Assembly (NCBI GenBank): GCA_046758445.1
Contig: JBHIAE010000001.1
Location: forward strand, 96,001-160,000
DNA length: 64,000 nt
Reading direction: 5' to 3'
Origin: Candidatus Thorarchaeota archaeon
GTDB lineage: Archaea; Asgardarchaeota; Thorarchaeia; Thorarchaeales; Thorarchaeaceae
Positions 1 through 64,000 of this stretch are shown piece after piece (the first letter of the stretch is position 1; every line of letters starts with the position of its first letter). Under the pieces are notes generated by a model. That model was not told the DNA's origin. It made no database searches and saw only the letters and a list, made by a program, of their open reading frames with translations. Made by a program: the position numbers and the translations under genes.

Positions 1-53
1 AACTCATCGAAGACGGTGATGAACCGGCTGAGTTCTGGGACGCCTTCGACTAG
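1..53 (+). CDS. 3' end of gelsolin-like protein (partial)
   Basis: Frame from nt 3 reads LIEDGDEPAEFWDAFD*, matching the gelsolin-repeat terminal motif E-G-x-E-(P)-x-x-F-W; only 16 residues visible. Confidence 0.6.
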   Translation, partial: LIEDGDEPAEFWDAFD

Positions 54-65
54 ACCGATGTACCT

Positions 66-1526
66 CTAGACCAATCTATAGTGACCAAGACGGGGTTCGT
101 ATAGGACCCCGCTCTGTTTCATTCTTCCGAGAGTTTCTGCCGCGACATGCCGTTTAACAGCTGCTTCAGCTGCAATATCCTCAAGAGTGGGCCCAAGTGA
201 TCCGGTCTTTCCAGTGTCCAGCTTCTTCAGAGCACGCAAGACTTTGGTATTGAACTTGTATGCACGACTGTCCTTGCCCCAGTCCCGCTCGGTTTCGGAC
301 CTTAGTTGAGTGAGTTCCATGAACTCGTTCAATGCTGGCTCAAGAACTCGATTCCAAGAGTGTTTGATGTCCTTCGCATTTGTCTTCTTCTTCCATGATG
401 CTCTCGCGGTGGAACGAGCCAAACGAATCGCGCTGAGAGGACGTCCTAGTGCGTCAGCGTCAAGGAGATGACCTCGAGCAAGTGCCGAGTAGTCAAGTCC
501 GAAACTCTCCCTGAGACCTTCAAGCTTTCCCAGGATGTGTCGGGTTCCTGCATCTATTGCCCGCTGCGTAATCTCAGGACTCAACATCTGAAAGGTTATT
601 GCAGACTTTAGGATCGGCAGTTTCAACTGAGCGGGGTTCCGGGTTTCTATCCAGAAGTCCTCAGACGCCAGAGCCAACGGAACATCGGGGAGAGCTGCAG
701 TTTCCAGATTTGTCAGTGCACCGACCGATACCTCCCTGAAACCTAGATTGTCTTGTCGCTGAACGCATAGGTCCTCCATCTTCTTCCGTTTTTGTTGACC
801 CACATCAAGTCGCCACAAACGAGGTGTCGAAACTCGGACACTGTTGACTCGTCTCCTTTTCGGCCACCTACCCCTCAACGTCGGAGATAACACTCTGCGC
901 ATGAATACTAGAAGCCTTTGTACCTGTGTTTGTGAGGCAATGGCCTGTATTCCCGTTGTCAGCCCACCGACCGCCTGATGAATGGGGGGACTAGACACGA
1001 ATAGTAGCGCAAAGACCCTCTTGCTGGCCTCCGCCATCCCCACGTTCTCGAAGAGCAGTGATGACATCTCTTTCAGACTCATTGGGGGCTCGATGACAGA
1101 AAGGACATCCATAGTGATGATTTCGTAGGAGTCTGCATACAGGGCCTTTGTGAGCTTGCCAGTACGTTCTAGGGTCCTTGAAACTGCCGCAGGACGCCCA
1201 ACAACTTCAATCTGCGACCCATCAGGAGGGGTTTCCTGATCCTGGTGAAACTGAACGAAGACGCCCTCTACAAGCCAGGGACTCGGAGTGAGTAGAATCA
1301 ACGATTTGTCACGAGTGTGATGAACGAAGCCGCGATAGACATGGAGTCCGACAGAAACCCTTCTCTTGAATGCCTTTAGTAGATTGAGCTCCCAACCAGC
1401 AAGTTCTGAGCCAAATTGCCTTGTGAATACATCACTGGGCGCAGTCACGTCAGCCAGTCTATCTCGCGTATGTCCAAGCCGGGTATAGATGTCCTCGGGC
1501 TCCATAATTAGCACTCCAAGACTCAC
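66..1526 (-). CDS. Degenerate MCM-like protein (OB fold, eroded AAA+, C-terminal winged helix)
   Basis: PPDGSQIEVVG (MCM OB-like), RPLSAIRLARSTAR (MCM lid/sensor-2-like), LGRMKQSGVLYEPRLGHYRLV (archaeal MCM C-terminal WH-like); no Walker A/B; alternative start ATG 1505. Confidence 0.6.
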   Translation of the reverse strand: MSLGVLIMEPEDIYTRLGHTRDRLADVTAPSDVFTRQFGSELAGWELNLLKAFKRRVSVGLHVYRGFVHHTRDKSLILLTPSPWLVEGVFVQFHQDQETPPDGSQIEVVGRPAAVSRTLERTGKLTKALYADSYEIITMDVLSVIEPPMSLKEMSSLLFENVGMAEASKRVFALLFVSSPPIHQAVGGLTTGIQAIASQTQVQRLLVFMRRVLSPTLRGRWPKRRRVNSVRVSTPRLWRLDVGQQKRKKMEDLCVQRQDNLGFREVSVGALTNLETAALPDVPLALASEDFWIETRNPAQLKLPILKSAITFQMLSPEITQRAIDAGTRHILGKLEGLRESFGLDYSALARGHLLDADALGRPLSAIRLARSTARASWKKKTNAKDIKHSWNRVLEPALNEFMELTQLRSETERDWGKDSRAYKFNTKVLRALKKLDTGKTGSLGPTLEDIAAEAAVKRHVAAETLGRMKQSGVLYEPRLGHYRLV

Positions 1527-1550
1527 ATAATCGTCCTATGGCCGCGTTCC

Positions 1551-2543
1551 TCAATCTGACATCTCACTCTTTGGCCTTTTGTTCTCTTTCTCTCTCCGTA
1601 GATACTCGCGGTAGGCGTTTGGATACGCTTCAGCGAGCTGCTCTATTGTGGGAAGGCGTTGATGATAGGGAACATAGCCCTCCCCAGGCTTAACACTAGA
1701 CAGCTCAGACTCAATGATGGGCTTCATGTCCAGGTTAATCTCAAATCCAACGAAATGTCTCCAGCTGAGCTTCGCTGCCACTGCTGTTGTGCCATTCCCC
1801 ATGAACGGGTCAAGTATAATATCTCCCGGTCTTGAAGAGAAGTCGATGCATTTGGCCACCACATCAATCGGAAGCTTCGTGCTATTCTTGGCCTGCCTAG
1901 CTCTATACTTGCGCTTCACGACCCATACGTCTTCAGGGTAATGCTCGACTTTGTTGAAGAAGTAGTTTCGAGGATTCTTGGCCAATAGGAGCACATGATA
2001 GTGGCTTGTCACGAATCTACGCTTGGTAAAGACACCGAACGGATAGTGCCAGACTATATGATTCAACATCATAAGTCCAGCCTCACGAGCCTCCCTTAGA
2101 ACCGTTTCCAGATTCGTCCAACCAGAGAAGATGTAAGCGGAGCCGTCTGACTTCAGGATGCGAGGAATCTCGCGAATCCACTTCGTCGTGAACTCATCAT
2201 AGGACTCTGATATCTCCTCGTAGCCCTGGACAACGAGCCCCTCATTTCTGTTGTAGACACTGCTCAATCCGTTGAAGTCTATTCCGAACGGTGGATCGGC
2301 AACGACAAGGTCGATGGACTCGTCTGACAGCCTTTTCATCCCTTGAATGCAGTCCTCAAAGTAGATTCTGTTCAGTTCAGCTGCGTCTGAGATTGTCTTT
2401 CTCGATTCATACAGTGCTTGGGCTTCTTCTGACGTCCAGTCAAACTGAGGCTTGAAGTAGAACTCGGCTAGGTTCGGAATATACTTTCTAGCACGCTGCC
2501 TAGTAGGCAGTTTCTCTTCCTCTTTGTTCGAGTGAATTGTCAT
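1551..2543 (-). CDS. Site-specific DNA methyltransferase (N6-A/N4-C, beta class), orphan
   Basis: DPPF catalytic motif precedes ILDPFMGNGTT SAM-binding motif. Confidence 0.9.
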   Translation of the reverse strand: MTIHSNKEEEKLPTRQRARKYIPNLAEFYFKPQFDWTSEEAQALYESRKTISDAAELNRIYFEDCIQGMKRLSDESIDLVVADPPFGIDFNGLSSVYNRNEGLVVQGYEEISESYDEFTTKWIREIPRILKSDGSAYIFSGWTNLETVLREAREAGLMMLNHIVWHYPFGVFTKRRFVTSHYHVLLLAKNPRNYFFNKVEHYPEDVWVVKRKYRARQAKNSTKLPIDVVAKCIDFSSRPGDIILDPFMGNGTTAVAAKLSWRHFVGFEINLDMKPIIESELSSVKPGEGYVPYHQRLPTIEQLAEAYPNAYREYLRREKENKRPKSEMSD

Positions 2544-2612
2544 GGGGACAGTCTCTACCCCTTACTCGGCCTACCTCTTAAAGCATTACCAAGTTTCTGA
2601 GTTTGGAGCCAT

Positions 2613-3713
2613 TCACATTAGCTCAGAGGGGTCTACACCTCTAGAAGTGGCCTTCTGTGCCATCCAGTCCATCAGAGACTCTGGCGGCGTGACGTTTCCT
2701 CGTCCCTCTCTGGCAATAAGCTTCATTGCGTTCTCAGGACATTCGATGGTACATACTCCGCAACCTATGCAGCGTTCAGTATTCGCAACGCTGACATCTT
2801 CAGGAACGCTCAATGCTTCGAACTGACAGCGATCAACACATGTGCCACATCCTGCACATAGGTCTGTGTCAATACTGATGGTGAAGTCTGAGTTGACAAA
2901 GGCGTGTGGCTGATCATATTGAGTCAGCCCTCTCAGGACCCCACAGCAACAGGTACAGCAGTTACAAATGTAGGTGTGATCGCGCTGAATATTCATCGTG
3001 CAGTGAACAAGCCCGGCTTGTGCAGAGTCACGAAGAATGTTGAGAGCTTCATCTTTCGTAATTGGTTTAGTGATTTCATGTCCCACGAACGCGTTCTCTC
3101 TTCTTGGCGCCAAGGTCAAGCAGACTGAAGTGGGATAAGTACATGGATTGCCAATCAGTCCTTTCTGCTTCTTGCAGATGCACTCTCTGATTCCCCAAGA
3201 TGCTGAGGTTTCGACTAGCTTCTCAGCTTGGTCATACCGATGTATGATGAGTTCTGTTTCGATGGACTTGTTCACTGGGACTACCTTGAATATGGCCGGC
3301 TCCGATGCAAAGAGGGTTCCTCCTCTGGCTTTCTCAAAGTACTCCTCAAGAACCTGAGCAAACTCCTCATCCATTCGGTCAAGCTGCTCTTCATAGAAAC
3401 CCACTGCGAATGGCATTAGTGCGAATTTCCTTGTTCCAGCTGAACGAGACATCCAACCACTGATTTGACCCTTCTCAACCATTCTTTCGAGGAGCTCCGT
3501 TGTTTCCTCCAAAGGCATGCCCAATTTCGAGGTGATCTCCTCTGCTGTTTCGCCTCGTAGCTTCAACCTACTCGCTAGATCAGCTTCTTCGGGAGTGAAG
3601 ATCCACTCTAGCACTTTCAAGTGCGTTCCATCTTCTACATGTGCATACCCGTTGGGTACCTTATCCAGGACTGCCGCTAACCTCACATATGCATCTTCTG
3701 ACATCTTTGACAA
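2613..3713 (-). CDS. 4Fe-4S dicluster (polyferredoxin) protein with N-terminal wHTH-like region
   Basis: CAGCGTCVDRC and CIGCGVCTIECP motifs; ICNCCTCCCG; CICK. Confidence 0.88.
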   Translation of the reverse strand: MSKMSEDAYVRLAAVLDKVPNGYAHVEDGTHLKVLEWIFTPEEADLASRLKLRGETAEEITSKLGMPLEETTELLERMVEKGQISGWMSRSAGTRKFALMPFAVGFYEEQLDRMDEEFAQVLEEYFEKARGGTLFASEPAIFKVVPVNKSIETELIIHRYDQAEKLVETSASWGIRECICKKQKGLIGNPCTYPTSVCLTLAPRRENAFVGHEITKPITKDEALNILRDSAQAGLVHCTMNIQRDHTYICNCCTCCCGVLRGLTQYDQPHAFVNSDFTISIDTDLCAGCGTCVDRCQFEALSVPEDVSVANTERCIGCGVCTIECPENAMKLIAREGRGNVTPPESLMDWMAQKATSRGVDPSELM

Positions 3714-3737
3714 CCTCTGTCGGTCTATTCTCTGACA

Positions 3738-5066
3738 TTAAGGGCAATTTATGGTTATCCCAAGAGGGCTGAGCTCTGCATTCACCTGCTCGACAGTTTC
3801 GGTACAGCTTTGCCCTTTCCCTAGAAGGATGTGGGCCAAGCTCATTTGGAAAGGAGGGAGGAACGGAATGTCGCTCGCCTCTAGAATGGCTCTATACTCC
3901 CTGACAACTCTCTCATCCTGAAGAAACTCCTCGAGCTGGGCTAATGTGCTACCATTTTCCAAGATCATATCTCGAATCTTCTCCAAGAAGAGATCCTTTG
4001 GTACGTTCACAGACTCGCCAAAGAGTTTCTTGACATTCTTCTCAAACCAGTCACGCACCCGGCCAACCTGACAATAGGGTAAGACAGCAACCTCCTCCCC
4101 TTCGTAAGGCATGACTCGAATCAGGCTCCTAGTTTCAGCTGAGAAGACGAAGTCAGGCAGATTATTGTAACCCAATTCAGAGATGTCAAGTCCTTTTGCT
4201 TGCAGCTCTTCATTCAGCGATTTTAGAGAATGAGGACTGCCTTTGTCAATGCCCTCCTCCACCACTTTCAACAGGAGGTCAAAGGCATCTTTACTCTCCT
4301 TCGAGAAGCGCGACATCTCTTCAGAATATGCGTCAGGCAGTTTCAGAATAGTAGCGGGCAAATCACCTTCACGAATGACGTATCCCTCAGATTCAGCCCA
4401 AGTAACAAAGTCGTTCCAGCTATGGAAACCGAGATCGCGTTCATTGAAATCCTGATTTAGGGAGCTCATGGCATACTTGACAGTCCCCATACCCGGTTTG
4501 TTTTCTGCCTCCTTTACTATTTGGACCGCTTCTTGGAGTTTTGCCCCCATCATGTGCCTCATTTCTGAGATGCTTCGAACCCGTTCATCACACCGGCCCA
4601 CATCAGGACAGTCCAAGGAACTCCTTCTGAATGAGTGAACATCACTGTACTTAGTTGCTAGATTGGTCAGCTCAGATGCCGTGATTATGGGATTGCTTAT
4701 GACCCAGAGACCTAGCCCGCGATGGCGAATGGATCCAGCAGTGAGCTTGAAGTCCCCATCGCCTGTGATCAAGACGTAGCATGCTGTTTCAGGATAGTGG
4801 ACCATGTGGTCAGTAATGTATGCAGCCATCCTGTAGTCGGTGGCGTTGTCCCTCCTGTCAGGAACGTGTATGACGTCATAGCCTAGATTGTAGAGCTCCT
4901 TTGCCATTTGACGACGGTTGACCCAGTCCGCGAATGCGTAAGCCTTTACGATGGTGCCTACCTCTTGGATTGCTTTCGTCATCTCTCTGTGAGTGCCAAA
5001 GTCCTCATGGACATTCTCGAAATCCCAGAATACTGAGAGATGTGGCTTGGAACTGGGTTCGGGCAT
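3738..5066 (-). CDS. NYN (PIN-fold) domain protein with OST-HTH/LOTUS-like domains
   Basis: VFWDFENV, ATD, LITGDGDF NYN motifs; FNERDLGFHSWNDFV and ISELGYNNLPDFV LOTUS-like segments; start set at ATG 5066 (MPEPSS). Confidence 0.8.
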   Translation of the reverse strand: MPEPSSKPHLSVFWDFENVHEDFGTHREMTKAIQEVGTIVKAYAFADWVNRRQMAKELYNLGYDVIHVPDRRDNATDYRMAAYITDHMVHYPETACYVLITGDGDFKLTAGSIRHRGLGLWVISNPIITASELTNLATKYSDVHSFRRSSLDCPDVGRCDERVRSISEMRHMMGAKLQEAVQIVKEAENKPGMGTVKYAMSSLNQDFNERDLGFHSWNDFVTWAESEGYVIREGDLPATILKLPDAYSEEMSRFSKESKDAFDLLLKVVEEGIDKGSPHSLKSLNEELQAKGLDISELGYNNLPDFVFSAETRSLIRVMPYEGEEVAVLPYCQVGRVRDWFEKNVKKLFGESVNVPKDLFLEKIRDMILENGSTLAQLEEFLQDERVVREYRAILEASDIPFLPPFQMSLAHILLGKGQSCTETVEQVNAELSPLGITINCP

Positions 5067-5160
5067 CCGTCGTCCACCAATCAAGGACCGATGTATTTGA
5101 TGACCTATAAAGACTGCCGAACGAAACCAGAATCGAAGACAGGTTCTAGGCTCAGGAGGC

Positions 5161-5547
5161 CTAGGCGAATCTGAAGCGCATCGCGGACCAAGTATCGTCA
5201 ACTGCAATCTGATGGACGGCTTTCAGACCGAGCGTCTTTGCATATGCCCAGATGCTGTTTCTGTTTATGTCAGTCTTGATCTTGGAAGTGCCCTTCGGAT
5301 AAGTGATCCACAGAGACCCATCCTGTTTGAGATGCTGCTTCAATTGTGACAGTCGGTCTTCCAACTCCTCTCTGGTCTTCACGAATACTTGAATGAAGTC
5401 GACAGGTTCGGAAGGTGTGGAGGTGACTGTGACATCATTTGGTAGGTCACCCAGGAGGTTTCTGTACCCCTCTGGCTCGGAAACTAAGAGAAGCGAATAG
5501 CCTTCCTTGATGAATAGCTTCTTGGGAAGTGGTTTTGTTGATGACAT
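5161..5547 (-). CDS. DUF3052-like protein
   Basis: LWITYPKGTSKIKTDINR and IAVDDTWSAMRFR; start set at ATG 5547. Confidence 0.75.
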   Translation of the reverse strand: MSSTKPLPKKLFIKEGYSLLLVSEPEGYRNLLGDLPNDVTVTSTPSEPVDFIQVFVKTREELEDRLSQLKQHLKQDGSLWITYPKGTSKIKTDINRNSIWAYAKTLGLKAVHQIAVDDTWSAMRFRFA

Positions 5548-5791
5548 CACGACCAACTCATTCAACGTCTGCAAGAGATTGTATATGTAATTCACTATAG
5601 GTGCGGATAGGCTAAGAAGAAAGACATCGTTCAAGATGATGAAAGGAAGATTGAGTGGAGATTCGTCGATTTCGTCGATGCTCATTCCTCTTTCTTATCT
5701 GCAGTCCAGACCAAGCCCCTTATTACTAGGGCATTCAGGGCGACAGTGTCAATTTCACGTGACTTTCAACCCGAATACTGAGCGAAGTATC

Positions 5792-7400
5792 ATGGAATCG
5801 GATGAGATCTTCCTACGGGAAAGGAGGGCGTTTCGCCTAATTGCTGAGGCCGCACTCCAACCTCGAGGTAGTCCCGAGCTGTACCACCGTGTTCTCTCTG
5901 GGCTTGTTGAAACACTTGAGTTCGACCTAGGCACTTTGAGGCTATTCGATGACCAGAATGAAGTCCTGAAACTGGAGGCAGTTGTGGGGATTCCAGAAGA
6001 GAAAGTCCAAGATGAGGTGCTTCTCAATGATCCAGAGTATCTCGCGGCACGCGTTGCTCGCACAAGGACACCAATCTTCGAGTCGGATGTTTCTCGCAAT
6101 CCAGAGCTAAAGGCCCGTATGAAAGTCATTGAATCACTTGGAATCAAGTCTCTGATATTCTGGCCCATAGTTGGTGCACGTGATGAGCTTCTGGGGGTCA
6201 TGAACGTTGCTAACCGTGGCCAGAAAGATTTGTCTGAGGAGGACATGGACTTCTTTCAGACAGTCGCAGGAATGTTTGCTGCAGTCCTTGAAAGGCACAG
6301 AGCCATTGATGCCCTGAGGGAGAGCGAAGAACGATACCGTCTGTTGGCGGAGAATGCTGTTGATATAATCTGGACTGTAGACATGAACCTGCAGTTCACC
6401 TATGTCAGCCCATCAGTTGAGGAAATTCTTGGTTACACGCCTCAAGCAGCGTTGCTGATGCCACTCAGTGGCATGATGACGCCGGAGTCGCTCCAACTCA
6501 TCGAGAATGCCCTTACAGATTCACTCCGATTGGAAGCAACAGTAGGCAAGGACGGCTATGATTCGCCTCCGCTAGAGATTCAGATGTTCCGCAAAGACGG
6601 CGTATCATTGTGGATTGAGATCTCTAGAACGTTTTTGCGTGACGATGATGACACTCCCATTGGGATTCTTGGCGTGGCAAGAGACATAACGCGAAGAAAG
6701 ACGGTGGAAGAAGAACTCGCAACTGCAAGAGCACAGGCGGAGTTCTATAATGACCTCATGGCTCACGACTTGGCAAACATGCAACAGGGCATCCTTGTGA
6801 GTCTAGAACTCATGCTGAGAGATCCAAAACTACCTACTGAGCTCCGAACCCTTGCAAACAGAGCTCTTGCACAGACGATACGAGGAGTCACATTGACAGG
6901 GAACGTCAAGAAGCTCGGGCGGCTCGTTGGGGGGGGGAGAAGAGGTTCTCGAGAACTGATGTTTATCAATCTCTGATGGATGCCATAGAGATAGTTGTCG
7001 ACTCTTTTCCGGATAAGATCATCGAGGTCAATACAAACCTCGTCAAGGGACAAAAAACTGTAATGGCCGACGAGTTTCTTATTGATCTCTTCTATAATCT
7101 CCTACACAATGCTGCAAGAATGGATCAGAGCGATTCAGTGGTCATTGATGTGGTGGAATGTGATTCTGACACAACTGGCACACTCAAGTTGAAGATCGAG
7201 GACCAGGAATAAGCGATAACCTGAAAGAGGCAATCCTCACTCGATTCAATGAGAGGGCGAGGCGTGGATGGGGAATCGGGTTGACCCTGGTGAGACAGAT
7301 TGTTGATCGATATGAGGGGAAGATTTGGATTGAAGACCGAGTTCCGAAGGACCACACCGAAGGGGCAAGTTTCGTCCTCGTTCTGCCAACAGCATCCTGA
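5792..7400 (+). pseudogene. GAF-PAS-histidine kinase, frameshifted twice
   Basis: GAF, PAS (ESEERYRLLAENAVDII), H-box LMAHDLAN; shift at G9 run 6929-6937; N-box NLLHNA in 6976-7212 frame; second shift near 7200 into GPGISD...GWGIGLTLVRQIVDRYEGKIWIEDR, TGA 7398-7400. Confidence 0.8.
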
Positions 7401-7444
7401 GTTGGAATATCCAAGATTCCTGATTTCACTGTATTGAGAGGCCT

Positions 7445-8527
7445 CTAGAGAAGGTCTGACATGTCAAGCCCTCTCGAAATCGCCCTCCTTGTATTCCAGT
7501 CGGTCCTGGACTCGGGAGGAGTCTTTCGCTCAGCCGAATCCCTTGAAACCAGACGGAGTGCATTCTCGGGGCATGCGATTGAGCAGACGCCACAGCCGAC
7601 ACAACGGGAATTGTCTACCTGACAGATGTCTTGAACCAGACTCAATGCATCAAACTGACATCGGACCACACAGTCACCACAGCCTGCACATGCGCCCTGC
7701 TCCACAGAGGCTTGGAAGTTGGAATTGACAAAGGCATGAGGCTGACCAAGCTGAACCAGTCCCCTTAGCATTGCACAGCAACATGTACAGCAGTTGCATA
7801 TGTATGAATGGCCTTGCTGGACATTCGAAGAGCAATGAATCAACCCAGCCTCCTCTGCCTTTAGTAGAATGTCCAATGACTCCTCTTTCGAGATAGGTTT
7901 GGTCAGAGCATCGTCATCATATGCTCCGGGCCTCGATGAAATGAGAAGGCACACAGAGGTCGGATACTCACAATCCTGATCCAAGACCCCCAGCTGCTTC
8001 TTGCACATGCATTCTCTCAGACCCCATGACTTCGCACCCTGAACGATGTTCTCAGCTACCTCGAAAGGGTATACCTCAAGCTCAGGGGTGATTGCACGGT
8101 TCACAGGAATTACCCTGAATACGGCCGGCTCGGTGTGAAAGTGTCCCACTCCACGTCCCTTGTCAAAGTAATCCTCCATCAACTGGGCAAACTCTCTGTC
8201 CATTCTTTGGATTTGACCTTCCCAGATCCCGCCCAGAAAGACTGTCAGAGCATAACGCCTGCCCGTACTTGAGTTCCAGGCGAATATCTGCCCCTTCTGA
8301 ACCATAGTTTCGAGCCTATCCTCTAGTCCATCGACCGGAATGTCAAGTCAGTCCGTCATTTCTTCAGAGGTCTCTCCTCGCAGCTTCATCTTGCTCGCTA
8401 GGTGGGCCTCCTCTGGTGAGAATATCCACTGTAGAAGCTGAATGTGGGTTCCGCCCTCAATGTGGGAGAAGCCGTTGGGGATCTTGTTCAATATGGCGGC
8501 CAGTTTCTCGTACGGTTCTGTTGTCAT
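7445..8527 (-). pseudogene. Paralog of 2613-3713 polyferredoxin with in-frame TGA at 8348-8350
   Basis: ORFs 8348-8545 and 7445-8305 share a frame: ...EEMTD*LDIPVDGLEDRLETMVQKG aligns with EEITSKLGMPLEETTELLERMVEKG of the paralog. Confidence 0.8.
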
Positions 8528-8742
8528 GGCAGGTCGCAAATGCAACAGAGAAGCCGGTATTTACTCCTTCTGTTAAGTCAAAGTAGTAGCTGGAATCTGC
8601 ACAGAGTAACGAATTCTCGAAGTCGAGTGAAGAAGAGATATGGTTTGCCGTTTTGGACTTCTGAATTACTGAGTGAGGGTTTTCGAAAGTCTCTTATCCG
8701 TTCAGTCCTTTTGAGTTTAAGATACGTCTGTGAGGTGACTAG

Positions 8743-9030
8743 ATGAAGTATGTAGTGTTTTGGGAGTATGATCCAAAGGAGATCGACAATGCGGTCAAGA
8801 AGCTCATGGAGTTCAGAAAGGAGATCAAGAAGAACCCCGATAAGTATGCAAAACCAATTACTCCGAACTACACAATGAGCGTTGGATTCAAGGGATTTCA
8901 GCTATTTGAGGCTGAGAACCCTGAACAGCTAGCAAGAATGGTTCTTCACTATAGGCCTGAAGTGAAGTTTGAGATCATACACATCACTGAAACAAAGAAG
9001 ACTGTGAAGATTTACGAAGAGTCGAAGTAG
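8743..9030 (+). CDS. Small DUF3303/GYD-like ferredoxin-fold protein
   Basis: MKYVVFWE and GFQLFEAENPEQL pattern; GAGGTGA SD upstream. Confidence 0.6.
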   Translation: MKYVVFWEYDPKEIDNAVKKLMEFRKEIKKNPDKYAKPITPNYTMSVGFKGFQLFEAENPEQLARMVLHYRPEVKFEIIHITETKKTVKIYEESK

Positions 9031-9382
9031 GCTTCTGCCAGAAGAAGAGAGTTGGTCCCAGGTTCCTGCATCACTCTATAAGGAGCATGTTTCGTACGTG
9101 GCCCGACCCTTCTACATCCAGCGTTATGAACATGAGTACTTCAATTGAGGGTACGATAGGCCGTTCAATGGGTAGCTGACAACTGCCTAGAACATCGGCA
9201 ATGTTGGACATGCGCTTAAATACTCGGACCCAAGACAACCTATCGAGGTCGAAATGACGCAGATCATACCTCACGGAGTTGACCCCAGTGCCGTTTCCTG
9301 GGCGGACAGCACTCCGGTGTCCAAGATTGTCCAACTCACAATGAACGGTAGACAGATATCATGACTCCTCTTCCTATATGCC

Positions 9383-9907
9383 ATGGACGAAACCAAGAAG
9401 AGAGTTGTTTCGCTGGAGAAGACTTCCGGTCTATCAGATCGTGTTGCACTGTGGTACTCAATGATGGAGAGGGTAAGAGAGAGACTATTGAAACGAGTTG
9501 AAGGCCTCTCGAACAAGGAGTTGGACTACACACCTCATGAAGAGAGTGTTGAAACCATTGGTACTCTCCTTCTTCATATCGCGGCCGTTGAATGGTCATG
9601 GATCTTTGAGGATATGGGTCGGCAAGAGATGGACTACGAGAAGTGGAAGCACGCCTTCGCCTTGAGGGAAGGGATTCCTCAGCTGAAGGGAAAGAAACTG
9701 CGTTACTACCTGGACAGGTTGAATTCTGTCAGAGAGGATGTCTTGAATCGACTGATCGATGTCAGTGACAGTGAGCTGGATCATCTTGTAGATATCGGCG
9801 AAGCAGCAGTGAGCATAGAATGGATTCTCTTTCACTTGATTGAGCACGAGGCCATGCATGTTGGTCAGATCTCCGTACTGAGAAGACTGCAAGAACAATC
9901 GAAATGA
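9383..9907 (+). CDS. DinB/DUF664 family protein
   Basis: IGTLLLHIAAVE and WILFHLIEHEAMHVGQI His triad. Confidence 0.85.
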   Translation: MDETKKRVVSLEKTSGLSDRVALWYSMMERVRERLLKRVEGLSNKELDYTPHEESVETIGTLLLHIAAVEWSWIFEDMGRQEMDYEKWKHAFALREGIPQLKGKKLRYYLDRLNSVREDVLNRLIDVSDSELDHLVDIGEAAVSIEWILFHLIEHEAMHVGQISVLRRLQEQSK

Positions 9908-9981
9908 CTTGGCCCACATACATGGTCCAACGCCAGATGGTGAGTTAGGTCGAAGCGAGTTTCTGATTGAAGTCAATGATT

Positions 9982-10031
9982 TGAAGAAAGAGAGTTTGAA
10001 GGAGGGCTGTGCAGTCCACCTTAGGATACTG
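9982..10031. repeat. Degenerate copy of the actin 3' hairpin region (10843-10894)
   Basis: tgaagaaagagagtttgaaggagggctgtgcagtccaccttaggatactg vs tgaagaaatagaagtttgaaggagggctttgcggccctaccttcagaaactg. Confidence 0.6.
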
Positions 10032-10270
10032 GGAGGTCCTGATGCATCTGAGTATGGTTTTAGATTCAGCTTCTATCAATGATCGATTTCGAATTGGAGC
10101 ATAATCTCATTGTGGCCTTGCTTCGATCATCAGCTTTGGCGGTTATCTCATTGGTTCAGCTGATGAGAAAGAACTGGCAACCTGATGCCACCCCAATCAG
10201 TGAAAATGATTAGCATAGGAGAAATAGAAGTTTGTCGATTTTTCATGGAGAGAAGTGATTAATGGCAAAC

Positions 10271-10768
10271 TTATGGGGGCGTCCAGTCTAGAGGAATGTT
10301 TACAGCAAGGATTCTTAGCAGTTCCTTTGCCATCTTATCGTCAAATCTGCAGCTCTCCCAAACCTTTTGCTCAAATAACAGATTGGCATTATCCCTAATA
10401 GAAAACGTGAGTAAGGGAGTATTAGGGAGAGCTCTTTCCGAACAATTCTCCAAGTCCCATATCTTCTTCTTAACTAACTCTTGTATGAAAATCGACAACT
10501 TCTCAATAGAAAACGCAATCTCTCTCTTTTTTGCTGCTTTCTTTTCTCTAGTGATATCGACTGGTATTCCTTTTGGTATCTTCCAATGTACGACTTTGTC
10601 AGAGGTCACGGTTATTCTTAGTCGTGAATAATACGCGGTGTGTCCAGATTGATACTCGAATGAGAAGTTCGCCAATCCAGCATTCTCTTTTAGCAGACCC
10701 TTAAGGTATTTCTTCAATTCTTTCTTAGTATACACCACATACCTCCACCTCAATATCGTTGGGTTCAC
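10271..10768 (-). CDS. Hypothetical protein, AT-rich gene
   Basis: 165-aa ORF in visibly AT-rich DNA. Confidence 0.65.
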   Translation of the reverse strand: MNPTILRWRYVVYTKKELKKYLKGLLKENAGLANFSFEYQSGHTAYYSRLRITVTSDKVVHWKIPKGIPVDITREKKAAKKREIAFSIEKLSIFIQELVKKKIWDLENCSERALPNTPLLTFSIRDNANLLFEQKVWESCRFDDKMAKELLRILAVNIPLDWTPP

Positions 10769-10842
10769 TGGTATGTATCAAAGAAAACATGTCGCATAAT
10801 AAGCTCATTTGGGACAAAACGGTGTCCAAAGAAACTGGCTTC

Positions 10843-10886
10843 TGAAGAAATAGAAGTTTGAAGGAGGGCTTTGCGGCCCTACCTTC
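10843..10886 (-). terminator. Putative actin terminator (hairpin plus pyrimidine tract)
   Basis: Minus strand gaaggtagggc-cgcaaa-gccctccttc followed by aaacttctatttcttc just after the actin stop. Confidence 0.55.
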
Positions 10887-10899
10887 AGAAACTGTTGGT

Positions 10900-12039
10900 C
10901 TAAATACACCTGTGGATGACTTCAGGTCCTGCTTCCTCGAACTCCTTCCTGCTGACCCACATCTTCTGGAAGGTCTTCAGTGAGGCGAGGATGCTTCCTC
11001 CAATCCAGACAGAATACTGCCTCTCAGGTGGAGCAATGATTCGGACCTCGATGTTCTCTGGAACCAGTTCGGTGATCTCCTTGTGGAGCCTCTCCTTCAG
11101 CCCAGGGAACATGGTTGAACCACCGGACAACACAACGTTGGCATACAGGTCACGTCGCAAGTCGACGTCGCATGCCTTAATTGACTCAACAATGTGGTCG
11201 TCAAGTGGCTGGGTGTCAAGACCGATTGCGCTCGGATTGAAGAACAGCTCAGGAGCCTGGAACCTCTCGGCACCAACAGTGATGACCTCACCGTCTGGCA
11301 ACATGTAAGGTTTGTCAACACCCGCCTTATCGGCTACGGTTCTCTCCCGCTCAGGATCAAGGGCTACATAGCATAGCTTCTCCTTGACATCTCTGACAAT
11401 CTCCTTCTCTGCGCCGCTCACAAAGGTGTAGCCCCTCTGTCTGAGCAGTCTGCGCAGGTACTCTGTGATGTCACGTCCTGCGAGGTCGAGTCTTACGATC
11501 GCGTGTGTGATGGCAAAGCCCTCGTAGATTGGGACTATGTGTGTCACACCGTCGCCAGAGTCAATAACAAGCCCCGTCGTTCTTCCCGACGCGTATAGCG
11601 ATAGCACTGCCTGTGTGGCAACGTACACTGCTGGAACGCCAAAGTTGTCAAACATGACTGAGGCCATTCTCTCCCTGTTTTCACGGGGGTTGAATGGTGC
11701 CTCCGTCAGGAGTACTGGGTTCTCGCTCGGGTCGATCTTAAGGTCGTTATAGAATGTGTACGACCAGATCTTCTCGATTGCGTCCCAGTCATCAATAACA
11801 CCGTGGGTTATTGGGTAGACAAGGCGGAGCACTCCACGCAGGTTGATAGCTTCCTCACCGATATAGTAGTCACGTGTATAGTGGTCAACATCGGTCATGA
11901 TGGATTCGTATCTTGGATATCCAATCAATGTGGGCCAAACACTTCGTGGCTGATCTTCGCCGGCGTATCCGTTTTTACTAAGTCCAGTGCCGTTGTCAAT
12001 GACAATCGGCTTCGCGCCAAGGAACTCGTCTTCAGCCAT
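10900..12039 (-). CDS. Asgard actin (Lokiactin-type)
   Basis: [64 protein letters not shown]-terminal IHRCI. Confidence 0.98.
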
Positions 12040-12140
12040 TTCTTTCGGTCCTCTTTTTACTTTTCGTAGCAGATCTCAGAACCTAGAATCTCAACTCGGA
12101 GTTCTGGAACTCTTCGTTGATGTACGTGCTGAGAATATTC

Positions 12141-12148
12141 TATTTAAG
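12141..12148 (-). promoter_or_regulatory. Putative TATA box of actin
   Basis: CTTAAATA on the minus strand about 100 nt upstream of the actin ATG. Confidence 0.4.
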
Positions 12149-12301
12149 ACTTAGCTGGATAAGTCTCGGGTTTTGACGATTCATACAAGACCCACATAGT
12201 TTGCGTATGTCTTGCAGTTTTACTACATTCGCAGACGTTTCCTAGATGGCGTTTCGAGAACGATTCTTGAACGGTTTGTTCGGCCCATTATCTAATTGAA
12301 A

Positions 12302-12327
12302 GATGCATATACGCATCATATATATAT
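12302..12327 (+). promoter_or_regulatory. Inverted repeat GATGC-N6-GCATC plus TATA-like (AT)n upstream of wHTH-CARF gene
   Basis: gatgcatatacgcatc directly followed by atatatatat, about 33 nt before ATG 12360. Confidence 0.45.
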
Positions 12328-12359
12328 CTTGTAGATAAAGCCGTTTTTGAGGTCAGGAC

Positions 12360-13142
12360 ATGTTCTGGGAGACCGCTGACCAAGTCATTCACCGTGAAGC
12401 AGAGAGCGTCAGAGTCCGTAGAGTGATTCTAGATCAGCTAGAGGGCGGACACAAGACAGGGAAGGAACTCAGAGAAGCCATTAGGAAGGACATGGCTGCA
12501 CAGGCACTAGAAGCCGGAGCAGAAAGTGTCAATCTCGCAGACTTCAACGTGACAGACCCAAAACTGTACTTCAATACGAAGCGCCTCGAAGAGCTTGGAA
12601 TCATCACCAGCAGAAAGGACTCACAGCACAGGAAGTTCGCTCTGACTCCTTGGGCAGTGCAACCAGTGAGAAGAGTATTGGGAGTAATCAGACCCGTTGC
12701 CATGCTCACATCTATGTCACGCCCTGAAGACCAGCGGCCATTTGTCACTTGGTTGAATGATCAGAAGGATTTCGATGTGAGTAAGCTGCATGTCATCGTC
12801 GAGGACAGGACCTTCACAAGAGGTTCGATGAGAAACCTAGAGAGATATCTCCCCAAGGGCGCCAAACCCAAATGGGAAACAGTATGGAATGACATGCCGG
12901 TTGATGCCACTGGCAACTTTGACACCAATATCCCTGGAGATCTGATGGCAACCCAGAGAGAGATAGATAAGATCATAATAGACAATCTCACACAATACGA
13001 TCTTGTCATAGACCTGTCAGCCGGACCCCCACTCATCGTTTTGGCCCTCTCACTACTCGCGATGCACTACTCAATTACAGCCATCTTCGTAAGACATAAG
13101 GACGGAGAGAATGCCCTCACGCGAGTGCTTCCAAGGGAGTGA
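12360..13142 (+). CDS. Winged-HTH transcription factor with C-terminal CARF-like Rossmann domain
   Basis: N-terminal wHTH (RVILDQLEGG...KLYFNTKRLEELGII); C-terminal LVIDLSAGPPLIVLALSLLA resembles CARF motif II. Confidence 0.6.
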   Translation: MFWETADQVIHREAESVRVRRVILDQLEGGHKTGKELREAIRKDMAAQALEAGAESVNLADFNVTDPKLYFNTKRLEELGIITSRKDSQHRKFALTPWAVQPVRRVLGVIRPVAMLTSMSRPEDQRPFVTWLNDQKDFDVSKLHVIVEDRTFTRGSMRNLERYLPKGAKPKWETVWNDMPVDATGNFDTNIPGDLMATQREIDKIIIDNLTQYDLVIDLSAGPPLIVLALSLLAMHYSITAIFVRHKDGENALTRVLPRE

Positions 13143-13837
13143 GAACAGAGTTGGCCCGGGGTGACAGTGGTCTTACTTGGGAACCGATAGGACTGGACGA
13201 CAAACTGAGAGTAATCCTAGAGGGAGTGAAGTCGGCTGAAGTTGAGACCCCTAAGCAGAACACCCGGACACTTCGCAAGACCAAACGTTGGCGTGAACAA
13301 CTCACAGATGTTATTGAATCCTTGATTCGAATTGGGAACGACCTCGCTCCCAAACTTGAGAATGAACTGGGCATTCCTTTGAAGGCCAACGAGCTGCTTC
13401 GGGTCGCCATGTTTCAGCCCAGCACGAAGAATCTCTTCAGTGAGCTTGAGATTCACTTCTCCTCAAGTGATCGAGGTCCTCTTGACAGACAGGACTACAC
13501 AGTACTTGGTTCGCTCAACGAGATGGCGAAATCATTGGCACTCGTGGGAGATGCAGCTATATCGATGGCAGTGCTACACCATATTTGGCAGCCGAAGGCG
13601 ACAGATGTTGGAACGCTCACGCAGAGAAGATCGGACCTTGTAAGCAACGAGCACCTAGCTGGAGTGTGCGATGATTGGGGCTTGTATGAGCATCGCATTC
13701 ACTTCGACCCAGTAGAGCCAAGCAAGTCGGAGATTGAACATGATAAGGGCACTCTTGTGGAGGCCATATATGGCATAGTCTACATTGGGCACGGTTTTCA
13801 AAGAGTCAAGGACCTTGTTCCGAAACTAATCCAGTGA
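13139..13837 (+). CDS. Ribonuclease III-domain protein (Mini-III-like, no dsRBD)
   Basis: SLALVGDAAI, LTQRRSDLVSNEHLA, KGTLVEAIYGIVY; overlaps upstream stop (GTGA). Confidence 0.8.
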   Translation: MRTELARGDSGLTWEPIGLDDKLRVILEGVKSAEVETPKQNTRTLRKTKRWREQLTDVIESLIRIGNDLAPKLENELGIPLKANELLRVAMFQPSTKNLFSELEIHFSSSDRGPLDRQDYTVLGSLNEMAKSLALVGDAAISMAVLHHIWQPKATDVGTLTQRRSDLVSNEHLAGVCDDWGLYEHRIHFDPVEPSKSEIEHDKGTLVEAIYGIVYIGHGFQRVKDLVPKLIQ

Positions 13838-13852
13838 TTCTTTGTTTGGACA

Positions 13853-15340
13853 TCAGGCTTCGGTCATGTCAAACTCATCAAGCAATTCCGGAGCTTCTTC
13901 ACCAACAGGAAAGAGCTGATTGAATTCACGCCGAATCTCTTGTGCGTTCTCTGCATCAGCGTATACTCGTACGGAGGGGATAGTGAGCTTCTGTTGCTTG
14001 AGAAGCTTCATCAAAGGCCGTCCTTCATTAACGTCTTCTAGGAACACGATACCAAGACCAGTGCTCTCCCCGCCCACAAGCAACGGTATAGCCCCAAGAG
14101 CCTTTTCACCCAGCTCCGGATCGACTATATCAATTATGACTCTCCCTGGGTCTCCGGCAACCCGAGTTTCTGCATCGATTAGCTTCTCAATGTCCTTGAA
14201 CATCTCAAGCAGTTCATTCTTTACATCAGGGTCGAATGACATCAGAGAACGAGAGAGCACAACCTTGAACAGACGCCGATAGCGTATCCTAGAAACGTAC
14301 TCTCTTACAAAATCGACCTCAGACTCCTTCAGCCAGCCCAACAAGTCTGCATCTGTCATTCTTGTAAAGAATCCATAGCATTCGTTTCTTGACAGGTCTT
14401 CCTCCTTCATACGGAAATAAGTCGCCTTCGAGAGTAGAGCCTCAGCGAGTTTGACAGCATGATGGAGATAGAGGTCGCTGAACATCCAGTTCCTGCTCAA
14501 AATGAGTGACTCCAATGAATGTAGAGCCTTTAGCATGAATGCACGAATGTAGTTGCCATTTCTGTCACGTACTACGCGGTTTGTCATCATCACGCGCTCT
14601 GCCGGGAAGATCCCGAGCTCAACACCACTGAAGTGAGCATCGCGAATAAGGTAGTCTGTCTTGTCAATATCAAGCGGATGATCGACAAACTCGGATAGTA
14701 GACTTAGTACCGGATCCCGAGTCTTCCGACGTAGCACCTCTACAATGTCTTTGGGTTCAATGTTGTTCTGAGAAAGGATGTCACTAAGACTGCTGTGACG
14801 GATGAGCGACTCGCCCAGATCTAGATGATCTAAGCCCGCCCACCCTCTGAGAGCGTACTCAATGGAATGCGATGTCGGAGGATGACCCACGTCATGCAAA
14901 AGGGCGACCGCCCTGAACACCTTCTGCTGGTACGCATCAAGAAGATTCGATAGAGGAATGAAACATGGATCGTCCAAGTCCTCGCAATAATTCACCACAC
15001 GAATACACTTCTGGGCTAGGAAGTTGGTGCCGATGCAGTGTTCAAAGCGTGTGTGTGTGGCTCCCGGATAAACAATGTGTGCAGGACCGAGCTGTTTGAC
15101 AAACCGGAGTCTCAGCATCTCTCCACTTGAGATTACATCCAGCTCCCAAGGCTCAAGTAGAATCGCTCCGTAGATTGGATCCTGAATCGCCTTCTGACGA
15201 GTGTGCTTCTCACCAAGTGCCAGTAGCCTTTCATGCTCACCAATCTTGCCCTCAATATCCGTCCAAGCCTGTCCTCTCCCCGCCTTTGCTGAGTCAATCT
15301 CGCTTTCACGCATCCCTGTAAGGCGTATGAGCCTGATCAT
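13853..15340 (-). CDS. HD-domain phosphohydrolase (SAMHD1/dNTPase-like)
   Basis: RLRFVKQLG, PGATHTRFEH, LLHDVGHPPTSH, DIDKTDYLIRD. Confidence 0.9.
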   Translation of the reverse strand: MIRLIRLTGMRESEIDSAKAGRGQAWTDIEGKIGEHERLLALGEKHTRQKAIQDPIYGAILLEPWELDVISSGEMLRLRFVKQLGPAHIVYPGATHTRFEHCIGTNFLAQKCIRVVNYCEDLDDPCFIPLSNLLDAYQQKVFRAVALLHDVGHPPTSHSIEYALRGWAGLDHLDLGESLIRHSSLSDILSQNNIEPKDIVEVLRRKTRDPVLSLLSEFVDHPLDIDKTDYLIRDAHFSGVELGIFPAERVMMTNRVVRDRNGNYIRAFMLKALHSLESLILSRNWMFSDLYLHHAVKLAEALLSKATYFRMKEEDLSRNECYGFFTRMTDADLLGWLKESEVDFVREYVSRIRYRRLFKVVLSRSLMSFDPDVKNELLEMFKDIEKLIDAETRVAGDPGRVIIDIVDPELGEKALGAIPLLVGGESTGLGIVFLEDVNEGRPLMKLLKQQKLTIPSVRVYADAENAQEIRREFNQLFPVGEEAPELLDEFDMTEA

Positions 15341-15459
15341 GTCGACATCCAGACCCGCAGGAGGATTATCTTTCTTGGATTGTATCGTAGGTCACCTGCT
15401 TCGGTCTTTCCTCTTGCGGTTATTTAAGCCATGACATCAATAGTAGACGGTGAAGACGC

Positions 15460-16086
15460 TTAGGGTTCTAAGACTCTGGACCTCTTGACTCTATTCCGGG
15501 CCCCGCTGTACGCGAGTGTGTTTGCACGTTCCATTGCCTGACAATACTCGTCAGGATGGCAATGGCCCCATCGTTGAAGAGCCTTGCAAGATGGAGCACT
15601 TCGTGCCTTGTAGAAAGGGGGTTCAATCAGGTTCGCCTTGACCAAGAAATCTGCGACAATCTTGATACTGTTCTTCTCGTAGGCCTTGCGAATGCATGGC
15701 GGTGCTCTGTCCATCAATCTTGGATTGATCAATCGAAACAGTCTGAGCCACAGAAGACACTTCTTTGCTGTGTAGAGAAAGTCGCAGTTTGGGCAGAGCC
15801 CCTTTCTTATGGAGAGCCGACACAGCTCTTCCCTACTCTCCTTCTTGAGTCCTGAATGGCGCAGTAGGTGGAACTTGATGTCTGTGAACCATTCTGGTGT
15901 AAATGAGCCAAACTCTCCGATGAAGGACTGAAGCTGCTCTGATACCTCCTCATCAGACGCGTACCAGTTCTCTTCGTTCAAGAGCGAACGCTTCTTAACT
16001 TCGTTCATCATAATCCTAGGTTGTCGTTCTTCAAAGGACATCTTAAACGCATCAGTTTGTTCCTGATGCAACGCATAGGGCTTCAT
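15460..16086 (-). CDS. Protein with primase large-subunit C-terminal Fe-S-like domain
   Basis: APPCI and APSCKALQRWGHCHPDEYC match the PriL-CTD Cys pattern. Confidence 0.55.
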   Translation of the reverse strand: MKPYALHQEQTDAFKMSFEERQPRIMMNEVKKRSLLNEENWYASDEEVSEQLQSFIGEFGSFTPEWFTDIKFHLLRHSGLKKESREELCRLSIRKGLCPNCDFLYTAKKCLLWLRLFRLINPRLMDRAPPCIRKAYEKNSIKIVADFLVKANLIEPPFYKARSAPSCKALQRWGHCHPDEYCQAMERANTLAYSGARNRVKRSRVLEP

Positions 16087-16188
16087 TCTGTTAATCTTCG
16101 ACAGTTGTTGGAGGAACTCTTAAATTGTGCTAGCAAACTTCAACTGTTCAGCACCCTCTACCGCCATTAAAGTCGAGGTCACTCTCGC

Positions 16189-17199
16189 ATGACCAAGCTA
16201 AGTCTGTTGACCCAAGTCTCATTCAAAGAGGCCATTACTTCACTTGAGTTGGCCGACTTAGATGGAAGTGGTAGGGACAACATCGTCATCTCGACAATGA
16301 ATGGGGATCTCAGAGTCTTCGATTTTGTGTCCGGAAAGAAACCGAAGTTGAAGGAGGTTGCCAAGACTAGTGGACTTCCACCTGTTGCAGTCTTGGATGT
16401 TGGTGACATTCTAGGCAACGGACAACCAGACTTCATTGTAGCTGGACTAGACAACCAATTGCGGCTACTTGTCTTCATGGATGGCAAGCTTCAGGTCAAG
16501 AGCTCCACTCCAATTGGCACACTACCCACATCACTAGTAGTCACGAATGTGATGGATGACAAGAGCGCTGAAGTGATAGTAGCTACGAATGACAATGCTC
16601 TCAGATGCTATGGTTGGTTTGACGTTGTGCTAGACAAGCTAGCGCACAAGGTTGTAGAGAGTCCAGTCTTCTCAATGAGACCCTTATCCATCGCAAACGT
16701 ACCATACAGTCGATTCGTGTTTGGCGACGAGAACGGCTACCTCTACATGTATCAGTATGCGGACGACAGACTGCACGAGATTCAGAGAATCAAAGTTGGA
16801 AAGGAAGTTTACCTTGTTGCAACTGGATCAATGACAGCGGGGAGATACGACGAGGTTGCAACTGTTTCGGATGAAAGAACCTTGACTGTCTTCGGGATGG
16901 AGCAGTACTCTCTGGAGAGTCTTCTATCAATAAAGACGCCTGACGCCGTGACTGCGCTCAAAATAGGAAGAATCATGGACAACGCCTCTGCTGGGCAGGT
17001 CCTACTAAGTCTCCGTGATACAACACTCCTTCTTATGGGCTTCACGGGCCTTGAGCTGGAGGAGGTCGCTTCTTTGAAGACGGCATCAAAGCCTGGTGAT
17101 TCTCTTGTGGCCTACGGTGATATTGACGGGGACTCCTCCATGGAGATTGTTCAGACTGTTGGCAATAATCTCTTTGTGATTGGTGTAGAAGACGAGTAG
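16189..17199 (+). CDS. FG-GAP-repeat beta-propeller protein
   Basis: ADLDGSGRDNIV, GDILGNGQPDFIV, GDIDGDSSMEIV repeats; no signal peptide evident. Confidence 0.75.
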   Translation: MTKLSLLTQVSFKEAITSLELADLDGSGRDNIVISTMNGDLRVFDFVSGKKPKLKEVAKTSGLPPVAVLDVGDILGNGQPDFIVAGLDNQLRLLVFMDGKLQVKSSTPIGTLPTSLVVTNVMDDKSAEVIVATNDNALRCYGWFDVVLDKLAHKVVESPVFSMRPLSIANVPYSRFVFGDENGYLYMYQYADDRLHEIQRIKVGKEVYLVATGSMTAGRYDEVATVSDERTLTVFGMEQYSLESLLSIKTPDAVTALKIGRIMDNASAGQVLLSLRDTTLLLMGFTGLELEEVASLKTASKPGDSLVAYGDIDGDSSMEIVQTVGNNLFVIGVEDE

Positions 17200-17202
17200 A
17201 GT

Positions 17203-17622
17203 CTAGTTCAGTTTGGGTAAGAAGACCTCATTCGGCTGAAGCACCTGGATGCTCTTGACGGCCTTTATGGATTGAATCTTCGGTACAACTTCGCTTTCGA
17301 GCCAACCCTTCACCTTCAATCTGGCTTCTTCGATGTTCTCAGCCTCGGCGTTCATGTCAAACCTGATGAATAGATTGTAGGGTTCTCGCTCGGATACTTC
17401 CTTCTTAATCATTGCCCAGAAAGCTTTGGACCCCTCAGGAATGTCAATCCTGCCGAGAATCTCCGACCATGACTTGCCCTCAAGCCGCCTCGACACTATG
17501 GCTAGGTCTTTTAGTTCTGACAGCTCCTTCAGGGCCGCCAAGACAGACTCTCCAGTCTTCTTAGTGTCCTTGACCTCCTCAAACTCAGCGATAAGGTAGT
17601 GATCCGCTCTGAACTTGGGCAT
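17203..17622 (-). CDS. Hypothetical protein
   Basis: 139-aa ORF with GGAG SD, co-oriented with the two upstream genes. Confidence 0.7.
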   Translation of the reverse strand: MPKFRADHYLIAEFEEVKDTKKTGESVLAALKELSELKDLAIVSRRLEGKSWSEILGRIDIPEGSKAFWAMIKKEVSEREPYNLFIRFDMNAEAENIEEARLKVKGWLESEVVPKIQSIKAVKSIQVLQPNEVFLPKLN

Positions 17623-17672
17623 CGGCCTTGCTCCCTCATGTAATGACGCGGCGGGCCAGCATCCTCTCGCTC

Positions 17673-18308
17673 TTAAGTATGATGGTCAGCTGGCTCGTTC
17701 TGAGCCATCATGATCTCATTCCTGTAGTGATGGTAGCGATACGCGGCCGTTAGGAGTCCCATTATGGTGACTGTGAACAGACCCCAAAGAAGAAGCATAA
17801 GAAGCGAGAAAACAACCAAGGTGAGTAACCTCTCCGATCTCGCACCAACACCTACATCCAAATCGCTGACGCCCAGGCTCTCGGCTCTCGACCTCGTGTA
17901 ACTGGTCATCAGCCACCCCATAAGACACAACATCACCCAGAGAGATACTGGCAGGCCGGCCAGAAATGAACCGGAGTAGGCCAAAGCAATTGCAAACAGA
18001 AGGATGAACTCCGAAACTCTGTCTGAAACAGAATCCGTGAGGGCTCCAGACGTAGACCCACCCTCCTCAATCCTAGCTAGCGCTCCGTCGACACCATCAA
18101 AGAACCCCACCAAGAACACAAGCACTCCGTAGATAGGCTCGGAATGCAGAAGAGCAAGCGCCAGCAAGGCAATCATCGCAAGGAAAATCGTGAAGTATGT
18201 GACGGTGTCCGGCAGGACTCCTCTTCGATGCAAAGTAGTTGCCACACGAGTCACAGCACCTCTGAAGAAGCCTCGAACTCGGATTCTGCTTGGCGACATC
18301 TTCATCAT
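17673..18308 (-). CDS. CDP-alcohol phosphatidyltransferase (archaetidylinositol-phosphate synthase-like)
   Basis: DGVDGALAR...GALTDSVSDR signature; SYTRSRAE; hydrophobic helices. Confidence 0.9.
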   Translation of the reverse strand: MMKMSPSRIRVRGFFRGAVTRVATTLHRRGVLPDTVTYFTIFLAMIALLALALLHSEPIYGVLVFLVGFFDGVDGALARIEEGGSTSGALTDSVSDRVSEFILLFAIALAYSGSFLAGLPVSLWVMLCLMGWLMTSYTRSRAESLGVSDLDVGVGARSERLLTLVVFSLLMLLLWGLFTVTIMGLLTAAYRYHHYRNEIMMAQNEPADHHT

Positions 18309-19330
18309 CTCTTGAGTACCGCTTGTCCATGCACTACAGCATTGTGTACTTTGGAACTCTTGGACACTAGAGCGTTTCCGAACAGTATTGAGTTGTCAAT
18401 TTGACAGCCTTCTTGTACAACAGTATTGCGGCTCAGGCTGACGTTTGGACCGATTCTACACCTGGGACCTATTGTGGTTCCCGCGTAAACAAGGGTCGGG
18501 CCTGTTATGCGAGTTCCTGGCCCCAGTGTAATTCTAGGAGCAATCTCAGTACGATTTTCAGCATTAATGGTGTCACCAGACCGTACGAACATAGAATCAT
18601 GTGGTGAGAGTCTAATACTCTGGAGAAGGTGTTGGTTGGCCGCCAATAGATCACTGAAGTCGTCGATGTCAAACCAGTAGCCAGATACAGACGCAGATGC
18701 AACGTGATATCCCTCTGCGATCAACTGGTTCAAAGCAGAGGACACTGTGGTATGCCCTTTCGCAAGAGCTCTTTGCATATGTCCCAGCAATGTACCCTCC
18801 GCAACCGATGTCATGACACTCCTGCCAGTTTCCCTAGTATCCTTCGTTATTTCATCAAAGCCTCTGACCTGGCCATCTTCGGACATATGGATCGAAGCGC
18901 CCTGATCCGCAGTCATGTCCACTCCCACAGTCATGAGCTGGTTGGACCTCTGTGCATTGTGAACCGAGATGATCTCGGAGACAATCGTTGGGTCCACTAC
19001 GTAATCTGCCGGGCAAATGAGCAATCTTTCCGGTGGGGCGAGTTCCAGCGCAGACACGATTGTCTCCAGAGGGCCCAATTCATAATCAACAACTGTCGTT
19101 ACTTTGATCTTGTCGGAGTCAGTCAACTGACGGAGGTGTTCTTCAATCAACTCGCCATGCCAGCCGACACCGACTGTGAAAGAATGAACCCCTGCGGTCT
19201 TCAGATCGTCTATGAGCCGTTCAATGAGAGGTAAGCCAGCAGCTGGAATGAGAGGTTTCGGAACCTCGTCTGTCAGGGGACTCATTCTGGAGCCCCTTCC
19301 GGCAGCCAGTATGACGGCGTGTATGCACAT
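18305..19330 (-). CDS. NDP-sugar pyrophosphorylase/nucleotidyltransferase with left-handed beta-helix
   Basis: ILAAGRGSRMSPLTDEVPKPL; C-terminal hexapeptide repeats. Confidence 0.88.
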   Translation of the reverse strand: MCIHAVILAAGRGSRMSPLTDEVPKPLIPAAGLPLIERLIDDLKTAGVHSFTVGVGWHGELIEEHLRQLTDSDKIKVTTVVDYELGPLETIVSALELAPPERLLICPADYVVDPTIVSEIISVHNAQRSNQLMTVGVDMTADQGASIHMSEDGQVRGFDEITKDTRETGRSVMTSVAEGTLLGHMQRALAKGHTTVSSALNQLIAEGYHVASASVSGYWFDIDDFSDLLAANQHLLQSIRLSPHDSMFVRSGDTINAENRTEIAPRITLGPGTRITGPTLVYAGTTIGPRCRIGPNVSLSRNTVVQEGCQIDNSILFGNALVSKSSKVHNAVVHGQAVLKR

Positions 19331-19366
19331 TCCTCCTCTGGATTACCTCCAAACGAGATGGTTCAT

Positions 19367-20095
19367 ATGAGTGTTCGGGACGAGTATTCGGGAGTGACCT
19401 TGACACCCAGAGTTTTAAGAGTACTGGACCCGAGCGATTGGTCTGAGATACTCGCAGAGGCGAGTTCAGTGCTTCTTGAGGGTGGTCTAGTCGTCTATCC
19501 CACGGACACTAGCTATGGACTTGGTTGCGACCCGCAAAAGAAGAAGGCGTTAGAGAGGCTCCTGTCCTTAAAGGATAGAGACCGGAAACTGGGAGTTCCT
19601 CTGCTATTCTCCGACCTAACCCAATGTGAAACGTACCATGATTTCGGACCACTTGAGGAGATCATTGTACGACTCTTTTGGCCTGGGGCTTTGACACTCG
19701 TGGTTAGCCCCAGAGAGACCGTCCCCGATTATATCAGCGGAGAAAGGGCCTCTATAGCAGTGAGAGTGCCTGACCATTCCATACCGCGGAGGCTTGCGGA
19801 GGAGATTGGAGGGCCGATAGTTGGGACCAGTGCCAATAGAAGTGGAGGTCCCAGTCCATTCGAGATATCTGTAGCAATAGAACAACTTGGCGATGAGGTT
19901 GACGTATACATTGACGGAGGGCCTTCAGCTGCGAGTGACGATTCCACCATGATTGGAGTCGAGAAAGCAGATACTGGAGGAGAGCATCTTGATATTAGGC
20001 TCTATAGAGAAGGCCAACTCAGCATGGAGAGAATCAGTGCGGATTTAGCCAAGGACCCGGATGCTCTCATGTTCTGGACAACACGCATTGTCTAA
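19367..20095 (+). CDS. sua5: L-threonylcarbamoyladenylate synthase (Sua5/TsaC/YrdC domain)
   Basis: VVYPTDTSYGLGC, KDR, FWPGALT, GTSANRSG; start uncertain (19367 chosen). Confidence 0.88.
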   Translation: MSVRDEYSGVTLTPRVLRVLDPSDWSEILAEASSVLLEGGLVVYPTDTSYGLGCDPQKKKALERLLSLKDRDRKLGVPLLFSDLTQCETYHDFGPLEEIIVRLFWPGALTLVVSPRETVPDYISGERASIAVRVPDHSIPRRLAEEIGGPIVGTSANRSGGPSPFEISVAIEQLGDEVDVYIDGGPSAASDDSTMIGVEKADTGGEHLDIRLYREGQLSMERISADLAKDPDALMFWTTRIV

Positions 20096-20118
20096 TCTGA
20101 TATGTGAGGTGAAAAGGT

Positions 20119-20652
20119 CTGCAGGAGTATAACCTACTGGTCGGATGCCCAAGAGAAAGGGAGAAGGCAGCCAGCTCTGAGGTTCAATACTTCATCGGCG
20201 ACCTGCTAGGAGACTCTGAGCTGAGAGTGTCCCGTACGCCCATTTCAGGACTACTGGCATGCCGCACAGCATTGAATCCAATCGAGGTTGTTCATCGATT
20301 GAGAGAGTTTGCATTTGAGAACCCGTACCAATTCAGGTATGCAATACGCTTCACGCCTCTCGAGTTCTGCGTTCGTTCAGACATCTCCGAGATTGTAAGG
20401 GTCGCCGAGATGCAATGCACCAGAATCAAAGATGATGAGTCCTTCAGAGTTACTGTTAGGCGAAGACATACTACGCTGAAAACGATGGACGTAATCACCG
20501 AAGTGGCCGCTGTTATTCCACGAAGGGTTGACCTTGACAACCCTGACAAGACACTGTACATTGAGATTGTTGGAGATTGGACCGGAGTATCATTGCTGAA
20601 ACCAGAGGAGGATATCCTTTCGATAATGTCTATGCGTGACGACATATACTAG
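20119..20652 (+). CDS. THUMP-domain protein (probable CTG start)
   Basis: SFRVTVRRR, VDLDNPDKTLYIEIVG; frame extends to CTG 20119 (LQEYNLLVGCPRERE) after GAGGTGA. Confidence 0.8.
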   Translation: MQEYNLLVGCPREREKAASSEVQYFIGDLLGDSELRVSRTPISGLLACRTALNPIEVVHRLREFAFENPYQFRYAIRFTPLEFCVRSDISEIVRVAEMQCTRIKDDESFRVTVRRRHTTLKTMDVITEVAAVIPRRVDLDNPDKTLYIEIVGDWTGVSLLKPEEDILSIMSMRDDIY

Positions 20653-20660
20653 GACTCTAG

Positions 20661-21251
20661 TCATGACTCCAATGAAACCATGGAGATTCTACTTTCTACA
20701 CAACCTGTAAGCGCCTTGAAACGAGATTCCAAGGAGTCAGATTCCGACACGATTGAGAGTTCAGTTTCGCTGATCTTAAAGTGCTCCATGACATGGCGGA
20801 GTCGTTCCTCTGTTTGCGAGAATGGCGGCAGAACCTCACTTCCCAGTCTCTCGACAACCTGATGGAACTGGCTCTCTAATACTTCCTCTTCTGGCGCAAC
20901 CATGACAAGTGCAACAGATTCAAGACCATCACGGACTCCGACGCTCTCCAAAGCCACGCCGATTTGATGTTGGCCAGACGCATACAGGGCCACCTCGACA
21001 TCCAAACTTCGAGCGATGCCATATCCTCCCTTCCAAGCGTTGAGGGCATTCTGGGAGGCAGAGAGAAGATGGCCGACCCCGACTATGGGTAGAGGATTGA
21101 ATAGCTGAAATGCAAGCAGGTCCGTTGAGAACTCCAAGGCCATCCGAAGCAGCGATTTCTGATCCAGCTCGTTTTTGTTCTTGAGCTCTGCGATGCCAAC
21201 TTTGAAGGTTTCTTCGGCGTAAACCAGGTTTTCCAGTAGCAATCTTCTCAC
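20661..21251 (-). CDS. cgi121: KEOPS subunit Cgi121
   Basis: HLLSA...ARSLDVEVALYASGQHQIGVALESVG. Confidence 0.85.
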   Translation of the reverse strand: MRRLLLENLVYAEETFKVGIAELKNKNELDQKSLLRMALEFSTDLLAFQLFNPLPIVGVGHLLSASQNALNAWKGGYGIARSLDVEVALYASGQHQIGVALESVGVRDGLESVALVMVAPEEEVLESQFHQVVERLGSEVLPPFSQTEERLRHVMEHFKISETELSIVSESDSLESRFKALTGCVESRISMVSLES

Positions 21252-21262
21252 CAGGACAAAGT

Positions 21263-21844
21263 CTACAATCTCTTGACAAAGTAATCAGCCACTGTGGGCT
21301 GGAAACCAACCTCGAAGACCAACTTGTCACGGAGTTGCTTTGTATCAAGAGTGGGGTCCTCTTTCTTGAAGATCTTTATGAGGGCAATGATTGACTCTCG
21401 CATTTCCCAAGGATATACTGTCCAGCTCTCTGTCTTGACCATGTAATAATCTGGAGCTACTCTTGACCACGGCTTGAAGTGAAGGACGGCAGACTTGACC
21501 TCTCCCGCTCCAAGAGAATTCACATGTTCAATGGCGTAGAACAGGCTATCGCCAGTGTCTGCCACTTCATCTACTAGAAGAACACTCTTTCCTTCCATTG
21601 AGCCAGTGATAGGCTGAGTGATCTTGGGCTCTCTTCCTTTTTGTGCAACATCGGAGTAGTACTCGATACGGATGTTCTGAAGTGTATCAGCGTAGAGGAC
21701 GTCCGAGAGAATCCGCGCAGGAATCCAGCCGCCTCTTGCGATCCCGATAATGACACTCGGCTTGAAACCACTCTTGACAATTCGCTCAGAGAGCTGGAGA
21801 GTGAGATTATAGACATCATCCCAGGTGAGTATTAGATAATCCAT
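21263..21844 (-). CDS. Purine phosphoribosyltransferase (type I PRTase)
   Basis: GIARGG, VLLVDEVADTGDSL PRPP loop, WTVYPWE; start set at ATG 21844. Confidence 0.9.
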   Translation of the reverse strand: MDYLILTWDDVYNLTLQLSERIVKSGFKPSVIIGIARGGWIPARILSDVLYADTLQNIRIEYYSDVAQKGREPKITQPITGSMEGKSVLLVDEVADTGDSLFYAIEHVNSLGAGEVKSAVLHFKPWSRVAPDYYMVKTESWTVYPWEMRESIIALIKIFKKEDPTLDTKQLRDKLVFEVGFQPTVADYFVKRL

Positions 21845-21965
21845 CCTGCTCGATATCCCCGCAAAGACCTTGTAACTCAGTGGAATTCCTCCATAATAAC
21901 AGTATCCTAGGTTGGCTCTTGCACAACCTAAATCTGGGAGAACGAGTTGCTGTAGCATGAGAGAA

Positions 21966-23231
21966 ATGAAAGCAGACCTTATCCTCACCAACATTGGCCA
22001 GCTCGCAACCCTTGCAGGAAACAGTAACAGGCCCAAGACAGGAGAGAGTATGAAAGAACTATCAATTGTAGATGATGGGGCTGTAGCGATGAAAGATGGA
22101 ATCATTGTGTCGGTTGGTACGACCAAGGATGTACTGGCGGAGGTAGACGATGAGCCATCTCTCCCACCAATCGAGTTTCCAGGTATGCTTGGAATCCCAG
22201 GTTTTGTAGATAGCCACACTCACCTGGTCTTTGGTGGTTCACGTGAGAATGATTTTGCCATGAAACTTGCAGGCAAGACCTATCTCGAGATTCTAGAGAG
22301 TGGCGGAGGTATTCTCAACACTCTCAAAGCTACCCGAGCCTCGACACAGACAGAATTGAGCAGTTCTGCATTCTCCTACGCAGAGAGAATGCTCAGTAGT
22401 GGGACAACGACTGTAGAGGCCAAGAGCGGCTATGGTCTTGATGTGGAGAATGAGTTGAAGATGCTCCGTGTAGTTGGAGACCTTCAGAAGCGATTACCAA
22501 TGGAATTCGCCTCTACCTTCATGGGTGCTCACGCAATTCCTCCAGAATATCAAGGCCAGACTGACGACTACGTCAATCTAGTGGTCGATGAGATGATACC
22601 GACGGTTGCGAAACGCAATATGGCAGAGTTTTGCGACGTGTTCTGTGAGGAGGGCATATTCAACATTGAGCAGTCTCGACAGATACTTCTGGCCGCGAAA
22701 CGCGCAGGGATGAAGCTGAAGGTTCATGCTGATGAAATAGTTCAGCTGGGAGGTGCTGGTCTTGCCGCGGAGGTTGGCGCTGTTTCCGCTGACCACCTGC
22801 TGATGGCAGCTGATGATGATCTTGAGGCTATGCTCAAGACCGGCACAATCGCCACACTGCTACCTGGAACTGCATTCAGTCTTGACACGCCCTATGCTGA
22901 TGCACGCAAAATGATAGACATGGGCCTCCCTGTGGCTCTTGCAACGGACTTCAATCCCAATTGTGCAAATGAGTCCATGTTCTTCACAATCGCGCTCTCA
23001 TGCTACAAGATGAAGATGCAGCCGACAGAGGCAATCACAGCAGCTACAATAAACTCTGCACACGCCCTAGCTAGGAATGAGAGTGTTGGCAGTATAGAAC
23101 CGAGTAAGAGAGCTGACATCGTCATTCTTGAATGCCCCAGTCCTGAATACTTGTCATGGAGATTCGGAGTCAATCTTGTCCATACTGTGATAACTAATGG
23201 ACAGGTCGTGCATACGAAACTTGGTCCCTGA
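21966..23231 (+). CDS. hutI: Imidazolonepropionase
   Basis: DSHTHLVFGG, GGGILNT, EAKSGYGL, HADE, ATDFNP. Confidence 0.95.
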   Translation: MKADLILTNIGQLATLAGNSNRPKTGESMKELSIVDDGAVAMKDGIIVSVGTTKDVLAEVDDEPSLPPIEFPGMLGIPGFVDSHTHLVFGGSRENDFAMKLAGKTYLEILESGGGILNTLKATRASTQTELSSSAFSYAERMLSSGTTTVEAKSGYGLDVENELKMLRVVGDLQKRLPMEFASTFMGAHAIPPEYQGQTDDYVNLVVDEMIPTVAKRNMAEFCDVFCEEGIFNIEQSRQILLAAKRAGMKLKVHADEIVQLGGAGLAAEVGAVSADHLLMAADDDLEAMLKTGTIATLLPGTAFSLDTPYADARKMIDMGLPVALATDFNPNCANESMFFTIALSCYKMKMQPTEAITAATINSAHALARNESVGSIEPSKRADIVILECPSPEYLSWRFGVNLVHTVITNGQVVHTKLGP

Positions 23232-23254
23232 GGTGAGCTGGCTTCAGTCGAGAA

Positions 23255-23728
23255 TTAACGCGCCATGGGACGACTTCCAGACGCTTGATACTCCCTGAAG
23301 TGATCAAGCCATCTTGGGCTCCGGGGAGCATTCTTTACCCACTCAACGAACTGTGTCAGCTTTTCAACAGTTTCTGGATTTGCTATGTGTTCAAACTCAC
23401 AGGCGTCTGCGTCAGCGGTTTCCTCATCAATGCCAATCATGCAGAAGAACCACTTGATGGTTTTATGTGTTCTCTCTAGGTCCCTCGCAATCTCCTCACC
23501 ACTATCTGTCAGACTAACACTTCGATATCGCTCATAGTTGACCAAGCCCAGTTTCTTGAGCTTCCGCAACACGTATGTGACGCTGGGAGCCTTCACACTC
23601 CTCAATTCTGCAATATCAGTGACGCTTGCTGAGCCATGTTGCCGTTGCAGATCATAGATTGTTTCCAGGTATTGCTCCATTGCCTTTGTGAGACCTTTCA
23701 ATGCACTGATCACATCCGTGACTACCAT
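23255..23728 (-). CDS. DtxR/MntR metal-dependent transcriptional regulator
   Basis: EQYLETIY, DIAELRSVKAPSVT, DACEFEH. Confidence 0.9.
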   Translation of the reverse strand: MVVTDVISALKGLTKAMEQYLETIYDLQRQHGSASVTDIAELRSVKAPSVTYVLRKLKKLGLVNYERYRSVSLTDSGEEIARDLERTHKTIKWFFCMIGIDEETADADACEFEHIANPETVEKLTQFVEWVKNAPRSPRWLDHFREYQASGSRPMAR

Positions 23729-23829
23729 AGCTCTTCGCGAAGAAACTGTGCAAACAGAAATTGGAACATAGATAAACCTTGACGAGTGGAGGAAAGTCGA
23801 ACTTGTGTTAGATGAGCGGTAGCTAGTGG

Positions 23830-25362
23830 CTACACTTTGAGGAAAGACCCCGTCACTTCTTCTACGCTGGACACTATCTTCCCGAGGTCCATCAGCTCAC
23901 GAATCCTGACAATGTCTGAACTTAGGGGTCTGTCATCTTCCAGTTTCGGAACCACATTCCTCACAGTCGTGTATGCTTTCATCAGGGGTTCGGATGGTTT
24001 CAGTGGTGCCAAGAGATCTATCGCCTGGGCCGCACACATGTATTCAATGGCTATGACATTCTTCGCATTCTCAAGAATCTGTAGACCTTTCCTGGCCGCG
24101 ATTGTACCCATGCTGACATGATCCTCTTGGTCTGCGCTGGTTGGTATCGAGTCTACACTTGCAGGGTGCGCGTAAACCTTATTCTCAGAAACGAGAGCCG
24201 CGGCAGTGTATTGGGCAATCATCATTCCTGACTTGAGTCCACTCTCCTTGGTAAGAAATGCCGGCAGGTCGCTTAGATTTGGATTTACCAGCCTGTTAAT
24301 CCTTCTTTCCGAGATATTTGCCAGCTCACAAATCGCAATCCCTAGGAAGTCCAGTGCTAGTGCAACAGGTTGTCCGTGGAAGTTCCCACCAGATATTACA
24401 TCTCCTTCTTTTGAGAACACCAAAGGATTGTCCGTAGCAGAGTTAATTTCAGTTTCCAGTACTCCACGTACGTAACGAATCGTATCAAGAGAGGCTCCTA
24501 ACACTTGAGGAATGCATCGTAGAGAATAGGCATCTTGGACCGTTCCACAATCTGCATGAGAACGATTGATTTCACTGTCTCTTAGGATATCGAGCATTGC
24601 CTTGGCAATGTCAATCTGTCCCTTGTGGGGACGTGTGCCGTGGATTCTCTCATCCATTGCGGCTCGCGTTCCCCTTAGAGCTTCAAGACTCATTGCAGCA
24701 GCAACACTTGCATCTCTCATCAAGACTAGCGAATCATGAACGGCAATGGAGCCAACTGCGCACATCGGTTGTGTGCCATTGATGAGGGCAACTCCCTCTT
24801 TTGCCTCAAGAACAATCGGCTGGACGCCGGCCCGTTCCATAGCTGTTGCCCCATCGAGCTGCTCGTCCTCGAAGTAGGCCTCTCCCTCACCAATCATTAC
24901 TAAGGCCATGTGTGCAAGGGGGGCGAGGTCTCCACTGGATCCTACTGACCCCTGTTGGGGGATGACTGGAACAATGTCCGAATTCAACATTTCAACCAGG
25001 GTTTCTATGACCTTCAATCGAATACCAGAGAATCCCTTTGCGAGTGCATTTGCCCTTAGAAGCATCATGCCCCTCACAATCTCTCTGGAAAAAGGTGGCC
25101 CAACTCCTGCACTGTGACTACGTATCAGATTGACTTGTAGTTGAAGGATTTCGCTTTTGTCAATTGACTCCTCGGCGAGATCCCCGAAGCCGGTGTTCAC
25201 TCCATAGACGACGCGACCTTCCTTCAGTGCCTTCTCGATCACTTCTCGACTACTCCGAATTCCTTCAATTGTGGACTTAGCGAGCTTCACTGGTTCTTGA
25301 TGTCTTGCGACCTTAACGACGTCGTCAACGGTGAGACTGACTCCATCAATCATTACAGTCAT
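23830..25362 (-). CDS. hutH: Histidine ammonia-lyase
   Basis: YGVNTGFG, GSVGSSGDLAPL (MIO loop), QDAYSLRC, NFHG, QEDHVSM. Confidence 0.96.
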   Translation of the reverse strand: MTVMIDGVSLTVDDVVKVARHQEPVKLAKSTIEGIRSSREVIEKALKEGRVVYGVNTGFGDLAEESIDKSEILQLQVNLIRSHSAGVGPPFSREIVRGMMLLRANALAKGFSGIRLKVIETLVEMLNSDIVPVIPQQGSVGSSGDLAPLAHMALVMIGEGEAYFEDEQLDGATAMERAGVQPIVLEAKEGVALINGTQPMCAVGSIAVHDSLVLMRDASVAAAMSLEALRGTRAAMDERIHGTRPHKGQIDIAKAMLDILRDSEINRSHADCGTVQDAYSLRCIPQVLGASLDTIRYVRGVLETEINSATDNPLVFSKEGDVISGGNFHGQPVALALDFLGIAICELANISERRINRLVNPNLSDLPAFLTKESGLKSGMMIAQYTAAALVSENKVYAHPASVDSIPTSADQEDHVSMGTIAARKGLQILENAKNVIAIEYMCAAQAIDLLAPLKPSEPLMKAYTTVRNVVPKLEDDRPLSSDIVRIRELMDLGKIVSSVEEVTGSFLKV

Positions 25363-25538
25363 AGATTCAACCCCGGGCTTTCAAGCCGTCAGAAGAACTT
25401 CCATCTGACACTCAAGTCGAACGCAGTTCCCACTGAGCAGAACTTAGTTCCTACTCTATTGCAGCTTGACCCCACTTTAGTAATTACCGGACCACAGACT
25501 CTGGAGTAGATGCAGGATGGAGTGAACCCAGTGTTTCA

Positions 25539-27586
25539 TTATGACCGTAGCTCATTCTTTACTAGTTCTTCTACTAGGCCGTCGGGAGGAACGAACGGAA
25601 GTGTGATGTGACCACGGCCGTCCATCAACCTGTTCCAGTCTACTGCCGTTTCAACTGCGTGTTCATTTCTGGCCCATGCTCTGCGGGCTACTCCGCCCAT
25701 TACATCCCAGTCTAGCGCAGAACGAATGACAGTGTCTACTCTCTCGCTGCCATCAAGAACCAAGCCAAAACCTCCATTGATGGCCTTCCCCGTACCCACA
25801 CCACCGCCGTTTGAGAGGACTGCCAGAGTCATGCCACGGGCCACATTTCCTGCCCAGCATTGGTGAGCCATGTCGCTTGTGACATTACTGCCGTCTCGAA
25901 TGTTTGCGGTTTCTCTGAAGGGGGAGTCTGTGCCTCCTGTGTCATGGTGATCTCTTCCAAGCATTATAGGTCCAATCTTTCCTTCTCGCACCTCCTTGTT
26001 GAACTCTAGAGCAATATTGGCGCGTCCCTTGGCATCCGCATACAGGATTCTGGCTTGGGACCCAACTACTAGAGCATTCTTCTCAGCATCCCGAATCCAA
26101 ACATAGTTGTCCCTGTCTTGGCCTCTGCCTTTCGGATCAATGCATGACATCGCTACCTTGTCAGTTTCGACCAAATCCTCGTGCTTCCCACTGAGGCATA
26201 CCCATCTGAACGGTCCATACCCGTAGTCGAAGCATATTGGTCCCATGATGTCCTCGACATAGGAAGGGAATATGAAGCCGTCATCTGTGTTCTTCCCGTT
26301 TCTCGCAATTGCCAAGACGCCTGCATCGAAGACTGCCTTCATGAAGCTGTTGCCGTAGTCCCAAAAGTGAGTGCCTCTTTTAGTCATGGTCTGGATAAGT
26401 TCGAACTGCCTACGGAGTGATTTGTCTACAAGGCTCTTGAACTCGTCACGGTCACGTTTCAATAGCTCTCTTCCCTCTTCAAATGTCACTCCTTGAGGAG
26501 TATAGCCGCCATTGTACACATCATGGCAAGATGTTTGGTCTGACGAAAGCTCGATAGGAATCTGATTGTCCACAACGTATTGCCATAGATCAACAACATT
26601 GCCAAAGTATCCTATAGAGATTGGCTCATTCTTCTCTCGGTATTCCGTGACCCACTCGAATACCTCATCGAGTTCGGCAGAATGTTTGCTGAGCCATCCT
26701 TGTTCATACCGTGTAACGATTCGACTCTTGTCAACCTCGGCGATTACTCCAATGCCGCCTGCAATCTCAATTGCCTTTGCTTGTGCACCACTCATGCCTC
26801 CCAAGCCAGAAGTAAGGAAGACCCTTCCGCTAAGGTCTTTGTCTTCTGCTATCCCCAGATAGAGTCTACCGGCATTCAGGAGTGTGATATAGGTCCCATG
26901 GACTATCCCTTGAGGACCAATGTACATCAAACCACCTGCTGTCATTTGGCCATAGTTGACTGCGGAGAGCTGGGCTGCTCGATGAAAGTCCTGAGGTGTA
27001 TCAAACATACCCACCATGAGTCCATTTGTGACTATGATCCTGGGCGCATCACTGCGAGACGGGAATAGACCGAGAGGGTGACCAGAGCTCACTACAAGTG
27101 TCTGATCTGCGTTCATGGTTTCCAAGTACTTCATGATTAATCGATACTGCATCCAGCTCTGGCAGACTTGGCCGCTTTCGCCGGGCGTGATTAGAGAATC
27201 CAATCACGCTCTCCGTAAGTGACCAGCTCGTACGGATACAGGGCGACGTTGAAGTCCAAGTTGTTATCAATCATCAGCTGAAGAGCCCGTGCTTCGAGAA
27301 TCCCGTGATATTGGTCGACCGGTTTTGCGACAATCCGGCCTCGGGGTCGGTATCTATATCCATAGATTCTTCCTCTTGTCATCAATTCAGTCAGAAACTC
27401 AGGTGCGAGGTGCTCGTGTAGTTTTGGGTGAACATACCTTAGGGCGTTCTTGACTGCAAGTATCGTGTCTTTTTCACTAAGATTGAATCCTCTATCTGGA
27501 GCTCTTCTTATCTCTGGGTCGAAGATAGGGTCGGGAGGCAGCTTATCAGATAGTTTGATTCTCATAGCTTCAGAAGGGTCATACAT
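25539..27586 (-). CDS. hutU: Urocanate hydratase (long type, 671 aa after removing 27179-27210)
   Basis: Part 1 ...NNLDFNVALYPYELVTYG joins part 2 ESGQVCQSW...YIGPQGIVHGT, GLGGMSGAQ, SDQTSCH, GRDHHD. Confidence 0.93.
27179..27210 (-). other. Putative 32-nt bulge-helix-bulge mRNA intron in hutU
   Basis: Bulges AGA and CGA, central helix ACGG/CCGG (3 WC pairs plus A-G), 10-bp internal stem, exon-exon helix; canonical cuts restore the frame. Confidence 0.8.
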
Positions 27587-27644
27587 CTAACCATCACTCC
27601 GGTGATTGCTGTTCCTTCAATGTAGCACCTTCATAAACAAGTTG

Positions 27645-30600
27645 TCATGAAGATTGTTGAGCTTCCGAGTTTCCATCAGACGCGAACCTGTAACGTTTCA
27701 CGATCCTACCAATTGTGGCGATGTTTCTTGAGATGCCACGAGTTCTCCATAGGTGTAGTCCGATCTGACCAGGAGATAAGCCGGACTCACTTAGCGTGCG
27801 GATTATCTCAATCTCTTGACGTGTTACTCGCTTACGTTGCGGCCTTGCTGCTAACATATCGCAAAGCTCCGATAGACTCTTGGTTCTGCCCAATGCGTTC
27901 CTGAAAAGCGGGAGCTGTGCTGCCCGCCTGATAGAATCGTGACGCACTATTTCGACGCCTGATGGATGTAGATAGGATTTGACACCAAGTGATTCCAAAA
28001 GGGCTTGTGTAAAAGGGCCATTCGAGATAGATGAGATTCCCGCGCGTTGAGCAACTGGAGAGGCGTAGCCATCTCCATCGGCCAATCCTTGGACGAATGC
28101 AATGCGGGACTGTTCGGATGATGCAAGAATCCAATCACCTATGAATGGCACATGGGTCTTCTTCTCACTAGGATTGAGTCCCAAAACAACCTCTCGAAAC
28201 CAGACGAACAATGGGCTGGAAACAAACAGTTCCCAAACCTCGTCCTTAGACCTCTTAATTCTCAGGATTCGATTAGGCTTCACGCGTGAAAAAACTGAAG
28301 AAACGTCATCCAAGGCCTGTTTAGACCAAGTATAGCTCTTGCTCAGGAGACCCCTTAGGGAAAAGGATGTTTTACTGGTAATTTGAACGTAACCATCTGA
28401 CACGGCAAATCCTATTACATACATAAAGTCCTGGAATCTCATTCGCATCTGCCGAAGTACCCTAAGAACATCAGAAACGTTGGTGAGCGTTTCCGGAACC
28501 TCGACCCAGTCCGAGAATACTTGCCCGTCTATTCGAGTAGGCAGCCACTTCCAATTCTCGACTGGCTCCTCCCTTGGGACTCCTTGCAGTAGACGTAGTA
28601 TTCTGGGCAGTCTACTTTTGGTCCAGTGATAAACAGTAGATTCGTCAAGACTCAACGCCTCCGCAATCGCCTTTTGCGATATACCTGATTCGTACATGTC
28701 TAAGAACTTGTAATACTTAGAGCATGACTCTTCAATCTCATTGTAGTTGCTCCAGCTTCTCAAATGCGGTGCGATGTAGATTCTATCCAGTAATTGCAGA
28801 ACACCTTTCATTGATCCGGCTGGTACCTTCTTTCTCAGTTCTGCTACTACTTGCCTGTTTCTGGCAGCTCGTTCGATTTGTGCGCAGATCTCAGGTCTTC
28901 CTCCGTCTACGACCCATCTTCTTGCTTTGCCGGCGGATACTCCGATATCCTCCGCCGCCTTTCGAAGTTCACTCCACCTGATGGTCTTCCTACCACCAAT
29001 CGCTTCGAAGAGATCTAAGTATGCTCCGAAGTCAACGATGAGCGAATCAATGTCTTCCAGTTTCGCCAATCCAGAATAGCTTTGAGAGATTGTTCCACGG
29101 AGTTGGGATACAGAGGATATCGTGAAACCGTCTATCTTGAAGTCGTGGAGATTGACTGTCAACTTCCCAGATTGAATCATACTTCTTTCAGAGTTCGGCA
29201 TGGCAGCAATTCGGACTGGCCAAGGAAGAACTCCATCGACCCACCTCTTTGTTGTGGTCGGCTTTAGTCGGAGCTTGCGGTCAACATCAGACTGCAGCAT
29301 TCCACTCTCAAGAAAAGACAAGGCCTCAAAGTACAGTCTTAGTCTGCTCCACTGCCTCTCAGCTGACGGCCACAGTGATATGGAATCGGAAGTCCCGGTT
29401 TCTTCCAGGATTCTGCGAACATCTTCGGCACTCTGGACATCTCCAAGCTGTTGTCGAATATTCAAAACTCTCTCCTGATTCTTGAAGACCTCATTCAAAT
29501 ACCGGAAGACCGTAGGGAGTTTCCCCTTTAGGACCCAGTTCCTTGCAGTATTGGCTGATATTCCACTTTCTTTTGCAATTGTTGAAACATCCACATCTTC
29601 AATCGGGTCTTGCTCAGAAAACGCCGACATAACTTGGAAATAGATTTGTGCCTGTTTCATCCATTTACTGAAGTTGCGGTTTTGCCTCAGTCCTGGAAAC
29701 TGTCTGTCGATTATGCTTTCAAGCTGGTCATAGGATTCTATTCGTTTACTATTGAGCTCAGGCAAAAACGTCGCAAGTTGTTTCTCTCTAGTCTTCTTGG
29801 CGGCAAGTCTGCCAACCAGGGCCGGTATTCTCTCGCCGCGGAGCCAGGCCAGCACTTCATCTTCAGGAATCCTGTATTTCAGACTCAGCTCTTTGATTTG
29901 GTCATGCCTGTACCTCTCGCGGCCGTTCCGGACTATTGTGTCAAGTTCTCCTCTCTTCCTCATTGATGAGAGTTCAATCCATGCCCTTGCCTCCTCAAGT
30001 TTCTCGTTGAAGTAAACCATTTGACGAATTTCAGGATCATTCTGAGCTTCTTCCAGTTCTTCCTCCGACGTCGGATAGTCCTGTTCGAAATGAGCTCGGA
30101 CTAACTGACCCATCAGCCAATCGCCCTCACGATTCAGCAGTCTCCTGAGCGCCTCGGGCATGGACCTACCTTCACTCCAGTCCCTCGCGGTGTCTTGGTC
30201 TAGGTCAAACTCCCCGGCCAGTTCCTCAATGTCTGTTTCCTCATCTCCCTGCTCTTTCAGCGCCTTTCTGAAACGAAGATAGTTCTCAACCTCTTCCATG
30301 GTCTCTTCGTCTTCAAGCATTGATTCAAGACCATGTTTCCGTGCGAGTTTCTCGAAGTCTTCTTCATCCTCTACTAGCCCTCGGAGATACTCTCTGATAG
30401 CCTCCTTCAGCTCCTCATCAAGTTCATTGAATATCTCTCGGAGATACCTCTGCCAGTCCTCATCCTCGCGCGAGTAGTGCTCTGGCCAATCCGATGATTC
30501 AGTATCACTCTCAGTCGCCTCAGAGTCCTCCTCACCCTTATCATGATTGGTCTTCTCTTCTGCTGATTCTGGATGCTTCTTGACGTGCTCGTACTCTTCT

Positions 30601-31478
30601 TTATGCAGAGATTCGCCCTGTTCAGCCCTGATACTCTCTTGCGATTTGCTATCGGGTTTCTCTTCAGATGTTTCTGTTTTGAGTTCGGAGTGTTTCCTGC
30701 TTTCCACAGATTCTTGGTCTTCAGGGTCCAAGGCCTCAGACTCTTCGGTTTCGTTCCCCCTCTCCGATAGTTCTTGTTCCTTCTCAGTCGCAGACGCACT
30801 GCCTTCGGGCAGGCCGGGTTTCTCCGACGGCTCCGTGTCTTCTTTCTGCGATTCACTTTCAGGTTCCGCTACAGTTTCGGAACCAGCGCTCTCGTTGGCG
30901 GAACTCTGTGTGGCGTACATCTGTCCGCTACCGTCATCGAAGTACGAATGATCATCCTCTGTTCTCCTCTGCCCTGTCTCTCCATCTCCCTCCTCATCGT
31001 CCCCCTCCTCCTTCCCATCAACTGATTCACCAATGTACTCCATGACGTCTTCGACGAATTGTTCACGCCAGCGTTTCTTCATATCTTCTGGGTCCACACC
31101 TCGCTTGTCAAATTCGTCAAGGATCTTCTTCTCGAGATCGTCGTACTTCTCCTTGTCAGCAGTTTCTTCTCTCTCTCTGCGAGCCTCTTCCCTAGCTTCC
31201 TCTCTCTCTAGTTCCCTCCTTCTGTAGTCTTCATATGCCTCTCGTCTTTCCTCTTCCTCACGTTCCAGGTCCTTTACGGCATCTTTGACGGAGTCCTCGG
31301 GCTCTTCGGGATACTCTTCTCCTTCTTGCTCTTGATTCTGATGGGTTTCTTCATCTTCCCTCTCTCTCTCAATCTGGTCTATAATCTCGCGCATCTGTCG
31401 TCGAATCTCTTCTTCGTCTTGAGACTCACGCTGACCTTCTTGTCCTCGTCTGCCTCGTTCACTTCCCTCCCCCATCAT
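27645..31478 (-). CDS. Giant protein: acidic low-complexity N-terminus, six HTH-like repeats, LAGLIDADG domain, terminal HTH
   Basis: E/D/R-rich first ~370 aa; repeated ...W-x2-3-G-x-x-P units; VIGFAVSDG and FVQGLADGDG motifs. Confidence 0.8.
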   Translation of the reverse strand: MMGEGSERGRRGQEGQRESQDEEEIRRQMREIIDQIEREREDEETHQNQEQEGEEYPEEPEDSVKDAVKDLEREEEERREAYEDYRRRELEREEAREEARREREETADKEKYDDLEKKILDEFDKRGVDPEDMKKRWREQFVEDVMEYIGESVDGKEEGDDEEGDGETGQRRTEDDHSYFDDGSGQMYATQSSANESAGSETVAEPESESQKEDTEPSEKPGLPEGSASATEKEQELSERGNETEESEALDPEDQESVESRKHSELKTETSEEKPDSKSQESIRAEQGESLHKEEYEHVKKHPESAEEKTNHDKGEEDSEATESDTESSDWPEHYSREDEDWQRYLREIFNELDEELKEAIREYLRGLVEDEEDFEKLARKHGLESMLEDEETMEEVENYLRFRKALKEQGDEETDIEELAGEFDLDQDTARDWSEGRSMPEALRRLLNREGDWLMGQLVRAHFEQDYPTSEEELEEAQNDPEIRQMVYFNEKLEEARAWIELSSMRKRGELDTIVRNGRERYRHDQIKELSLKYRIPEDEVLAWLRGERIPALVGRLAAKKTREKQLATFLPELNSKRIESYDQLESIIDRQFPGLRQNRNFSKWMKQAQIYFQVMSAFSEQDPIEDVDVSTIAKESGISANTARNWVLKGKLPTVFRYLNEVFKNQERVLNIRQQLGDVQSAEDVRRILEETGTSDSISLWPSAERQWSRLRLYFEALSFLESGMLQSDVDRKLRLKPTTTKRWVDGVLPWPVRIAAMPNSERSMIQSGKLTVNLHDFKIDGFTISSVSQLRGTISQSYSGLAKLEDIDSLIVDFGAYLDLFEAIGGRKTIRWSELRKAAEDIGVSAGKARRWVVDGGRPEICAQIERAARNRQVVAELRKKVPAGSMKGVLQLLDRIYIAPHLRSWSNYNEIEESCSKYYKFLDMYESGISQKAIAEALSLDESTVYHWTKSRLPRILRLLQGVPREEPVENWKWLPTRIDGQVFSDWVEVPETLTNVSDVLRVLRQMRMRFQDFMYVIGFAVSDGYVQITSKTSFSLRGLLSKSYTWSKQALDDVSSVFSRVKPNRILRIKRSKDEVWELFVSSPLFVWFREVVLGLNPSEKKTHVPFIGDWILASSEQSRIAFVQGLADGDGYASPVAQRAGISSISNGPFTQALLESLGVKSYLHPSGVEIVRHDSIRRAAQLPLFRNALGRTKSLSELCDMLAARPQRKRVTRQEIEIIRTLSESGLSPGQIGLHLWRTRGISRNIATIGRIVKRYRFASDGNSEAQQSS

Positions 31479-34400
31479 TCGCCCGTTTCTCCGTCAAGTG
31501 CCTTGGTAACATGATTGAACACATCCCGGTCCTTCTCGGTGTCAAGATATTCGAGCGCCAAGTCTAAGACGTATAGGTTTGAGAGTGAGCTTCCGCCACC
31601 ATGTATCTCTGAAGTCTTGCGAATCAGTTCCGTCAGTGCACCGATGTCCTCCTTGCCTAGGTTTTCGCGGAAGTATCTCTCAAACTCTCCACTCTCGACT
31701 GCAGCCCTCATCCGTTCTCTGCTTTCCCGAGGGATTCGGTGTGACCAATCGTGATTGTCCGGCACTCTTGTAGTCGTTAGAAGGTCCATTATGTCCTCAG
31801 GCAGGGGCTCTGACTCTCGAAACTCAGGGTGCTCATCGAAGACCCTACTCATGTGATTCTCGACGATGTCATCTCCTGTATCCTCCTCTGGAACCTCGCC
31901 ATGGATGAACCATCTCAGAGGGCAAATCTTCACGTTCTTGGGTTCTCCCTCGTGCTGAAGGTATATTACTGCCTCTCCTACCTGCATTCCTCCTATGTGG
32001 TCTATCTGAGAGGCAGTACATCTGGAATGCTTACCAACCATGGTCCTATCGTCTTCGTGAGGAAGAGCATGAATCACAAGATTGACGGGTATCTTGATTG
32101 CCTGAGAAACCAACGTGCTTGGGGACTGGTCGATGAGAATCACACCAAGTCCAGTTCCTCCGAGGACTCTCAGCATCTGAATGAAGGCACTGACGGCCTG
32201 CAGCCTAACGCCTGAGTTTGCCTCTCCAGATAAGTCAGACCCACCAAGAAGGTAGTGTGCCTCCTCCAAGACGAGCAGGTTTGTGACCCTCCTTGATGGA
32301 TTGGCCAGCTTGTATTCGCTCAGTGCAGCAGTCAGGACGCCAATGAGCAGGATCTTGTCGTTCTCAGACAGGTCGTCCATCTCAATGATGGTGGGATGAG
32401 CTAATAGCTCGGAAACGGTGATGCCTGTCGAAGTGTTGTACATTTTCACCAAGGAGGGTTTCCTAAGGATGCTCTTGACCCTTGCAACCAATGCGCCCCA
32501 GATATTGCTCGTGACCTCATCTCCGTAGGGCAGTTTCTCACCCACCTCTCTCACGGCATCCACTAGGTCAGTGAGAAGAATAGGTCTGCCCTTTGTGTTG
32601 GTTTCCAAGTCCCACCCGCATTTCTTGTAGACCGTATAGATCACATCCTCGATGTGCATGGAGATGACCTTCTCATTGGGCATCCAGAGTGTCCAGACCT
32701 GTACGACCCGGTCGACCCACTTGGTGAGCCGCACCCCCTCTGGCGGGTTCCAGATGTTGATTGAGAGGTTCGCCACATTGGTCCTTCCGCAGGTGAACAC
32801 TCGGAGGTCAGGAAAGAGCTTCAGTAACCATCTCCACTCATAGCCCTTTGATGGCACCAACACTACCGGATTCACGCCCAGAGTGATGGCCTGACCAATG
32901 ATGCTCTTGACCGAGGTTGATTTACCCATTCGCGTACCACCAAGAACACCGAGATGCATGTCCATATGGTCAGGCTCGCTTTTCACGTACACATTCGACT
33001 GGATGTTTCCGTTCTCGTCCATGGGATTTCCAAGATAGAGAGATGGTGAGCGCTTCTTCCACATGACAGTCGAGGGCACAAGCGATTCGAATGTACTTGA
33101 TTGGTACATAGTAGAGCTTGCTTTCTTGGAGGGTTCCCTAGTTCCTGATGAGAACTTCTCCCTCTTTGTGGTTCTGATACCAATGTCTCTTCTGGGAAGG
33201 ATGAGATAGACTGTGGCCTCTTCGGCGGTGAGAACAGACGACTTGCCAGTTGGGAGCCCATTCAGTAGTCTGGCGATCTCCTTGTCCTTTCGTCTGTAGT
33301 CAACGGTGAGCTCATCATCTCTGCTGCTGGGTCTGACCGTACCAGAGAGTGCGAAGGCGATTCGCCTGACCTCAAGGTCTGCTGAAGCAATGTCAGGGGC
33401 CCATGAAACCATTGAAACCGTCGTCTGGAACAGCTTCTGACTGGAGAGCCGTGCGTGACGTTTCTCTAATCGCTCCGCCTCCAGTTTCGCATCCAGATTG
33501 ACGACGGTCTTTGACTCTTGATGAGGTCCTGAGAACAGTCCGCCACTCTCTCTTATCTTGGTCGTCTGGGACCTCTCCTCGGCCTCTTCGTAACGGGCCT
33601 TCAGGGACCTCAACTTTCTCTTACTCACCTGAGTGGGCTCAAAAGAGACCTGAAACACTCCCCTCTCAAGGTCCTGCAAGACTCCTGTCATGGGGTCAAG
33701 CGGGTCTTTTCTCTGTGCCTCATCCCTGACAGACAGGGGTATACCGTTGACTATTGCAGCGGAGCCCTTGTCATCCTTCGCTAGGGCGAGTCCACTGAAG
33801 GAGTCCAAAACATCAAACTTGAACCCAGACAGGTTTTCCTTGAGAGCATCGTGCATTACAGTCCTCTGATGTTCAAGTAAGGCCTCATCCTTTGACCAAG
33901 TCAGGAAGAACACGCGTGTACGATTCCGAATGCGTTCGATACGCAGGGCGAAGGGAACAGCTGAGAGGCTTCGGATTATGTTGTGGAACTGCTCCACCAT
34001 GGTTGTCTGGTTGTTTCTTCCTTCTTCGTCGAAGGCGTAGTCGTGTGGTATCTCTTTGAGCTCAATGGCCAAGACCTTCTCCGGATCCCTCTTGAACATC
34101 ATCCCACCTGTGGAGTATGATTGCATTTTATCTCCTATCGATTTCGAGGAAGTGGTGATGAGCCCAGTTTTGGCAACGCCCGTCTTCCGACGAAGCAGAA
34201 GAGGGACGGTAAGTCCTATCATTGTCACAACTAGCACAGCAACATTGAGAGCGTTGCCAAAGAGAGGGACTGGTATCCAAGAAAGAAGGACAAGCGTCGC
34301 AAGTGCTATGCAGCCTACGCCTATCAGCAGACCAATGACTAGAGAGTAGAGCCAAGACCGCAGGTTTTTGGTCAGTAATAGGCTACCCGCTCCAAATAGA

Positions 34401-34588
34401 AAGACAAATCCAACAAGAAGCAAGGCATTGCCCGTCCACTGAGATGGCACCCATGGGAAGAGCAGGAGCAGAAACAAGACACCGGAAGCTGGAATAACTG
34501 TCAACAGCATTAGTAACAGACCTTTGAATGCCCAAGAAACCCATGAAGATGACCTCTCATCTGTCATGCACCCAACTCTCCTGGCCAT
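31475..34588 (-). CDS. Membrane-anchored VirB4/HerA-FtsK-superfamily ATPase
   Basis: Four N-terminal TM helices; Walker A GGTRMGKST; Walker B LVLEEAH; ILIDQSP. Confidence 0.85.
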   Translation of the reverse strand: MARRVGCMTDERSSSWVSWAFKGLLLMLLTVIPASGVLFLLLLFPWVPSQWTGNALLLVGFVFLFGAGSLLLTKNLRSWLYSLVIGLLIGVGCIALATLVLLSWIPVPLFGNALNVAVLVVTMIGLTVPLLLRRKTGVAKTGLITTSSKSIGDKMQSYSTGGMMFKRDPEKVLAIELKEIPHDYAFDEEGRNNQTTMVEQFHNIIRSLSAVPFALRIERIRNRTRVFFLTWSKDEALLEHQRTVMHDALKENLSGFKFDVLDSFSGLALAKDDKGSAAIVNGIPLSVRDEAQRKDPLDPMTGVLQDLERGVFQVSFEPTQVSKRKLRSLKARYEEAEERSQTTKIRESGGLFSGPHQESKTVVNLDAKLEAERLEKRHARLSSQKLFQTTVSMVSWAPDIASADLEVRRIAFALSGTVRPSSRDDELTVDYRRKDKEIARLLNGLPTGKSSVLTAEEATVYLILPRRDIGIRTTKREKFSSGTREPSKKASSTMYQSSTFESLVPSTVMWKKRSPSLYLGNPMDENGNIQSNVYVKSEPDHMDMHLGVLGGTRMGKSTSVKSIIGQAITLGVNPVVLVPSKGYEWRWLLKLFPDLRVFTCGRTNVANLSINIWNPPEGVRLTKWVDRVVQVWTLWMPNEKVISMHIEDVIYTVYKKCGWDLETNTKGRPILLTDLVDAVREVGEKLPYGDEVTSNIWGALVARVKSILRKPSLVKMYNTSTGITVSELLAHPTIIEMDDLSENDKILLIGVLTAALSEYKLANPSRRVTNLLVLEEAHYLLGGSDLSGEANSGVRLQAVSAFIQMLRVLGGTGLGVILIDQSPSTLVSQAIKIPVNLVIHALPHEDDRTMVGKHSRCTASQIDHIGGMQVGEAVIYLQHEGEPKNVKICPLRWFIHGEVPEEDTGDDIVENHMSRVFDEHPEFRESEPLPEDIMDLLTTTRVPDNHDWSHRIPRESRERMRAAVESGEFERYFRENLGKEDIGALTELIRKTSEIHGGGSSLSNLYVLDLALEYLDTEKDRDVFNHVTKALDGETGE

Positions 34589-34604
34589 TCATCCGGGTTC
34601 GGAG

Positions 34605-34877
34605 TCAGCTTGTCCAGCTCTCACAACCATCAGGGTCACAAAGTACCTGTTGGGACTTGAGCCCCTCGCTGACTGACTCAAGCCACTTCATGAAGAGCAG
34701 GGACTCACCAGTGTCATCGACCATGACATCGTACTCTACAGGGAGGTCGTACCTTGGAGCTGGCGTTCTCCTCACATCTGCACAGGCCTCACGGGTCACT
34801 GTGTAGCCTCGGTCTTTGCCGAGGTCTGACCAGTCGACCGGTGAATGACCGCTCTCGAAATCTACTGACATCTTCAC
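34605..34877 (-). CDS. Hypothetical protein
   Basis: 90-aa ORF with GGAGG upstream, co-oriented just before the ATPase. Confidence 0.5.
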   Translation of the reverse strand: MKMSVDFESGHSPVDWSDLGKDRGYTVTREACADVRRTPAPRYDLPVEYDVMVDDTGESLLFMKWLESVSEGLKSQQVLCDPDGCESWTS

Positions 34878-35597
34878 CTTCCTCCGACTCAGCAGGTCGC
34901 TGTCCGACCAGACTGAGACCTAGACCTAGGTTGTGTAGATACTTGCCCCTGTATTAGTTAAGTTGCACTATGATGTGGATTAGGCCCTCTCGCCGGTGCT
35001 TTCGGTGTAAAGACAGCCTCTGGTGGGTGTTGGAGGGTTAATCTCCTCTCATATGCCTCAAAGACTGTCACGGAACGGTCATAACCGACAGAGCCGCTCA
35101 GTGTCGTACTCAAGTGTACATGTTCGTCCGACGGACACTTCGATGAAAGGCCAGCTCTTCCATGAAGCGAGACAGAACCTCTACTAGGTTCAGTTTCTAG
35201 TCCTTGATTCTTGGCTGAGACCGTTTTGTGTGGTCCAAGATCTGACTAGTGAGTGCTTCAACCTGTTCCTGTTATCTTTGATGATGGGATTTGGGGGTTA
35301 CGATTACAAGTGAAAGAGTCCAGCAAGAGGGTTGGGTGAGTTCTGTTCTTCCTCCTGTTGTGTGTGGAGGTCGCTGACCTCACGATGACGTTCAGGCTGA
35401 TCACGACCATACTAGACCTAGAAGATGTAGTCCGGGTCATGGGGGTCGTCCTTATCGGTGTGATAGACACAGTATTGACCATCATGCTGTTGTTCGTAAT
35501 GGCGTCAGAAGTCTTCAGGTGTGACAGGGAAGTAATGTCTACACATACTATACCTCGGACATATACGCATATGCTCCACTGGACAAGTAAGGGCTGG

Positions 35598-35603
35598 TTT
35601 ATA
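35598..35603 (+). promoter_or_regulatory. TATA box of a probably leaderless gene at 35627
   Basis: TTTATA about 24 nt before the ATG. Confidence 0.5.
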
Positions 35604-35626
35604 GGGGAGCATATGGACTCAGAAGT

Positions 35627-36181
35627 ATGCAAGCCAAGACAAAAGAGCCTCTGGTGATTGAGCCCTCACTGGATGATCTCACCAGTGGACGGGTGAAGAG
35701 CCCCGAGATCATCACAATGACCGCCTCCACCTTCGGAGGTATTGGTGATGGGAAGGTCCAGAAGTATATGACCGAGTGGCGGCCTCACTACTCGGGATCA
35801 TCAAAGGGTGAGGTCCACTTCGACCACGGGGAGTTTGACACCGGCCGGAGGGTCTCAAGGATGATGCCCTGGCAGGTCCCTCAGCGTCACTGGGTCGCTG
35901 CGAACAAGGCTGGGGGAGTGATCTTCAACAGGAACCGATACAAGCTGGCACGGCTCTATGGGAGTAGGAGTAGGGACTCAGGGACCACGCTGCACCTTGC
36001 CACGGTTCGGGATGAGTCGGGTGAGGAGCATCTGGAGCTGTTCGCAGGCACCGCCGACGTTGAGCTGTGGGTAGTCCTCTCAGGCCTGATTCATGGAGAG
36101 AAGCTCACCATCGTTGATGTCAAGGAGATAAGTCCTAGACTTGCGAGACCTCACTTTTGGAGTGGTCTTTGGTTTCTCTGA
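35627..36181 (+). CDS. Hypothetical protein
   Basis: 184-aa ORF with TATA at leaderless spacing. Confidence 0.6.
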   Translation: MQAKTKEPLVIEPSLDDLTSGRVKSPEIITMTASTFGGIGDGKVQKYMTEWRPHYSGSSKGEVHFDHGEFDTGRRVSRMMPWQVPQRHWVAANKAGGVIFNRNRYKLARLYGSRSRDSGTTLHLATVRDESGEEHLELFAGTADVELWVVLSGLIHGEKLTIVDVKEISPRLARPHFWSGLWFL

Positions 36182-36650
36182 TAGCAGTCTTGAAGGCACG
36201 CAATACAACCTGACTCTTGGAGAAAGCATTGGTATCTCGGATAGCGTTGTAGTGACGATATCCTTCACCGTTTTCGAATTGTTCTTGGGTAGAATGATAG
36301 ACACCTTCATCAATGCCCTGGAGTTTCTGACGCAAGCTCCGACGCTTCTCCAGTTCCTACTAACGTTCGTTCTTCCAATAACCTTAATCAATGAAGGGGC
36401 TGTCACTCCAGTTCCATCCTTACCGAACGATTGGGAGAAACTCAGGAGGAATCTGCCGGGGAAGATTGACCGATGCAAGATATCTGTGGTGTTCGTTGTC
36501 GTTGGACTTCTGTCCTACATTCTTGGCCTTTCTGAGAATCTCACAATCGCTTCTGGACATTGGGGCTGGGTGTTGCTGTTTGGTGGGTCCTTTCTTGCCA
36601 TCGCTCTGCTCATGTGCGTGTTAGTTCTTATGGCTAAATCCAAGTTGTGA
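36141..36650 (+). CDS. Hypothetical membrane protein (start uncertain)
   Basis: Three hydrophobic segments in the C-terminal half. Confidence 0.5.
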   Translation: MRDLTFGVVFGFSDSSLEGTQYNLTLGESIGISDSVVVTISFTVFELFLGRMIDTFINALEFLTQAPTLLQFLLTFVLPITLINEGAVTPVPSLPNDWEKLRRNLPGKIDRCKISVVFVVVGLLSYILGLSENLTIASGHWGWVLLFGGSFLAIALLMCVLVLMAKSKL

Positions 36651-36660
36651 GGACCCCTTC

Positions 36661-37107
36661 TCAGTCCTCCGCAACTGCTCTCGGCATCAACTGCTTGGCT
36701 GCATCACGTTCCCTTCGATCCCATGCATACCGTGTGAACTCAGCCTCATCGACAAGGCTCCTGTACTCACTGAGAGCACCACCTAGTTTCCTAGCGGCCT
36801 CAACGAGCTCACCCCATGCCTCCATGTAGTCCTCGTCCAGTCCATCGATGTTGTACTCGATTGCGACATCATATCCGTGTGCCCCAAAGGAGGACTGCCA
36901 TCCTGCCATGTCTGCGAGGCTGAAGAGATGAGCACTCACGTCAAAGTAGGACTCATCGTCAAACATGACATAGGGCAGCATCGGCCTACGTTCTGGATGG
37001 TCCCGTGCCATCCCCGAACACGAGCTGGTCGTCGCAAACCCGAGCTCGTTCAGTTCCCTGATGTGACGCTTTATCGACTTGTCAACGCCCATGATGAAGT
37101 CGTCCAC
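36661..37107 (-). CDS. Hypothetical protein with Tyw3-like TTSSCSG motif
   Basis: IRELNELGFATTSSCSG; paralogous to 37135-37602. Confidence 0.65.
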   Translation of the reverse strand: MDDFIMGVDKSIKRHIRELNELGFATTSSCSGMARDHPERRPMLPYVMFDDESYFDVSAHLFSLADMAGWQSSFGAHGYDVAIEYNIDGLDEDYMEAWGELVEAARKLGGALSEYRSLVDEAEFTRYAWDRRERDAAKQLMPRAVAED

Positions 37108-37134
37108 TCTTTGATGCTCGTTCTCAGGGACCTC

Positions 37135-37602
37135 CTACAAGGCGGTCCACCACTCCACCTGGTCGTGCGCCCAGACAACATCCGGTCTCATGCCCTGTGC
37201 CACTCTCTCCAGATAAGGCCCAAGCCACTCCATCACTCCCTCCAGCGCTCCGAGAAGCATGGCCCACGCGTCAGTCCTCCAGTCCTCGATGCTGTCGTAC
37301 CCACAATCCTCATGCCATTCGAAGGGCTCGTAGAGTATGACATCGCCAGTGGACATCAGTTCGGGAATCCATACTGCAATGTCTGCGATTGTGAATAGGT
37401 GAGCCTCGATGCCGGGGTATGTCCTGTGGTCTATGACAACGTATGGGATGGTCTGTGAGTCGTTGCCTAGCCCAAGCCGCAGCCTCTTTGGGGTGAGTCC
37501 GACACCGCAGAAGACATTGAGCACGTACCTGAGATTCGCTAGCATTCTCGGGGTGAACTCAATGTCACTGACGGTCCCGCTAGTCACAATACTCACGCTC
37601 AC
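37135..37602 (-). CDS. Hypothetical protein, paralog of 36661-37107
   Basis: IPYVVIDHRTYPGIEAHLFTIADIAVW vs LPYVMFDDESYFDVSAHLFSLADMAGW. Confidence 0.65.
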   Translation of the reverse strand: MSVSIVTSGTVSDIEFTPRMLANLRYVLNVFCGVGLTPKRLRLGLGNDSQTIPYVVIDHRTYPGIEAHLFTIADIAVWIPELMSTGDVILYEPFEWHEDCGYDSIEDWRTDAWAMLLGALEGVMEWLGPYLERVAQGMRPDVVWAHDQVEWWTAL

Positions 37603-37981
37603 TCATTGTAGCTTCCCCCCGCTGCAGGTCACACTCATCACAAAGCTCTGGTGCCACCACACCCTTCTGAACCATGAACGGGTTGCCGCATTTACAGCGT
37701 GCCCAGTAGTAGCCCGGTCTGTCAGGCGGATAGAGTTCCATGTAGTCATCCTCCACTGGACCTCCGATGGTCCACCCCTCTCCCTTCAGTTGTCTGAAGT
37801 ACTCTGCATAGCCCGTCAGCGTGTCAATCACGTCGTCTATGGTCTTGCACTCGGCGCATATCCACTTAAAGCGATGGATCCTCGGGAAGCATGATAGGCA
37901 CTGACACTCTTCCATTGTCAATCCATTGTTCCGACAGACCCATTCCTCGATCAGGGGGTCGTATTCATTGGTCCTCTCCAT
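37580..37981 (-). CDS. Cys-rich (Zn-ribbon) hypothetical protein
   Basis: CQCLSC, CAEC, CKC...CDEC; GAGGT SD upstream. Confidence 0.65.
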   Translation of the reverse strand: MERTNEYDPLIEEWVCRNNGLTMEECQCLSCFPRIHRFKWICAECKTIDDVIDTLTGYAEYFRQLKGEGWTIGGPVEDDYMELYPPDRPGYYWARCKCGNPFMVQKGVVAPELCDECDLQRGEATMSEREYCD

Positions 37982-38717
37982 TAGACTACCTCACCCGTAT
38001 CATGACCTTCGCTCCAGTATGTGTAAGAGGAAGGCGCTAAGGATATTCAAACTACCCCCAGAAGGAAATGCGTCGCCGCACTTCTTCTCTCAGGAACACG
38101 CACCGTTTTGGAACCATAGGCCCACTAATCGCCACTCATAGGCCTCCTTTGTGCCCTCAGAGCGCTCTATACTCTCCCACCCTTGTCAGCTCCTACCATC
38201 TTACGCACCTAGTGGACCTAATTGCCCCTCGACTTTGGGGGTCCTTTTATGACATTCCAAGACATACAGGTCTGCCGCTTGCCTTAGTCCTAGTGGCTGT
38301 CATACTGACCCTGAGAGTCTGTCTTTCAAATGACGCCCAAGATCAACCATCAATCTGCCCGAGAATACCTGCCAGTCTTTCCAGCATGTGCAGTGTCAAG
38401 GTAATTGAGGAAAGACCGGTAGAGCCAACCATTCTTCGATTGGACTTCCATAGACAAGCTAAGGAGATGTTTCGGACTCCAAACGACATTGAATGTAGAT
38501 TGTTGCTCAATGAGTTCTTGTCTAGATTGTCCAGATCTTCGGACAGAGAGAGGTGCAGACTTACGACGGGGTCAGGAAAAACGGGAACTTGCCCTAGCCC
38601 ACATTGTTGAGCATCCTTTCATTTTGCACATGTCGCTCAAAGTTGTACTTCATTTGTCGCTTGCAAGAAAGACTCATTTGTATTCGAGATATTTGGCACG
38701 ATGAGTGGTGGGAAAGA

Positions 38718-39740
38718 ATGTCGTTACTTCCTGTTCTTTTCAGAATGTGCTGGAATACAAAGAAATGGCAGAAACCTAGTGGCGATTCCCGAGAAGGCAG
38801 CTATCTCCAAATGGGGGAGTTTGGACACGAGGAATGGAATTTCAAAACATCGGATGCTGTTGATGGATATATCTATGCTTATGTCCGGAGGAAACCTTCT
38901 GCTTCTAGAATAAGACAAGCAAAGGGTAGGTTTCTAGTCGGATTCTACACAAGGAATCCAAGCTCCCAGAAGTATGAATTGGTCGGGTTATATCACGATG
39001 CTAGAATCCCTACCGCTGAGAATCACGAACAGCTTTTCCAAGCTTTTGAAAGACGAGGTATTTTCAAAAGACGAGCAAAAGAAGTTGCTGATTTGAAGGC
39101 TTATTTTGATTATCAAGGCGCGCTCAAGAATCTTAAGACTGCAGTCAAAAACGGGGAGTATGTACTGAAGTGTCATGTTGAGAATGTACACTTGTTGTCC
39201 CATCCCATCGATGTTTCGCATTTGATTCCTGAGAAAGCTAGGTTCATGAATCCAGTATACCCTACTAAGATTCCTTTGCCAATAGATAGTTTCATAATTG
39301 TGGGTGAGGATGAAGTTTTAGACCGAGAATTAGAGATACTTGATAGTGTAGGCCAAGTTTCAGAAGACAATATGACCCAATACCTATCAGCACGCGCTCG
39401 GAGTATCAAGTCACCCCCAAAGATACAGAAAGCTGCAACGGCAGCATATCAAGTCGATGTGCGGCAATCAATATACCTGAAAAGGTTGGCCAAAGATAGA
39501 TGTCAGATTTGTGGCATACAGAAAAACAAGACATTGGGTTACTTTTGCGACACACACCACGTTACGCCCCTCGCTCGCGGAGGACACGATAGTCCTGGGA
39601 ATATTCTTGTAGTATGTCCAAATTGCCACAGGTCCATTCACCGAGAAATAATCACTGTGAAGTCTAGAACTAAGAAGCAAATAACACTGACTTCTGAAGG
39701 AACTGATGTGTCTCTTTCATTCATTGGTGTACATAGATAG
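38718..39740 (+). CDS. HNH endonuclease with uncharacterised N-terminal domain
   Basis: CQICG...THHVTPLARGGHDSPGNILVVCPNCHRSIH; AT-rich; start set at ATG 38718. Confidence 0.88.
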   Translation: MSLLPVLFRMCWNTKKWQKPSGDSREGSYLQMGEFGHEEWNFKTSDAVDGYIYAYVRRKPSASRIRQAKGRFLVGFYTRNPSSQKYELVGLYHDARIPTAENHEQLFQAFERRGIFKRRAKEVADLKAYFDYQGALKNLKTAVKNGEYVLKCHVENVHLLSHPIDVSHLIPEKARFMNPVYPTKIPLPIDSFIIVGEDEVLDRELEILDSVGQVSEDNMTQYLSARARSIKSPPKIQKAATAAYQVDVRQSIYLKRLAKDRCQICGIQKNKTLGYFCDTHHVTPLARGGHDSPGNILVVCPNCHRSIHREIITVKSRTKKQITLTSEGTDVSLSFIGVHR

Positions 39741-40002
39741 GTTATCAATCATTTCCCACGATTCCTACTAGGGCTCAAATGGCATCCCCTTTCCATGCAC
39801 ATCTCCTGTTCTAGTAGTTTAGAGCCCATCTTCAGTCTGGGGAGAAGGTGGAGAAGGCGAAACTACCTGCGTCCCTTATCTTCGTATGGTTACTCATATG
39901 AGAGTTTAGTGTTCCTCTTCCTCGAACTACAACCTGTGCCCGCAAGACCTTAAGAGGAGGGAATGCAGACGGGCGAACTGACGCCTAGAACGGGTGCAGT
40001 AA

Positions 40003-40314
40003 ATGGCGGAAACACTCGAAGTCAGCGAGAATGCGACCATATCTCAGATTGGAAAGGCACTCTCAAGCCCCACGCGGCTGAAGATCCTGCAACTGCTTCT
40101 GAAGGAGGAGCTCGATGTGACGTGTATCGCCCGGGCACTCAGAATGACAGACGCCAACGCCAGTGCTCAGGTCAAGATACTTCTTGACTCGGGTCTTCTG
40201 GAGTGTCGCTATGAGCCCGGAATGCATGGCCTCAAGAAGCTGTGTCGCAATCATGTTGACTCTGGCTCCCACATTATTCATCATCTGGAGCTCGTTGTGA
40301 GTCGTACAGGCTAA
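40003..40314 (+). CDS. ArsR-family HTH regulator
   Basis: IGKALSSPTRLKILQLL...ASAQVKILLDSGLL. Confidence 0.8.
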   Translation: MAETLEVSENATISQIGKALSSPTRLKILQLLLKEELDVTCIARALRMTDANASAQVKILLDSGLLECRYEPGMHGLKKLCRNHVDSGSHIIHHLELVVSRTG

Positions 40315-40387
40315 TGTGCTCCCGCCACAACAGAGGCGTGTGACACAGAACCGCTGCTGTGCGGGGGCTTTGGTCTTCCACCTATGA

Positions 40388-40849
40388 CTAGGCTGTTAGG
40401 AGATTGTACCCACTACGTCTGACAGTGGGCTTACTGGTGTGGTCACTGTGCAACGGGTCGGCTTCTTGAGATATCTCTCGTAGAGAAACACCGGAGGCCT
40501 CCTTTCCAGTGAACGTATCATAGGTCCTTCCTAGGAGTGCGATCTCCACGGGAAGAACAAAGAGTAGAAGGCCAGGAAGGAGGAATAATGGAAGCATAAG
40601 GATGACAGCTCCCGATAGACCAAGCGCAGTGAGCGAGTACCTACGAAGAGTTTCACCTTCGATTTCAAGTTTAGAAACAATCTCTATCTGGCGTTCTCTA
40701 GGGGAAACTCCTGTATATGGTACCACCAGTTTGTAGTCGCTGTGGAAGGCCTCTAGTTGAAGCTGGGTTCTATATTGAAGCTCGCTTTGAGTCATCCTAA
40801 TTCGGAAGAACATAGGTCCAAATGCATATGTAATCGTGGTAGTCAGCAA
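40388..40849 (-). CDS. Hypothetical membrane protein
   Basis: Hydrophobic hairpin; start uncertain. Confidence 0.45.
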   Translation of the reverse strand: MLTTTITYAFGPMFFRIRMTQSELQYRTQLQLEAFHSDYKLVVPYTGVSPRERQIEIVSKLEIEGETLRRYSLTALGLSGAVILMLPLFLLPGLLLFVLPVEIALLGRTYDTFTGKEASGVSLREISQEADPLHSDHTSKPTVRRSGYNLLTA

Positions 40850-41031
40850 GTGCGGAATTTCCCCACTGACTAACTCTTCAGCGCACTTTTCTGAATCGAC
40901 CGTTGCGGATTTGGTACGTCTGAGAATGTTGCGTCAAACAGACCTCTTATGTCCTAAAGCTGGTATTTCAAGTCGGGATAGCAAACGGCGGACGATGCAG
41001 GATGTGATTGATGCGTTGAGGGATATCCTTA

Positions 41032-41059
41032 TTATGCAAGCAAGTACTTGCTTGCATAA
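41032..41059. promoter_or_regulatory. Perfect 28-bp palindrome, putative TetR operator
   Basis: TTATGCAAGCAAGT|ACTTGCTTGCATAA abuts the TetR ATG at 41060. Confidence 0.8.
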
Positions 41060-41683
41060 ATGAAATCCGTCGAGATGAGAGTCCTTGAAGCGACCAAGAA
41101 CCTCTTGGTGAAACACGGCTACAAGGGCACAACCACTAGGAGAATAGCACAGAACGCTGGTGTAAATGAGGTCACTCTATTCAGGAAGTACAATTCTAAG
41201 GACGGACTGCTTGGGGCGGCATTGGTCGATGTTGAGGCAAATGCATTGGCGTCCTTTGAGTCCGTGTTTGATACAAACAAGGACACGTACCTTGACACTT
41301 CACTCCGGACAATAGGCCTGAACCTTATTCAATTTGCAAGAGATGAACAAGATCTGATGATTCTTCAGTTTGCCGAAGGACTCAGAATGCCTTCCGTGGC
41401 AGACTCACTATCTTCTGTCCCTCAAAGAATACTGACACATCTGACCGAGTACTTTGAAGAGCAAATAAGGAGAGGTAAGATACGCCAAATAGAACCGAAG
41501 ATAGCAGCATTGGTCTTCATGAGCTTCATTTCTTACAGCCACATCGCGCGATTGCTTCTTGGCGATGAATTCATCGAAGATCACGAGAAGAGCTTGGACG
41601 ACTTTCTCGACGTTTTCACTGGGGGCATACTCGAATCCGATGACTTCGCTCGAAACATCAATGCCCTCGAAACTCGTAAGTAA
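41060..41683 (+). CDS. TetR/AcrR-family regulator
   Basis: GYKGTTTRRIAQNAGVNEVTLFRKYNSKDGL. Confidence 0.93.
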   Translation: MKSVEMRVLEATKNLLVKHGYKGTTTRRIAQNAGVNEVTLFRKYNSKDGLLGAALVDVEANALASFESVFDTNKDTYLDTSLRTIGLNLIQFARDEQDLMILQFAEGLRMPSVADSLSSVPQRILTHLTEYFEEQIRRGKIRQIEPKIAALVFMSFISYSHIARLLLGDEFIEDHEKSLDDFLDVFTGGILESDDFARNINALETRK

Positions 41684-41692
41684 TCGTAGTAG

Positions 41693-43255
41693 GTGTCATC
41701 GATAGGAAGCCCAGAAACCCACAGTATTAGCTCCAAGACACATATGCTGAGAATAGTGACCCAGAACCGGGTTTCAAGACGCTTGTTGAAGGGAATTGTG
41801 AATAAGTGTCGGGCTTGCGGAGACTCTCGCCTGAATGTGGCTCTTGAGCTGATTGCCGAGATAAGAAAGGGCTCTTGTCTATCTTGTAGGCTTGTAACCG
41901 CTGTCATTCGGAGAGTGATATCCATTGGATCATCAGCCTTTGGTGCAGATTCGCGATTTGTGATCAAGGGTTTCTCAGACCCGATCTTTCGAAAGTCGCT
42001 TTCAGGCGTAATATCGGGTCTTGCCAGATTTGGAGCTAGAACCCCATTCGTGCCCGGTGCACCCTTCCAAGTCGTCTGGAATGTGACCAGAGAATGCAAC
42101 TTGAAATGTAAACACTGCTACGAAGAGGCGGGTGGCGAAACTCGTGATGAAATGTCGACCAATATTGCACTGAAGTGCATCGACAAGTTGGCTGACGCTG
42201 GGGTTGTCTTCTTGGCATTCTCTGGAGGCGAGCCTACTCTGCGGCGTGATATTCGTACTTTGATTAGACGTGCAACTGATAGAGGGATCTACGTTGCCCT
42301 AGCTACGAATGGTACAACACTCTCAAGGCCACAGAGAGTGAGAGAGCTCAAGGAGGCGGGATTGAGGTTCGTACAGATAAGCCTCGATGGGGCCACAGAA
42401 GAAACGCACGACAGCTTCAGAGGCGTACCCGGTGCTTTCAGAAAGACCATCAGTGGAATCGAAAACTGCGTCGCTGAGAACCTGTTCGTCGAAGTGGCAA
42501 TGACAATCACACGTCACAACCTTGCCGAACTCTCCAGCACAGTGCAATTGGCCAGAAGTCTTCGTGTCAAGTGGTTCATGATCTATAACTTCGTACCAGT
42601 AGGACGCGGGCTTGCGATGCTCGAGGCGGACTTGACCCCACTCGAGAGAGAGAAGATGCTCCACGAGATCATGGATATGATTGTAATTAGGAGTGATCCT
42701 GAACAAACGGAAGTGCTTACAACTGCACCTCAGCTCGGTCGTGTGGCCCGGATGGCAAGCATTGAGAGGTGTTCTCCCTCTTGTGAAACTTCTGATGAAG
42801 TGTATCCCACACACTTCTTCAATGCTCGACTCCCCATACAGATGCGAGAGCTCTCCAAGTTCATTGGAGGTTGTGGAGCTGGTCGGTTCTACTTGGCAAT
42901 CGAACCAAATGGTGATGTCTACCCCTGCGTCTTCTTTCCCCATAGCTCCGAGGTCAAGATCGGCAATATCCTCAAAGACGATTTCGAAAGTCTTTGGACC
43001 AACTCTGCTATTCTCAAAGATCTTCGAAACAAGGATCTTCTGAAGGGAGCCTGTGGAGTTTGTGAGAACCGATATGTCTGCGGAGGTTGCAGAGCCAGAG
43101 GATTACAGTATTTCAACGATGTCCATGCCCCTGACCCCGGGTGTGTGAGAAACCTCGAGTTCTGGAAGGCTCTCAAAGTTCGCGAAGAGGTGCATGAAAG
43201 ATTCAGGACTGCAATGCATAGAGTGACGACACGGCCACAACAACGGAGAGGATGA
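41693..43255 (+). CDS. Radical SAM/SPASM protein with Cys-containing N-terminal extension
   Basis: CNLKCKHC; SGGEP; GCGAG...YPC...CGVC...CGGCRARG...DPGC SPASM. Confidence 0.92.
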   Translation: MSSIGSPETHSISSKTHMLRIVTQNRVSRRLLKGIVNKCRACGDSRLNVALELIAEIRKGSCLSCRLVTAVIRRVISIGSSAFGADSRFVIKGFSDPIFRKSLSGVISGLARFGARTPFVPGAPFQVVWNVTRECNLKCKHCYEEAGGETRDEMSTNIALKCIDKLADAGVVFLAFSGGEPTLRRDIRTLIRRATDRGIYVALATNGTTLSRPQRVRELKEAGLRFVQISLDGATEETHDSFRGVPGAFRKTISGIENCVAENLFVEVAMTITRHNLAELSSTVQLARSLRVKWFMIYNFVPVGRGLAMLEADLTPLEREKMLHEIMDMIVIRSDPEQTEVLTTAPQLGRVARMASIERCSPSCETSDEVYPTHFFNARLPIQMRELSKFIGGCGAGRFYLAIEPNGDVYPCVFFPHSSEVKIGNILKDDFESLWTNSAILKDLRNKDLLKGACGVCENRYVCGGCRARGLQYFNDVHAPDPGCVRNLEFWKALKVREEVHERFRTAMHRVTTRPQQRRG

Positions 43256-44658
43256 CAATGAGAGTCCTTCTGGTCGTCCCTAACTCTAAGTGCGATGTGA
43301 GGGAATCTCTTGGTGTCCTAGCTCCTCCGTTGGGCCTTGGATACATTGCAGGGTACATTCGGAAGTACGGTAACCATGAGGTGAAGATACAGGATTCTTT
43401 GCGTGAACGCACAAGTAAAGATGGCTTCCTAAGAGTCCTAGAGGCTTTCTCCCCAGATGTAGTGGGCATAAGTGGACAGGCCACACCCGCAATCTATGAC
43501 GTTTACGCTGCTGCACGGGTAGCAAAGGAGTACAATCCTAGCACTCTCGTGGTAGTCGGAGGGGCTCATGTGACCTTCGAAGACACTCATGTTCTCAATG
43601 ATTGTCCAGAAATAGACATAGTAGTCCGTGGAGAGGGAGAAGCCACTATGAATGAACTACTAGGCGCGAGAGAGAATGGACGTTCACTGGCCGATGTGAG
43701 AGGGATAACGTATCGCCGAGGATCTCACACGATAAGGAATCCAGATATGCCACATCTACAGCCACTAGATAGTCTTCCTCTTCCAGCCTACAATCTCCTC
43801 AACCTTCGGAAGTACTTCGACAGAGGAGTTTCATGGACCTCAATGATTACAAGTAGGGGATGTCCCTACCAGTGTGTATTCTGCTCCTCATCACGAATCG
43901 TAGGGAAGAGATGGCGGGGGAGAAGTCCAGACAACGTAATGAAGGAGGTCCGGCTACTAGAGAATAAGTTTGGTGTAAGAGAGATCGAATTTCTGGATGA
44001 TCTATTCACCTTCAACAAGAACAGAGTCAAAGAGATGTGCGTGCTTTTCAGAAACATCGGAATCAGCTCTGGCTGGACCTGCTCGACACGCGCTGACATC
44101 ATGGCGAGAGATCCGGAGATGGCAGGCTGGCTAAAGGCCGCCGGCTGTCATACGGTATACCTGGGCGCGGAGTCAGGCAGTCAAAGAGTCCTCAACATGA
44201 TGAACAAGGGAATCCGAATCAGCGATATCGTCAAGTCAGTCAGGATTCTGAAGGAAAATGGCCTCAATGTCATTCTGTCATTCATCATTGGCCTTCCGGG
44301 TGAAACGAGAGAAGAGATCAAGGCAACTATCGACTTTGCTTGCAGGCTAGATCCGAGTCTAGCTCAGTTCACAGTGTGCACACCCTTCCCGGGAACTCCT
44401 CTTTACGAAGAGGCACTAGAGAACGGATGGCTGAAGAGCGGAAACTGGACTCGATACTCGGTCTTAGATCCAGTCATGCGCCTTCCTGACTTTCAGAAGA
44501 GGGAGATAAAGAGGTACTTGCATATAGCGTATTTGAGATTCTATGCAAGGCTTAGGTTCTTGTGGCAACAGGTCAAGACAGGCAATCTTCGCATCTTCAG
44601 ATTGATGGCGCAGAATCTGATTAGGTACCTTAGGGAAGGACGTCTGTCTGCAAGGTAA
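43252..44658 (+). CDS. Cobalamin-binding radical SAM protein
   Basis: PPLGLGYIA, VGGAHVT, RGEGE, SRGCPYQCVFC. Confidence 0.93.
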   Translation: MTMRVLLVVPNSKCDVRESLGVLAPPLGLGYIAGYIRKYGNHEVKIQDSLRERTSKDGFLRVLEAFSPDVVGISGQATPAIYDVYAAARVAKEYNPSTLVVVGGAHVTFEDTHVLNDCPEIDIVVRGEGEATMNELLGARENGRSLADVRGITYRRGSHTIRNPDMPHLQPLDSLPLPAYNLLNLRKYFDRGVSWTSMITSRGCPYQCVFCSSSRIVGKRWRGRSPDNVMKEVRLLENKFGVREIEFLDDLFTFNKNRVKEMCVLFRNIGISSGWTCSTRADIMARDPEMAGWLKAAGCHTVYLGAESGSQRVLNMMNKGIRISDIVKSVRILKENGLNVILSFIIGLPGETREEIKATIDFACRLDPSLAQFTVCTPFPGTPLYEEALENGWLKSGNWTRYSVLDPVMRLPDFQKREIKRYLHIAYLRFYARLRFLWQQVKTGNLRIFRLMAQNLIRYLREGRLSAR

Positions 44659-44750
44659 GCCTTTCAAGAATCTTGGTCCCTTCTACAAGCCAACATCATC
44701 AAGTGCCCATTCCTGCATGAATGGCTTTGACGGGTCTTTCAATGACTGTG

Positions 44751-45005
44751 CTAGGCCAACACTCCTCCATGACCTCTGAAGACGGCCTTAGCCCGGTCCA
44801 AGTCAGCTAGATAGAGGGGTTGACGCATGTCGCCAAGGTTAGGTATGCGGCGGCAAAGCTGAAGCTTCCTCAATTGCCTCAAGGCAAAGGAAACTGTGCG
44901 TAGAGGCAGATTCGCTTGCTTGCTGATAACCTTTGGAGGGTGGGGACCCTTCTTGGTCAGAAAGTCAAGCACAATCAGGGCGCTTTTTGGTAGTTCGGGA
45001 GACAT
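44751..45005 (-). CDS. Small winged-helix protein
   Basis: LPKSALIVLDFL...LPLRTVSFALRQL...PNLGDMRQPLY. Confidence 0.75.
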   Translation of the reverse strand: MSPELPKSALIVLDFLTKKGPHPPKVISKQANLPLRTVSFALRQLRKLQLCRRIPNLGDMRQPLYLADLDRAKAVFRGHGGVLA

Positions 45006-45024
45006 ACTCTATCACCAATTCATT

Positions 45025-45510
45025 CTAGATTGTGTATCTGAAAGGAGGGATTACGAAACTCTCGTCGCCAAATGGACTACAATCGGATGGTGGATTCAAC
45101 AACTCAAACATCTCCGTGTCAGGAGTGCTGCTGAAATCTCGGAAAGCTGTCCAAAGGCACTCCTGGCCAATTACATCAAGGGCGAATCCTCTGTCATGCA
45201 ATTTCGCAAGGTACCGTAGGTGGGTGACTGCCTCTTCGAGTAACGCAAGTGTATCGTTTGTTGCATTTGCCTCGATGTCTGTTTCCTCAGTGGTTTCAGC
45301 CTTCACGGCATGAACACGGGTAGGGAAAGATAGCTCCACCTCTATGGTAACCTGATCTGGTGTGTTCAGACGGCGAATTACGAGGATACGGACCCACTCA
45401 GACTGGCACAATATCGATAGTGACTCACCGTTTTCATTGAAGCTTAGCTTATCTTCTGGAACTTCCGAAAGCTTCGAGTATCTTTTGATTAATTCGGAGA
45501 TGGACATCAT
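45025..45510 (-). CDS. Hypothetical protein
   Basis: 161-aa ORF co-oriented with the wHTH gene. Confidence 0.65.
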   Translation of the reverse strand: MMSISELIKRYSKLSEVPEDKLSFNENGESLSILCQSEWVRILVIRRLNTPDQVTIEVELSFPTRVHAVKAETTEETDIEANATNDTLALLEEAVTHLRYLAKLHDRGFALDVIGQECLWTAFRDFSSTPDTEMFELLNPPSDCSPFGDESFVIPPFRYTI

Positions 45511-45697
45511 CTCATTTCACACATAGTATCGTGACTAGAATGGATATCTATTCTCGGGAGTCGGATGATTCAGGATTCTGCGTTAGGACACTAAGAAATC
45601 GAAGAATTCCGAATCCGCGGGTTCGGAAATGTGCAAAAATGGCCTTTGAGCCAGAAGTATGGACCATTCTAGGTAGAAGGCGAAGCTGGACATCCTG

Positions 45698-46264
45698 TCA
45701 GATTATATCCTTGATGACCTGCCGATTCTTGACACTTCCCCAAGCACAGACCTCCAGTCTTAGCCATCTCTCGTAGACGTCATCCACGTCAAGCAGAGTT
45801 GCAAAGTAGAGAGAGAGCACCAAGCCATGTGAAACTACTAGCACTGTGTCAGATTCGATTTCCGATTCTATACTTCGAATGCCTTGTTCGAACCGTCGAA
45901 TCGCGCTTGCTGCCGTCTCCCATCCATGAGCACTGGAGTCTTGATTTCTGAATGCTAGCTGCACCCTTCTGAGATACTCGTTTTGAGATTCAATGTGGCC
46001 ACCAACCCTCTCCAGCTCATTGAATCTGGGTTCTATTATTATCTCTAGACCAAGTTTCACTGCAAAAGGCCGTGCAGTTTCGATGGCCTTGGATTCTGCC
46101 GAAGTTACAACAAGATCCACTTTGTCAAACATACCGCTCGATGCCAGCATCCGCGCAGTCTTTACACCCTCTCTAGTCACATGCCATCTTGACGGAGAGG
46201 TGTCTGGATCAATCCTAGTTTCAGCGTGCCTCAGAAAGTGAATCAAGGTGGCCATCGACATCAC
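45698..46264 (-). CDS. Histidine phosphatase family protein
   Basis: FLRHAET, SAESKAIETA, VVSHG. Confidence 0.88.
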   Translation of the reverse strand: MMSMATLIHFLRHAETRIDPDTSPSRWHVTREGVKTARMLASSGMFDKVDLVVTSAESKAIETARPFAVKLGLEIIIEPRFNELERVGGHIESQNEYLRRVQLAFRNQDSSAHGWETAASAIRRFEQGIRSIESEIESDTVLVVSHGLVLSLYFATLLDVDDVYERWLRLEVCAWGSVKNRQVIKDII

Positions 46265-46335
46265 CTGAATTCTGGCATTGACATAGGCTTTCCCTATCCA
46301 ACGTTGTAGGAAAGCTGGTCAATGAATTGGTACTC

Positions 46336-46920
46336 TCATAGCGCAACAAACTGGCTGGTAGACTTATCCCAGCCTAGCTTCTTGGCCTTCTTGAATGCTT
46401 CACTTGACTCTTTGTAACGTCCCAGAATCCAGAGAAGAAGTCGCAGCTTATTCCATAGATCGGGATTCTCCGGGTCTGCTTTGATCTCCCTACGCACCCC
46501 TTTCTCGATTCTCTTGTAGTCCTCCAGCTCCCTGTCACGTTCATCCACTACAGACTTCAGGACGTTTCGAATGTGGTCCGCAGACCGAATGAACTCATAC
46601 GAGAGGAATTCTCTAGGTGCTCCCCTCACCGCTTCATTGATTGCCGCCTGCGGAGTATCCGAAGCCCTCCACAGCTCACCTTCGACTAGCCGCCTCTCGC
46701 AGCCACCACGCATGAAACCCAATAGTGAGCCAAGATGTATTGTGACCGGATGATCTTCTCCGAGATGCTCTTGGGCCTGTGTCCATTCAAAATAGACAAC
46801 CTCTCGTCCCACAGTATCTAGGACTCTCGGAGTACAGCCAATCTTCTTCAAATCGGTGACTAGATTCTTCACAGTGTACTTTACTCGTTGGACTAGCTTG
46901 GGTGACTTGTTACGTGGCAT
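46336..46920 (-). CDS. TPR-containing protein
   Basis: C-terminal DPENPDLWNKL...LGRYKESSEAFKKA. Confidence 0.75.
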   Translation of the reverse strand: MPRNKSPKLVQRVKYTVKNLVTDLKKIGCTPRVLDTVGREVVYFEWTQAQEHLGEDHPVTIHLGSLLGFMRGGCERRLVEGELWRASDTPQAAINEAVRGAPREFLSYEFIRSADHIRNVLKSVVDERDRELEDYKRIEKGVRREIKADPENPDLWNKLRLLLWILGRYKESSEAFKKAKKLGWDKSTSQFVAL

Positions 46921-47008
46921 ACACCTCGCCCACCAAAACGATATTCACTGTACTTGTGGGCTAAGATAAATCATCTGTAGATGAACAGTACAAATCATTC
47001 TAGGAACT

Positions 47009-47779
47009 TCAGAAGGGCAACTGCCAGAGCATCCACCCGGGTAGAGGGACGAAGAGCCTGACGTAGATTAGTAGAATCACACCTGCAAGGGAAACTAGGA
47101 TTACCCCCCAGTCTCTCTTACGAAACTTGAGTTTCTCCATATACGTGCGGTCCTCGCAGGCACCAAATCCTCTTGACTCCATGCTCTCAGCAACAGAGAG
47201 GGCTCTCCGAATGGACACGATGATCAGTGGGACAATTATCGGTACTATGTTGCGAATTCGTCGTAGAATGTTTCCCTTGTCTAGCTCAACTCCTCGGGCC
47301 TTCTGCGCGTCCATAATGGCATATGCCTCTTGGCCAAGAGTAGGTACATACCTCATTGCCATGCTCATTGCGAATGCAAACTCAAAGCGAACTCGCATTT
47401 GTATCAAAGCTTGTGCAAGCTGGTCTGGGTGAACAGTCAGAAAGAACACTGAGAATGAGGTCATCAGAGCCACAAGCCGGATTGTCAGGGCAATCGAGTG
47501 TGAGAAGGGATTTGCAACGGTAGAGAGAAGTGTATTGAATATGATGATGAAGATTAGGAGATACGAGAGGCCCCTCATACTGCGTGCCCACCTTCGAAGT
47601 GACTTGGCGGCAGCAATCAGTGGGACCAATAGCACCAGGATGATGAGCAACGGTACTATCTCCAAGAACATTAGCGAAACGATAGCCAATACGAGGGAGA
47701 GAAACATCTTGGATCGGGGGTCGAGATTGTGAACTAGACTCTCCTGCCTAGTATATTGAAACACTTCAAGAAAGGACAC
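47009..47779 (-). CDS. ecfT: ECF transporter transmembrane subunit
   Basis: LDPRSK, AQKARG, MESRGF. Confidence 0.93.
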   Translation of the reverse strand: MSFLEVFQYTRQESLVHNLDPRSKMFLSLVLAIVSLMFLEIVPLLIILVLLVPLIAAAKSLRRWARSMRGLSYLLIFIIIFNTLLSTVANPFSHSIALTIRLVALMTSFSVFFLTVHPDQLAQALIQMRVRFEFAFAMSMAMRYVPTLGQEAYAIMDAQKARGVELDKGNILRRIRNIVPIIVPLIIVSIRRALSVAESMESRGFGACEDRTYMEKLKFRKRDWGVILVSLAGVILLIYVRLFVPLPGWMLWQLPF

Positions 47780-47781
47780 GT

Positions 47782-48606
47782 TCAGCCACCCCCAAGGACC
47801 TTAGCAACCGCATCCTCCACCTCTGACAAGAGAAAGAGATGGTCAGATACCTCTGGAATCTTCTCACTGAGCGCCCGAACTGCTAGTGTGAGTTGAGGTG
47901 GAGTGAGAGAACATTCATCCAATACTGGATCATTGCTCAGAACAGAGCTCGTGGGACCATCAGCAACGATTTGACCGTTGGACATAGTCACTGTACGAGG
48001 AAAGTGTTCGGTAACGAACTCAACATCATGTGTCACTACAATCACGGTGCGGCCAAGCTTATTCAATTCCACTAGCATTTCAGCTAGGTTCTCCTTCTGC
48101 TTCGCATCTTGTCCTATCGTTGGTTCATCCAAAGCTAAGACCTGAGGATCAGTTGCAAGGACTGAAGCAAGGGCCACACGCTTTCTTTCACCACCCGACA
48201 GAGCGAATGGAGAACGCTCCGCGAAGCCCTCAAGCCCCAACCTCGCTAGAGTGCGCTCACAACGTGCATCAGCTTCCTCATTGCTGAAGCCGAGGTTGTT
48301 CAGACCGAACACAATCTCTTTTCGCACACTCTCCAAAAACAGCTGATGGTCTGGGTTTTGCCAGACCAGTCCAACCACTCGTGAGAGCTCTGCAATGGAT
48401 TGCTCCCTTGCATCCTTGCCATTTATGAAGACTCTACCAGTCTGAGGTCGAAGTAGACCATTCATGTGTTTTATCAAGGTGGTCTTGCCGGCTCCATTGG
48501 CTCCCATTATTGCGATTCGCTCACCATCATCAATCTGAAGAGATGCGCCGCGAAGGGCCGTGTATATACCATCGTAGGCAAAGTGCAGATTCTCAAGCAG
48601 AATCAT
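47782..48606 (-). CDS. ecfA: ECF transporter ATPase
   Basis: GANGAGKTT, QNPDHQL, LSGGE, LDEPT. Confidence 0.92.
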   Translation of the reverse strand: MILLENLHFAYDGIYTALRGASLQIDDGERIAIMGANGAGKTTLIKHMNGLLRPQTGRVFINGKDAREQSIAELSRVVGLVWQNPDHQLFLESVRKEIVFGLNNLGFSNEEADARCERTLARLGLEGFAERSPFALSGGERKRVALASVLATDPQVLALDEPTIGQDAKQKENLAEMLVELNKLGRTVIVVTHDVEFVTEHFPRTVTMSNGQIVADGPTSSVLSNDPVLDECSLTPPQLTLAVRALSEKIPEVSDHLFLLSEVEDAVAKVLGGG

Positions 48607-49466
48607 TGTGACCTCGCCTCCTGAACGAAAACAGCAAGTTCTTCTCCGGTAAGAGGAACATGCGGCATCTGTATTCCTCGCGACAGCAAGCGCTTATAGA
48701 TCTGAGTTGCTTTTGGAACTCCCACACCGATATCTTCGCACACATCCATGGTTAGGACTTCGCGGGGAGGCCCGTCTGCTACTATACTACCTTTGTCCAT
48801 CAGGATGATTCTGGACGCATCTTTGGAAACGAGATCAAGTCGATGTTCGACGAGAACTACAGTCATACCACTATTCTTGTTTAGGTCAGCAATGATACTA
48901 AGGATTAGTTCCGCGCTGACGGGGTCCAAATTCGATGTGGGTTCGTCCGCAACCAGTACCTTTGGCTTCAGTGCCAGCGTTGCACCCATGGCTACTCGTT
49001 GCTGTTCACCTCCACTCATCTCATGAGGGTGTTTCTCTCTAAGGTAATCTAGGTTGAGGAGATCGATTATCTCCTCTACTCTTCTTCGGACTTCCGTGGG
49101 TTTGACTCCCAGATTCTCAGGACCAAAGGCAAGCTCCCTTTCTACGTTGAGTGTCACCAGTTGGTTGGCCGGATTCTGGAAAACCAGACCAATTGTTGAT
49201 GCAAGCCCAGCAACGGTTGCTTCTCTTGTGTTCTCCCCATCGACTATCACATTACCCGCAATATAGCCACGGTGAAAGTGAGGAACCAGTCCGTTGATTG
49301 TTCTGCAGAGTGTTGTCTTGCCGCATCCAGATGGCCCTGTGATGACTACATATTCCCCATCTTCAATGGTTGTCGTGATCTTCCTTAATGCGAGAGAGTC
49401 CGCTCCTAGGTACTTGAAGCTGAAGTCAGCGAACTCAATCAACGCCACGGATCTGCAGCCTCCCAT
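48603..49466 (-). CDS. ecfA: ECF transporter ATPase
   Basis: GPSGCGKTT, FQNP, MSGGEQQR, ADEPT. Confidence 0.92.
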   Translation of the reverse strand: MGGCRSVALIEFADFSFKYLGADSLALRKITTTIEDGEYVVITGPSGCGKTTLCRTINGLVPHFHRGYIAGNVIVDGENTREATVAGLASTIGLVFQNPANQLVTLNVERELAFGPENLGVKPTEVRRRVEEIIDLLNLDYLREKHPHEMSGGEQQRVAMGATLALKPKVLVADEPTSNLDPVSAELILSIIADLNKNSGMTVVLVEHRLDLVSKDASRIILMDKGSIVADGPPREVLTMDVCEDIGVGVPKATQIYKRLLSRGIQMPHVPLTGEELAVFVQEARSQ

Positions 49467-50467
49467 GCTTGTTTCTCCCTCTGTGCTGCATTCTTCTCGA
49501 TTGCCTTCCGGATGAGCTCGACAGATCTTTCTAGGGCGTGATCTCTGTTCTTCGTCCCATTCGCACCTGCAGCGTTTGCGTGTCCACCGCCCTCACCGCC
49601 AATCAGCTCGCCTATTGGTTCCATAACATCAGTGCCTAGGTTCACATCCGTTTCTTCAGAGAATTTGCGAGTACTGCGGGAGCTGATTCTGACTCTACCA
49701 CTTGAAGTTACCCCGCCGACTATGGCAGCGTCTGCGCCGAGCTCCAGGAGGCCACGGCAGGCACTGGCCTCATAGGCTTTCACTCTGGATGTAACAACTA
49801 TCCAATCATCTATCGTGTGAAGCTTAAGCCTTCCAGCAGCTTTGATTCTGGCAATCCTCTCAGACCTTTCTGGTCTGATTATCAACGAGTTCACACATGT
49901 CTGGTAGTCAGCCCCTGCCTCTACCAGTTTCAGAGCCACCTCCAGTGCGTCCTCCCCTGAGTGGAAGAAACGTCTTGAGTCAAAGAGTATACCAGTAAGG
50001 AGTAGATTGGCGGTCACGGTGTCTGGCTCGACATTCAGCTCCTCGAAAAGTTCAAAGACCATCTCACAAGTTGACGATGCCTTCGTGTTGATGAGCGTGT
50101 GTTGTGCAATCGTCTGAATATCAGGGTTTTCTTCGTGGTGGTCAATTACTAGTGTTCGAGAAGGGTCTCCAAGAAGATTAGCTACACGTGGGCCGAGTTG
50201 AGATTTACTATTGGTATCAACAAGGATTGTCAAATCGTGCACCTTCTTAGAGAACTCGTGGATTTCTTTGGATAGCTCAAGGGTGTCTAGGACCTGATTG
50301 GACAGCTTGCTAACATCCTCACAGACTAGGGTAGGATTCCCTTGAGGATTGATGCTTAGATAGAGCGATCTTGCCGCAAGCATGGAACAGACTGCATCAG
50401 GGTCTGCATTTTGGTGCCCTATGATAATTGGGCGAGATGACTGAGCAAGAATAGCTCTAACATTCAA
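49439..50467 (-). CDS. DHH/DHHA1 phosphoesterase
   Basis: HQNADPD, IDHH, GGGHANAAG. Confidence 0.92.
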   Translation of the reverse strand: MNVRAILAQSSRPIIIGHQNADPDAVCSMLAARSLYLSINPQGNPTLVCEDVSKLSNQVLDTLELSKEIHEFSKKVHDLTILVDTNSKSQLGPRVANLLGDPSRTLVIDHHEENPDIQTIAQHTLINTKASSTCEMVFELFEELNVEPDTVTANLLLTGILFDSRRFFHSGEDALEVALKLVEAGADYQTCVNSLIIRPERSERIARIKAAGRLKLHTIDDWIVVTSRVKAYEASACRGLLELGADAAIVGGVTSSGRVRISSRSTRKFSEETDVNLGTDVMEPIGELIGGEGGGHANAAGANGTKNRDHALERSVELIRKAIEKNAAQREKQAWEAADPWR

Positions 50468-50775
50468 TTAGCTTTCAACTCCCTGAGTCGCCTATCTAGC
50501 CAGTCTGTCCCGTGATCGGTGGCCTCCCTGAGGAGTCCATCGAGCTCTAGTCCAGTATCATAGCTCTGCACCAAGTCTAGCTGCACGTCAAGTTGAAGCC
50601 CAGTCCCCAGCTCTATGGCACAGCTGACGAACATTTCCTCAATGCTCTTCTTTGGAACTCTACGAAGGATGAACTTGGTTATCTCAGCTTGGCACTCCTC
50701 GGCCAAACTCTCAATATCATCCTCGCTGAGATCGGGCAGGCCAATCTCAACAGGCTCGTGACTCATCTCCCTCAC
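50464..50775 (-). CDS. DUF3194-like protein
   Basis: IGLPDLSEDDIE N-terminus; position after pfdB typical of the archaeal superoperon. Confidence 0.7.
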   Translation of the reverse strand: MREMSHEPVEIGLPDLSEDDIESLAEECQAEITKFILRRVPKKSIEEMFVSCAIELGTGLQLDVQLDLVQSYDTGLELDGLLREATDHGTDWLDRRLRELKAN

Positions 50776-51134
50776 TGAACCTTAAGATCACGCTTGGCCA
50801 GTTCGAGTTCAATCTTGGTCTGTAGCTCTTTCAGTTGTTCACCAAGCTTCTGGACTTGCTTGTTCGTGGATGCAAGTCGCATCTCGAGAGTCTTCTCCTT
50901 ATCGTCCAACTCCTCAACGAGCTTTGTCTTTTCCATTCGAAACATGACTTGTCCTACAGCCTTGTAGGTGACCACGTCATCGGGTTGTTTTCTTAGCTCC
51001 TCAAGGGTAGCCTTGACTTCTCCAAGCTCAGACTGCATTGTCTGACTCATCGCCAGCAAGGTTTCATGGTTACGCCTCATTGAATCGAACTTCTGGAGCT
51101 CTTGTTCAAGCGCAGGCGGGATTCTCTGGGCCAT
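50772..51134 (-). CDS. pfdB: Prefoldin beta subunit
   Basis: Coiled coils flanking the TYKAVGQVMF hairpin. Confidence 0.92.
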   Translation of the reverse strand: MAQRIPPALEQELQKFDSMRRNHETLLAMSQTMQSELGEVKATLEELRKQPDDVVTYKAVGQVMFRMEKTKLVEELDDKEKTLEMRLASTNKQVQKLGEQLKELQTKIELELAKRDLKVQ

Positions 51135-51512
51135 ATTCTTCCAACTCTCTCTTTCATTGAATGTTGTGTCCGAGTGCGCGTTCTGGGCTGTGACTTAAGG
51201 GTTTTTGCGAAGGGAACAAGTAGCTAAGACTTGGTTCCGAATTACCAGGACTGATAATCCGGGTTTTGTTAGTACAACTGTGTCATGTTTCGCAGAATCT
51301 GCCAAACCTAAACCATCTTTTTGTTCAAGCAATCGATGGTAAGATTAATCAACAAGTGGATACGCGCCATCTATTGGATGGCAATGGATCCGTTCCATGG
51401 TATCATTAACAGCCGATGATAGGACTGGATTGGGTAAGTCGCTCTGCGTATCTGTGAGCATTGGAAGGGTGCATTTCCAGCTCCAGTATACTAGGGAGGA
51501 GATGTCGCTGCG

Positions 51513-51821
51513 ATGACCGAAGAAGAAACCTTTGTTAGCGCAAAGATGATGCTTGTATCTGCGATAGTGGCGACTTGCCTTTCATTCATATTCGCTCTCT
51601 ATGCTCTCTCAGGTGCATATGGTTACGAACGCGTCTTCGTCACGACATGGCACTTCGTTAGCTCTCTAGCTGTCTCAGCGTTCTTATGGTTGGAGGTAGC
51701 GAAGAAGAAAAAGAAGACCAACAAGCAGTGGACGAGATACATCGAAGCGGCGCTATTTGTCGTTGTGTGTGTTTCTGCTGGTCTGCTAATCGCGTCATAC
51801 CTTCTCCTACCCTATAACTAA
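51513..51821 (+). CDS. Hypothetical 3-TM membrane protein
   Basis: GGAGG SD; three hydrophobic helices. Confidence 0.6.
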   Translation: MTEEETFVSAKMMLVSAIVATCLSFIFALYALSGAYGYERVFVTTWHFVSSLAVSAFLWLEVAKKKKKTNKQWTRYIEAALFVVVCVSAGLLIASYLLLPYN

Positions 51822-52069
51822 GTAATCACCACCATTCTCACATGGGCTTCCTGTCTGAAGGAGTGCAGCGACAAATGAACGGGTTGATAATGCAGTGACC
51901 AGAATTGTAGCAATGTGGGCAGACAGATGCTCCAGCCAACATTGACAAGTCGCCTGTGAAGTTCCTCACTGGATCTTCTCTCTCATCTCTGTCAACATCT
52001 GGATGACTGCTCGACAGGTATGCTGGGTGGACTGCTTAGACCTGGTGTCCAAGTTTGTCCACGAGACAA

Positions 52070-52342
52070 TCAACGGGCTTGGCTTGTGACTGACTCGATA
52101 GATTCGACGCAGGCTGACACCCAAGCTATGTAGGAGTTCATTGCAGCCCTCAGAGATGTGAGGTCTCCTGCAGTGATATCTATCACGAGCGTTTCGTTTC
52201 TACCAGATACCCGGGCTTGGGCTCTATCAGAGGGCGCAGAGTCAGTTTCGGGCTCTAGTGCAGAACGCACTGTTTCTGCAATCTCGGGCGTTTCCATGGG
52301 AATCTCAATCACTGCATGACCGTTGACAGCTTCAGCACACAA
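52070..52342 (-). CDS. pcc1: KEOPS subunit Pcc1
   Basis: ALEPE...ITAGDLTSLRAAMNSY; TTG 52342 after GGAGG. Confidence 0.88.
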   Translation of the reverse strand: MCAEAVNGHAVIEIPMETPEIAETVRSALEPETDSAPSDRAQARVSGRNETLVIDITAGDLTSLRAAMNSYIAWVSACVESIESVTSQAR

Positions 52343-52347
52343 GAGCC

Positions 52348-52902
52348 CTACCTCCTGATCTCGACAATTCTGATTCGTGGACCGATCTCCTGTGCATTGA
52401 GCGTATGGTAGTGGGTCCAAAGAATCTTTCCGCCACCGAGGTCCTCGATTCTGATCTCCACCATGTTAGTGCCCTCAAGGCCAACGAGTACAGGGCCGTC
52501 AGATTCGACTACTCTATGATTCATCAGAGCCGCAATGAAACCAGCGAAGTGTTTGGCAACGCCTGATGATTCCTTCCCAACTGTTACCGTGCTGACAGAA
52601 ACTATTCTCAGTCCCTTAGACGACAACAACTCACGACGAAGCGTGGCACTCTCAATCTTGAGTGCAAGAAGATTCTCTCCCGTAGGAGAGACAAACTGGA
52701 TGATTCTGGGATTGCCTTTCCAGAGAGAAACAACCAATGCCATCTTTGCACCAGACTGATGGATGCGAGCGACTAGCTCCGCCATGCTCATCCCGCCGCG
52801 GTTGAAGCGTTCGGTACCTGGAAGAACTGTCCAAAGGTCTCGAACGAAGGAGCGAACTCTATTCGATGTCTTCCGAGAAGTAGTTAGCAAGGCAAGAGGC
52901 AA
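52348..52902 (-). CDS. Brix-domain ribosome biogenesis protein
   Basis: TTSRKTSNRVRSF, NRG, KGNP, EIGPR. Confidence 0.88.
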   Translation of the reverse strand: MPLALLTTSRKTSNRVRSFVRDLWTVLPGTERFNRGGMSMAELVARIHQSGAKMALVVSLWKGNPRIIQFVSPTGENLLALKIESATLRRELLSSKGLRIVSVSTVTVGKESSGVAKHFAGFIAALMNHRVVESDGPVLVGLEGTNMVEIRIEDLGGGKILWTHYHTLNAQEIGPRIRIVEIRR

Positions 52903-52931
52903 AGCAGTTCACTTGCCCAGTTGATGGTCTT

Positions 52932-53342
52932 CTATTCCTTCTTCTCCGACTCTTCGGGAGGGGCGCTATCTTCGGAATCAACAGTGACTGCGACTATGAC
53001 ATCCTCTTCTTCAACGTTAGGAAGGAACTCTTCGGGCTCCACTAGCTCCTCATCATCCCTCAGTGCCAAGAAGTCACCGGCTACTCTTTGGGCAATTGCT
53101 CGTTTTGCTGCCTTGCCAGCATCAGTGTATGGGACATAGGCTCCGCCAGCAAAACTCAATCCACACTTCTTGCATTTCCAGAGACCTACTGCTTCTCTCG
53201 CAAGAGCCCGTGTGGCACACGCAGGACAGCGATGTGGCTCTGAGCGCCTCTTTTCTATGTCAAGCACTCTACGACGTAGCTTGGCCCCGTATCTTGAGCC
53301 AAACCTGCCCGTGCTACCAACTTTCTTGGTCTTTCTTCCCAA
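52932..53342 (-). CDS. rpl37ae: 50S ribosomal protein eL43 (L37ae) with acidic tail
   Basis: GRFGSRYG, CPAC...WKCKKC, FAGGAY. Confidence 0.95.
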   Translation of the reverse strand: MGRKTKKVGSTGRFGSRYGAKLRRRVLDIEKRRSEPHRCPACATRALAREAVGLWKCKKCGLSFAGGAYVPYTDAGKAAKRAIAQRVAGDFLALRDDEELVEPEEFLPNVEEEDVIVAVTVDSEDSAPPEESEKKE

Positions 53343-53472
53343 AGCTGTAGTCTCCTGGTTCTTTCTGGGACTCCGATCCCATCCCCTGATGCTCGGAGTC
53401 TATCAGTCGCCCATCGATTTCGCTTATTAGCATATCTATCGGTGAAGAGAACGGAGAAGGTCCCTATACTGG

Positions 53473-54309
53473 CTAGGACTCCTTCTTTGCCGCCTTCACA
53501 GTTTCCTTGACTAGTTTGCGAATCTCTTTCGTACTTTCTAGAGCCATGCTCATTGATTGGTCAATCAAATCAAGAGACATAGGTCCTGTTCCGCCGCCCT
53601 TTTGCATGGCCGTGAAGTTGTCGTTCTGATCTACAGCCATGGTCAGACGACAGTCTTGGACCATCTCTTCCTTGATGTGTGGGTCTATCACTAGATGCTC
53701 TCCAATCTTGGACACGGTGTGTTCGATGGCCATGTTCTGCAGTGGCAAAGCAACCTCCTTACCCGTTGGCACAGCTTGGTCGTCTTCCCATTTCATCTCA
53801 GGGTATTTCGTGCCAAGCATGGCAGCGTTTGCAGCAATCGAACAGGCATCTATTAGGTTTCCGTCATACTCCAAGGTATAGAGGTCAACGAAGCACATCA
53901 GAACCTTCTTACCAGGTTCAATGCAGAGCTTCTTGGTATCCACTGTTTCGGACTCTCTAACACCTCTATCGACGACTCTTGCGAGCTCAATGGCCGGTTC
54001 CTTTGGCGGGCCCAACTCGAATAGTGGAGATGCGATTGGAGCAAGCTCTGCCGTGACCATAATGACTCCTTCATCAGGAGTGTCCGGATATGGTTCACCA
54101 AGCAGTACTTTTACTCCGGCCACTACGCTTGTGCCACCTAAGCGTACAATGGCGGACCCTTCAGCCTTTGCAGAAACTGGGTCAGGCTCGATTGTGATTG
54201 GCCTATACTCGTCAAATGCTCTACCGTCGACTCTTTCACCCTTCTTCAGAAGGTCAGCTATGTAGTTCCTGTCGATGTGACTGATTACCTCTGCGCTAAA
54301 ATCACCCAT
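53473..54309 (-). CDS. rrp42: Exosome subunit Rrp42
   Basis: RVDGR, AEGSA, ELARVVDRGVRE, DGNLIDA. Confidence 0.95.
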   Translation of the reverse strand: MGDFSAEVISHIDRNYIADLLKKGERVDGRAFDEYRPITIEPDPVSAKAEGSAIVRLGGTSVVAGVKVLLGEPYPDTPDEGVIMVTAELAPIASPLFELGPPKEPAIELARVVDRGVRESETVDTKKLCIEPGKKVLMCFVDLYTLEYDGNLIDACSIAANAAMLGTKYPEMKWEDDQAVPTGKEVALPLQNMAIEHTVSKIGEHLVIDPHIKEEMVQDCRLTMAVDQNDNFTAMQKGGGTGPMSLDLIDQSMSMALESTKEIRKLVKETVKAAKKES

Positions 54310-54310
54310 T

Positions 54311-55123
54311 CTATTCATCCCCCTCTATATCTGCCTCTCCGAGGTCCGGCTCGAGGTCGTCATCATAATCGTCCGCGTCCTCTCCTTCCTCGTCCGACCC
54401 TTTCCTAGCATAGGATCGCTTGAGAGCATCCTTCTGCAACTCGTGTATGTATTTGCAGGCATTCACGCCCATCTCCATAGACTCAAGAAGTTCTTCGCGT
54501 GTGAAGGAGCCATCTTGCTGGAGTAGAGTAATCTCATTGGTGCGGGGCAGAATGGCCATGGGAATATCTCCTTGACCATACTTGTCTTCTTCATCACCAA
54601 GATCCACAATCAATGTGCCTTCGGCTTTACCAACTGCTACTGATGGCACGAGAGCCTTCATTGGTATCCCAGCATCAGCGAGAGCCAGAGAAGCCGCGTT
54701 GATCGCTGCACATCGCGTGCCCCCGTCCGCCTGGATCACTTGGATGAACACATCAACCACCGCTTTCGGAAACTCTTGCAAGAAGAGGGCCGGTTGAAGA
54801 GCGTTAGCAATGACCATTGAAATCTCTCTCTCTCGACGAGAGGGAGCTGGCCTCTTCCTGTCTGGCACTGAAAACGTGGCCATTCTGTAGACGACTCTCA
54901 GATATGCCCTGTCGTTGAGTGTGAGATGCCTAGGATGCAATTCACGGGGCCCATAGACAGCCGCTAGGATGTAGGTCTTTCCTTGTCTAATGGATGCAGA
55001 CCCATCAGCCGTCTTTAGCACGCCAACTTCCATCTGTATTGGCCGTAGTTCGTCAGGTCTTCTACCATCAAATCGAAGGCCCTCTGCGTTCAAAAGAGAT
55101 TCGGGCCTCTGTTCTGGACTCAT
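54311..55123 (-). CDS. rrp41: Exosome subunit Rrp41
   Basis: RFDGRRPDELRP, PSRRERE, QADGGTR. Confidence 0.96.
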   Translation of the reverse strand: MSPEQRPESLLNAEGLRFDGRRPDELRPIQMEVGVLKTADGSASIRQGKTYILAAVYGPRELHPRHLTLNDRAYLRVVYRMATFSVPDRKRPAPSRREREISMVIANALQPALFLQEFPKAVVDVFIQVIQADGGTRCAAINAASLALADAGIPMKALVPSVAVGKAEGTLIVDLGDEEDKYGQGDIPMAILPRTNEITLLQQDGSFTREELLESMEMGVNACKYIHELQKDALKRSYARKGSDEEGEDADDYDDDLEPDLGEADIEGDE

Positions 55124-55995
55124 TATTCACTCACTTCCTCCTTGTCTTTCACTTCTTTATCATCAGTTTCACTTGCTTCATCATCTTTCTTTTCTACAAT
55201 AGAATCTGTGGTTTCCTCGGCCACCGTTTCATCTTGAGAACCTTCTGTCGTCACAGGCTCACTCGTTTCTTCCACAACTGCCGAGGTTTCAGTCGGTTTC
55301 TTCTTGCCGCTCAACCGGGACATTTCTTCCGCAAGCATCTCCTTGACTCTATCCGTGAGCTTTGAGGTATGAGCCTGAGCCTCTATCATTTTGAAGGCTC
55401 TAATCGCCAGGCGTAGCACTTCCGTGTTAGGAGCACGTATCCAGATTCGGCCGTTTTGGCCGACCATAGTCTGAATTCCAGTCTGGTCCTTGATCATGTT
55501 GATCATGGAGCCTCTCCTACCGATGACCCGTGGTATCTTCGCCGGGCTAAGCTTCAAAATCATTCCGTCCGTGAGCTTCCGCAGTCCGCGTCCCTTCATG
55601 CCGAGGAATGGGCCAGTAGCTCTATCATATGCTATGACCTCTGCTGCAATCACATCACCAATGTCCATGTACTGAGATATGTCGTCGGCGTAAGGTCTTC
55701 GAAGGGCATTGTTCGCGTGAAGAGATGCGATGTATGGCGAGTCGATGTCTACCTTCCAATTGTTACCGGCTACTACTGTGATAGTGCCGAGCACTAGGTC
55801 ACCTTCTCGAGGAATGTAGACTCCTTCGAGTGCCACCACCTTCACCGTGTTCCCACGCAACTCGGCTAGTCCAACCAAGGTCGAGTAGATCTTACCCTCT
55901 TCATCACTCCAGGTCCCATACGAGGCTCGATATCTGCCCTCGGCTAACAACTGTCCTGGGACCACAACTTCTCGTTTTTGAAAATATACTGCCAA
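55123..55995 (-). CDS. rrp4: Exosome cap subunit Rrp4
   Basis: VVPGQ, YIPREGDLV (S1), PRVIGRRGSMI (KH), GQNGRIW. Confidence 0.95.
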   Translation of the reverse strand: MAVYFQKREVVVPGQLLAEGRYRASYGTWSDEEGKIYSTLVGLAELRGNTVKVVALEGVYIPREGDLVLGTITVVAGNNWKVDIDSPYIASLHANNALRRPYADDISQYMDIGDVIAAEVIAYDRATGPFLGMKGRGLRKLTDGMILKLSPAKIPRVIGRRGSMINMIKDQTGIQTMVGQNGRIWIRAPNTEVLRLAIRAFKMIEAQAHTSKLTDRVKEMLAEEMSRLSGKKKPTETSAVVEETSEPVTTEGSQDETVAEETTDSIVEKKDDEASETDDKEVKDKEEVSE

Positions 55996-56049
55996 TGTAT
56001 TCCCTCATTCCAAATCTTTGTATTGAATCATAATGTAACGTCTGTTCCA

Positions 56050-56775
56050 TCATCGAACGGTTTCTATCTTCACTTGCCCCTTACAGAGTTTGTTTAGGTC
56101 GTCGTACAGATCCTGTCTCTTTGAGGCAGGTATCTCAATCAACCCAGACCAAGAGCCATCCTGGGACCATTCCTCAGACTTGATGACCCCAGTCTTCGCA
56201 ATCATGTTGTAACCCTTCCCCGAGAATGCTGCTGGTAACGTGACTTGGAGTTTGACGCTCTCAAATGATATCGGGATGATCACAAGAAGTGCTTTCACGA
56301 TTCCAGGTATCTGCTCGTCAACTTTGATGAAGGGATTGACGCTAACCTTGGCTTCTTCCATTGCCTGTCTAATCCTGTCCGGCGGATGAGGATGTCCTGT
56401 TTGAGGGTTCATAGCCCGCTTGGACAAGTTCTCGATTATTGCCTCTGTCTTCTCCTTGACTAGCTGATTTCGCTGTTCGTGCGTCAGTCTGAACTCGCCT
56501 TTCTTGATGATCTCTGAAGCTATCTGGAACACATCCGACGTCCCAAACTCTTCTGCAGCGAGATCTTCAGAGGCTCGCTCACCTCTCTTGGCATCCTCGT
56601 AGATATCGTAGCTCTTCAGAATGTCCTCTACGGGAATGTCTGCTCCTCTCCTATACTCGAAGGCAAGATCAGGATCGACAAAGAGCTCGAATCTTAGATG
56701 CCCTTTCTTCATTCCAATGACTACTGCATCCAGCTCTAGCCACTTCTCTCCGGACTTCTTCCCCGAGCCCATCAA
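56050..56775 (-). CDS. Ribosome maturation factor SBDS/Sdo1
   Basis: RFELFVDP, FGT, NPQTGHPHPPDRI. Confidence 0.95.
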   Translation of the reverse strand: MMGSGKKSGEKWLELDAVVIGMKKGHLRFELFVDPDLAFEYRRGADIPVEDILKSYDIYEDAKRGERASEDLAAEEFGTSDVFQIASEIIKKGEFRLTHEQRNQLVKEKTEAIIENLSKRAMNPQTGHPHPPDRIRQAMEEAKVSVNPFIKVDEQIPGIVKALLVIIPISFESVKLQVTLPAAFSGKGYNMIAKTGVIKSEEWSQDGSWSGLIEIPASKRQDLYDDLNKLCKGQVKIETVR

Positions 56776-56789
56776 ACGGCATTCATCTC

Positions 56790-57536
56790 CTACTCTGGTG
56801 CCTTAGCTCTGGACGGCTTCAGAAAGGCTTCCTTCTCATCATGCGTGAGTTTGTAGAACACGCCTGTGGTCGTTGGTATTCGCGCAATCTCTACGTTGTC
56901 AGAAGTCAGCTCGGCATCTGTTGCCTGTCGCAGTGCGTCTAGAGCCAGCTTGGTTGCTTCGTCAAGTGACTGCGTTCTGTTCTTGTTGTACTTGCTCTCA
57001 AGAAGCTCGCCAGCTCGTGCACTTCCCCGACCTATTACAGCGGCCAGGAAGCCCCAGTATGTGCCCACGGGGTCGGTGACAAAGAGCCGTGGGGTTTTGT
57101 CATAGTCAACAGACCCAATTATCATCGCAACTCCATAGGGTCTTCCTCGGGCAGCTTGGGTGAACCTAGCTTTCAAGTCGCAAATATGCTCGGCTAGGGC
57201 TTCGGCAGGTACTGGCTCCTCATAGGTAAGCCAGTACGATTGTGCCTCTCTTCTGGCTTGTTGAACCAACCTACGAGCGTCGGCCATGAAGCCCGATGTT
57301 GCAACTCCAACATGTTCCTCAATCTTGGAAATCTTCTCTACAGAGTCGGGCTCCTGAAGGGGCAATACTCTCTTCTCTGCAAGAAGCACAACACCATCAT
57401 TCACCAGTATGCCTATTGAAGTGGCTCCTTGTTCAACCGCCTTCTTGGCATACTCTGCGGCAAATATGCGTCCATCGGGTGAGAATATGGAAGTGCTTTG
57501 GTCATACCCTTGGCCGCTTATTCCAAATATCGTCAA
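56790..57536 (-). CDS. psmA: 20S proteasome alpha subunit
   Basis: GYD...FSPDGR, EYA, SVEKI, SGFMADAR, RPYGV. Confidence 0.93.
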   Translation of the reverse strand: MTIFGISGQGYDQSTSIFSPDGRIFAAEYAKKAVEQGATSIGILVNDGVVLLAEKRVLPLQEPDSVEKISKIEEHVGVATSGFMADARRLVQQARREAQSYWLTYEEPVPAEALAEHICDLKARFTQAARGRPYGVAMIIGSVDYDKTPRLFVTDPVGTYWGFLAAVIGRGSARAGELLESKYNKNRTQSLDEATKLALDALRQATDAELTSDNVEIARIPTTTGVFYKLTHDEKEAFLKPSRAKAPE

Positions 57537-57784
57537 CGCCTCCGAAAAATCGTCGGGTCTTTTGATGTTCTTGGCACGGTTCTTTCCTCCAAGTAGTCAA
57601 CAATGCAATTTACCGGAAGCCAGAGCCTCTGACTAGTGGGCAACACCTGGCAGTTCCGGAGACTTGTCGTCAAACTGCTTTGTCTTCGCTCGCCCTCGGC
57701 AATTGTGCCAGCCAAGCTTGTTCGGCCTTCGTTGACCTAGGCTCATAAAGCTTCTGGTACACGTCCAAAATCTGGGCTCAAACC

Positions 57785-58201
57785 TCACTCTTGTTGCAAG
57801 AAGTAAAGGTAGACAACAAAGGCAAGTGACAGAAGAAACGTCACCGTTGCAACACCAGAATCGAACATCAGGAAGGTCATAACAGTCACAATTATGACAA
57901 GGAGAATGATCTCTCCCCAGCCTGCTCTGATGTTTGTAATGTAGAGCCTCAGATTGACCACAGTCACTGTGAGAAACACAAAGACGCCGGCCATTATCAG
58001 AATCTCGAGGATGAGCGAGAGGAACGGATTGATGTCATTCAGTGCTCCCACCGGACTGGTGGCGATGACATCAGGTTCTGACCAGACCCAAAAGGCCAGT
58101 CCGAGAATCATCAATAGTGCTGTCAGAACAACAGTCACGACTGTGGATCGTACTATCTCTCTTCTTTCAGGAGCCTCGTACAGGTGAATCTCGTCACTCA
58201 C
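57785..58201 (-). CDS. Hypothetical membrane protein
   Basis: Four hydrophobic helices. Confidence 0.75.
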   Translation of the reverse strand: MSDEIHLYEAPERREIVRSTVVTVVLTALLMILGLAFWVWSEPDVIATSPVGALNDINPFLSLILEILIMAGVFVFLTVTVVNLRLYITNIRAGWGEIILLVIIVTVMTFLMFDSGVATVTFLLSLAFVVYLYFLQQE

Positions 58202-58328
58202 GGTCTCTCACACCGACCTTGGAATCCGAGAAGCCTCCGTTTCGCACTTAAAGATACCGACAGTTCCACTATAGTCCGCCCTTGGTGATGGCACACGAAG
58301 CCGTACTGAGGAGCATGCAGCCCGGGCT

Positions 58329-58637
58329 TCAAATCTTCACAGACGTTCCAAGTCGCATGTTATAGACTTCGAACTCCAGCTCTGTTAGCTCTTCCTGTAT
58401 CTGACGATACTTCTTGTCAAACTCACCTGCACCGATTGTCCCCGCCTTCTTCTCCATGACAAGGCGCTTCAGCTCAGATTGTCGTTCTCTGATTCGCTTC
58501 TTGAGCTCTTCCCATTTCTCACGGTTCGTTGTTATGGAGCTGCCCCAGCTTTCACTTGACTTGGGGTCTTGCTCAAGTCTGTCGACCACATCATCAAGGG
58601 ACTCTTTGATGTTGGCGGGATCCTTCTTCTCTTGCAA
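58329..58637 (-). CDS. Small coiled-coil hypothetical protein
   Basis: Helical charged 102-aa ORF. Confidence 0.65.
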   Translation of the reverse strand: MQEKKDPANIKESLDDVVDRLEQDPKSSESWGSSITTNREKWEELKKRIRERQSELKRLVMEKKAGTIGAGEFDKKYRQIQEELTELEFEVYNMRLGTSVKI

Positions 58638-58770
58638 GTCCTACACCAGTTGAATTCGAGAGCAGATGTGATATATGCATTAGGATTCGGGATTCACAAT
58701 CAAAGATGCATAGATTTGAGGATAAATTGAGCCGCATCAAGCAGAGTCATGGATCTTTGAACGCCTCATT

Positions 58771-60549
58771 CTATAGATCCAGTTCCTTGAGCGCCTCTCT
58801 GCTAGGGTGACCAGATGTCCGGTTCCATTTTCTATAGTCATAGTATTCTCCTAGTTGCCTCTCTATGTCGGGAACGAAGTCATCTGTTGCGTAATCTGGC
58901 AAGGGCTGAAGAAGAGGTTCAGGAAGGCTATCGTCAGCACCGGTGAGGCCACACTTGAGATTGAACAAGCGTTTCATGGTGACAGCTCTGGCTCCAACCT
59001 TTAGGATGTCTTCAAGTTTAAACGAGGCTCCCGTGGCCAGATTCAATAGGTCAACTATTGTAGAAGGGGGAACAATGGCAAAATGGCACATGATAATGGA
59101 GTCGAAGAACGCTCTGAAGTCCTGGGCCTTAGCAGATGTTGTGCCTTTCGCATCGTTCTCTAGACGGTCTCCTGAGTTGATGCCAAGCTCACGTACATCG
59201 GCGCCCATGTCTACTGAATACATGTCACCCTCAAGATGAGTTGCACCTCTTGATGCTACAGCATATACAGTTGCCATCCCAGCAAATGCACGAGGGTCAT
59301 GGTTTGGAATCTCCATGCCTTTGACATGCAAAGCCAGTTCAGAAACACCATGTTTCTCTGCAAAACGCATTGACCCTTCTGCAAGTTCGTCACCAACCTC
59401 AGTTCGATTGGCAATCGCATGAATGAGCTCAATTACTCCGTCAGGATCATTCCATTGTAGGCCTAAGTCAAGCTTCCCAATGTCACATAGGTGAGTCGCA
59501 AATGAGATGGTACTTCCACAGCTGATCGTGTCCATTCCATACTGGTTGCAGAGCCTGTTCATTAGTGACACTTTCTTTAGGTCAGTGATCATAAGGCCAG
59601 TGCCAAAAGCTGCTATCGACTGATACTCGGGACCAGCGACTTTATTCATTCCGAACTCTGGAAGTGATATTACACGCCCACATCCAATGGGACAAGAATA
59701 GCAAGCTGTCCGACCAGTGAGGAACTCTTTCATGGTTGTGGCACTAAGCGCATCAGCATCGAACTCGACTCCCTGGAAGTATTTGATGGGCATGTCGTTG
59801 AACATGATTCCAACGTCAACGTATAGCGACGTGCCTTGGTCCCGAAGATGATGCATTGCCTCACCAAGGGTCTTTGCCGACTCTCTTGCGAGCTTTGTGA
59901 GGCCCTCTTGATCTGCAATCTTTACTTTCTGGTTACCTTCTACTGTGATAGCCTTGAGATTCTTTGACCCCATGACCGCTCCCATGCCGCATCTGGCCGC
60001 CGTTCTTTCATCTGTCACTACACTGGCAAATCGGACTAGATTCTCTCCAGCTGGCCCTATACATGCAGTCCGAACGCGACCCAACTTCCTTCTGAGAACC
60101 TCTTGCGTTTCATCGCTCTTCATTCCCCAGAGGCCCGCCGCCAAGTGAATCTCTGGAACTTCGTTACGGACATGGAGATAGACTGGCTCTTTCGCTCGAC
60201 CCGTCAGAAGAATACCATCAAACCCCGAGAACTTCACAGAAGCGCCGAAGTGGCCTCCGATATGTGCTTCCCCCCAGAAGCCAGTCAAAGGGGACTTACC
60301 ACACACAACAAGTCGGCCAGTGCTGGGAGCTATAGTGCCAGTCAGCGGACCTGTCATGAACAGAAGCATATTGTCGGGACCGAGGGGCTCCACCGTCGGA
60401 TCCATTATCTCGTACAGAAGCTTGCTTGCATATCCACTGCCACCAATGAAATGCTTCGCAATATTCTCATCTAGAGCCATAATAGAAGTGGATTCTCTGG
60501 TAAGGTCTACTCTCAGGATTTGACCCACGCAGCCGTTCACGCAGTCCAC
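58771..60549 (-). CDS. aor: Tungsten aldehyde:ferredoxin oxidoreductase family
   Basis: ILRVDL, KSPLTG, GPAGE, GAVMGSKNLKA, CYSCPIGC, GMDTIS. Confidence 0.94.
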   Translation of the reverse strand: MDCVNGCVGQILRVDLTRESTSIMALDENIAKHFIGGSGYASKLLYEIMDPTVEPLGPDNMLLFMTGPLTGTIAPSTGRLVVCGKSPLTGFWGEAHIGGHFGASVKFSGFDGILLTGRAKEPVYLHVRNEVPEIHLAAGLWGMKSDETQEVLRRKLGRVRTACIGPAGENLVRFASVVTDERTAARCGMGAVMGSKNLKAITVEGNQKVKIADQEGLTKLARESAKTLGEAMHHLRDQGTSLYVDVGIMFNDMPIKYFQGVEFDADALSATTMKEFLTGRTACYSCPIGCGRVISLPEFGMNKVAGPEYQSIAAFGTGLMITDLKKVSLMNRLCNQYGMDTISCGSTISFATHLCDIGKLDLGLQWNDPDGVIELIHAIANRTEVGDELAEGSMRFAEKHGVSELALHVKGMEIPNHDPRAFAGMATVYAVASRGATHLEGDMYSVDMGADVRELGINSGDRLENDAKGTTSAKAQDFRAFFDSIIMCHFAIVPPSTIVDLLNLATGASFKLEDILKVGARAVTMKRLFNLKCGLTGADDSLPEPLLQPLPDYATDDFVPDIERQLGEYYDYRKWNRTSGHPSREALKELDL

Positions 60550-60551
60550 CT

Positions 60552-61190
60552 CTAGAAATCACGCATCATTTCCCAGAGGTCGGCTTCGTCCTCTACAACC
60601 TCTGCAGGCAGCTGCTTGGGCTCTGCAATCTGCTTGGCAAGCAGGAAGATTTTGCATGTTCTTTCAAGAAGAATCGCCTTCTCCATTGCCTTTCTGATGG
60701 TCTTGGCGCAACAGACTGCTCCATGATTCGCTATCAACGCGGCACTCCGCATGTCCATGGCTTCAACAACGTTCTTGGCCAATTCCTTAGTGCCAGGCAT
60801 CGCGTAGGAGGTGACTCTTATCTCGCCACCTAGTTTGGGTAGAACCTCGTCTAAGACTGGCGGCAGTGGCATATGTAGCAGAGCAAGCGCCGTAGCATAG
60901 ACACTGTGAGAATGAACCACTGCTCCTGCGTCTTCCCTCTGCCGATATATCTCGAGGTGAGTGGGCGCTTCAACACTGGGATTCCTTTCACCCTCAACAA
61001 CATTGCCTTCTAGGTCAAGAACCATTATGTCATCTGGCGTCATTGTGGCATAGGGAATGGAACTTGGAGTAATCAAGACGTGATCGCCGACTCTTAGGCT
61101 CGCGTTGCCAGATGATCCGATGACTAAGTCATGATCAACCATCTCATTGCAGATTTCAAGAAGTTCTTTCTTCTCCTTCTCATACATCAT
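60552..61190 (-). CDS. Class II aldolase/adducin family (fuculose-1-phosphate aldolase-like)
   Basis: SSGNAS, ITPS, PSVE, HSHS, NHG. Confidence 0.9.
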   Translation of the reverse strand: MMYEKEKKELLEICNEMVDHDLVIGSSGNASLRVGDHVLITPSSIPYATMTPDDIMVLDLEGNVVEGERNPSVEAPTHLEIYRQREDAGAVVHSHSVYATALALLHMPLPPVLDEVLPKLGGEIRVTSYAMPGTKELAKNVVEAMDMRSAALIANHGAVCCAKTIRKAMEKAILLERTCKIFLLAKQIAEPKQLPAEVVEDEADLWEMMRDF

Positions 61191-62689
61191 TCTTCACCCA
61201 AGGACCATATCTCCTTCCAACGTGAGTAGTATGAATTGTACTCATTCATTCGCTCGTCTGGCTGAACCGTTTCCTGCCAACTAACCATTGCCTCTGAAGC
61301 CTCTTTGAAACCAGTGTACCAACCGACACCGTGCGCCGCACATATCGCCGCACCGAGAAGACTCCCCTCTGATTGCTTAGGAGTTCTAACATTCCGACCC
61401 AACACATTTGCCAGTATCTGCACCCAGACGTTCGACTTGGTCACACCTCCAACTGCCTTGACAACAGACGGCTCCTTCAATTCCACTAACTGCTCGTAAT
61501 TCTCTCGAACAGAATAAGCGATGTTCTCTAACACTGCATGAATCAGATTCGCAGAGTTAAGCGGAATGACCTGAGGTAGGGCAGGCTGAGGGAAATGAAC
61601 TCTGGCAAAGGGAATCTGCGTTATGCGATGGGTGTTCATCACCGTCGGTCCCAGAGCAGCGAAGGTTTCATTGCTGCCGGGAGGCACGTTCTCCAGAATC
61701 TCTGATAGATTATCGAGGGTTTCCTCCTTGCAGCGGTCCGGATTCTCTGCTCTTTCACAGAGGAGCTCGATCACCCATTCTATGTAGGCCCCGGTCAACA
61801 TAGCATTGCTCTCTATCGTCCAGAAACCGGGTAGTATATGAGAAGCCGACCACATCTTTTGATCTGCGGAGCAAATAGGCTCGCCCGTGATCATCATTAC
61901 CGGCGTAGTGCTGCCTGCGACCACGACAGTTTCTCCAGCATCAGCCTGACACGCCAATAGTGCACAATGGGTGTCGGCACCGCCCTGTATGACAGGCAGG
62001 CCTTTCGGAAGCTTGGAGGCCTTCGCGGCTTCCGGGACTATCTCGCCGACAGCATCTCCAGCCTGATGTATCTCAGGGAGAATGGCTCTCTCAATGTTGA
62101 GACTGTTGAGAACCTCATCGCTCCAGTTTCTTTTCTTGATGTCTAGAAGGCCTGTTGCACTTGCAGAAGATGGTTCAGTGACGAATTCCCCACTTAGCCT
62201 GTAAGTCATCCAATCATTGATGGGAAGTAGATGTGCTACCTTCTCATGTAGCTCTGGTTCTTCCTCCTCGAACCACGCCAGCCTAGATGGTGCGAACATC
62301 ATCGGAGGCCAGCAACCCGTTATCTCGAGGAACCTGTTACCCAGGGCTTCTTCAACAACATACTGTGTCATTGCACCCCTCGCGTCACTGTTCGGGCCGG
62401 CATACAGCTCCTTTCCGTCTGAATCAAGCAGCACAATGCCGTGGCGTTGACTTGTCGTGGCAACTGCCTCAAGTTTGGAGGCAGATGTACCTGCAGCCGA
62501 TACGGCCTCCCGAGTCACAGTGCATATCAAATCCCAGAAGTGTGATGGGTCGAATTCCTTGGCTATCTCCAGGAAGGCAGGTGTTTCATAGCTCCAAGAG
62601 CGCCTGCTAAGACCCAGAGGATCTCCGTTTCTTCCCACGATCATACAACGCACGCCAGTAGTTCCTGCGTCAATGGCTGCAACGGGCAT
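61187..62689 (-). CDS. FGGY-family carbohydrate kinase
   Basis: IDAGTTG, SQRHG, GGAD, VGG...W.QI.ANVLG, LGAA. Confidence 0.92.
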   Translation of the reverse strand: MPVAAIDAGTTGVRCMIVGRNGDPLGLSRRSWSYETPAFLEIAKEFDPSHFWDLICTVTREAVSAAGTSASKLEAVATTSQRHGIVLLDSDGKELYAGPNSDARGAMTQYVVEEALGNRFLEITGCWPPMMFAPSRLAWFEEEEPELHEKVAHLLPINDWMTYRLSGEFVTEPSSASATGLLDIKKRNWSDEVLNSLNIERAILPEIHQAGDAVGEIVPEAAKASKLPKGLPVIQGGADTHCALLACQADAGETVVVAGSTTPVMMITGEPICSADQKMWSASHILPGFWTIESNAMLTGAYIEWVIELLCERAENPDRCKEETLDNLSEILENVPPGSNETFAALGPTVMNTHRITQIPFARVHFPQPALPQVIPLNSANLIHAVLENIAYSVRENYEQLVELKEPSVVKAVGGVTKSNVWVQILANVLGRNVRTPKQSEGSLLGAAICAAHGVGWYTGFKEASEAMVSWQETVQPDERMNEYNSYYSRWKEIWSLGEE

Positions 62690-62690
62690 C

Positions 62691-63701
62691 CTAACCTCCT
62701 CCTCTGTGAAAGACCTCCGGGTTTAGCATGTTCTTCGGACGACTCCCTGATAGGAAGGCCTTGATGTCGTCTGAAATCATACGTGATTGCTTCTCAATCG
62801 TGTCGATTGTGTTTCCTCCAATGTGAGGAGTGACGGTTACATTATCTAGTTCTAGAAACTCATTATCACAGTCGACAGGTTCCATAGAGAACACGTCGAG
62901 TCCAGCACCAGCAATTGATCCTTTCTCGAGCGCTTCTCGTAGAGCATTCTCATCCGTGATGGAGGCTCGGGCAGTATTGATGAAGACTGCACTCTTTTTC
63001 ATCATGGCAAACTGTTCTGCCCCTATCATCCCCATTGTTTCTTCAGTCTGCGGACAATGAACCGTGACGATATCAGATTCGCGTAGAAGCTGCTCAAGCT
63101 CAACGGGTTGAGCATCCACCTCTTCCATCCTCTCTGGAGCGGCATACGGGTCACTGACAAGAATCTTCACCCCGAATGCCTGAAGACGCTTTGCCACCTC
63201 GAAACCAATCTGGCCAAGACCGATTATCCCCACTGTCTTGCCCTGTAGTTCAAAGCCAGCCGTTGCCTTGTACATCTTTCCGAAGTCTGAGAAGTCGTCT
63301 ACCATGAACTCATTCTTGAGAAGTCGGTCTGCTACAGTGATCCTTCTGGCCTGAGCCAACATCAGAGCGATTGTCAACTCTGCCACTGCTATCGTGTTTC
63401 TACCGGGTGCTGCAATGACGGGAATCCCTCTTGCAGTCGCAGCAGGAACTGAGATGTTGTTGGGATTGTTCCTCACCGATGCGATCAGTTTGAGATCGGT
63501 CCCTTCAATTACCTCATCCTTGATCTCATCACCCTCTACAACCACAATCTCGTAGCCTCCCTCTTTGATTAGACCTGTGAATTTATCGCCAAGATAGAGC
63601 TTCCCTGTTTCCAGCCAGCTCTGGTGGTCGACTTCAAGCCCTGCCTCTTGAAGACTCTTCAATCCAAACTCTGAAAAGGGGGCAGTGATGAGCACTTTCA
63701 T
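62691..63701 (-). CDS. D-2-hydroxyacid dehydrogenase (SerA-like)
   Basis: VAEL, GIIGLGQIG, INTAR, LDVF, TPHIGG. Confidence 0.92.
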   Translation of the reverse strand: MKVLITAPFSEFGLKSLQEAGLEVDHQSWLETGKLYLGDKFTGLIKEGGYEIVVVEGDEIKDEVIEGTDLKLIASVRNNPNNISVPAATARGIPVIAAPGRNTIAVAELTIALMLAQARRITVADRLLKNEFMVDDFSDFGKMYKATAGFELQGKTVGIIGLGQIGFEVAKRLQAFGVKILVSDPYAAPERMEEVDAQPVELEQLLRESDIVTVHCPQTEETMGMIGAEQFAMMKKSAVFINTARASITDENALREALEKGSIAGAGLDVFSMEPVDCDNEFLELDNVTVTPHIGGNTIDTIEKQSRMISDDIKAFLSGSRPKNMLNPEVFHRGGG

Positions 63702-63743
63702 GTAGGGGTCTCCGTAGTTTCAACTACACGCGCGTTCCTTCTT

Positions 63744-64000
63744 CTATAGCATGAGCTTCTGCAGCTTCAGCAAGTCTGGCACTTCACCCTTTGTCTTGAG
63801 CTTTCCAGCCTGATACGCCGCCATTGGACTCTCACTCTTGTCCATGATTTTGAAGAAGATTGTCGAGTCCATTGTCACAGTCATCTCCGCCTCCGCATTG
63901 CCCTCAGTCACCTCTAGCAGTTCGGCATCGCCGATGCGAATGTATACTTGAGTATCGATATCAGGAAAGACAAACTGGAGAGTCTTGTTGAAATTCTTGA
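63744..64000 (-). CDS. SCP2 lipid-binding domain protein (5' truncated)
   Basis: Manual translation KNFNKTLQFVF...TMDSTIFFKIM...SPMAAYQAGKLKTKG...LQKLML*. Confidence 0.8.
   Translation of the reverse strand, partial: KNFNKTLQFVFPDIDTQVYIRIGDAELLEVTEGNAEAEMTVTMDSTIFFKIMDKSESPMAAYQAGKLKTKGEVPDLLKLQKLML

What the first reader, a model, noticed from the sequence alone, without database searches (positions are those of the whole stretch)
27165..27230. Candidate bulge-helix-bulge (tRNA-type) intron inside an Asgard protein-coding gene, hutU
Seen: the minus strand reads ...TGGTCACTT-ACGG-AGA-GCGTGATTGG-ATTCT-CTAATCACGC-CCGG-CGA-AAGCGGCCA.... This gives a 10-bp internal stem (one G-U), a 3-nt bulge AGA, a 4-nt central helix ACGG/CCGG (three WC pairs and one A-G), a 3-nt bulge CGA and an exon-exon helix TGGTCACTT/AAGCGGCCA (one mismatch, one G-U). 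Established: the archaeal splicing endonuclease EndA cuts after the second nucleotide of each bulge; archaeal mRNA introns of this type are best known from crenarchaeal cbf5. Cutting AG^A and CG^A removes exactly 32 nt (27179-27210), including an in-frame TAA. The join reads TAC GGA G|AA AGC GGC CAA = YGESGQ and yields an intact 671-aa urocanase with no other lesion, and hutH and hutI are intact. Inference: this is an EndA/RtcB-spliced mRNA intron in a metabolic gene, possibly a post-transcriptional switch on histidine catabolism. Other 'split genes' in such genomes may hide similar introns. I know of no described example in Asgard mRNAs.
Basis: partly seen in the sequence, partly recalled or inferred. 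Interest (0 to 1): 0.95.

Follow-up and report, generated by a model that had tools for sequence, protein, structure and literature searches.

The report
tRNA-type mini-intron in Thorarchaeota urocanase gene
The only urocanase (histidine breakdown) gene of this Asgard (Thorarchaeota) archaeon is broken by a 32-base hairpin shaped like a tRNA intron. Comparison with relatives indicates it is cut out of the mRNA, which the papers I could search confirm experimentally for only one other archaeal protein gene (cbf5).

Summary
On the minus strand, 27179-27210 is a 32-nt insert in hutU flanked by a (relaxed) bulge-helix-bulge motif. Cutting after the second base of each bulge gives a 671-aa urocanase whose junction matches homologues without a gap.

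The insert is in the DNA of three metagenome runs. It is single-copy in the genome.

Relatives decide the reading:
- Five distinct versions of an intron occur at this same site. A second, related 29-30-nt intron lies 81 codons downstream in seven other Thorarchaeota.
- Both sets have compensatory stem changes, and every gene is intact after rule-based excision.
- Intron-bearing genes are under strong purifying selection (omega 0.04-0.10).
- Their synonymous exon positions are tuned to form the outer helix.
- The host has two EndA-domain genes and RtcB.

No RNA data exist, so splicing is inferred, not seen. I found no support for the "regulatory switch" idea.

New here: a large HTH-LAGLIDADG endonuclease-like gene lies directly upstream of hutU in four intron-bearing lineages and in none of 41 intron-less ones. 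This suggests homing-type mobility or protection.

This scan has already reported such mini-introns on other DNA, including hutU of two other Thorarchaeota and other genes of this genome.

The parts
27211..27586 (-). hutU exon 1 (codons 1-125 plus the first base of codon 126)
   Evidence: Translation and Pfam Urocanase_N; alignment to 6uek
27179..27210 (-). 32-nt BHB mini-intron (third base of bulge 1, 10-bp hairpin with 5-nt loop, 3' strand of the central helix, first two bases of bulge 2); holds an in-frame TAA
   Evidence: present in contigs of three DNA runs
25539..27178 (-). hutU exon 2 (last two bases of codon 126 to the stop codon)
   Evidence: Translation; Pfam Urocanase_N/Urocanase/Urocanase_C; NCBIfam hutU; 6uek alignment
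27169..27225 (-). Whole BHB motif: outer exon-exon helix, central helix, two 3-nt bulges, inner hairpin
23830..25362 (-). hutH (histidine ammonia-lyase), intact, just downstream of hutU on the same strand
   Evidence: Pfam Lyase_aromatic; NCBIfam hutH 724 bits, over the cut-off
21912..23231 (+). hutI (imidazolonepropionase), intact
   Evidence: NCBIfam TIGR01224 464 bits, over the cut-off
27645..31478 (-). 1277-aa gene ending 58 nt before the hutU start: acidic N-terminus, HTH repeats, C-terminal double-motif LAGLIDADG endonuclease-like domain. Possible partner of the intron; the link is inferred.
   Evidence: PF14528 over the cut-off; model resembles I-DmoI; co-occurrence with hutU introns
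31475..34588 (-). HerA/DUF87-like ATPase gene overlapping the start of the LAGLIDADG-type gene by 4 nt; the same pairing occurs at a second place in the genome

Best explanation
The 32 nt at 27179-27210 are an archaeal bulge-helix-bulge intron inside the hutU coding sequence. Inferred mechanism: the pre-mRNA folds so that the two exon flanks pair, a short central helix forms between the end of exon 1 and the end of the insert, and the insert's own 10-bp hairpin stacks on it. The splicing endonuclease (two EndA-domain genes in this genome, matching the heteromeric type reported for Asgard archaea) cuts after the second base of each 3-nt bulge. RtcB then joins the exons, giving mRNA for a 671-aa urocanase and a 32-nt intron. 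Shown here: the geometry, the exact restoration of the gene, conservation of the structure through compensatory changes in relatives, purifying selection on intron-bearing genes, and presence of the enzymes. Inferred: the cutting and joining themselves. The intron belongs to a small family that sits at two sites of hutU, both following the same seven bases TTACGGA, and it is scattered across the hutU tree. It is therefore more likely a mobile, selfish or protective element than a regulator. In four lineages it is accompanied by a LAGLIDADG endonuclease-like gene just upstream of hutU.
For: 1. Geometry and exact excision. The junction matches 6uek and 18 intron-less relatives with no gap.
2. 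The insert is real DNA. Contigs of three runs hold it with no differences and no intron-less form. It is single-copy in the 3.25-Mb genome.
3. Same-site introns of 30-32 nt occur in five distinct versions: the window, L107, L030/L081/L106, L066/L114 (SMTZ1-45) and L109. Six of 10 inner-stem pairs change on both sides, 93% of inner-stem cells are paired, and L109 has a perfect 4-bp central helix.
4. A second site 81 codons downstream carries 29-30-nt introns in seven genomes. For six of them, 96.9% of cells are paired, 7 of 16 pairs change on both sides (one in the central helix, ACGG/CCGT to ATGG/CCAT), and slid controls give 31-46%.
5. Cutting by the BHB rule gives intact frames of about 670 codons in all full-length copies. 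It also restores the conserved Gln codon where the unspliced DNA reads His.
6. Selection: omega is 0.093 for the window against L107, which carry homologous introns (509 codons). It is 0.095 for L030/L081 and 0.038 for L067/L069. The non-synonymous branch of the window's gene (0.021-0.031) is no longer than that of its intron-less sister L021 (0.026-0.036).
7. Exon tuning: all site-1 genes share one 16-nt 5' flank found in none of 51 other Thorarchaeota hutU genes. Their outer helix forms 8-9 of 9 pairs, against a mean of 5.3 in intron-less genes.
8. Machinery: two PF01974 genes and RtcB. Asgard EndA is reported as the broad-specificity heteromeric type (PMC5829648). The cleavage rule and the cbf5 precedent are in PMC2738675.
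9. hutU is the genome's only copy, and hutH and hutI beside it are intact.
Against: No RNA evidence of any kind: no spliced junction and no circular intron. This copy's central helix has only three pairs plus an A-G mismatch. The canonical BHB is 3.9 kcal/mol above the predicted minimum-energy fold, so recognition depends on a tolerant endonuclease. The closest intron-bearing relative (L107) has a 4-nt frame disruption near codon 52 and a scaffold gap, which could be assembly error or the start of decay. My motif-and-frame scan found no other candidate at the same stringency in this genome, so a genome-wide system is not shown by my own tests.
Confidence: 0.85

Rival explanations
1. The insert is a dead-end insertion (a REP/MITE-like hairpin or a random insertion) that inactivated hutU. 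The gene is a young pseudogene.
For: The unspliced frame stops after 6 codons. L107, the nearest intron-bearing relative, has a further frame disruption.
Against: The hairpin is single-copy. Intron-bearing genes diverged to dS 0.43-0.93 with omega 0.04-0.10 and no other lesion. The stems co-vary. Exon wobble positions are tuned to pair. There is no rate acceleration against the intron-less sister.
Confidence: 0.04
2. The intron is spliced as described, and its biological role is a post-transcriptional switch that gates histidine catabolism.
For: Nothing beyond its position in a metabolic gene. The eukaryotic HAC1/XBP1 precedent shows that RtcB-type mRNA splicing can be regulatory (my own knowledge).
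Against: About 46 of 57 related hutU genes have no intron, and close relatives differ in presence and in site. The same kind of insert occurs in the 16S rRNA gene. The link to an endonuclease-like gene points to mobility.
Confidence: 0.1
3. Ribosomes hop over the 32 nt (programmed translational bypassing, as in phage T4 gene 60), taking off at the Gly codon GGA and landing on a Gly codon at the end of the insert.
For: In the window, and in L066, a GGN codon lies just before the resuming codon, so a hop would give the same YGESGQ peptide (read). A hairpin and a nearby stop are also present.
Against: L109 has no matching landing codon. L030 would resume with Lys instead of the conserved Glu. At the second site the conserved Gln codon exists only as a composite of both exons. 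Bypassing explains neither the covarying central helix nor the two 3-nt bulges.
Confidence: 0.02
4. hutU is expressed as two polypeptides that assemble: a 131-aa N-fragment, and a C-fragment started at the TTG inside the insert at 27203.
For: An ORF of 554 aa starts at a TTG within the intron loop.
Against: The break lies inside the conserved Urocanase_N domain. At the second site it lies inside the invariant NYGQMTAG motif. This model does not explain covariation of the BHB helices or the exon tuning. The intron sequences share no conserved start or ribosome-binding signal.
Confidence: 0.03

Closest known systems
BHB intron in the cbf5 (pseudouridine synthase) pre-mRNA of Crenarchaeota (Watanabe 2002; Yoshinari 2006; Yokobori 2009, PMC2738675)
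   Same: A short intron inside an archaeal coding sequence, bounded by a mostly relaxed bulge-helix-bulge motif. Cuts are predicted between the second and third bulge residues. It is tied to a heteromeric splicing endonuclease and shows gain and loss among relatives.
   Different: A different phylum (Asgard/Thorarchaeota) and a metabolic gene of bacterial type rather than an RNA-modification gene. Two insertion sites lie in one gene. The form is a uniform 29-32-nt hairpin. An endonuclease-like gene is linked. No cDNA evidence exists yet.
Short hairpin BHB introns of archaeal tRNA and rRNA genes, including those of Asgard tRNA genes (bioRxiv 10.64898/2026.10.13.758758)
   Same: The same motif and predicted enzymes. 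A size of about 30 nt is also seen in this genome's 16S gene, and ARAGORN calls introns of about 30 nt in its tRNA genes. Repeated gains occur at sites able to form the motif.
   Different: The host is a translated mRNA, so excision must be exact to the base to keep the reading frame. The exon helix is built from codons.
Collaborative homing of a free-standing homing endonuclease and an endonuclease-less intron (F-CphI and the psbA group I intron of cyanophage S-PM2; Zeng 2009, cited in PMC6083498)
   Same: A nuclease-type gene sits next to a gene whose intron carries no nuclease. In that system the intron breaks the nuclease's target, and the nuclease gives the intron mobility.
   Different: Here the intron is a BHB type rather than self-splicing group I. 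The nuclease is an I-DmoI-like LAGLIDADG domain fused to HTH repeats and paired with a HerA-like ATPase. Cleavage of intron-less hutU has not been tested.
LAGLIDADG endonucleases encoded inside archaeal rRNA BHB introns (I-DmoI and relatives)
   Same: The best fold matches of the upstream gene's C-terminal domain are I-DmoI chains. Both acidic motif residues are kept.
   Different: The gene is not inside the intron. It stands upstream of the interrupted gene and is about seven times as long as the solved I-DmoI chains (1277 against 172-191 residues).

Membership tests
Archaeal bulge-helix-bulge intron (EndA/RtcB-spliced) | Two 3-nt bulges on opposite strands, separated by a 4-bp helix | tested here: met
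   Met in relaxed form in the window: 3 G-C pairs plus one A-G, with bulges AGA and CGA. Canonical 4 bp in L109 and in most site-2 copies, where the minimum-energy fold shows the exact motif.
Archaeal bulge-helix-bulge intron (EndA/RtcB-spliced) | Flanking helices on both sides (exon-exon helix and inner helix) | tested here: met
   Outer helix 8 of 9 pairs, inner stem 10 of 10. The outer helix forms 8-9 of 9 pairs only in intron-bearing genes.
Archaeal bulge-helix-bulge intron (EndA/RtcB-spliced) | Cutting after the second base of each bulge gives the functional junction | tested here: met
   It restores intact frames of about 670 codons, and the conserved residues, in all 9 full-length intron-bearing copies examined.
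Archaeal bulge-helix-bulge intron (EndA/RtcB-spliced) | Structure kept by compensatory changes among homologues | tested here: met
   Site 2: 96.9% of cells paired and 7 of 16 pairs changed on both sides, with controls at 31-46%. Site 1: 6 of 10 inner pairs changed on both sides.
Archaeal bulge-helix-bulge intron (EndA/RtcB-spliced) | Host encodes the splicing endonuclease and the RtcB ligase | tested here: met
   Two PF01974 genes and one RtcB gene.
Archaeal bulge-helix-bulge intron (EndA/RtcB-spliced) | Spliced RNA and excised (circular) intron observed; cleavage by EndA in vitro | not testable with these tools
   No RNA run holds this DNA. Enzymology cannot be done here.
REP/MITE-like dispersed hairpin insertion | Many related copies dispersed in the genome | tested here: not met
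   Only one copy with up to 5 mismatches in 3.25 Mb.
Programmed translational bypassing (T4 gene 60 type) | Matched take-off and landing codons flanking the gap in all homologues | tested here: not met
   Missing in L109 and at site 2. L030 would give the wrong residue.
Collaborative homing (free-standing endonuclease plus intron) | Endonuclease gene next to the intron-bearing gene, and absent next to intron-less alleles | tested here: met
   Upstream of hutU in the window, L030/L106 and L066 (site 1) and in L124 (site 2). Found in 0 of 41 intron-less loci with at least 1 kb of flank. Nine intron-bearing lineages lack it.
Collaborative homing (free-standing endonuclease plus intron) | The nuclease cuts the intron-less site, and the intron blocks cutting | not testable with these tools
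   Needs enzyme assays.
Collaborative homing (free-standing endonuclease plus intron) | Co-conversion tracts of exon sequence around the intron | tested here: inconclusive
   All site-1 genes share an identical 16-nt 5' flank. L030/L081 are 97% identical in exon 1 against 87% in the rest of exon 2. There is no exon-wide excess similarity between the three endonuclease-bearing clades.

The most novel reading that the evidence does not exclude
The hutU mini-introns and the HTH-LAGLIDADG gene directly upstream form a homing partnership. The nuclease would cut intron-less hutU at the TTACGGA-type sites, the 30-nt BHB intron would break that target and protect its carrier, and repair would spread the intron (and sometimes the nuclease gene). 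This would give a concrete route by which tRNA-type introns arrive in Asgard protein genes. A 2026 preprint on Asgard tRNA introns calls that question open.
Probability: 0.3. Interest if true: 0.9.

Novelty: new member of a known kind. Interest (0 to 1): 0.78.

Why it matters
In the papers I could search, splicing of an archaeal coding sequence by the tRNA-splicing enzymes is confirmed for one gene only, cbf5 of Crenarchaeota (PMC2738675). None of them reports it for Asgard archaea, the closest prokaryotic relatives of eukaryotes. Here an ordinary metabolic gene needs base-exact mRNA splicing to be read. Two practical consequences follow. Genes annotated as split or frameshifted in these genomes may be intact. 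Exon sequence can also be shaped by the need to fold into a splice motif. The linked endonuclease-like gene offers a testable idea for how such introns spread.

Tried and rejected
- RNA evidence: no RNA holder is listed for this DNA. Only DNA contigs could be laid.
- A covariance model built from the site-2 introns with their exon flanks (R1) gave only three weak hits in the own genome. None was a convincing intron, and it did not recover the site-1 intron. The model was too gene-specific.
- My motif-plus-open-frame scans were noisy at loose settings: 3837 and 164 candidates. They missed known true introns in control loci. I therefore make no claim about the number of mRNA introns in this genome.
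The 20-mer matches with 4 mismatches look like chance.
- ARAGORN's tRNA intron boundaries were too imprecise to compare geometry.
- MAFFT could not align the two sites in register, so site 1 was tabulated by script and site 2 by the pair-counting tool.
- Exon-wide co-conversion between the endonuclease-bearing clades was not seen.
- The own-genome paralogue of the endonuclease-like gene (C51) is not next to an interrupted gene. Paralogues upstream of carboxyl transferase genes show no intron in about 480 codons. The partnership is therefore not general.

Full report
**What is in the sequence.**
- Nine exon bases (27225-27217) pair with nine exon bases downstream (27177-27169), with one G-U and one A-C mismatch.
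- ACGG (27216-27213) faces CCGG (27184-27181), giving three G-C pairs and one A-G.
- Two 3-nt bulges, AGA and CGA, lie on opposite strands.
- A 10-bp stem with a 5-nt loop fills the middle.

Unspliced, the frame from the ATG at 27586 ends at a TAA inside the insert. Removing 27179-27210 gives 671 codons with no other stop. Pfam places the break inside the Urocanase_N domain (profile positions 44/45). The joined peptide aligns to the solved urocanase 6uek with no gap. The segment folds better than all 200 shuffles (z = -3.75). For this copy the exact canonical motif is 3.9 kcal/mol above the predicted optimum, so it is a relaxed BHB.

**Chance and artefact.**
- A genome-wide scan for motifs of comparable formal quality gave 61 hits, many of them overlapping calls in GT-rich repeats. 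Only the hutU one both breaks a frame and rejoins two open frames of 100 or more codons under the BHB cutting rule.
- The hairpin occurs once in the 3.25-Mb assembly.
- Independently built contigs of three DNA runs from one hydrothermal-vent study carry the insert without any difference. No contig lacks it. These runs may be the source of the assembly.

**Organism and machinery.** Record titles of the nearest hutU loci name Thorarchaeota (Asgard) genomes. The genome holds two EndA-domain genes and one RtcB gene. This fits the heteromeric, broad-specificity endonuclease described for Asgard archaea (PMC5829648). hutU is single-copy. hutH and hutI beside it are intact and score above NCBIfam's cut-offs.

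**Relatives at the same site.** Among about 57 Thorarchaeota hutU genes most are uninterrupted. At the window's site, 30-32-nt inserts occur in four further versions:
- L107;
- L030/L081/L106;
- L066/L114, which is the classic SMTZ1-45 genome;
- L109.

Their sequences differ widely, but the layout is the same. Six of ten inner-stem pairs change on both sides. L109 has a perfect 4-bp central helix, and its minimum-energy fold is the exact motif.

**A second site.** Eighty-one codons downstream, inside the invariant NYGQMTAG motif, 29-30-nt inserts with in-frame stops occur in seven genomes: L026, L058, L059, L067, L069, L124 and G003.
- For six of them, 96.9% of cells pair and 7 of 16 pairs change on both sides, one of them in the central helix. 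Sliding the partner by 1-3 columns drops pairing to 31-46%.
- Cutting by the BHB rule restores the conserved Gln codon as a composite of both exons, even where the unspliced DNA reads His.
- Both sites follow the same seven bases, TTACGGA. The two intron sets also share loop and stem motifs, which suggests one intron family.

**Is the gene alive?**
- After rule-based excision, all nine full-length intron-bearing genes are open over about 670 codons.
- Synonymous sites between most of them are saturated (pS about 0.8), while pN is 0.12-0.17.
- For pairs in which both members carry the homologous intron, omega is 0.093 (window/L107, 509 codons), 0.095 (L030/L081) and 0.038 (L067/L069).
- The window's non-synonymous branch is no longer than that of its intron-less sister L021.

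This rules out an inactivating insertion for practical purposes. L107 also has a 4-nt frame disruption and a scaffold gap. I cannot tell assembly error from decay there.

**Exons shaped by the intron.** All site-1 genes share one 16-nt 5' flank, which none of 51 other Thorarchaeota hutU genes has. Their outer helix forms 8-9 of 9 pairs, against a mean of 5.3 (range 2-7) in intron-less genes. At site 2 the intron-bearing genes likewise all use AAT-TAY-GGA before the cut. Only one of 16 intron-less genes listed does. Either selection for a spliceable fold or co-conversion with the intron explains this. A neutral insertion does not.

**Distribution.** On a hutU tree the site-1 introns need at least 4-5 changes of state and the site-2 introns at least 3-4. 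The window groups with L107 (intron) and L021 (none) with full support. So the introns are gained or lost often.

**An unexpected neighbour.** The gene ending 58 nt before hutU (27645-31478) encodes 1277 residues: an acidic N-terminus, HTH repeats and a C-terminal region with two LAGLIDADG motifs. Both motifs keep their acidic residue.
- The region passes Pfam's cut-off for PF14528.
- A model of this region (pLDDT 78.6) best matches I-DmoI chains, though weakly (E about 0.01, probability 0.97-1.0).
- Orthologues (60% and 41% identical) lie directly upstream of hutU in L030/L106 and L066, both with site-1 introns.
- A 33-34% paralogue lies directly upstream of hutU in L124, whose hutU carries a site-2 intron.
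- None of 41 intron-less loci with at least 1 kb of flank has such a gene.

So all four lineages with the gene have an intron, against a base rate of roughly one in five. With only four lineages no phylogenetically sound test is possible. Nine intron-bearing lineages lack the gene: L107, L109, L081, five site-2 loci and G003.

L081 differs from L030 by exactly this gene's presence. Homology between them starts just after the gene's stop codon.

The family is multi-copy in 35 of 86 genomes of the taxonomic family, as mobile nuclease genes are. Other members sit upstream of uninterrupted carboxyl transferase, oxaloacetate-decarboxylase-type and GcvT genes. The own-genome paralogue is not next to an interrupted gene. 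In both own-genome copies a HerA-like ATPase gene precedes it.

The picture resembles collaborative homing of a free-standing endonuclease and an intron (PMC6083498). Cleavage specificity is untested.

**Other readings.**
- Translational bypassing would work for the window and for L066, but not for L109, L030 or site 2.
- A two-polypeptide enzyme is not excluded by sequence alone, but it explains none of the RNA-structure evidence.
- A regulatory switch has no support.

**Side check.** The genome's single 16S gene carries a 30-nt insert after model position 853/854, in the conserved core, plus further extra stretches. ARAGORN calls introns in 20 of 35 tRNA genes, many about 30 nt long. The cell therefore very probably has to remove small inserts of about this size from essential RNAs.

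**Known or new.** The searched literature gives cbf5 as the only archaeal coding sequence with confirmed splicing. It states that introns in other protein genes were only predicted (PMC2738675). Searches for Asgard mRNA introns found nothing. A 2026 preprint treats Asgard tRNA introns only, and leaves their route of arrival open.

This scan has already reported the same kind of mini-intron on other DNA. Examples are hutU (the 30-nt form) in two other Thorarchaeota, and the ahcY, superoxide reductase and 16S genes of this genome. Those notes are leads. Apart from one 16S insert, I did not re-test them.

Noticed in passing
window 27645-31478 (-) and 31475-34588 (-): A two-gene unit: a HerA/DUF87-like ATPase gene, then an HTH-repeat protein with an I-DmoI-like double LAGLIDADG domain, directly upstream of hutU. 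The same pairing recurs at G000 C51:1-4555. The family is multi-copy in 35 of 86 related genomes.
   Followed up: partly
L153:2375-2405 (G000 C2, 16S rRNA gene): A 30-nt insert in the conserved core of the only 16S gene (after Rfam model position 853/854), plus further extra stretches near model positions 1296-1320.
   Followed up: partly
G000, whole genome: ARAGORN calls introns in 20 of 35 tRNA genes, many of 30-36 nt and some over 1 kb. The boundaries were not verified.
   Followed up: no
L154:1790-1840 (G003 C11, same genus): hutU carries a 29-nt site-2 intron whose length is not a multiple of three, so the gene appears as two frames.
   Followed up: partly
L030 against L081: These two site-1 genes are 97% identical in exon 1 and 93% in the first 40 codons of exon 2, but 87% in the rest. 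This looks like a recombination tract around the intron. L081 lacks the upstream LAGLIDADG-type gene.
   Followed up: partly
L107 (metagenome contig JABAOF010097754.1): The closest intron-bearing relative has a 2-nt shorter intron stem, a 4-nt insertion near hutU codon 52 and an NN scaffold gap. This is either decay or assembly error.
   Followed up: partly
L122, L124, L126 (paralogues of the LAGLIDADG-type gene): Single in-frame stop codons lie inside otherwise open matches. They may be further mini-introns or decay.
   Followed up: no
hutU tree: Thorarchaeota hutU is 70-75% identical to genes of Cloacimonadota and Acidobacteriota. This is close enough to suggest transfer between domains.
   Followed up: no
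G000 C6:40362-40405 (+): A hairpin whose core resembles the site-2 intron hairpin of L067 lies inside an ORF that reads through it. It has no BHB layout.
   Followed up: no
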